This document shows, in pieces, positions 1 through 28,826 of a stretch of DNA of 28,826 nucleotides. Made by a program: the position numbers and the translations under genes. The stretch comes from a virus (Duplodnaviria; Caudoviricetes): the IMG/VR virus record IMGVR_UViG_3300031628_000027, positions 1 to 28,826 of that record; one strand, given 5' to 3'. Under the pieces are notes generated by a model that worked only from the letters and a program-made list of their open reading frames with translations, was not told where the DNA came from and ran no database searches. Positions within the stretch are counted from its first letter, which is position 1, and each line of letters begins with the position of its first letter.

Positions 1-64
1 AAAAGTATGCAGCTACTGCTGATACTGCCAGTGCAGAGAATAAGGTCATTACAATAAATGACAT
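1..64 (-). CDS. 5' part of a membrane protein (runs off the window)
   Basis: ATG at 64 reads MSFIVMTLFSALAVSAVAAYF..., a hydrophobic N-terminal helix. The frame is open to the window edge. Confidence 0.6.
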   Translation of the reverse strand, partial: MSFIVMTLFSALAVSAVAAYF

Positions 65-74
65 GTTGCTTTGT

Positions 75-449
75 TTAACCATCAGGACTCCATTTAATCG
101 GTTCAAAGTCTTTTAGAAAGCTAGCTCGGATTCTTACATGTAACATATCGTTGATACAGTTCTCATCGTGTCGTTGTTGCCATTGTAATAAGAACTCTTG
201 CATCTTTGCTGGTGCTCTAGTAGGGTATTCAATTATTACTTCCTTTGTCAATAGTTCAGATACTAAGAGAGCGTTCCCTCCTTCTGCTTTACTTTCCTCT
301 AAGACTGTTTTTATCTTAGTCGAGCTACCAAAGTACTTCTCAAATTGCTTGTCTGTCTTACAAGAGTATCCTATGTAATATCTACCGTCTGGGAAATATG
401 TACAATATACTCTGTGCGTTTGTATTGGTTTCTTTTTTCTTTTTGCCAT
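75..449 (-). CDS. Small GIY-YIG family endonuclease (EndoII/DenA- or Seg-like)
   Basis: VYCTYFPDGRYYIGYS GIY-YIG-type motif, followed by YFGSS and a late N. It lies downstream of nrdB, as T4 denA does. Confidence 0.7.
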   Translation of the reverse strand: MAKRKKKPIQTHRVYCTYFPDGRYYIGYSCKTDKQFEKYFGSSTKIKTVLEESKAEGGNALLVSELLTKEVIIEYPTRAPAKMQEFLLQWQQRHDENCINDMLHVRIRASFLKDFEPIKWSPDG

Positions 450-454
450 ATATG

Positions 455-462
455 TATTTATA
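455..462 (-). promoter_or_regulatory. T4-type late promoter TATAAATA
   Basis: Exact TATAAATA on the minus strand, 5 nt before the ATG at 449. Confidence 0.8.
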
Positions 463-469
463 TAACCTG

Positions 470-820
470 TTAGTGGTTTCTACCACCATCAAAGACACAT
501 ATAAAATATAGCTCTTCATTATTATCGTTGATTACCTTATGAAAAGCACCATCATATATTAGTTTCACATCACCTTCTTTGACTACAGACATTTTATCGT
601 CTATCTTCATTATACCTGAGCCTTTAATGAACAAGTATATTTCTTCTTGTCCTTCGTGTATGTGGCCAGTTGTTTCTTTACCTGGCTTTAATAATGTACT
701 GCTTAGTACTAGGTTGTTTAGCTCTGTGTTATCTGTAACAGTATATGTACTGTTCTTTTTAACCACTTCGCCTCCAACATCATTAACTGTTAGCTTCGTA
801 TTCTTCTTGGTATACGTCAT
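470..820 (-). CDS. Cupin domain protein (Cupin_2 / mannose-6-phosphate isomerase-like)
   Basis: LKPGKETTGHIHEGQEEIYLFIKGSG and GAFHKVIN match cupin motifs 1 and 2 (HxH..E, H). Confidence 0.85.
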   Translation of the reverse strand: MTYTKKNTKLTVNDVGGEVVKKNSTYTVTDNTELNNLVLSSTLLKPGKETTGHIHEGQEEIYLFIKGSGIMKIDDKMSVVKEGDVKLIYDGAFHKVINDNNEELYFICVFDGGRNH

Positions 821-980
821 TCACTTTATACTCCTCTTCTAGTTCAAGTTCCTCGCCACAATATGGACAGAACTCGATATTATAAAAGTGTGGTTCCATG
901 TCAGCCTCGATCACCGCGACTGCCTCACACTTCTCACATTCTATACGTTTCTTAACCACGGACTGCTCCCCACACATCAC
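783..980 (-). CDS. Small zinc-ribbon protein
   Basis: CEKC...CPYCG pair with an acidic tail. The start codon is uncertain. Confidence 0.65.
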   Translation of the reverse strand: MMCGEQSVVKKRIECEKCEAVAVIEADMEPHFYNIEFCPYCGEELELEEEYKVNDVYQEEYEANS

Positions 981-1941
981 CCCAGTTTCCTTTCAGGGCG
1001 CCACGTGCATAATCTGTTGATCTATTTTCAAAAAAGTTTGTATGGGTAGGAGCGTTAATCATCTCCTCTACCCATAGTAATGGATTTCTTTTCACTTTAA
1101 ATATTCCTTTCATTCCCATACTTATAAGCCTTCTATCAGCAATATATCTAATGTATGTTTTAACATCTGCGGGTGTCAAGTTCTCCATGTCTCCCATTGA
1201 GAACGCTAAGTCGATAAACTTCTCTTCTAGTTCTACCATCTTCTCTGCGATGTCGTATATCTCTTTCTTAAGTTTATCATTCCAAAGCTCTGGGTTCTCG
1301 TTCACATAAGTCTTAAATAGTTTAATCATAGACTCTGAGTGCATTGTCTCATCTACAATACTCCACGTTATTATCTGTCCCATACCTTTCATCTTACCGT
1401 GACGTGGGAAGTTTAACAACATAATAAAAGATGAGAACAGTTGCATTCCTTCTGTAAATGCTGAGAAGGCTGCAATGTTTGTAGCTATAGACTCTGGTGT
1501 TCCGTTAGCTGCTGACAATTCCAGGAAGTATTCATGCTTATCTGCCATCGTCTGATACTCTAAAAACTCGCTGTATGTACTATCAGGCATACCCAATGTC
1601 TCAATTAAATGTGCGTAAGCAGCTACATGGAGAGCCTCTCTGGCTGCAAACCCTGACAACATCATACGAACTTCTGGTTGTGGGAAGTGTGGTAGATAGT
1701 TATTGATATAACCTCCTGCCACGTCAATATCCCCTTGTACAAAAAATCTAAATATATTCGTAAGGAATGCTTTCTCAGGATCGTTTAGTTTATCCTTCCA
1801 GTCCTTTACATCTTCTGCCATTGGTACTTCTGTATGTAACCAATGTGATTGTTCATGTTTTAACCACGCGTCATACGCCCATGGATAATTGAACGGTTTA
1901 AAATAATCTCTTTCATCTGTTAGTTTTAATTTAGCCACCAT
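952..1941 (-). CDS. nrdB: Ribonucleotide reductase class Ia beta subunit
   Basis: Di-iron ligands (GDIDV, EALHVAAY, TEGMQLFSSF, DETMH) and the C-terminal NFFENRSTDY radical-transfer Tyr motif. Confidence 0.97.
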   Translation of the reverse strand: MVAKLKLTDERDYFKPFNYPWAYDAWLKHEQSHWLHTEVPMAEDVKDWKDKLNDPEKAFLTNIFRFFVQGDIDVAGGYINNYLPHFPQPEVRMMLSGFAAREALHVAAYAHLIETLGMPDSTYSEFLEYQTMADKHEYFLELSAANGTPESIATNIAAFSAFTEGMQLFSSFIMLLNFPRHGKMKGMGQIITWSIVDETMHSESMIKLFKTYVNENPELWNDKLKKEIYDIAEKMVELEEKFIDLAFSMGDMENLTPADVKTYIRYIADRRLISMGMKGIFKVKRNPLLWVEEMINAPTHTNFFENRSTDYARGALKGNWGDVWGAVRG

Positions 1942-1951
1942 ATCTTACCTC

Positions 1952-2626
1952 TTAATTTGTGCCTTTATCTATGTGGCCACTATTTGTGAAACCCCATTCT
2001 CGTTCTTTACACCAGAAACATTCACCACACCTGCCACGGATTAACTCCACGCAACTATGTGATAGTTCTGATATAGGTTCTAATACTTGTTGCTCGTGAG
2101 CTATCTCTATTAGTTCATCCTTTGTCATGTCTGCAAATGGTTGTCTTATAAGATCTCTTACAAGTTGCCCATTGTGTACTGCATCACTATCCCTTGAAAG
2201 ATTCCTCTCTCCTGGTGTGTGATATGAGCATAATGTTTCATACTCTGGTGGATAAGCATTGACACCTGTATAAACTGTGTCTGCATATCCTTCGTCTACA
2301 ATAATTCGTATGCTACCGAGTAATTGCTGTGCCACTTCTGTTCCTATAAAAGGATCTTTTCTATTCTGATCTATGCCTGGATCTATTACAAAAGGGTGCA
2401 ACTGTTTTGTGCCGTACCATTCACTACTCCACCTTAACATTCTTGTAGCATAAGTTAAAGCGCCATCTACTTTAGGTACTGTAAAAGGAATACATTTCTG
2501 GTTCCTCTCTAAACATACCCCATATATCATATGCCATAGTAATGAAGAGTCAAGTCCACCTGATACTACAACACCTATCACTTGATCTCTTGGTATGTAT
2601 ATATCGTAATAATAAGGGTGATGCAT
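1952..2626 (-). CDS. QueC-like PP-loop ATPase (7-cyano-7-deazaguanine synthase-like)
   Basis: N-terminal SGGLDS PP-loop, PFADMTK, and a C-terminal SHSC...CGECFWCKER Zn motif. Confidence 0.75.
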   Translation of the reverse strand: MHHPYYYDIYIPRDQVIGVVVSGGLDSSLLWHMIYGVCLERNQKCIPFTVPKVDGALTYATRMLRWSSEWYGTKQLHPFVIDPGIDQNRKDPFIGTEVAQQLLGSIRIIVDEGYADTVYTGVNAYPPEYETLCSYHTPGERNLSRDSDAVHNGQLVRDLIRQPFADMTKDELIEIAHEQQVLEPISELSHSCVELIRGRCGECFWCKEREWGFTNSGHIDKGTN

Positions 2627-3345
2627 TATAGTCTCTTCTCTACCATTTTCGGAAAGTGTCTCTCTATCATTTTCGCCATCTGTTTTACTGTTTCAGGTCC
2701 AGGATGATTACCATCACTAGCTCTGTCTGTGAATTCAATAGGTGTAATATTCTGATTAGAAGAGTCTATAGTCTCACTTGTAAACATACCTGACTGCTGT
2801 TCAGCCCTATCAAATATTGCCTGGTTCCATTCACTCTTTCCAGGTCCCTCTTTAACATCTTTCAAGTTATGAAATAATGTCCATTGTGTTAGTTTGTCTC
2901 CACATATTAATTCCACAGAGTCTACTATTAACTTAGAATATTCTTCTTGTGTCATTTTCATATTAAGTACCCAATCCTTACCTATCTTTGCCGTTGTAAA
3001 ATCTGGCTTTGTCCAATGTCCTATTGGCAGTACCGATCTTTGTGCTGGACTGCCCTCATTATACATTGCTATCCTATAAGGCGAGGTCCAACCAATACAT
3101 ATTCTCTCGGGCATACCATGTGTTCTAATAGCATCTATAACCTTCATCCAAATATGCCAATTAGACTCACCTGGATATGCAAAGTTATTAACAGGACGCC
3201 AATTGTCTATAACATTATGTAGCTGATCTTTAGGATCTAAATGGAGTCCATAAACACATGAACAACCAAATAGAGCTATAGACGAACTCCAATGTGTATA
3301 ATCTATAGGGTGCGGTTGATATTCTTTAACAACATAATTCCGCAT
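2626..3345 (-). CDS. SGNH/GDSL hydrolase-like protein
   Basis: FGCSCVYG (block I), NFAYPGESN (block II) and DGNHPG (DxxH, block V). Confidence 0.65.
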   Translation of the reverse strand: MRNYVVKEYQPHPIDYTHWSSSIALFGCSCVYGLHLDPKDQLHNVIDNWRPVNNFAYPGESNWHIWMKVIDAIRTHGMPERICIGWTSPYRIAMYNEGSPAQRSVLPIGHWTKPDFTTAKIGKDWVLNMKMTQEEYSKLIVDSVELICGDKLTQWTLFHNLKDVKEGPGKSEWNQAIFDRAEQQSGMFTSETIDSSNQNITPIEFTDRASDGNHPGPETVKQMAKMIERHFPKMVEKRL

Positions 3346-5141
3346 TATCCCTCACACGCTAGGCATTCGCCATCAGCTATGGCAGACATATCTAATTCTT
3401 GTATTATCTCTCTTTCAATACGTCTACTTACTTTGTCTGCTTTGCCTAACTTCTCTGAACGGCAATAGTATAATGTTTTAACACCCGACTTCCAGGCTGA
3501 GAAATGTACTGCATGTAAATAGGCAATGTTAACATCAGGCCTAAAGAACAAGTTCAAACTTTGTGCTTGGTCTACAAACATCTGTCTATCTGCTGCGTGT
3601 TCTATTAACCACCTCTGATCTATTTCCATAGCTGTTTTAAATACAGACTTTTGTTCATCAGATAGCTGTGTTATATGCTGTACTGAACCGTCGTTACTAA
3701 TAATGCTAGACCACACCTCGTCATATTTTGTCCTAGGGTGTGTCTCACAATAATCTGTAATTAGTTTATCCAGGAATTTATTTTTATTGAGATACGCCCC
3801 AGACAATGTGTCTTGTCTGTAAGCATTAGCTCTCCACGGCTCAATAGATGGGCTAGTGTTCCCCATAATAATAGAAGAGGAAGCATTGGGAGCAATAGCC
3901 ATAACATGACTAAAACGTAAGCCTCGTCCCTTTGCGTCTGGCGCTTCGCCTCTCTCTGTTCCAAGTTGTATGTTTGCTTCATCTAGCTTTCCTCGTATGT
4001 GTCTAAACATTCTAAGGTTGGCTCCCTTGGCTCCAGCGCTTTCCCATGCAATCAAGTTTTTCTGAAGATAGGCATGAAACCCTAGGGCTCCAACTCCAAT
4101 ACTCCGTTCTTGTGCTGCTGAGAACTTAGCTCTTGATACTTGATCAGGTGCGTTCTTAATAAAGAATGATAAGACATTGTCTAGCATCTCTGCTATGTCT
4201 TTTAAAAATAGTGGCTGTCTACTCCAGGCATCATAGTATTCTAGATTGACTGAGGATAGACAACACACCGCTGTTCGTTTTTCGTTTGTAGGTAAAATAA
4301 TTTCAGAGCATAGATTGCTTTGGTGGATCTTTAATCCTTTTTCTTTCTGGAAGTCCTTCATCTCACGATTACTTGTATCGATGTAATGAATGTATGGCTC
4401 TCCAGTTTCCATTCTAATCTCTAATATCTTTTGCCATAAATCTTTGGCAGAGACGGTTTCTCTTATTAAGCCTGAATTAGGATCAACTAAGTTCCAACCG
4501 TCATCTGCATCTGGGTCTGTCATGCATCGTTCTATAACCTGCATGAAATTGTCTGTGATGTTTATTCCGTGATGTAAGTTCAGGCATCTCATATTAGGAT
4601 CGCCTGTTGGTTTCCTCATCTCAAGGAACATTAGAACATCTGGATGACTAATGTCAAGGTAAGTAGCGTAACTGCCACGTCTAGTACGACCTTGACGGTA
4701 CGCCAGACATGAGGAGTCATAAGTCTTAAGATGAGGCATGACACCAGTAGATTTATCATCACTAGATCGAATGCCAACGCCAATGCCCACACCACCACCA
4801 AGCATAGATAGCCAACTAGTTTCTGATAAATTTTCAACTAATCCCTCCGCTGTGTCGTTAATGTAATTTAAAAAACATGATATAGGCATACCACGTTTGG
4901 ACCTTCCGTATGAAAGTATCGGAGTACTATACGATAGCCAATGTTTACTGGAGTAATCATATAGTCTTTGTGAGTGTTCTGGATTAGAGCCAAATATTGA
5001 ACTTACATAGGCAAACCTCTCCTGTGGAGATGACTCTGTCTCCAGCATGTAGCTTTCTTTTAATCTTTGTATGCCTAGGTTGTCAAATAAGTTATCCCTA
5101 TCATAATCAACCGTAATTCCGTCTATTAGACCCTTTGCCAT
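3345..5141 (-). CDS. nrdA: Ribonucleotide reductase class Ia alpha subunit (short, no ATP cone)
   Basis: PISCFL, SNLCSEI (catalytic N-x-C-x-E), VCCLSSVNL, AIAPNASSS, KTLYY and a C-terminal CLACEG redox pair. Confidence 0.97.
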   Translation of the reverse strand: MAKGLIDGITVDYDRDNLFDNLGIQRLKESYMLETESSPQERFAYVSSIFGSNPEHSQRLYDYSSKHWLSYSTPILSYGRSKRGMPISCFLNYINDTAEGLVENLSETSWLSMLGGGVGIGVGIRSSDDKSTGVMPHLKTYDSSCLAYRQGRTRRGSYATYLDISHPDVLMFLEMRKPTGDPNMRCLNLHHGINITDNFMQVIERCMTDPDADDGWNLVDPNSGLIRETVSAKDLWQKILEIRMETGEPYIHYIDTSNREMKDFQKEKGLKIHQSNLCSEIILPTNEKRTAVCCLSSVNLEYYDAWSRQPLFLKDIAEMLDNVLSFFIKNAPDQVSRAKFSAAQERSIGVGALGFHAYLQKNLIAWESAGAKGANLRMFRHIRGKLDEANIQLGTERGEAPDAKGRGLRFSHVMAIAPNASSSIIMGNTSPSIEPWRANAYRQDTLSGAYLNKNKFLDKLITDYCETHPRTKYDEVWSSIISNDGSVQHITQLSDEQKSVFKTAMEIDQRWLIEHAADRQMFVDQAQSLNLFFRPDVNIAYLHAVHFSAWKSGVKTLYYCRSEKLGKADKVSRRIEREIIQELDMSAIADGECLACEG

Positions 5142-5152
5142 TATTATCTACC

Positions 5153-5809
5153 CTAAATATCCAGCGCTTGTTCTACGTCTGGAAAATGTTGACCAATGAT
5201 AGACCAACATCGTTGCGCTACCTCTCTATGTTCTTTTTGTGTTTCCTCACCAGTTCTTAACTCGCAATAGTGAATCCACGATCTTAACGTCCCTGCCATA
5301 ATAAGAGTTGTTTCTGTTAACCCCTCAGGCAATAACGCTCTTGCTTGTTCTTTAGCAATACCCATATTAATAGCTTCTACATACTTCTCTCTAGCTTGGT
5401 GTCCCAATATATCTTGCATCCTTGACCAATTCTTGGCTACTTCAGTTTTAGGATCTACTTCAATAGAGTTTTGCCTGTTAGCATCATCTTGCATTCTACA
5501 TTCCCTGTCGTAAATAACATCAGGAGCTTCAGCATATCGCTGACTAAACTCTTGAAAGCTAAAACTACGATGTCGTATAATCTGTCGGGATATATCTCGG
5601 GTAGTAGTAATCTGTAAAGTGATAGAAGCCATCTCGAAAGGGCTCCAATGTTCATGTTTTATTAAGTATTTAAGCAATTTAGGGGCTGTTACCTTGTTGT
5701 TTTGATTCCCTGGGTTGCTTACCCTAGCTGCCCATGCTACTAGCTCTCCTGGTGTAAGACATCCGGTTGTAGCTGATGGTTTAGTAAGACCTACTAATTC
5801 AACTTTCAT
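5153..5809 (-). CDS. thyX: FAD-dependent thymidylate synthase ThyX
   Basis: HEHWSPFE and the ThyX signature RHRSFSFQEFSQRY, plus AKEQARALLP. The likely start is the ATG at 5809 overlapping the primase stop (TAATG); the ORF track starts at 5824. Confidence 0.96.
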   Translation of the reverse strand: MKVELVGLTKPSATTGCLTPGELVAWAARVSNPGNQNNKVTAPKLLKYLIKHEHWSPFEMASITLQITTTRDISRQIIRHRSFSFQEFSQRYAEAPDVIYDRECRMQDDANRQNSIEVDPKTEVAKNWSRMQDILGHQAREKYVEAINMGIAKEQARALLPEGLTETTLIMAGTLRSWIHYCELRTGEETQKEHREVAQRCWSIIGQHFPDVEQALDI

Positions 5810-6831
5810 TAACATTTTCTCCAATTAGTGTATTTTAGTTCTGCTTGTAAATTGCTGAACGTATTATAATTTATAATACCTTCAACGTCTAGACCTGCCA
5901 AGACCATCTCATTTATATCTTTTTGTTCTATATTATCAGGCCATATAACTACGTTGTGACCCTTAGTAATATGCGTATGTAGTATATCACATACCTCTTT
6001 ATTTTTAGGTTGGTTGTCTATGATAATGATATCATTTTCTCCAGGAACTATTTTATTAAATGACGTACCCGCACATGCTATACTGTTATCCAAAAATAAA
6101 CTATCTAATGGACCCTCAACAATTTTTACAGGCTTCTCTTTACTTATAACATCTAGGCCAAAAATAGTGGGCGCTTCATCAACTATCTTTACCATAATGT
6201 ACCTTAAGGTTGAATTGCCATAATCTCGTAATGTCAGGCCTGTAAGTCTACCTTTCTCATCAAAGAATGGGATAACTAGGCGAGGTTGTTTAGTTGTAAT
6301 TCTGTCTTTGTACTTAGGAGCGAGCTGAGATATTGTACTAATATCATCTACATGATATAATCTCTTCCACTTATCCTCAGGGATTTGCCTAGACTTTACA
6401 TAGTCCACTGCTATGTGAGAATGTGTATCACCACATGCCTCAGCTAGTTTATCTACTCTGTCCATAAGAGTATCAATTAACTTCTCATCATGTAAATGAT
6501 CAAAGTTAGGTTTTGTAAAGTTAAACTCTGGTGTCTTATTATCGCGATTGCCTGACACCCCTTCACTATACCGTTCCATCACATATTCCTTGTGTAGTCT
6601 TGGGTCTGTTATTTTTAATAGGCCACCGAAAGTCTTACCTTCATTACAATTATGACATTTAAAGAACATGTCATTTTTCTTCTTGTATATGTAGCCTCTA
6701 GCCTTATTCTTCTTCTTATCACTATCACCACAAATCGGGCAACGGAAATTGAATAAGTAATCATCCTTACGCTTGAATTTCTCCCATCTATGGGAGATCA
6801 TGTTTATGTACTTCAAATCTATATGTAACAT
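5809..6831 (-). CDS. T4 gp61-like DNA primase
   Basis: NFRCPICGDS...FKCHNC Zn finger and Toprim motifs VEGPLDSLF and KDINEM. Confidence 0.95.
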   Translation of the reverse strand: MLHIDLKYINMISHRWEKFKRKDDYLFNFRCPICGDSDKKKNKARGYIYKKKNDMFFKCHNCNEGKTFGGLLKITDPRLHKEYVMERYSEGVSGNRDNKTPEFNFTKPNFDHLHDEKLIDTLMDRVDKLAEACGDTHSHIAVDYVKSRQIPEDKWKRLYHVDDISTISQLAPKYKDRITTKQPRLVIPFFDEKGRLTGLTLRDYGNSTLRYIMVKIVDEAPTIFGLDVISKEKPVKIVEGPLDSLFLDNSIACAGTSFNKIVPGENDIIIIDNQPKNKEVCDILHTHITKGHNVVIWPDNIEQKDINEMVLAGLDVEGIINYNTFSNLQAELKYTNWRKC

Positions 6832-6838
6832 AACCAGT

Positions 6839-6867
6839 ATTATACGACCTATGACTGCTTATGTCAA
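6839..6867 (-). promoter_or_regulatory. Consensus sigma70-type promoter for primase
   Basis: TTGACA (6867-6862), a 17-nt spacer and TATAAT (6844-6839). The ATG follows 7 nt later. Confidence 0.85.
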
Positions 6868-6898
6868 TATGTTTGTGTACCTTTTGGTGTGATTAGTT

Positions 6899-7375
6899 CT
6901 AGTTGAGCATGAATTCAGCAATACTACCCATATTAGGGGCTAAAGCTGATACGGCAATTAGGACACCGATGAGAATCCATCGCCATTGTTCTAATTTAGC
7001 TATTCTGTCTTCTAAATGAGATTGTTCTCTATTAACATCTTTTCTAAGTGCGTTGATAGCGTCTAATATTTTCTCTTCCGAAGTTTTCATGTCCGATCGG
7101 ACATCTCTATGTTCGTCCATTCTTTCCCTCGATGCGGTTGATATACGACTATGAAGTTCCTTAATTGCGTCTGCAGATTCCTTTCGTCGTTCGGTTACTA
7201 ATCGTTCTGTATTATCTATTCTTTCATCGTGTACTGCGAGAATAGCACTTATATTAGCGCTTGCATTTCCTATCTTATCAATAGCATCATCAAGTTTAGC
7301 AAATAGGTGACCCATTGAAGCTACATCTGCCTTGATTGTAGCAATTTGGGCATCATATGGTTTACTTGTTGGCAT
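6899..7375 (-). CDS. Coiled-coil protein with a C-terminal transmembrane helix (possible lysis/holin-like)
   Basis: Heptad-rich body followed by WRWILIGVLIAVSALAP. The function is an inference only. Confidence 0.55.
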   Translation of the reverse strand: MPTSKPYDAQIATIKADVASMGHLFAKLDDAIDKIGNASANISAILAVHDERIDNTERLVTERRKESADAIKELHSRISTASRERMDEHRDVRSDMKTSEEKILDAINALRKDVNREQSHLEDRIAKLEQWRWILIGVLIAVSALAPNMGSIAEFMLN

Positions 7376-7886
7376 TCTTTTTCTTCTTTTTTCCAGTTAG
7401 TCTTCTATTCATTGGCATGAACACAGGGTCTCTTCCTGGCTCTCCTTGAGGACCAACACCGATACCGGCTACTGCTCCCCCACCTACTCCATTCATCTCG
7501 TTCATGTAGTTTGTAAATGATAACATCTTTCTTTCTAAAAGTCTAGCCTGCTGTTGTACCGTTTCGTCTAACATGTGCAGTTCTAGCAATGATGTTATCT
7601 CTACATGATCGTCCTCTTCCTTGTACTCTTTTAACAGAGCCATAGCTGCTGCAAAGGATAATAGCCTTCTAGCATTCATATCAGAAGATTTCATTAGAGC
7701 AAATTGTATTTTGTAGACAAACCTATTTAAGAAGGTGTATTCGTTCTTCTCATTACCTGTAGGGTTACGGAGTTTCTTACCCTGGGCGTTAACAATCCCT
7801 AGCTTAAAAGCTTTGGATTTTTCTATAGGTGTGGATAAAAGTTTTAATATCCTAAAGCCTACTACTGTGTCTAATGCTCTACTCAT
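7362..7886 (-). CDS. Conserved T4-like phage late/virion-associated hypothetical protein
   Basis: FRILKLLSTP..KAFKLGIVNAQGKKL motif, which I recall from marine T4-like phages. It has a Gly-rich then Lys-rich tail and an internal MLSFTNYMNE segment. Confidence 0.6.
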   Translation of the reverse strand: MSRALDTVVGFRILKLLSTPIEKSKAFKLGIVNAQGKKLRNPTGNEKNEYTFLNRFVYKIQFALMKSSDMNARRLLSFAAAMALLKEYKEEDDHVEITSLLELHMLDETVQQQARLLERKMLSFTNYMNEMNGVGGGAVAGIGVGPQGEPGRDPVFMPMNRRLTGKKKKKNANK

Positions 7887-8276
7887 TTAAATATTCCTTA
7901 ATATTTTTATTAATTCATCATTTAAAGGGACTTCGGATACTATCTTTTTAGGTAGTAACGTCCTACTATATACTTCTTCTAATGGCAATCTATTTAAAAA
8001 TACAAGATAAGTTTTAAGGTTAACCCAATACTTTTCTTCTAATTTAAAAAACAACATCTCTGTCGTTCCATTACCAAATACATTATATAATAGGGTAAGA
8101 TGATTTATAATAAGTCTATCATTTGGGTCTCCTGTTTTCTCGTATCGATTAAACAAGCGTTTCAAATATTTAAACCTTTTCAAATCATCTTCTAATTCCG
8201 CCATGCCAGTACAAGAAGAGTTCCTGTAATGTTTAATGGCAAAAATCAAAAAGTTATCATCATTTAATTGTTTCAT
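7887..8276 (-). CDS. Conserved T4-like phage hypothetical protein
   Basis: LNDDNFLIFAIKHY...EDDLKRFKYLKRLF..RLIINH motif, preceded by a late promoter. Confidence 0.7.
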   Translation of the reverse strand: MKQLNDDNFLIFAIKHYRNSSCTGMAELEDDLKRFKYLKRLFNRYEKTGDPNDRLIINHLTLLYNVFGNGTTEMLFFKLEEKYWVNLKTYLVFLNRLPLEEVYSRTLLPKKIVSEVPLNDELIKILRNI

Positions 8277-8280
8277 ACTA

Positions 8281-8288
8281 TATTTATA
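8281..8288 (-). promoter_or_regulatory. T4-type late promoter TATAAATA
   Basis: Exact match, 4 nt before the ATG at 8276. Confidence 0.8.
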
Positions 8289-8291
8289 AAC

Positions 8292-8738
8292 CTATGATAC
8301 CGTAGCGGAACCTCCAATAAAGTACCATTTAGTTAATCCTGCATCATATAACATTTGAGCAGATCTACCTGAAGCATTTAGCGTAATTGTATTAGCTAAG
8401 TTACTTCCTGCTATTGTAATAGCATGGCCACCACTATTGGAAGACATAATTACTATCTTTATCTGTCCGTCTGTGCCTGCTCCGATTGAACAAGCTCCTG
8501 CCCCTGAGGGGTCATTAATAAAAGTTACATTAGTATCTATGGAAAGAACACCAGCTGCTGTAATGGTATCGTGATCGCCAATGACGATCTTATCATTAAA
8601 GACAGTTGGTGTTGCTACATTCCCGAATAATTTGGCTACTGTAATTGATTTAGAGGTTGAACTCTGTACCAAGTATGTCTGGTCTGCCCCAGCTGCTGCT
8701 GTAGCTGCTGTGAGTGCTGATACTTTACTGTCTGCCAT
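8292..8738 (-). CDS. Putative virion structural protein
   Basis: The MADSKVSALTAAT N-terminus and Ala/Thr/Gly/Ser-rich beta composition are typical of fiber or decoration proteins. SD AAGGA. Confidence 0.6.
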   Translation of the reverse strand: MADSKVSALTAATAAAGADQTYLVQSSTSKSITVAKLFGNVATPTVFNDKIVIGDHDTITAAGVLSIDTNVTFINDPSGAGACSIGAGTDGQIKIVIMSSNSGGHAITIAGSNLANTITLNASGRSAQMLYDAGLTKWYFIGGSATVS

Positions 8739-8748
8739 AATTTATTCC

Positions 8749-9333
8749 TTAAGCTACTACTGTTAATGTGCCAGCTGCTGTACCAATACCCGCTACACTT
8801 GTGATAGTAGAAACTGTTGCAGTTCCTTTATCTTTAATTGTACCTGAGTTTAGTCCAAGTGCATTAGCTCCGATGCTAAGTACATCGTCTGCTGCTGTAG
8901 CTGCGTTTGCTGCTGCTACTACAAGTGAGAATACTAATTCATTTGAACCTGTACCACTTGCGTATGAGAGTAAGTGTGGTCCACGACCTGTGCCTGTACC
9001 TTCGTTTCCGTTGGCTACTGATACTTGTGGTGTTCCTGTTACATCTACTGCTTCATTGAATCTTACTCTAGCTGAAAGCGTAAAGCCTGCTGACTTATCT
9101 GCTGCTGTTGTAATCCATTCTATTTGTGTAATATCTGCTGCACCTATTGCTGTTGCAAGTGAAGACAAAGCTACTAAAACCTCAGAATCAGCAGTTGCCC
9201 TGCCGTTACCTGTTTGTTTAGAACCTGCTTCTACTTCCCAACCACGGGCTGTAGCAAATACTTCTTTTTTCTGAGCGGTTGTAAGATACTTAGGCTTACT
9301 TTCGTCCGCGTCTGTTGCTCCCCAATTTGACAT
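8749..9333 (-). CDS. Putative virion structural protein with an Ig-like C-terminal domain
   Basis: MSNWG..DESKPKYL..ATARGW N-terminus and a VRFNEAVDVTGTP...YASGTGSNELVF beta-sandwich pattern. SD AGGAG. Confidence 0.65.
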   Translation of the reverse strand: MSNWGATDADESKPKYLTTAQKKEVFATARGWEVEAGSKQTGNGRATADSEVLVALSSLATAIGAADITQIEWITTAADKSAGFTLSARVRFNEAVDVTGTPQVSVANGNEGTGTGRGPHLLSYASGTGSNELVFSLVVAAANAATAADDVLSIGANALGLNSGTIKDKGTATVSTITSVAGIGTAAGTLTVVA

Positions 9334-9345
9334 ATTATTCTCCTA

Positions 9346-11190
9346 TTAATCTATATGTGTTTTAAAATTATCGTGAGATGCATGTCCATGAGACTGCATT
9401 TTCTCTTTGTCTACTGGCTTACCAGACATATATTTATTTAAAAATTTATGTGCGTGATGTGCCTTAACTTTATGTGTTTTTCCATCTTGGAATTTAACAC
9501 CATCATGTTTATCACCTAGACTAATAGCTTTTCTTAATTGAGCTACTATGTGGTCTGGGCCTTTATTATCTGAACCATCATGCTTAGACTTACCTGCTTT
9601 AGGTGGGTCCTTTTTAGTTGGTGCCAATCCATGTGAATCTTTGGCAATGTCTCTCATTGCGTCTTCTTTGGCGCCTTCTTGCACGTCGTTGTCAAAGTGA
9701 TTGCCTGTGCCTTGATTCAGTTCCATTGAAGGATCTGTTACTAAAGGTACATCTGATACTTGTGCAGTATGTCCGCCTCTTAATACGTCTCTAACTGTTG
9801 CGTGAACATCTCTAATAGCTTGATTAGGATTGAATGCCTTCTTAACTGCTTTCTGATGAGGTGTATCTGTATCTGTTTCTTCGCTTTCTTTCATAGCCTT
9901 TTTAATCGCTTTGTCTTTAGAACCAAAGTACTCATCTTTTTTAGTTTCTACTTTGCCGTCACCATCATGGTCTTTCTTAGCAATTTTAGATTCTGTTTTA
10001 AATGTCTTTGTACCGTCGGCTCTTTTAGTTACTTTCTTCTCAGGATATGCTAAAGTTTTTTTGCCGTGTGCGCCTTGCTTGTCCAACCAGTTTGGATCTG
10101 CTCGTTTTCTTTTTCCTTCACCGCTGTCGTCAAAGTAACCATGTCCATGGGCGTAATCTTTAAGTGCGCCTTCTTCTAATGGGTTTTCCACTTGTTCGTT
10201 AGCATGCTTGAGATGTTGTAAAACTTCTGGGTGGGATGAAAGGCCGGGCTTTATTTTATCCATTGCATTAGCTGCTCCGGTATAATTAGTGCCTCGATAT
10301 CTCTTGTCAAAGGCTATGCCTTTAGCCATTTTAATATGTTTGTCTGAGTATGTAGCTTCTTCTACATGCTTGAATAAAGATCCTTTAATAGATTCTGGAA
10401 TGTCTCTAACATTGTCTACTTTGTTGTTAGCCAATGCTCGTTCTAAATTTTCTTTATACAATTCGTTAAACGCTTCTAGTTCTTCTGAAACGCCAGCTTT
10501 TTGTTTCTCTTTTCTAAGAGCTGCTGGTAGAGCCTTTAACTTGTCTTCTTTAGATCGTTTGCCGAACTTTCTGCCAAGCCTGTTAGCTCGCTGTCTCATG
10601 CCTTCTGAATCTAAATCTGAAATAAGACCTTCTTTAATAGAAGGTTTAGAATCTTGTTTAATGGTTGGTTCGTCTATTTTAGGTTTGACTGAACCACCTT
10701 GTACTGGACGCTCATCATGCTCGCCTTCATGTTTGTCTGAAGGTCTATTAGCAGCTATTGCGTGTTCCTTTTGTGTTTGGACTTCATCGTCCTTTTGTTG
10801 ATCTCTGGCTTGCTTAGAAGAACCTTTCTTTTTAACTTTGTCGTCACGTTTAGCTTCTTCGTCGTCCTCAGAGCCATCAAAAACTTTTACATCTTCTTCG
10901 CTCATTGTAATCTCCTCGGTTTGATATTTTGTTTTTTGAGTGTGTAACCTAGCTCTATTATAAGTGACGTCGTCTCCAAATTGAAACCCCATCATTTTAT
11001 CCAATAAACTTGACAATGCTTCTCTCTCATAAGGAGCGAGAATTTTACCCATTTTAATATTAGCTAATGCTCTATGTAATATCGGTAATTGTCTAGCTGG
11101 CATCATGCCTTGTCTAATTAACTTATCCAGACGCTGTGTTTGGGTCTCAGATTCTAGTAGAATATTTAGATTATTTCTTAACTCATTCAT
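9346..11190 (-). CDS. Putative internal head polyprotein (modular, charged, likely protease-processed)
   Basis: Late promoter. K/D/E/H-rich modules are separated by xxE junctions (LLES, IKEG, VSEE, VEEA, LEEG, MKES, VQEG). Contains a DHDGDGKVE EF-hand-like module. Confidence 0.6.
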   Translation of the reverse strand: MNELRNNLNILLESETQTQRLDKLIRQGMMPARQLPILHRALANIKMGKILAPYEREALSSLLDKMMGFQFGDDVTYNRARLHTQKTKYQTEEITMSEEDVKVFDGSEDDEEAKRDDKVKKKGSSKQARDQQKDDEVQTQKEHAIAANRPSDKHEGEHDERPVQGGSVKPKIDEPTIKQDSKPSIKEGLISDLDSEGMRQRANRLGRKFGKRSKEDKLKALPAALRKEKQKAGVSEELEAFNELYKENLERALANNKVDNVRDIPESIKGSLFKHVEEATYSDKHIKMAKGIAFDKRYRGTNYTGAANAMDKIKPGLSSHPEVLQHLKHANEQVENPLEEGALKDYAHGHGYFDDSGEGKRKRADPNWLDKQGAHGKKTLAYPEKKVTKRADGTKTFKTESKIAKKDHDGDGKVETKKDEYFGSKDKAIKKAMKESEETDTDTPHQKAVKKAFNPNQAIRDVHATVRDVLRGGHTAQVSDVPLVTDPSMELNQGTGNHFDNDVQEGAKEDAMRDIAKDSHGLAPTKKDPPKAGKSKHDGSDNKGPDHIVAQLRKAISLGDKHDGVKFQDGKTHKVKAHHAHKFLNKYMSGKPVDKEKMQSHGHASHDNFKTHID

Positions 11191-11195
11191 ACTTG

Positions 11196-11203
11196 TATTT
11201 ATA
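11196..11203 (-). promoter_or_regulatory. T4-type late promoter TATAAATA
   Basis: Exact match, 5 nt before the ATG at 11190. Confidence 0.8.
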
Positions 11204-11212
11204 CATCGTAGA

Positions 11213-12778
11213 CTATTGATTTAACTTTTTCTTAATATATGATTGAATGAACTCTGCAGCTAACTCTTTAGGTAGTGGCAAACTATCCTTAGGTTTGCTC
11301 ATATCTGACCACTTGTACTCTGGGTTAATTAACCAATTATGATATGAAAACGGCAATGGTGGTTCTACTTCTAAAGCAGGCCCTGGGACGTACCATTCAT
11401 GTTCTAAGTAGTTTAACATTTGATATAGATTAGTTGTAGCACTTTTCCAATTCATGAAAGACATCTCTTCTTGGAATGTACTCTCTTCTGTATTGTATAC
11501 TACTTTACCGTCTTGTTCGTCTTCTCTAAATTTTATACCTCTGTACAGATTTCCGAACCTTCCTTGAGGTCCGTCTTCCCAGAATCCATTACTAGACTCT
11601 TCCATTGTTGTCTTTTGGAATCCATACTTACCGGGGTCCATGGCAAACCTACTCTGTTCCTCATATATCCTATGTTGATCTGGAATCCATAAAGGCATTA
11701 TTTGTGATGATTGCCCTACCCAATTATTGTCTATCCATTTCTTTGTTTCCCTAAGAGTATCTAGAGTTTCGTGTGGTAGTCCTGCAATTAAACTTAAATG
11801 TGCTTGAAAGTATCCTCTACTCTCCATGTGTTCTTTATATGCTAATAGGCCGTCTTGTAGTTTGCCTGAGTGCATGCCTTTACCTACAGATTTCGCTGAG
11901 GGTGTGTTAAAAGATTCTATACCATAGAACTGAGATGTTAACCCTATGTCTTCTATCATTTGCCAATCTTTAGGTTTAGATACTAACAAGTCTCCACGAA
12001 TATAACCTGTCATATTAGGTTTGAATGGTAGCTTCTTAATAGCTCCTGCAAATCTCTCTAATTTCTCTGTGTAATCGTTGACTGTTTCATCAGATATAGA
12101 GTAATTAGTTGTACCCCATCTGTTGTAATTTTCCAACAGCTCATCGTGTAGGTTGTCCTCAGACCTGCTGTGATCGTCTTTAATGTTCCTGTATGTGAGG
12201 GTACAAAAGTGGCAGTTAAATATACAACCACGCCCAAACTCTACTGTGAGGACCTCCTGTGGCTCTATATAGTCCCTATCCTCGTAATGCGTACTTAGGT
12301 CTTTCATACGCGCTGCCATGTAGTTGTGGGTAGCGTCTACGCGCCTAAATGAGTGTCCATTTAGCCATTTATGTTCTGTATATGTGGGGTTGCCTTTAAG
12401 AATAGCATCCATAGCCAATTCACCGTACCCATGTACCATGTAATCTAGTGGTAGTCCTTCACAATTATGGAATGCTTGAGAGCCTCCGATGATTAGAATA
12501 TCTGGGTATTCCACTTTAAACCATCTGGCAAATTCAAATAGGGTTTTGAATCGTATTGAGAATGTAGCGCTAAGTCCTAAGAATTTTGTGTCCTTAGATA
12601 CTCGTTGTTTAGCAAATTGTTGTAATTGTTCTAATGTCCACGATTGAACAAAGTCCAGAACTTCAACGTCCCATCCTTGTCTCCGTAGATGTGTTGCTAT
12701 CTTATGTGCGCCGGGTGCTCGTTTGATTGAATCATAATAATAATCAACCACACCACCTAATATAATTCCGTGGTTCAT
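11213..12778 (-). CDS. Cobalamin-binding radical SAM protein (class B methyltransferase-like)
   Basis: N-terminal B12-binding-like region (GAHKIATHLR..DVEVLDF, IIGGS, HGYGE), RGCIFNCHFC (CxxxCxxC), SDETVN, YGIESF and LIAGLPHET. Confidence 0.88.
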   Translation of the reverse strand: MNHGIILGGVVDYYYDSIKRAPGAHKIATHLRRQGWDVEVLDFVQSWTLEQLQQFAKQRVSKDTKFLGLSATFSIRFKTLFEFARWFKVEYPDILIIGGSQAFHNCEGLPLDYMVHGYGELAMDAILKGNPTYTEHKWLNGHSFRRVDATHNYMAARMKDLSTHYEDRDYIEPQEVLTVEFGRGCIFNCHFCTLTYRNIKDDHSRSEDNLHDELLENYNRWGTTNYSISDETVNDYTEKLERFAGAIKKLPFKPNMTGYIRGDLLVSKPKDWQMIEDIGLTSQFYGIESFNTPSAKSVGKGMHSGKLQDGLLAYKEHMESRGYFQAHLSLIAGLPHETLDTLRETKKWIDNNWVGQSSQIMPLWIPDQHRIYEEQSRFAMDPGKYGFQKTTMEESSNGFWEDGPQGRFGNLYRGIKFREDEQDGKVVYNTEESTFQEEMSFMNWKSATTNLYQMLNYLEHEWYVPGPALEVEPPLPFSYHNWLINPEYKWSDMSKPKDSLPLPKELAAEFIQSYIKKKLNQ

Positions 12779-12783
12779 AATGT

Positions 12784-12791
12784 TATTTATG
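12784..12791 (-). promoter_or_regulatory. Variant late promoter CATAAATA
   Basis: One mismatch to TATAAATA, 5 nt before the ATG at 12778, which is the same spacing as the other late promoters. Confidence 0.6.
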
Positions 12792-12796
12792 TAGGT

Positions 12797-14173
12797 CTAG
12801 CCTACTGAATATGAGAATGCTTTATATGCCTTACTTGCCTTCTTAAGAGTCGGTCCACCTGAAGCATGGGCTGACTTAAATTTCTTAGCCTTAGGTGCTT
12901 TATATTTACCACCTGATTTAATCTTATATCGCTTTGCCTTTTGTGAAGATGCTGAACGTACTGGTTTAGCTGCTTTATACTTCTTACTATGTCCTGGACG
13001 TTTCTTACCTCTTCCTGTAAGACGTTTAATTTCATTCTTCCTCATTTGAGGTAATAGTTTAATAGATATACGACTAACTAACGGAGCAAACTTCTTAATC
13101 ATTCTTTCTAAACGAGCCTTCTCTGCAGGTGGTAAAGCACTTCTATCCCTACCCCTTAGTAGTCGTTTGTATACCATAAGCCTAGCTCCACGTGTTGCTC
13201 TCTTCTTCAGTCTGTCTGGAGTAGAACCACGTCTTAAAGCTATGTTCCTTGCAACTCTTAATTTTTGTTTGTTACGTCTAGCATTGAATCGTCTTTTTAA
13301 ACGACCTTGTACTGATAGAACTTCCGTTATGTCTATATCATTTAACGGATCGCCATCGTAGTCTTCATCTTCTAGTTCGTCATCGTCATATAAACCTAAG
13401 TCTACTGCTTTATCGAATGTAAAACTCTCTGCTTCTTTTTCTAAATCTGTTACGTCGTTGTCTTCTATATACCATTCGCCATCTTTACCTGTTAGCCAAT
13501 GATCGTCATCTCCTGTATCGAATGTTTCTAATTCGTTGTTAATAGGATACCGGTGTTTACTGTGGTCTGCTTGTTTGTCAGATATGTGGTCAAACCCTAC
13601 AAAGTTAGCAGGATCTGCGTATCTCATATTGAAGTCTTCAACATGACATGCTTCTAATACTGATTTGTAAACAGACTTCTTAGGACGCCATGTTTGTTTT
13701 TCATTCTCAGGCTTTCTAGCTTTAATTGGTAATGGCTTTAATGGTAGTGATTTTTTACCTTCACCTGGTGTTAAGGATTTGTAGTAAGCTGTTCCTTGAG
13801 GTGTTCCCCACTCATGTCCGCCTGGTGTAGGATTGTATCTAACATCTTCTGTTGTAAACCCTTCAGGTTTGCCATTAATGTATTTGCGTACGTCTTGCTT
13901 AGGCTTCTTCGCTGCCACCATAGATGCTCTGGCTGAGTCTATCATTCTCTTATCATGTTTCTTAAGAGTTTCTTTTTGTTTGGCATTTTTATCTTGCCAG
14001 TGGCCTTCTTTCTGAGTAGTTAACGCATCGTAGTCTACCTTTTTATTGAGGGAGACTTTGTAATCTTTAATCGATTTGAATTTACTTCTGTCTACTTTGA
14101 TGCCAGATTTCAATCTATCTTCAGGTTTAGGAATTTTGCCTGCCCACATGGCAGCTACATTTTCTTTCTGCAT
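12797..14173 (-). CDS. Internal head/prohead-core-like basic protein, probably the -1 frameshift extension of 14257..15717
   Basis: The frame stays open upstream to 14278 and has no late promoter or well-spaced SD before ATG 14173. It has an acidic middle and a very Arg/Lys-rich C-terminal module (EVLSVQGRLKRR...). Confidence 0.6.
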   Translation of the reverse strand: MQKENVAAMWAGKIPKPEDRLKSGIKVDRSKFKSIKDYKVSLNKKVDYDALTTQKEGHWQDKNAKQKETLKKHDKRMIDSARASMVAAKKPKQDVRKYINGKPEGFTTEDVRYNPTPGGHEWGTPQGTAYYKSLTPGEGKKSLPLKPLPIKARKPENEKQTWRPKKSVYKSVLEACHVEDFNMRYADPANFVGFDHISDKQADHSKHRYPINNELETFDTGDDDHWLTGKDGEWYIEDNDVTDLEKEAESFTFDKAVDLGLYDDDELEDEDYDGDPLNDIDITEVLSVQGRLKRRFNARRNKQKLRVARNIALRRGSTPDRLKKRATRGARLMVYKRLLRGRDRSALPPAEKARLERMIKKFAPLVSRISIKLLPQMRKNEIKRLTGRGKKRPGHSKKYKAAKPVRSASSQKAKRYKIKSGGKYKAPKAKKFKSAHASGGPTLKKASKAYKAFSYSVG

Positions 14174-14223
14174 CGAAGCGTCTTGGTGTTTCCACCAATT
14201 GTGATCGTCTTTTTTGGAGAGTG

Positions 14224-14281
14224 CCTTTAAATCCTTGTGAGCGGATTTAGGAATTTTTAATTTTTTTTTTGCGAATCCTTA
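14224..14281 (-). promoter_or_regulatory. Candidate programmed -1 frameshift/slippage cassette
   Basis: The minus strand reads TAAGGA-TTCGC-A10-TTAAAAATT-CC-TAAATCC-gctcacaa-GGATTTA-aa-GG. The 0-frame stop comes immediately after the A run, and the -1 frame stays open for 487 codons. Confidence 0.6.
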
Positions 14282-15717
14282 AGTGGGTTCTTGCCAATCT
14301 TATTTTTGCTGGCATCCACTTTAAGTCCTGTATCGTTTTCTGCTGTTTTAATAGTGTCACGTACTTTATCTAGTCCACGTCTTACCATAGCCCCTACACC
14401 TTCTTGTTGGTTTAGGTTTGTTACTAGTTGTCTCTGTGCTTCTTTAATACCGTACTCTTCAGGACGTCTTTCGTGTTGTTTCTTAATCGCTGCAGTCTTA
14501 CCTTTTTGTGAAACGTCGCCAGTTCCTTTTTGAAACTTAGCGCCTGGGTGCAGTTTATAAGTCTTCATACCACCTTTGTCGTCATCAATGCGTTTTGTTG
14601 CTTGTGGATTGTCATCTGGATGTTTAGATGCCATTCTCTTTTTAAATATCTCTTTAGATGAAGCTTCTTTAATACCTGTAGCAGCTCCACGTCCATGTTT
14701 AGCAAATACACCATGTGCTGGTTGTTTCTTTGGCGACTGCCTATTGGCTCTCATAGCTGCCATTTGTTTCTCTGGACTTAGTTTAGGCAATGTATCAGGC
14801 TCTTTCTCATCTGCCTTCATGTCTTTAGCATTGTAGCCTTCAGACCAATCTTTTCTAACATACTCTTTTCCACCAGCTCCAATGTCCGTTACTTTTGTTT
14901 TAATAGGGCTGTTGTATTTAATCTTAATCATCTTAAGACTATCTTTCTTTGTGCTGTGTACTATCGGTTTCTTAGCTTCCATTACTTTTTCGCCGGGTTC
15001 ACCGTTTACTTTAGGAGACTCAGATGGCAACCCTGCCTTCTTAAGTTTTTCCTTTGTACGTTTGTCTGAAATTTCTGGATTGTAATTGTCTCTTGAAGAC
15101 TCGTTTGCTTGTGCTCGTTTAGCTATTTTCTTTGTAGCTCTAATAACGCCTTTGGCTCTTTGGACACTTTTCATGTCTTCTTTCTCGCCTGCGTCAAAAT
15201 CATCTGAATGTGCTAATTTGTGAGCTCCTTTAGAAGCCAAATTACCTACTGATTTTTTACTTAAAGGTGATACTGATTTTCTAATATAATTAGATAGTGT
15301 TTGTGTTTTTAGCTCTGTGATATTATGTGATCCACCACAATGCTTACAAGAAGAGTCACATCCGCATGATCCTTTGTCGTCAATCTTACTATCACAACAT
15401 GAACATGTATCGCCTGCTTTTTCTTCTGTGTACTGCTTTAGGCCTGGCTTGTCTTTGTTGAATTTTGATTTGTATTCAGTTGACTGTCTTTCAGGATACT
15501 TCTTTCTTGTTTTAGGATCTTCTGCGTCAGGATGGCCTTGTGATACTGTATAAGCTATCCCTGTAGGACCTCTGCCTTTCTCTTCTTTCATCTTTATAGA
15601 TTTGAGCTCTTTAACTTCGTTGTCCTTGGCAATGTTTTTCAACAATGTGCTTGAAACAGGTTTCTTTAATGGTCGACCTGATGCTAAGTGTTCTCTTATC
15701 TCTTTAAATGTCTTCAT
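14257..15717 (-). CDS. Putative internal head polyprotein with a CTS-like N-terminus
   Basis: Starts MKTFKEIRE (compare the T4 internal-protein CTS MKTYQEFIAE). Lys-rich modules are separated by xxE sites (MKEE, YTEE, ITEL, ANES, VMEA, WSEG, IKEA twice, QQEG). Late promoter. Confidence 0.65.
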   Translation of the reverse strand: MKTFKEIREHLASGRPLKKPVSSTLLKNIAKDNEVKELKSIKMKEEKGRGPTGIAYTVSQGHPDAEDPKTRKKYPERQSTEYKSKFNKDKPGLKQYTEEKAGDTCSCCDSKIDDKGSCGCDSSCKHCGGSHNITELKTQTLSNYIRKSVSPLSKKSVGNLASKGAHKLAHSDDFDAGEKEDMKSVQRAKGVIRATKKIAKRAQANESSRDNYNPEISDKRTKEKLKKAGLPSESPKVNGEPGEKVMEAKKPIVHSTKKDSLKMIKIKYNSPIKTKVTDIGAGGKEYVRKDWSEGYNAKDMKADEKEPDTLPKLSPEKQMAAMRANRQSPKKQPAHGVFAKHGRGAATGIKEASSKEIFKKRMASKHPDDNPQATKRIDDDKGGMKTYKLHPGAKFQKGTGDVSQKGKTAAIKKQHERRPEEYGIKEAQRQLVTNLNQQEGVGAMVRRGLDKVRDTIKTAENDTGLKVDASKNKIGKNPLKDSQKKN

Positions 15718-15722
15718 ACTCT

Positions 15723-15730
15723 TATTTATA
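15723..15730 (-). promoter_or_regulatory. T4-type late promoter TATAAATA
   Basis: Exact match, 5 nt before the ATG at 15717. Confidence 0.8.
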
Positions 15731-15735
15731 CACGA

Positions 15736-16137
15736 TTAGTCTTTGGACTTTGTGTCTTCCAAAACTATTTCCGCTTTAACTCCTGTAATAGATTGTTCGT
15801 AATATACAATAATTGTCTTCTGTTGCTCTATGTAGCGTTTAAGCTCTCCCATGTTCATTGAAAGGTTCTCATAGTCTGGGACGCTCATTGCAAAGTATAC
15901 TAGACTACCACCATTTTCCTTTGCAAATTTAGCTTTAAACTCTTCAAAGTTTGCCTCAGTTACAGCATAAAACTGTAATGGATACAGGGATAAACCTTTA
16001 GGGTGTCCTTGTATTGGTATTTGTTTCTCTATAAATTTTGTCTGTATTTCTACCTGATTTGGTATAAGACTACAACCACTACTAATTATCAGTAGCAGTG
16101 CTAGACTCGAGATCCGCAAGAATCTTTGCTGTTCCAC
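15736..16137 (-). CDS. o-spanin-like outer-membrane lipoprotein (Rz1-like)
   Basis: Signal peptide with lipobox LLLIISSG-C. The GTG start has an AGGAGG SD, and the ORF overlaps the 3' end of the i-spanin candidate. Confidence 0.7.
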   Translation of the reverse strand: MEQQRFLRISSLALLLIISSGCSLIPNQVEIQTKFIEKQIPIQGHPKGLSLYPLQFYAVTEANFEEFKAKFAKENGGSLVYFAMSVPDYENLSMNMGELKRYIEQQKTIIVYYEQSITGVKAEIVLEDTKSKD

Positions 16138-16450
16138 TATTCACCCTCCTTTCAATTAACCCAGGTTTTCTTAGGGTCAACATTGTTAAATCATGTTCTC
16201 TAAATTTCTTAGCTAGATTATCACCATAAGCTTCTGATGCTTTTAGTTTTATACCTAACTCCTTTGTAAGCGCCTGATTTTTTTCAAAATCCTCAGCTAG
16301 CTTATCTATTGTTTGCTGACTTGTTTGAGCTGCTATTGATAGTTTAGCATTGTTCTCGGTTAAAACAGTAAGTCTTTTCTCTGTCAACCAGTAGTAACCA
16401 CCAAAAGCCATTGCCATTGCAAGTATAATACCGATTAATATCTTGCTCAT
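16082..16450 (-). CDS. i-spanin-like protein (Rz-like)
   Basis: N-terminal TM helix (ILIGIILAMAMAFGGYYW) followed by a coiled coil. The start is likely 16450 (ATGA overlap with the upstream stop); the alternative is 16465. Confidence 0.7.
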   Translation of the reverse strand: MSKILIGIILAMAMAFGGYYWLTEKRLTVLTENNAKLSIAAQTSQQTIDKLAEDFEKNQALTKELGIKLKASEAYGDNLAKKFREHDLTMLTLRKPGLIERRVNSGTAKILADLESSTATDN

Positions 16451-16713
16451 TTGGGAGTCTCCCATGGCGAGGCTTCGTCGTACACCTGAGCTTCTAGTTT
16501 ATCTATTCGTTGAGCAAGTAATGGATAATCTGCTCTCCACTTTGCTTCCTTCTTGGCAATTTCTATATCGTATTTTTCTGATAAGTAGAACATAATGTTG
16601 TTTACTTTTACTTGGAACCAAGCACCAACTTTAGTGCTAAAGAACCACTTACTAAATGCGTTTCCAAATACTGCTGTTACACATGCTATAGCTAGTCTAG
16701 TTAATATTAACAA
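16447..16713 (-). CDS. Small membrane-associated protein upstream of the spanins
   Basis: Hydrophobic/amphipathic N-terminus, translationally coupled to the i-spanin. A lysis role is possible but is an inference. Confidence 0.5.
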   Translation of the reverse strand: MLILTRLAIACVTAVFGNAFSKWFFSTKVGAWFQVKVNNIMFYLSEKYDIEIAKKEAKWRADYPLLAQRIDKLEAQVYDEASPWETPK

Positions 16714-17342
16714 TTCCCTGCTCCTTCTGTTAGAAATGTAGCAAAATCCATCATGCCCCTCTCCTCCTTTTGAAGATTCATACCTTCTCGGGTGGCCTTA
16801 AATAAATTCTTAGCATGATCGTCATTATGATTAACATGTAATCCTGCCTTAAATGACTTGTAATCATTGTTACTGGCATGGCTTCTCATTTTAGTGCCAC
16901 TAATACCAGCTACACCTTCTGCATCAGGGTCTCTCTGTCCTGCTGATAAGATGTTTATTTTCTTATAGTTGTATTCTTTTCCATTGTACTTATGAGCCAA
17001 TGCTTTAAATTGTTTTACCCTATCACTACCTACAACCATTGTTGCGTGTGTATGTCCTTCTTGGTGGAACTTTTTAAGTTGTGCTAAGAAGTGTGGGTGT
17101 TCTTTTGTTGAGTGTTCAAAGTTTACATCTGGGTGTACACTCTTTAGGAAGTCTTTTTTATGTTCGTGGTGTAAAGGATTAGATTTCTTATCCTGTGAAT
17201 GACTTACAATAACTGCATGGTTAGCACCAATTGAATCTGCATGAGATTTTACTTTATCTATTACCTTAGAATGTCCAGCAGTTGGAGGGTTCATTCTACC
17301 ATATGAGAATACTATATGTTTATCGTTATTTTCTGTTGTCAT
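16707..17342 (-). CDS. HxGH-family nucleotidyltransferase (phage cytidyltransferase-like), His-rich
   Basis: SYGRMNPPTAGH (T/HxGH), MVVGSDRV, SAGQRDPD and ISGTKMR (KMSKS-like) motifs. Confidence 0.85.
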   Translation of the reverse strand: MTTENNDKHIVFSYGRMNPPTAGHSKVIDKVKSHADSIGANHAVIVSHSQDKKSNPLHHEHKKDFLKSVHPDVNFEHSTKEHPHFLAQLKKFHQEGHTHATMVVGSDRVKQFKALAHKYNGKEYNYKKINILSAGQRDPDAEGVAGISGTKMRSHASNNDYKSFKAGLHVNHNDDHAKNLFKATREGMNLQKEERGMMDFATFLTEGAGNC

Positions 17343-18501
17343 TTTTATTAAAGTTTAGCGCACTAAACTCCTTCCTGTCTACGAATTTTGATGGTCTGCC
17401 ACCTCTTATGGCTACAAACCCTTCTGGTTTAACTTTCTGTCCGTCTACTTCATGCCCCCATTCTGACTTCTGAGACATTGTTTTTGTAATAACGTCTTTA
17501 GCTGCCTGTAAGTGTTTGTGCATACCCATTGGTCCTGTGAAGTGGTCCTTATTCTTATTTATATGTCCCATGGTATTATCCATGGTAGTTTGGTGTCTGG
17601 CTTTAGCTTGATCTGTCTTAACGCCATCTATCTTCTTCTGATGGCTCTTAGCGTGATGTGCTACAAACCCCTCATGCGAGTGTTCTTCACCTGTCCGTAC
17701 TGTATGATTAATGTAAGTCTTCATTGCCACAGCGTGTTTCTGGACTGTCTCATGATGTTCTTTAGGGGTATTTTTGAAGTGTGCTACAGCCTGTTCCAAG
17801 TGATGGTCTACTTGCTTACGATCTTCTAAGCTATACCTGTGGCTAGTAACATCGTGGTTAGCACTCATAAGGTGCACATCTTTGTGCTTTGTGAACGTCT
17901 TAGCGTCAATAGCGCCGTGTTTAGCCTTCATATCCGCTATAGTCTTACCCTCATACTCCGTGTGTATCGCTAACCCTAGCTTAGCTCTCTTAGCTGCTTT
18001 ACCGTGTTCTGAGTCTGCTGGGGCGTGATATGTTATTAACTGTGGTGTAAAGTCTACCCTGTTGTTCTTCTTATCGTGGTTCACATCGCCCGCGTGCATG
18101 ATGTCCGCTTGGTACACACCATTTGGCTTTATCTTGTGAGCGTGATCTAAGGCACCCTTGAGCTTACTTACTAAGCCAGGTGCATGTCCATGATTCTTAT
18201 CTATATCCTCATGGGTGTGATTAATCTTTGGTGTTTTGTTGAATGCTGACTTGGATGCTACAAAGAACTTGCCGTTCTCTGGGTGTTTCCCAAATACAAC
18301 AGCTGGACTGCCATCGTACTTAATAGTTGTATCTGTTTGAGATTTCCCTTTACCTTGTAAGTCGTTGTGGACATCATTTATAGTATGGAATGCGTGTCCA
18401 AAACCTTTATGTCCAGCATGGATAACGTGGTCCTCAACATGCTCTAGATGTTTGAGTTTATCCTCTTCTTTGTCTTCTTTTAAAAATTCAGTAAATCTCA
18501 T
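17326..18501 (-). CDS. His-rich protein with covalent nucleotidyltransferase (RNA ligase-like) motifs and a CTS-like N-terminus
   Basis: TIKYDGSPA (motif I KxDG, K61), PEGFVA (motif IV-like) and SKFVDR (motif V-like). The N-terminus is MRFTEFLKE. Confidence 0.6.
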   Translation of the reverse strand: MRFTEFLKEDKEEDKLKHLEHVEDHVIHAGHKGFGHAFHTINDVHNDLQGKGKSQTDTTIKYDGSPAVVFGKHPENGKFFVASKSAFNKTPKINHTHEDIDKNHGHAPGLVSKLKGALDHAHKIKPNGVYQADIMHAGDVNHDKKNNRVDFTPQLITYHAPADSEHGKAAKRAKLGLAIHTEYEGKTIADMKAKHGAIDAKTFTKHKDVHLMSANHDVTSHRYSLEDRKQVDHHLEQAVAHFKNTPKEHHETVQKHAVAMKTYINHTVRTGEEHSHEGFVAHHAKSHQKKIDGVKTDQAKARHQTTMDNTMGHINKNKDHFTGPMGMHKHLQAAKDVITKTMSQKSEWGHEVDGQKVKPEGFVAIRGGRPSKFVDRKEFSALNFNKNDNRK

Positions 18502-18506
18502 GTTAG

Positions 18507-18514
18507 TATTTATA
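18507..18514 (-). promoter_or_regulatory. T4-type late promoter TATAAATA
   Basis: Exact match, 5 nt before the ATG at 18501. Confidence 0.8.
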
Positions 18515-19286
18515 ATAATTTTATAAAGGGAAAGTCTAATCTTTTACTTTTCGTCCCTTTTAATTTCATAACCTCCTCTACGGGTAATGGCACAGCAAAT
18601 TCTGTTTCTGAATAATATAATGTCTTATCAATATTCCTATCCACAACACCTTTCCTGCCTATTCTATTTAAACATACGATATTACCTGAATGTCTTTCTG
18701 AGACATCTGGTAACTCTTTTATTCTTTCTATAAACTCTCTGTCTCCCCAATGATGTCCTGTAAAGGACTCATCATAACCACCAGCTTCCCAATACAAATC
18801 CTTATTTATTATAAAGGAGTTCATATGTCCTGGATAAGTTAATATCTCTTGTTTATGTTTCAGCCAACAATCATGCTGATAAAACGATCTAGGATTGTAG
18901 ACCTTTGTCATCAGTCTTCCTGCTGTTTCTGTAGCAATTTGCATGTCTATATCAAAGAATGCTATTGTATCTGTTAAAGCGTATTTTGCTATTAAGTTTC
19001 TACATCCATGAGAATTGAAACCTAAGTTTTCAGTTACTTTCCATAGTTGTAATGAAGGACCATAATCAGGTAAGTCCCAGTCTTTTAATATATCTAAAGC
19101 TGGTATTTGTTCTGAGCCGTCGTCTACTAAGAATATATCTATTAGTGAAGGCCACTCTCGCCATATAGGTAGCAGGTTAGCTAACTGCTTGTCGTCCTCA
19201 AAATAAGTATACCCTATTGTAAGTCTAGGCTTCTTCTGTCTTGAGCTTTGTAACGTCTGTTGCTGGGAAGTCAATATCGTCTCCAT
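18510..19286 (-). CDS. GT-A fold glycosyltransferase (GT2/GT7-like)
   Basis: LVDDGS, GCRNL, FFDID (DxD) and GGYDESFTGHHWGDREF motifs. Confidence 0.85.
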   Translation of the reverse strand: METILTSQQQTLQSSRQKKPRLTIGYTYFEDDKQLANLLPIWREWPSLIDIFLVDDGSEQIPALDILKDWDLPDYGPSLQLWKVTENLGFNSHGCRNLIAKYALTDTIAFFDIDMQIATETAGRLMTKVYNPRSFYQHDCWLKHKQEILTYPGHMNSFIINKDLYWEAGGYDESFTGHHWGDREFIERIKELPDVSERHSGNIVCLNRIGRKGVVDRNIDKTLYYSETEFAVPLPVEEVMKLKGTKSKRLDFPFIKLL

Positions 19287-19557
19287 ATTTTAGCTGGAAA
19301 TTCTCATTATGTGTTAATGAGTCTTTGATGTAAACTTCATATCCTGAGAACACTTCAATAACCTGTTCAGACATCTTGCCTTCTAATGTGTGCTGGAAAC
19401 CGTCTACCATTCTACCAATCTCTGATAGCGTAGGCTCTCCCTGGCAATAACCAATTATATACTCGTTACTTCCAATTGGTTGCCACATAGGGAAGTCTTT
19501 TGAGACGCCCTTCGCCTCCCACACTCTAGTGGTAGCTACTACTTTCAGATCTTGCAT
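19225..19557 (-). CDS. Hypothetical protein
   Basis: 110-aa ORF in the operon with SD GGAG. No recognisable motif. Confidence 0.6.
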   Translation of the reverse strand: MQDLKVVATTRVWEAKGVSKDFPMWQPIGSNEYIIGYCQGEPTLSEIGRMVDGFQHTLEGKMSEQVIEVFSGYEVYIKDSLTHNENFQLKYGDDIDFPATDVTKLKTEEA

Positions 19558-19720
19558 TGTATAACTCCAAATTATTTTCTACTTTACTTATATCTATATC
19601 ATTTTTAGAAGCGATATCCTGTGCAGTAAATTTCCAGTAAGCTCTGAACTCACCATGTACTGCTCGTTTCTCTGCGTTAAGGCAGTTAACCACTCTACGA
19701 ATTGCTGTCGTTTTTTTCAT
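19526..19720 (-). CDS. Hypothetical protein
   Basis: 64-aa ORF overlapping both neighbours, with SD GAGG. Confidence 0.55.
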   Translation of the reverse strand: MKKTTAIRRVVNCLNAEKRAVHGEFRAYWKFTAQDIASKNDIDISKVENNLELYNARSESSSYH

Positions 19721-20219
19721 TATCTATTTCCTCGGGTTTAGCTTGGTAAGTCGGCATCGCGTCTTTGTAAGCTGTTAATTGATCTGTCTGGCTGGTAAAT
19801 ATTCTTTGTCTAAGAGATGTACTACTGAATGAGTGATCTCTTACATTGTAGAATAATTCTATTCCACGATCTAAACATATCTGCTTAGCCGTAAAATCTA
19901 TATCTCTATATTCTGTTCCGAGAATCCTTACATTTAAAGGGAGGGTGAGGAACAAGTCCTCTAATTCTGATTCTGTAGAGTACATAACTATCTCATCAAC
20001 ATACTTTACAGCAGCTAATTGTATTTGTCTCTCTACTATACTTTGTATTGGTTTGCTCTTAGATTCTCTATCATAAGTTGGATCTACTTGCAGCGCTGCT
20101 ATCAGGTAATCACAATGTCTTTTGGCCTCCTCCAGCATAACCACATGTCCAGCATGTAATAAATCGAAGGTACTACAGGTAATTCCTATCTTGCCACAGT
20201 CTTTGTAATCTAGCCTCAT
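19695..20219 (-). CDS. Glycerol-3-phosphate cytidylyltransferase-like (TagD-like)
   Basis: TCSTFDLLHAGH (HxGH), KPIQSIVER, VKYVDE and RDHSFSSTSLR motifs. Confidence 0.88.
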   Translation of the reverse strand: MRLDYKDCGKIGITCSTFDLLHAGHVVMLEEAKRHCDYLIAALQVDPTYDRESKSKPIQSIVERQIQLAAVKYVDEIVMYSTESELEDLFLTLPLNVRILGTEYRDIDFTAKQICLDRGIELFYNVRDHSFSSTSLRQRIFTSQTDQLTAYKDAMPTYQAKPEEIDNEKNDSNS

Positions 20220-20402
20220 ATTTCTATCTCCACCGCTTGCACATTTTTAGAATTTGTTCTAACAAGTTCATAATCCGCATCGCCCAAATAACATAACAAA
20301 AGGAGAAGTAGATTGCTTAAAATATGTTTCCACTTTTTCCACAAACCACATTATATATACTCCCAACATACTATTAACACAAAATCAACACAATTCAATT
20401 GT

Positions 20403-20888
20403 CTATCCCAATAATTCAATTCGCCACTCGTCAACAACATCAATAACATAAGCTAAGAAATCATCTTCAAAGTCTACATCATCAAACCCTTTTTTAAACC
20501 AACCGCCAGACTCTTCTCTCATTTTCTCGTTAACATACACACCGGCAAAGTTTAAGAACTCATCCTCATACGTCATGCTAAGTTTAACATTTATATCAAA
20601 TGTTCTTAAGTGTTCCAACAAGTTTTCTAAAAACTTATGAGGGGATATCCAAGCAGACTTTATTTCTACTTCTGTTCCCATGAACTTAGTAAGCTCTGCT
20701 GTCCTAGGTCCTATCCATTCGTCCATGAAGTGTGTGTCTACTATCTCCTCATTTGTAGGGAAGAAAGTACAATAAGCTATATCAACCTCATTGAATACTT
20801 CTAGTTCTGTGAATACTCTTAAAAATGCTGCCTCAGCTTCTGAGTTACTTGTTTCTATTTGTATAGTTGAATATACATTATTTGCCAT
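20403..20888 (-). CDS. Acidic hypothetical protein (possibly YubB/DUF1281 ferredoxin-like fold)
   Basis: MANNVYSTI start, SAWISP and YEDEFLNFAG patterns resemble that phage family. Not verified. Confidence 0.45.
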   Translation of the reverse strand: MANNVYSTIQIETSNSEAEAAFLRVFTELEVFNEVDIAYCTFFPTNEEIVDTHFMDEWIGPRTAELTKFMGTEVEIKSAWISPHKFLENLLEHLRTFDINVKLSMTYEDEFLNFAGVYVNEKMREESGGWFKKGFDDVDFEDDFLAYVIDVVDEWRIELLG

Positions 20889-21105
20889 GCTTTTGCTCCC
20901 TTTGTCTAACGAATGTTTTTGCTGTGTCTACAGCTAGGTGCCAACCACCTACATATTCCGTAAAAACTAAATCGTCTTTACTGAAAAATTCTACTTTGTA
21001 CAGGTCTGTGTCTTTAAACGGTTTTACTTCTGCACGGAAAAATTCGTTACCAAAGGTAGCTTCTAACTCTTGTATTTTATTCAACGGGGTATCTATCCCC
21101 TGCAA
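20878..21105 (-). CDS. Hypothetical protein
   Basis: 75-aa ORF coupled to its neighbours. Confidence 0.5.
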   Translation of the reverse strand: MQGIDTPLNKIQELEATFGNEFFRAEVKPFKDTDLYKVEFFSKDDLVFTEYVGGWHLAVDTAKTFVRQREQKHGK

Positions 21106-21316
21106 AATTGAGTTGCCTACTGCTGAGAATGTCTAACTTCTCTTGGTTGTTTGCTATAATTTCTATTTGAGTATCTATTGATTGAATTATGTCTGGATGC
21201 TCACCTATTCCCATAGGGTTTTGTAAGTATACTCTGACATTAGCTTTGGCTGCTGCTATGTTGCCTCTGTATAGTTGTTCTAATCCGTCTATTAAATCTT
21301 TACTCAAATCTGTCAT
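21077..21316 (-). CDS. Conserved small phage protein
   Basis: ANVRVYLQNPMGIGEHPDII motif, which I recall from many aquatic phages. SD AAGGA. Confidence 0.65.
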   Translation of the reverse strand: MTDLSKDLIDGLEQLYRGNIAAAKANVRVYLQNPMGIGEHPDIIQSIDTQIEIIANNQEKLDILSSRQLNFAGDRYPVE

Positions 21317-21335
21317 GTTGTTTCCTTATATTATC

Positions 21336-21411
21336 TGGAGCTTGAGATAGGAGTCGAACCTACGACCTGAGGTTTACAAAACCCCTGCTCTACCAACTGA
21401 GCTACCCAAGC
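21336..21411 (-). tRNA. tRNA-Thr(UGU)
   Basis: 76-nt cloverleaf: acceptor stem GCTTGGG/CTCAAGC, D arm AGCTCAGTTGGTAGAGC, anticodon loop TT-TGT-AA, T loop GGTTCGACTCC and an encoded CCA. Confidence 0.95.
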
Positions 21412-21549
21412 GAAACTAGTAGGCCTTTTTGTTTTCTCAGTCCCTGAGTTGAGACAAGTACCTGAAGTACTAGTTTGTGCCATGGTCTCAATTTGTTCTA
21501 ATTTCATACTATACTTAACTTATGTGGGTTATTGTTCCCACTCTCCTTT

Positions 21550-21557
21550 TATTTATA
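21550..21557 (-). promoter_or_regulatory. T4-type late promoter TATAAATA upstream of the tRNA leader
   Basis: Exact match about 140 nt upstream of tRNA-Thr. Confidence 0.65.
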
Positions 21558-21601
21558 GTTGGCCTTTTGATCTCGGACGACCTCGGTGTACCAAACCTCT
21601 T

Positions 21602-21650
21602 AAAAAGTTTGGGGAACAAAAGCCAGGATCACCAGCATTCTGTTCCCCAA
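21602..21650 (-). terminator. Long hairpin / intrinsic terminator after the HTH gene
   Basis: The minus strand reads TTGGGGAACAGAA-T-GCTGG-tgatc-CTGGC-TTTTGTTCCCCAA followed by ACTTTTT. Confidence 0.65.
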
Positions 21651-21657
21651 GGTGGTT

Positions 21658-21909
21658 CTAGCTGAAGCTAATACCAGCTGCGTGTGCCGCTGCTACCATT
21701 GCTCTGCTAGGAGTACCAAGACGGTAAGTAGGGTTACCTACTGTGTTGGTATTTGTGTAGATAGAATATCCTTTAGATCTCAAAACATTGATCTTTGCAG
21801 GTAGTCTATTTACTTTGAGTTTGTGTGTTGCCACAGCGTTACTCAACGCTTTGCCTTGATTCAAAAAGTTTAACACTTTTTGCTCTTGGCTCACTTTACG
21901 ATTAGCCAT
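21658..21909 (-). CDS. Winged helix-turn-helix DNA-binding protein
   Basis: SQEQKVLNFL..GKALS...RLPAKINVLRSKGYSIYT..YRLGTPSR pattern. Confidence 0.75.
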   Translation of the reverse strand: MANRKVSQEQKVLNFLNQGKALSNAVATHKLKVNRLPAKINVLRSKGYSIYTNTNTVGNPTYRLGTPSRAMVAAAHAAGISFS

Positions 21910-22269
21910 TTAGCTCTCCATATTATTGTTGGCAGAATTGCCAGTTTTAGCACCTTCGTTCACAGTCACAGTAGCTGATACAGTATTACCTGTTACTACC
22001 GTTCTTGTGGACTTGGGTACATTCCGATACACAACCTTTTGTAACGCATCTCTTACATCAAAGTTGGACTTAATGTCTTCCCTTTGGAGCAAGTAATTAG
22101 ATGCATCCTTCTTGGTCATGGCTTCCGGCAGCTCAGCGAACCACGTATCGTCGTTCCCTTTTGCCGTAAGTTTCTTAATGCGGGATACCATATCATTTCC
22201 GAATCTAGCCTTTGTTTGACCTTTTTCAGTTACGCTATAGCCTGCATAGTTAAATAGTTGTTCTGTCAT
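21910..22269 (-). CDS. Conserved early hypothetical protein
   Basis: FNYAGYS...KARFGND...ELPEAMTK motif, with its own sigma70-like promoter. Confidence 0.6.
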   Translation of the reverse strand: MTEQLFNYAGYSVTEKGQTKARFGNDMVSRIKKLTAKGNDDTWFAELPEAMTKKDASNYLLQREDIKSNFDVRDALQKVVYRNVPKSTRTVVTGNTVSATVTVNEGAKTGNSANNNMES

Positions 22270-22309
22270 TTTATCACCTTTATTTACATTTTCTCATTTA
22301 CAAGTACAC

Positions 22310-22338
22310 ATTATAGACTCTTTTAAACCAAGAGTCAA
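22310..22338 (-). promoter_or_regulatory. Early sigma70-like promoter
   Basis: TTGACT, a 17-nt spacer and TATAAT. Confidence 0.8.
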
Positions 22339-22362
22339 CCTTTTTGTGGACCAAAAGCACTA

Positions 22363-22872
22363 TTAAGCTGCTTTTAATACACGACTAATTAAACGCTCCT
22401 TCCTATAACTGATACCTTTCAAGTAACAGTACATTCCAGGGTCCATATCTGCGTCTTCAGCAGCCATGTCCCATTTAAGAGCTGTCTGGATATTCCCAGC
22501 GCCTATTGAAACTAAATGTCTAAGATGAGCTCTCCATGCTATGGTAGCTCTCTGTTCCCATTTTTGCTCACGCTCTTGAGTCTCATTGGAAGCTTTAATA
22601 TAGTACTCAAGCTCTTTCTCAAGCTCTGCAACAGACATTCCCATCCAATCAAACCTAGCTCTAAAGCCGTTTGCATCTTTGGACACATCTGAAATCGCAC
22701 CATAAAGTTCCCACTTAATCGCGTCTTCAATAGTATAAACACCGGATTCATTATACCATGCCACATCGTTAAACTCTGGACTTCTGCCATATTCAGCCAT
22801 ATCATGAGCCTTTTTAGCCTCACAAAATGCTTCTAATGTTACGAAATCTTGTAGTGTTGGTTGCTGTGTCAT
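22363..22872 (-). CDS. Early hypothetical protein
   Basis: 169-aa ORF behind a sigma70-like promoter, with an ISDVSKDANGFRAR motif. Confidence 0.65.
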   Translation of the reverse strand: MTQQPTLQDFVTLEAFCEAKKAHDMAEYGRSPEFNDVAWYNESGVYTIEDAIKWELYGAISDVSKDANGFRARFDWMGMSVAELEKELEYYIKASNETQEREQKWEQRATIAWRAHLRHLVSIGAGNIQTALKWDMAAEDADMDPGMYCYLKGISYRKERLISRVLKAA

Positions 22873-22905
22873 AATCTTTATACCCTTTTATTTAATTATA
22901 CCGTT

Positions 22906-22934
22906 ATTATGCACTCTTGAGGACCATAAGTCAA
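22906..22934 (-). promoter_or_regulatory. Early sigma70-like promoter
   Basis: TTGACT, a 17-nt spacer and CATAAT. Confidence 0.75.
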
Positions 22935-22983
22935 GCACTTTCTGCTATTCTTTTGAAATCTTTTCCAGTGTCAAATCAAGCGG

Positions 22984-23643
22984 TTAGGCGTAATGTAAAT
23001 ATGTTTGTAGGTTATATTTGGTTCCTTCGTCGGGCATGTTCTCAATTATAGGGTATTCCCACGTTGGTGGGTATACTACTACCCTTCCTTTGATGGATTC
23101 AACACCTACACCCTGCCGAGGGAAATTAGTCATTTTCTCGTTATCTTCGAGGAAGAATAGGAATCCTATCGCTCTGATGGCGCTTTCATGATTGACTACA
23201 TCAATATGTGGTTGGATTTCATGTTCTTCTGTAGAATCGTACTTTCTGATTTTTAATGATTCCAGTCCTTTATGAGCAATCATATTAGGGAGATTCAAAT
23301 CCTGTAAGTAATGCTCATATAGTGTCATAATGTGATCTTTCAAGTCATTATGTACTTCCTCACCGTCGTGGTACTTACTGTAAGCATATTGGATACAGTG
23401 GTTACCAGCGTCTTCTTCGTTTATCGTATCCCACTTTTCTTTATTTAGGTTGAAGACTTCTATCAAGTCATCACAAAATTTAGGATCTAATGCGCCATCA
23501 TATATTCTGATAGCACCTATTTGTTTAGCTTTTAATTCGTTTTCAAGAAGTAAAGAGTTCTCCATCAGTTTGATGTTCTTCTCTTCTGCTGTCATTTTTG
23601 GAGCTTCTACTGCCCCAGTTTCAATTCCGTTGGTGTCTTCCAT
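22984..23643 (-). CDS. 2OG-Fe(II) oxygenase superfamily protein (possibly degenerate)
   Basis: IRIYDGALDPKFCDDLI, KIRKY, PHID (HxD), FLFFL, GRVVVYPPTW and KYNLQTYLHY motifs. Confidence 0.75.
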   Translation of the reverse strand: MEDTNGIETGAVEAPKMTAEEKNIKLMENSLLLENELKAKQIGAIRIYDGALDPKFCDDLIEVFNLNKEKWDTINEEDAGNHCIQYAYSKYHDGEEVHNDLKDHIMTLYEHYLQDLNLPNMIAHKGLESLKIRKYDSTEEHEIQPHIDVVNHESAIRAIGFLFFLEDNEKMTNFPRQGVGVESIKGRVVVYPPTWEYPIIENMPDEGTKYNLQTYLHYA

Positions 23644-23840
23644 ACTAACTTTACTCCTCTTCGTGTTAATTCGTTTATAAACTTGCCTTTGTGTTTAGGC
23701 TTCCCTTCATTAATCGCTTTGATTAATTCTTCAGTTGATGTTTGCCCCACATAGTAGTGCTTTATTCTTGTTCTTTTAGTAGGTCTTCCGTCTGGACCTT
23801 TAATGTATTCTTTGTGGCTTGGTTTAAATTTTGGGGGCAT
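23607..23840 (-). CDS. Small basic hypothetical protein
   Basis: The likely start is the ATG at 23840 (MPPKFKPS), which has an AGGAG SD. The ORF track extends to 23891. Confidence 0.6.
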   Translation of the reverse strand: MPPKFKPSHKEYIKGPDGRPTKRTRIKHYYVGQTSTEELIKAINEGKPKHKGKFINELTRRGVKLVWKTPTELKLGQ

Positions 23841-23859
23841 TCTCTCTCCTGTTATATAA

Positions 23860-24192
23860 TTATTTTCCTTTTGTGTATGCTTGTGAACCAAAGAAGGCTG
23901 CTACAATACCTGCAACGGCTACAAAATATGTAGGTGCCATTGATCCTAGTGTTGCTTGTGCCTCGCTTAGTCCCGCTAAACTAGCAGTAACTACGGCGAA
24001 TGGATATAGTAATAGTCCGCCTAAAGCAAACCACGTCATCTTCCTCTGTGCGTCTCGCATCGCATCTGCGTCTTCGAGTTCTTTTCTCTTGAACTCTAGA
24101 AACATCTCTTCTTCTCTTTTGGATACCTTACCGTCACCATTTGTATCTGCTGGGTGAACATGTTTCGATACCTCTTTTACTTCCTCAGTCAT
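23860..24192 (-). CDS. Membrane protein with an EF-hand-like loop and two TM helices
   Basis: DTNGDGKVSKRE (DxNxDG loop) followed by two hydrophobic segments. Confidence 0.7.
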   Translation of the reverse strand: MTEEVKEVSKHVHPADTNGDGKVSKREEEMFLEFKRKELEDADAMRDAQRKMTWFALGGLLLYPFAVVTASLAGLSEAQATLGSMAPTYFVAVAGIVAAFFGSQAYTKGK

Positions 24193-24940
24193 GTGTAAAT
24201 AACTCCGTGTAATTTTTATTCTTGCCTTTAGACTTTAGTAATTGGTTTACTAATTCATTATTATTTATACTTGTCTTTAAAGTAGCAAAAGGGATATAGC
24301 CAAGTCTTAGTGAGGGATCTCCCCTTTCTGGAAGTCCCAACCTGTCTTGTAGTTTTTGTCTAACTGTTTCTGCTTTATCCTCAAATCTTGTTACTTGATC
24401 TTGAGGCAAAGTATCACCTAGCCAACACATAAATCCAGGACGTGCAAACTCCTGAGGCTGGTATTGTTCTTCAGCAATATCTAAATCATTAGAGAAAACG
24501 ATCTCTGCAAAATGTTTGCCTACATGTGAATAATTAATATACAATGTTCCAAAGTCTCTATTTAACGTGAACTCAGGATAATCATCTTTACCTATTACCA
24601 TTTGAGCATTAGGGTCTCCAAACATGTATCCCCATCTTGGAGGATAACCATTAGTTATTAGCTCATGATAGTGAATAAGATTGTTAAGTCTGCTGTGGTC
24701 CTCTGATGGCTCCCTATATGAAGCGAATATTTCGTGTAGCTCATTCATACCTTTTGTCGTATCCATTTTCAACATGAACGCCAGCTTGTCTATTTCATCT
24801 TTTACTTGGGTTTCTGTTTCACCCATGAAATAGAATTCCTTTGAGGTATTTTCGTTAGTACCAAAGAAAGCAGCGAACCTTTGAGCTACTGGGGTGTCAA
24901 GGACTTCCCACTCTATGTCGTTAAAATTTAAAGTCTTCAT
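24185..24940 (-). CDS. Hypothetical protein
   Basis: About 250-aa ORF. The likely start is MKTLNF at 24940; the ORF track starts at 24961. Confidence 0.6.
   Translation of the reverse strand: MKTLNFNDIEWEVLDTPVAQRFAAFFGTNENTSKEFYFMGETETQVKDEIDKLAFMLKMDTTKGMNELHEIFASYREPSEDHSRLNNLIHYHELITNGYPPRWGYMFGDPNAQMVIGKDDYPEFTLNRDFGTLYINYSHVGKHFAEIVFSNDLDIAEEQYQPQEFARPGFMCWLGDTLPQDQVTRFEDKAETVRQKLQDRLGLPERGDPSLRLGYIPFATLKTSINNNELVNQLLKSKGKNKNYTELFTHD
24262..24269 (-). promoter_or_regulatory. Possible internal late promoter TATAAATA
   Basis: Exact match inside the upstream CDS, about 70 nt before the EF-hand membrane protein start. Confidence 0.5.
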
Positions 24941-26297
24941 ACTTTTTTTCCGTTTTTCCACGATCGAATACAGGAATGTCTATATTCGCATCAGTAAGTT
25001 GTTGTTGTGCAGACTCATCAAGGTCGTATAGTTTCATTCTAGCTCTATCAACACCTATCATAAATCGTTTGTTTCTTGTAGGATCAGCATATCTGTTTTT
25101 CAACTGTTTAATCATAAACTGCCCCATTTGTTCTAGTTCTTCTGTACTAATAATAGCAAACATTAAGTCTGCTGTAGCAGGAAGACCAAAACTCTCAGAA
25201 GTATCTGTTAATGAGACATCACTATTATCGTAACCACCTCTTGTTGTTTGTGTAGCACTTACAATAGGAACGTCTTGTTCAACAGCCAACCCTCTAAGCT
25301 CTTCTGCTATACTCTTAATAACTGTATAAGAGTTAGCGCTACTCCCAGGCCTAAATCGACTACTAGAACATATATTCAAATAGTCAATGAATATAATGTC
25401 TGGGAAGAAACTTCTTTTTAATTTCAGTTCATTTATTAAAGATTTAAAATGTCCACTATGTGCAGATGCTGTAGGGTATTCCTTAATAATAAGTCTACCT
25501 TCTATCTTATCATTAATCTTTTTAATCCTATCATCATACATTGCCTTAGATAAATCTTTTAACTCTCCAATAGGCATGTTCATTAAGTTAGCGTCTATAC
25601 GTTCAGCAATTCTTTCTTCGGACATTTCTAGTGTTATATAGAGTACATTTTTACCCTTAGAGATTGCTGCCGACGCCATATGACACATAAACAGGGACTT
25701 ACCAACACCAGTGCCTGCTAGTGCTATGTTTAAAGTTTTATTGCTTAAACCGCCTTCTGTTATTCTATTAAACATATCTAGATCAAACTCTACCTTTTCT
25801 TCTAACCTATGATAGAAGTCATATCGTTTCTCAGCATCTTCAATAAAATCATGTCCAATGTTCGTATCAAATCCTACAGCCAATGCCTCAGACAAAATAC
25901 TAGGCAAAGCATCTGTAGATTTGTCTTTATCTTTACCATCTATAATTTGTATAGATTCCATTACTCCTAAATACAGAGCTTTATCCTTACAGAATTTTTC
26001 AGTCTCGTCTATTAGCCAATCCCTGTTAACCTCATCACCATTTAAAGTGTTAATAAGTTCTAAGCATTGTTCATGACTGGATTCATTTAAAGTAGTATCC
26101 TCATTAACAGCCAATAGTATTGCTTGTTTGCTAGGAGGATTGTTATACTTTTCTACAAAGTCATGTATAATCTTAAATACCTTCTGATCTTCATACTGCA
26201 TGAAGTATTCAGGCTTTAGAAAAGGAATAACCTTACGAACATACTGATCGTCCTTAACTAAATTTTCTAGGATTACTTGTTCAATTCTGTTCTTCAA
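24921..26297 (-). CDS. T4 gp41-like replicative DNA helicase
   Basis: LAGTGVGKS Walker A, YITLEMSEE, IFIDYLN, SATQTTRGG, SESFGLPATAD and QLKNRY motifs. TTG start. Confidence 0.96.
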   Translation of the reverse strand: MKNRIEQVILENLVKDDQYVRKVIPFLKPEYFMQYEDQKVFKIIHDFVEKYNNPPSKQAILLAVNEDTTLNESSHEQCLELINTLNGDEVNRDWLIDETEKFCKDKALYLGVMESIQIIDGKDKDKSTDALPSILSEALAVGFDTNIGHDFIEDAEKRYDFYHRLEEKVEFDLDMFNRITEGGLSNKTLNIALAGTGVGKSLFMCHMASAAISKGKNVLYITLEMSEERIAERIDANLMNMPIGELKDLSKAMYDDRIKKINDKIEGRLIIKEYPTASAHSGHFKSLINELKLKRSFFPDIIFIDYLNICSSSRFRPGSSANSYTVIKSIAEELRGLAVEQDVPIVSATQTTRGGYDNSDVSLTDTSESFGLPATADLMFAIISTEELEQMGQFMIKQLKNRYADPTRNKRFMIGVDRARMKLYDLDESAQQQLTDANIDIPVFDRGKTEKKYEDFKF

Positions 26298-26457
26298 TTT
26301 TTATTACCTTGCTATATTCATTATATACATCTTTAACACATGTCTCGCATATATAAAGATCCTGTTCTTCGGTGTGGAAACAGTAGGACTTATCATTCTT
26401 GCCTAACTCTTTCTCACACTTATCACACTTTATCGTATTCTTGTTGAATATCTTCAT
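26281..26457 (-). CDS. Small zinc-finger protein (58 aa, not in the ORF track)
   Basis: Reads MKIFNKNTIKCDKCEKELGKNDKSYCFHTEEQDLYICETCVKDVYNEYSKVIKIEEQN*, with two CxxC motifs. It fills the uvsX-helicase gap and overlaps both genes. Confidence 0.7.
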   Translation of the reverse strand: MKIFNKNTIKCDKCEKELGKNDKSYCFHTEEQDLYICETCVKDVYNEYSKVIKIEEQN

Positions 26458-27496
26458 CTGATACTTCCTCCGCCATCATCTCTACAGAGCCAATTGTATA
26501 TCTTGCCTTAACCCACTCTGAGAATCTCGTGTCTGATAGTATCGGAAGCCAAAAGTCTTTACCTAGATCTTTTAATCTAAATTTAACGTCTGCTACTTCT
26601 CCTGTGTCAGGATCTATTTTCTGATACCAACCATTACTAGGTTTAATTACAAAGCCTCCTTCCATAGCCATGTCTAATAGACCAGACCATTTGCTTATGC
26701 CGTTCTCCCATGTAACATCAACAACAATTTTAGACTTCTCTCTAACAAACCTAGACTTTTCTACGTTAATTACAAAATCATATCCTGTAACCTCTGTGCC
26801 TGTTTTTTGTTGTCGTCTACCAATAATAAAAATGTTATCTGCTGAGTAATATATTCCTGTGCCACCACTAACAACATCTTTAGGAAACAATCCTATTTCT
26901 TTGTATGTGTGGTTAACAACAATTGCTGGGATATCTTTAATAGTCAGGTGAGGAGTTACCATTCTAAATAAGGATTTCATTTGTTTAGCTCTTGTCATGT
27001 CAGCTACGGATTTACCTTCTAACGCATCTTCTACTTCTTTCTTAGAAGCTAAGTTACCAACCGAGTCAACAACAATCATTAGATGGTCTTCTCTTTCAAC
27101 ACCATTTAACTGTTGCATTATATCATGTTTCAACTGTTCTATATCTGAGATAGGTGTATGTAATATTTTCTTAGTATCAATATCAAATGTCTCAAAATAA
27201 GATTGAGGAGCTCCAAACTCTGAGTCGTAAAACAATACCACTCCATCTTCATATTTGTCCTGGAACGCTTTAATTAACAACATAGCAAATGCTGTCTTAA
27301 AATGTTTACTAGGACCTGCAAATACTGTAAGTCCAGGTGTTAGTCCACCATCTAATCTCCCACTCAATGCAACATTAACTGCTGGTACTGAGGTTTGTAT
27401 TAGATCCTTTTCTCCAAAGAATTTACTCTCTGTTAGAATAGCTGTTTCTTTAATTGTAGAATTCTTCTGCAATCGCTCTGTTAAATTACCCATCAT
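26423..27496 (-). CDS. uvsX: UvsX RecA-like recombinase
   Basis: NVALSG, AGPSKHFKT Walker A, FYDSEFG, VDSVGNLASKKE, DMTRAK and SGGTG motifs. Confidence 0.96.
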   Translation of the reverse strand: MMGNLTERLQKNSTIKETAILTESKFFGEKDLIQTSVPAVNVALSGRLDGGLTPGLTVFAGPSKHFKTAFAMLLIKAFQDKYEDGVVLFYDSEFGAPQSYFETFDIDTKKILHTPISDIEQLKHDIMQQLNGVEREDHLMIVVDSVGNLASKKEVEDALEGKSVADMTRAKQMKSLFRMVTPHLTIKDIPAIVVNHTYKEIGLFPKDVVSGGTGIYYSADNIFIIGRRQQKTGTEVTGYDFVINVEKSRFVREKSKIVVDVTWENGISKWSGLLDMAMEGGFVIKPSNGWYQKIDPDTGEVADVKFRLKDLGKDFWLPILSDTRFSEWVKARYTIGSVEMMAEEVSDEDIQQEYDKV

Positions 27497-28244
27497 CTCT
27501 CCTTCTTTTGTTAGCCTCTACGGCTGTGTTCATTATATTATGTAAATTATAGCATAGGCTAGAAGCATGAGTCAAGTCCTTTGGTAAACAAGTACCACCA
27601 AAACCTTCCTTATTATCTGGACCAGGAACAGCCCAATGTGTTCCCCCTAAATTTACGTCAGATTCTAAAAATACTCTTAGTACATTATAATCCATTTCTA
27701 GGAAACTATCACACATTTCCTTAAAGTCATTTGCCAATGCAACTTTCATTGCTAGTGCAGCGTTTCGTGCCATTTTCATCATAGATGCTTCTTGAGGGCG
27801 AACAATAAAAATTTCCTTAGGTGAACTAGTATTCTTAATCCACTCATTAAATAAGTTAACTTCACTGCTACCTACTACAATTGGCAAGTCCATATCATCT
27901 ACGTCCTCTTGCCAATGTCTTTCTCTCAAAAACTCTGGCATTACGATTGCTCCATTTTCTCTTGCATACTTTAAACATTGATCTGGACCTATTGTACTTC
28001 TTATAATAATTTGTACGTCTCTAGGTATTTCTGCGATCACACTATCTATAATACTAATGTCTAATCTGCCATCATTTAGGTTAGTAGGAACACATATAAA
28101 GGCAAAATCAATATCTTTCCAGTCTTTAATAACTTTGTCTTGAAATTTATCATGTATCTGTATTACTGAGTCTTTGGTATATTTGTTTAAAAAATATTCC
28201 GTAGCTTTTCCTACAAATCCATAACCTACTATGGCTACATTCAT
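27486..28244 (-). CDS. UDP-glucose/GDP-mannose 6-dehydrogenase-like protein (short)
   Basis: IVGYGFVG Rossmann motif, FICVPT, RSTIGP, PEFLRE and catalytic GFGGTCLPKD. The start is likely the ATG at 28244 (ATGA overlap). Confidence 0.88.
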   Translation of the reverse strand: MNVAIVGYGFVGKATEYFLNKYTKDSVIQIHDKFQDKVIKDWKDIDFAFICVPTNLNDGRLDISIIDSVIAEIPRDVQIIIRSTIGPDQCLKYARENGAIVMPEFLRERHWQEDVDDMDLPIVVGSSEVNLFNEWIKNTSSPKEIFIVRPQEASMMKMARNAALAMKVALANDFKEMCDSFLEMDYNVLRVFLESDVNLGGTHWAVPGPDNKEGFGGTCLPKDLTHASSLCYNLHNIMNTAVEANKRRRDDG

Positions 28245-28390
28245 ACCATTTCCTCTACAACACCAAGTGTCTCGGCTAGTATTAATAATCCACCTGCCAT
28301 TGGCAAGTCTCCTAACATAAGATAACATCCTGCGATAATTCTAATACCGCTCTTAATCATACTTACTATAAAATGTCCGTCTATGTTCAT
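28241..28390 (-). CDS. Small membrane protein
   Basis: MNIDGHFIVSMIKSGIRI...AETLGVVEEMV. The ATG at 28390 overlaps the gp43 stop. Confidence 0.6.
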   Translation of the reverse strand: MNIDGHFIVSMIKSGIRIIAGCYLMLGDLPMAGGLLILAETLGVVEEMV

Positions 28391-28826
28391 GAAAATAAAT
28401 CCTCTAATGTTGCTTGAGGCTCTGTATTCCACCCCAAAGGTTGTAAAATGTTTTCCAAAGGATCTGTAAATGCCTTCTGGAATATTAAGTCGTAGTCTAC
28501 ATATTTGTTTAAGTCAAACTCTTTAGGGAGCTTACCGATAAAAGCTATTGTATTTTCATGTAGACTGTTAGGTTCTTTTAAATACAAAAATTTAATTTTA
28601 TCGCCGTCTTGTATCATCTCATACTTTCGTTTAAGATCATGTTTCTTCATCAAGTCATTATATAGTAAAGAACCTCGAACGTGAATAGGAGTTCCTTTAG
28701 TGTATATGTGAGATGTAGACTTGTATTTTTCTAAGTTGTTACAGCCTCGAGGAAACGCTATTTCCTCAGGAGTCTTAGACATAAAGTCTGTTCTAGCATT
28801 AAGTATAAAACCTTGTAAGTGTTCTT
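28387..28826 (-). CDS. T4 gp43-like family B DNA polymerase, C-terminal part
   Basis: IAFPRG, KGTPIHVRG, GDKIKFLYLKEPN and YVDYD motifs, plus the C-terminal clamp-binding ATLEDLF. The frame is open to the window edge. Confidence 0.95.
   Translation of the reverse strand, partial: EHLQGFILNARTDFMSKTPEEIAFPRGCNNLEKYKSTSHIYTKGTPIHVRGSLLYNDLMKKHDLKRKYEMIQDGDKIKFLYLKEPNSLHENTIAFIGKLPKEFDLNKYVDYDLIFQKAFTDPLENILQPLGWNTEPQATLEDLFS

Follow-up and report, generated by a model that had tools for sequence, protein, structure and literature searches.

In an uncultured marine phage of the T4-like group, a run of ten A residues (A10) splits a late gene into two reading frames. Do the two frames represent one gene with two products and, if so, how is the frame changed at the run? 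The window, by which we mean the whole 28.8-kb piece of phage DNA analysed here, was surveyed by reading its translations, which identified nrdA/B, a primase, gp41, UvsX and the end of gp43. The nearest cultured match of gp41 was ~62% identical. Rz-like spanins, a cytidyltransferase and a DUF6267 protein are encoded upstream of the split gene. Downstream, a B12-binding radical-SAM gene (11213-12778, minus strand) lies directly behind it, and the same arrangement was found in L001-L005. A second modular, Lys-rich ORF of 614 aa (9346-11190, minus strand) has its own late promoter and no A run, and family searches with this ORF (Pfam, PHROG) gave no match.

Structure of the split junction

The elements of the split gene are as follows, all on the minus strand.
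15723-15730: TATAAATA, late promoter of T4-type consensus, 5 nt before ATG 15717, without a Shine-Dalgarno (SD) sequence
14257-15717: ORF of the short product, zero frame, 486 aa, ending CAA AAA AAA AAT TAA
14276-14281: SD-like TAAGGA, 9 nt before A_AAA_AAT; present in the window, not conserved
14261-14270: A10, the putative slip site, read directly; 9-11 A residues are kept in the gene of relatives
14257-14259: zero-frame stop TAA, one codon past A10
14228-14249: 7-bp hairpin (arms 14249-14243 and 14234-14228) in codons of the PKS...KDL module; partly conserved, not junction-specific
12797-14260: −1 frame extension, 487 aa
14171-14251: PKSAHKDL...WWKHQDASM module, 27 codons of the −1 frame before its first ATG; a conserved protein module
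13013-13330: basic helical module, PHROG 23027, conserved; preceded by ITE with an invariant Glu

A sequence-only reading of the window had reported the A10 run, the stop, the open −1 frame, the SD-like hexamer and the hairpin, and direct reading located each of them at the positions it gave. The −1 frame is open from 14278, just past a TAA at 14281-14279, via LKIPKSAHKDLKALSKKDDHNWWKHQDAS into ORF 14173..12797. A gain of one base at A10 is computed to give a protein of 973 aa (485+1+487). Both A_AAA_AAA and A_AAA_AAT heptamers are in the zero frame at this junction, and an 81-nt fold there had a z score of −2.7, with equally stable folds in 2 of 200 shuffled sequences. The coding strand of the window contains 68 A5, 11 A6 and four A7 runs along with the single A10. 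As A10 is the sole coding-strand A run longer than seven, its presence is not attributable to chance.

From TATAAATA, which we take to be a T4-type late promoter motif, late expression of ORF 15717 is predicted. Since the motif lies 5 nt upstream of ATG 15717 and no SD is present, the late mRNA is likely leaderless. Five late ORFs on the minus strand, ORF 15717 among them, have the motif 4-5 nt upstream of their ATG (15730-15717, 11203-11190, 18514-18501, 8288-8276 and 462-449), and the SD was absent in the three of these that were checked. Judging from this layout, the five ORFs are probably expressed from leaderless late mRNAs. The close spacing of motif and ATG recurs in L050, L052, L055 and L061.

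Authenticity of the A10 run

Logan contigs from sequencing runs X6 (12700-14836) and X12 (13731-15147), neither of which is flagged as a source run, bridge A10 with 0 differences and 0 gaps. The contig of X1, which may be a source run, also bridges A10 unchanged, and that of X9 spans it unchanged with fewer than 31 letters on one side. The choice between ten and eleven A residues, for which the sequence-only reading had proposed a check of raw reads, was thus settled in favour of ten at the level of contigs. No indel was listed at A10 in the four DNA runs; contigs drop rare variants, and a minor A11 allele may exist beneath them. The relative L062 also has A10 and is identical to the window at the junction. 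Because A10 is unaltered in contigs from runs that are not flagged as the source (X6, X12), an assembly error is very unlikely.

Elsewhere in the upstream ORF, strain variants with many substitutions were seen at 15190-15590, and a 133-base replacement at 14979-15113. The modules of the upstream ORF vary within the population, whereas the junction does not.

The downstream frame is coding upstream of its first ATG

The downstream ORF 12797..14173 had been described as lacking a late promoter or SD of its own, and our examination agrees. ATG 14173 has no SD (duplex −0.7 kcal/mol) and no TATAAATA nearby, the nearest copy being that at 15730-15723, before ORF 15717. The 27 codons preceding ATG 14173 were then compared with those of L001; five codons differed, all of them synonymously. 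Across six additional loci, mismatches in this stretch were commonest at third positions. The PKSAHKDL...WWKHQDASM module encoded here also occurs within ORFs of other relatives. Its conservation, together with its presence inside these ORFs, indicates that the frame is coding upstream of ATG 14173. Constraint on the downstream frame was likewise seen in lineages that do not have it in frame with the upstream ORF. Gene calls for many of the listed homologues begin the downstream protein at an internal Met, so that databases contain truncated proteins and miss the fusion.

Runs of at least nine A residues in related genes

Three scans provided 136 related loci (5 + 51 + the best 80 of 147). L135, in which bacterial fatty-acid genes surround the match, was excluded from the run counts and later comparisons, as were the cultured-phage loci L142-L144. 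The 135 loci remaining after removal of L135 formed 50 clusters at 95% identity. A DNA pattern scan of viral contigs for the run plus the hairpin start returned five matches, all of them unrelated chance matches that were left uncounted. On the reverse strand of L008 near 4753, also an unrelated chance match, KKKKKA-stop is followed by an open shifted frame behind A9; from its sequence, this looks like a separate frameshift site, perhaps of a tail chaperone.

In the 2.1 kb before the basic module (50 cluster representatives, 95,723 bp), we counted 202 A6, 25 A7, three A8, 28 A9, eight A10 and four A11 runs. The flanks (361,634 bp) contained 502 A6, 58 A7, four A8 and one A9. The gene region (96 kb) thus has 40 runs of at least nine A residues and the flanks (362 kb) have one; A8 hardly occurs in the gene region. 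Outside the gene, only one of 143 lysine contexts able to form A9 actually does so.

The 38 distinct split junctions, which come from the collection of loci that includes the best 80 of 147, all require a −1 shift, and every one of them retains the run, a stop close by and the −1 relation. Nine A residues are present in 36 junctions and ten in two, one of which is L062. The zero-frame stop in relatives lies 3-19 codons from the start of the run. Sorted by length, the runs that coincide with the end of a long ORF and the opening of the −1 frame comprised 25 A9, one A10, three A6 and no A7 or A8; two of the A6 cases are ordinary overlapping ATG starts, and the other lies beside an A9. The nine A residues are reached in two codon phases, xAA AAA AAA AGR and GTA AAA AAA AAG. 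The sequence following the run differs among lineages (IPKSA, IDEVAPP, IDNDL, INIDH, IAEDARY and others), which indicates that the run is kept while the downstream modules are exchanged.

In ten loci, 16 runs of 9-11 A residues are found within a continuous ORF, beginning in all three codon phases. Stops in the other frames follow within 0-11 codons (−1) and 0-16 codons (+1). These alleles have the opposite default: the long ORF is in frame, and any slip leads to a stop within 0-16 codons. In L080, homologues of both window ORFs are joined in a single frame (protein P0054) with A9 at the same place; the in-frame allele of L079/L080 retains A9, the frames being joined by other means. Two in-frame runs were found in L021, L030, L107, L109, L117 and L125, and L027 has one split and one in-frame run. 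The short product ends IKNxSTY-stop in L026, L099, L102 and L036 (zero frame) and in L079 (−1 frame). Because an in-frame allele has this ending too, in its shifted frame, the C-terminus of the short form may be under selection.

In the clade of the window, a run of at least nine is present in 55 of 59 untruncated rows; the tree came from a quick search with an SH-aLRT of 82 for this clade, making the grouping soft. In the four rows without such a run, an ATG is found 0-35 codons into the frame, three of them start MxSF, and L129 keeps only A8. The sequence-only reading had named independent initiation in relatives as a point against recoding. Such starts do exist, in these four, but they occur in rows that have no run of at least nine. 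Outside the clade, the run is absent in 22 rows (20 complete, two truncated). The cultured phages with the basic module (phiM12, HTVC008M and DLP6) also have no long A run in that gene.

The earlier proposal of a programmed one-base switch yielding a 486-aa protein and a fusion of ~973 aa is likely to be right in view of the 38 junctions, the natural fusion in L080 (P0054) and the coding region upstream of ATG 14173. A10 is likely a genuine, strongly conserved recoding site with 486-aa and 973-aa products, and we are confident that recoding of some kind takes place there.

Polymerase slippage or ribosomal frameshifting

The conserved feature is a run length of at least nine, which fits slippage by RNA polymerase, the option that the sequence-only reading had placed second. 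Judging from the run lengths and phases, we consider that the two products probably arise from one gene through RNA-polymerase slippage on A10. Efficient slippage in vivo has been reported on nine A's or T's, with an RNA-DNA hybrid of 9-10 bp (PMC5009743). In another report, E. coli RNA polymerase showed no slippage below eight A's and inserted rather than deleted bases on A runs (PMC6260861). This threshold is that of the E. coli enzyme, from which the host polymerase here may differ. The gap between eight and nine A's, together with the various codon phases, matches these published properties of bacterial RNA polymerase, and the bias towards insertion matches the 38 of 38 junctions needing −1. 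Contigs of the RNA runs X15, X16, X17 and X19 are small pieces of both ORFs, and in none of the four do they extend over A10. A hairpin in the 5' nascent RNA as a stimulator of slippage was not general, z scores below −2 being found in just 12 of the 38 junctions. As a ribosomal heptamer needs only six to seven A's, the nine-A threshold offers a clean way to tell polymerase slippage from slippage of the ribosome.

The same two products would also result from programmed −1 ribosomal frameshifting on A_AAA_AAA, A_AAA_AAG or, in the window, A_AAA_AAT with a 3' hairpin, and both routes predict an identical junction peptide. The run by itself agrees with this route as well, since every A9 contains A_AAA_AAA. 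The uniform −1 direction at the 38 junctions is equally in its favour. A_AAA_AAA has been implicated in ribosomal frameshifting, and poly-A sites can serve both routes (PMC3711429). SD, heptamer and hairpin are all present together in the window, and the 50 nt after the run fold with z below −2 in 21 of 38 junctions. However, this dnaX/IS3-type architecture, proposed in the sequence-only reading, is less well supported across relatives. An SD-like duplex of −5 kcal/mol or better was found at only one of 38 junctions, the window's own, against a background of 13% in random 15-mers, which does not support the SD as a general stimulator. Nor is the PKS hairpin of the window a general element: it averaged −5.9 kcal/mol both at the junction and away from it (seven copies each, p 0.70), a control weakened by two of the seven non-junction copies lying only 22 and 26 nt from a run. 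As for the covariation expected of a functional hairpin, one compensatory, synonymous pair change was found in L001 and speaks for the ribosomal route, but the hairpin is broken in L015, L064 and L065, all of which retain the switch. Between the A_AAA_AAA heptamer, which relatives have as well, and the start of the window hairpin, moreover, the distance is 13 nt, which counts against ribosomal shifting because the spacing of hairpins in bacterial −1 frameshifting is 5-9 nt; a bare heptamer in six to eight A's is used at no junction. A further point for the ribosome is another hairpin, in the VAPP lineages, which lies ~15 nt from the run and is tied to the junction (−12.3 directly behind the run, n=13, against −5.3 elsewhere, n=8; p 0.001, with rows that are not independent). 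It counts against slippage, as 3' RNA structure is not yet made when the polymerase slips. In L077, L083, L112, L113, L118, L119, L123 and L126, an SD-like word together with an in-frame ATG falls within this hairpin, which from its position may silence an internal start rather than stimulate the ribosome. Taken together, we regard ribosomal frameshifting as a rather unlikely origin of the two products, and it may also act together with slippage.

Explanations that dispense with recoding were found far less probable. If the downstream ORF were an independent gene initiated from an internal ATG, the A run would merely encode lysines of a Lys-rich gene. Separate starts are indeed present in four relatives of the clade, and VAPP lineages have an SD-like word ~8 nt before an in-frame ATG (−4.7 to −8.4 kcal/mol). 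On the other hand, ATG 14173 has neither SD nor promoter, the protein sequence of the 27 preceding codons is conserved, lysine contexts outside the gene almost never form A9, and the run is gone from those relatives that have a start of their own. Two separate genes are therefore very improbable. DNA phase variation, in which replication slippage toggles A10 and A11 and only variant genomes make the long protein, would be illustrated by L096 (A10 at 1267, split) and L097 (A11 at 1543, in frame), which share their context and an identical basic module; the pair may reflect polymorphism or an assembly error. Exactly nine A's in 36 of 38 split junctions, the A9 retained by L079/L080, the lack of a listed indel in the four DNA runs (whose contigs hide rare variants) and the constraint on out-of-frame downstream sequences all oppose such toggling, which we judge highly improbable. 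Homopolymers are error-prone, and L096 versus L097 may be such a case. That the split itself is a sequencing or assembly error, or the mark of a decaying pseudogene, is nevertheless scarcely credible, with A10 identical in the contigs of X6, X12 and X1 and in L062, and the same split in 38 distinct contexts across the tree.

Predicted products and their possible role in the head

Under polymerase slippage, the reading that we prefer, the host RNA polymerase would add one extra A at A10 in a fraction of late transcripts. Unslipped mRNA would give the 486-aa protein, and slipped mRNA the 973-aa protein with the same N-terminus. Such a transcriptional slip would set a fixed ratio of short to long product. 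Both products may enter the prohead via their shared N-terminus and be cut there into modules, fewer copies being packaged of the very basic C-terminal one.

Both halves of the gene encode basic, Lys-rich strings of short modules. The short product (pI 9.8) begins MKTFKEIRE and ends DSQKKN-stop. In the 487-aa extension, short modules and a WGT module are combined with a stretch of acidic character (pI 4.1) and a C-terminal part that is very basic (pI 12.0). Neither ORF matched Pfam, and the PHROG search gave only 23027 (function not assigned) and no match for the short ORF. The basic module is widespread in T4-like phages: HTVC008M has it as a stand-alone gene of 123 aa, DLP6 within its cytidyltransferase and phiM12 inside a protein of 602 aa. 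Virion proteomes of cyanophages frequently include cytidyltransferases, although contamination is a caveat there (PMC10665884). Among longer homologues of the short ORF (852-2430 aa), none of 37 matches carried the basic module, and the evidence for fusion is provided by P0054 and L080 rather than by this search. An AlphaFold model of the downstream ORF from a 28-row alignment showed isolated helices at low confidence (pLDDT 58, pTM 0.19), and ESM Atlas matches of the basic part (best 0.89) were to unnamed viral clusters and serve as a lead only.

The Glu before the basic module is invariant in 28 of 28 aligned proteins as well as in DLP6 and phiM12, and stands in an L/I-x-E-like setting. I/L-x-E protease motifs showed no overall excess (observed/expected 1.11 vs 1.09). 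I-R-E occupies residues 7-9 of MKTFKEIRE, though many relatives start differently; this N-terminus may resemble the capsid-targeting propeptides of T4. The late promoter and I-R-E at residues 7-9 would fit a packaged internal protein. Internal-head cargo, capsid targeting and control of a cargo ratio are roles that we infer from such features.

With more reserve, we put forward a wider proposal, which we consider quite possible though somewhat short of probable. The 9-11 A residues may constitute a portable, ratio-setting socket for slippage of the host RNA polymerase in the modular head-cargo gene of a clade of marine T4-like phages, behind which modules are swapped, whose polarity can flip, and of which two in one gene would generate three nested proteins. 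If so, a tailed dsDNA phage would employ programmed transcriptional slippage to tune the copies of each cargo module per virion, in a manner resembling alternative splicing. The split, fused, double-run and run-less alleles of the family provide natural controls.

Comparison with known systems

Documented recoding in phages mostly involves tail chaperones or capsid proteins and frameshifting by the ribosome. A search of the open literature found no T4-like late gene described as having a poly-A slip site.

The −1 ribosomal frameshifting of E. coli dnaX and IS3-family elements follows rules for an internal SD and spacer. The phage gene resembles these systems in the −1 direction and the A-rich heptamer and, within the window, in having an SD and a hairpin (PMC5009743, PMC4066793). 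It differs in that the SD is not conserved, the hairpin is not general, only a minority of cases have A_AAA_AAG in the zero frame, and the feature kept is the length of nine A's. The phage tail-chaperone pair G/GT and T7 gene 10 are likewise late genes with N-coterminal short and long products; those cases are ribosomal, use other motifs and involve unrelated proteins, and T4 is named as the exception to the tail-chaperone frameshift (PMC5009743).

The internal proteins IPI-III of T4 carry a capsid-targeting propeptide, and gp21 cuts after L/I-X-E (PMC9026906, PMC3012670). The split gene has in common with them a predicted late promoter, a basic, Lys-rich composition, I-R-E at residues 7-9 and the invariant Glu of ITE. 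Its product differs in being ~10x longer and in having no overall excess of the motif, and the resemblance noted here is one of such features.

Probably closer in mechanism is dnaX of Thermus thermophilus, where a 9-nt run causes the slippage that produces tau and gamma; other dnaX alleles consist of two ORFs and have 7-10 A's (PMC5009743, PMC3711429). The nine-A run is shared, as are nearby stops in both shifted frames, which are found at the 16 in-frame phage runs. Thermus dnaX, whose mRNA carries extra A's, is a host replication gene with no sequence relation to the phage gene. In tssM1 of Citrobacter rodentium (A11) and tssM3 of Yersinia pseudotuberculosis (A9), transcriptional frameshifting on a poly-A run yields short and long forms of one protein, a structural one, whose ratio matters (PMC4256274). 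Both polarities are known there too, one species slipping to the long form and the other to the short. These are bacterial type VI secretion genes in which slippage has been experimentally proven; the phage counterpart would be a late gene, recognized from its sequence, with shuffled downstream modules and sometimes two runs.
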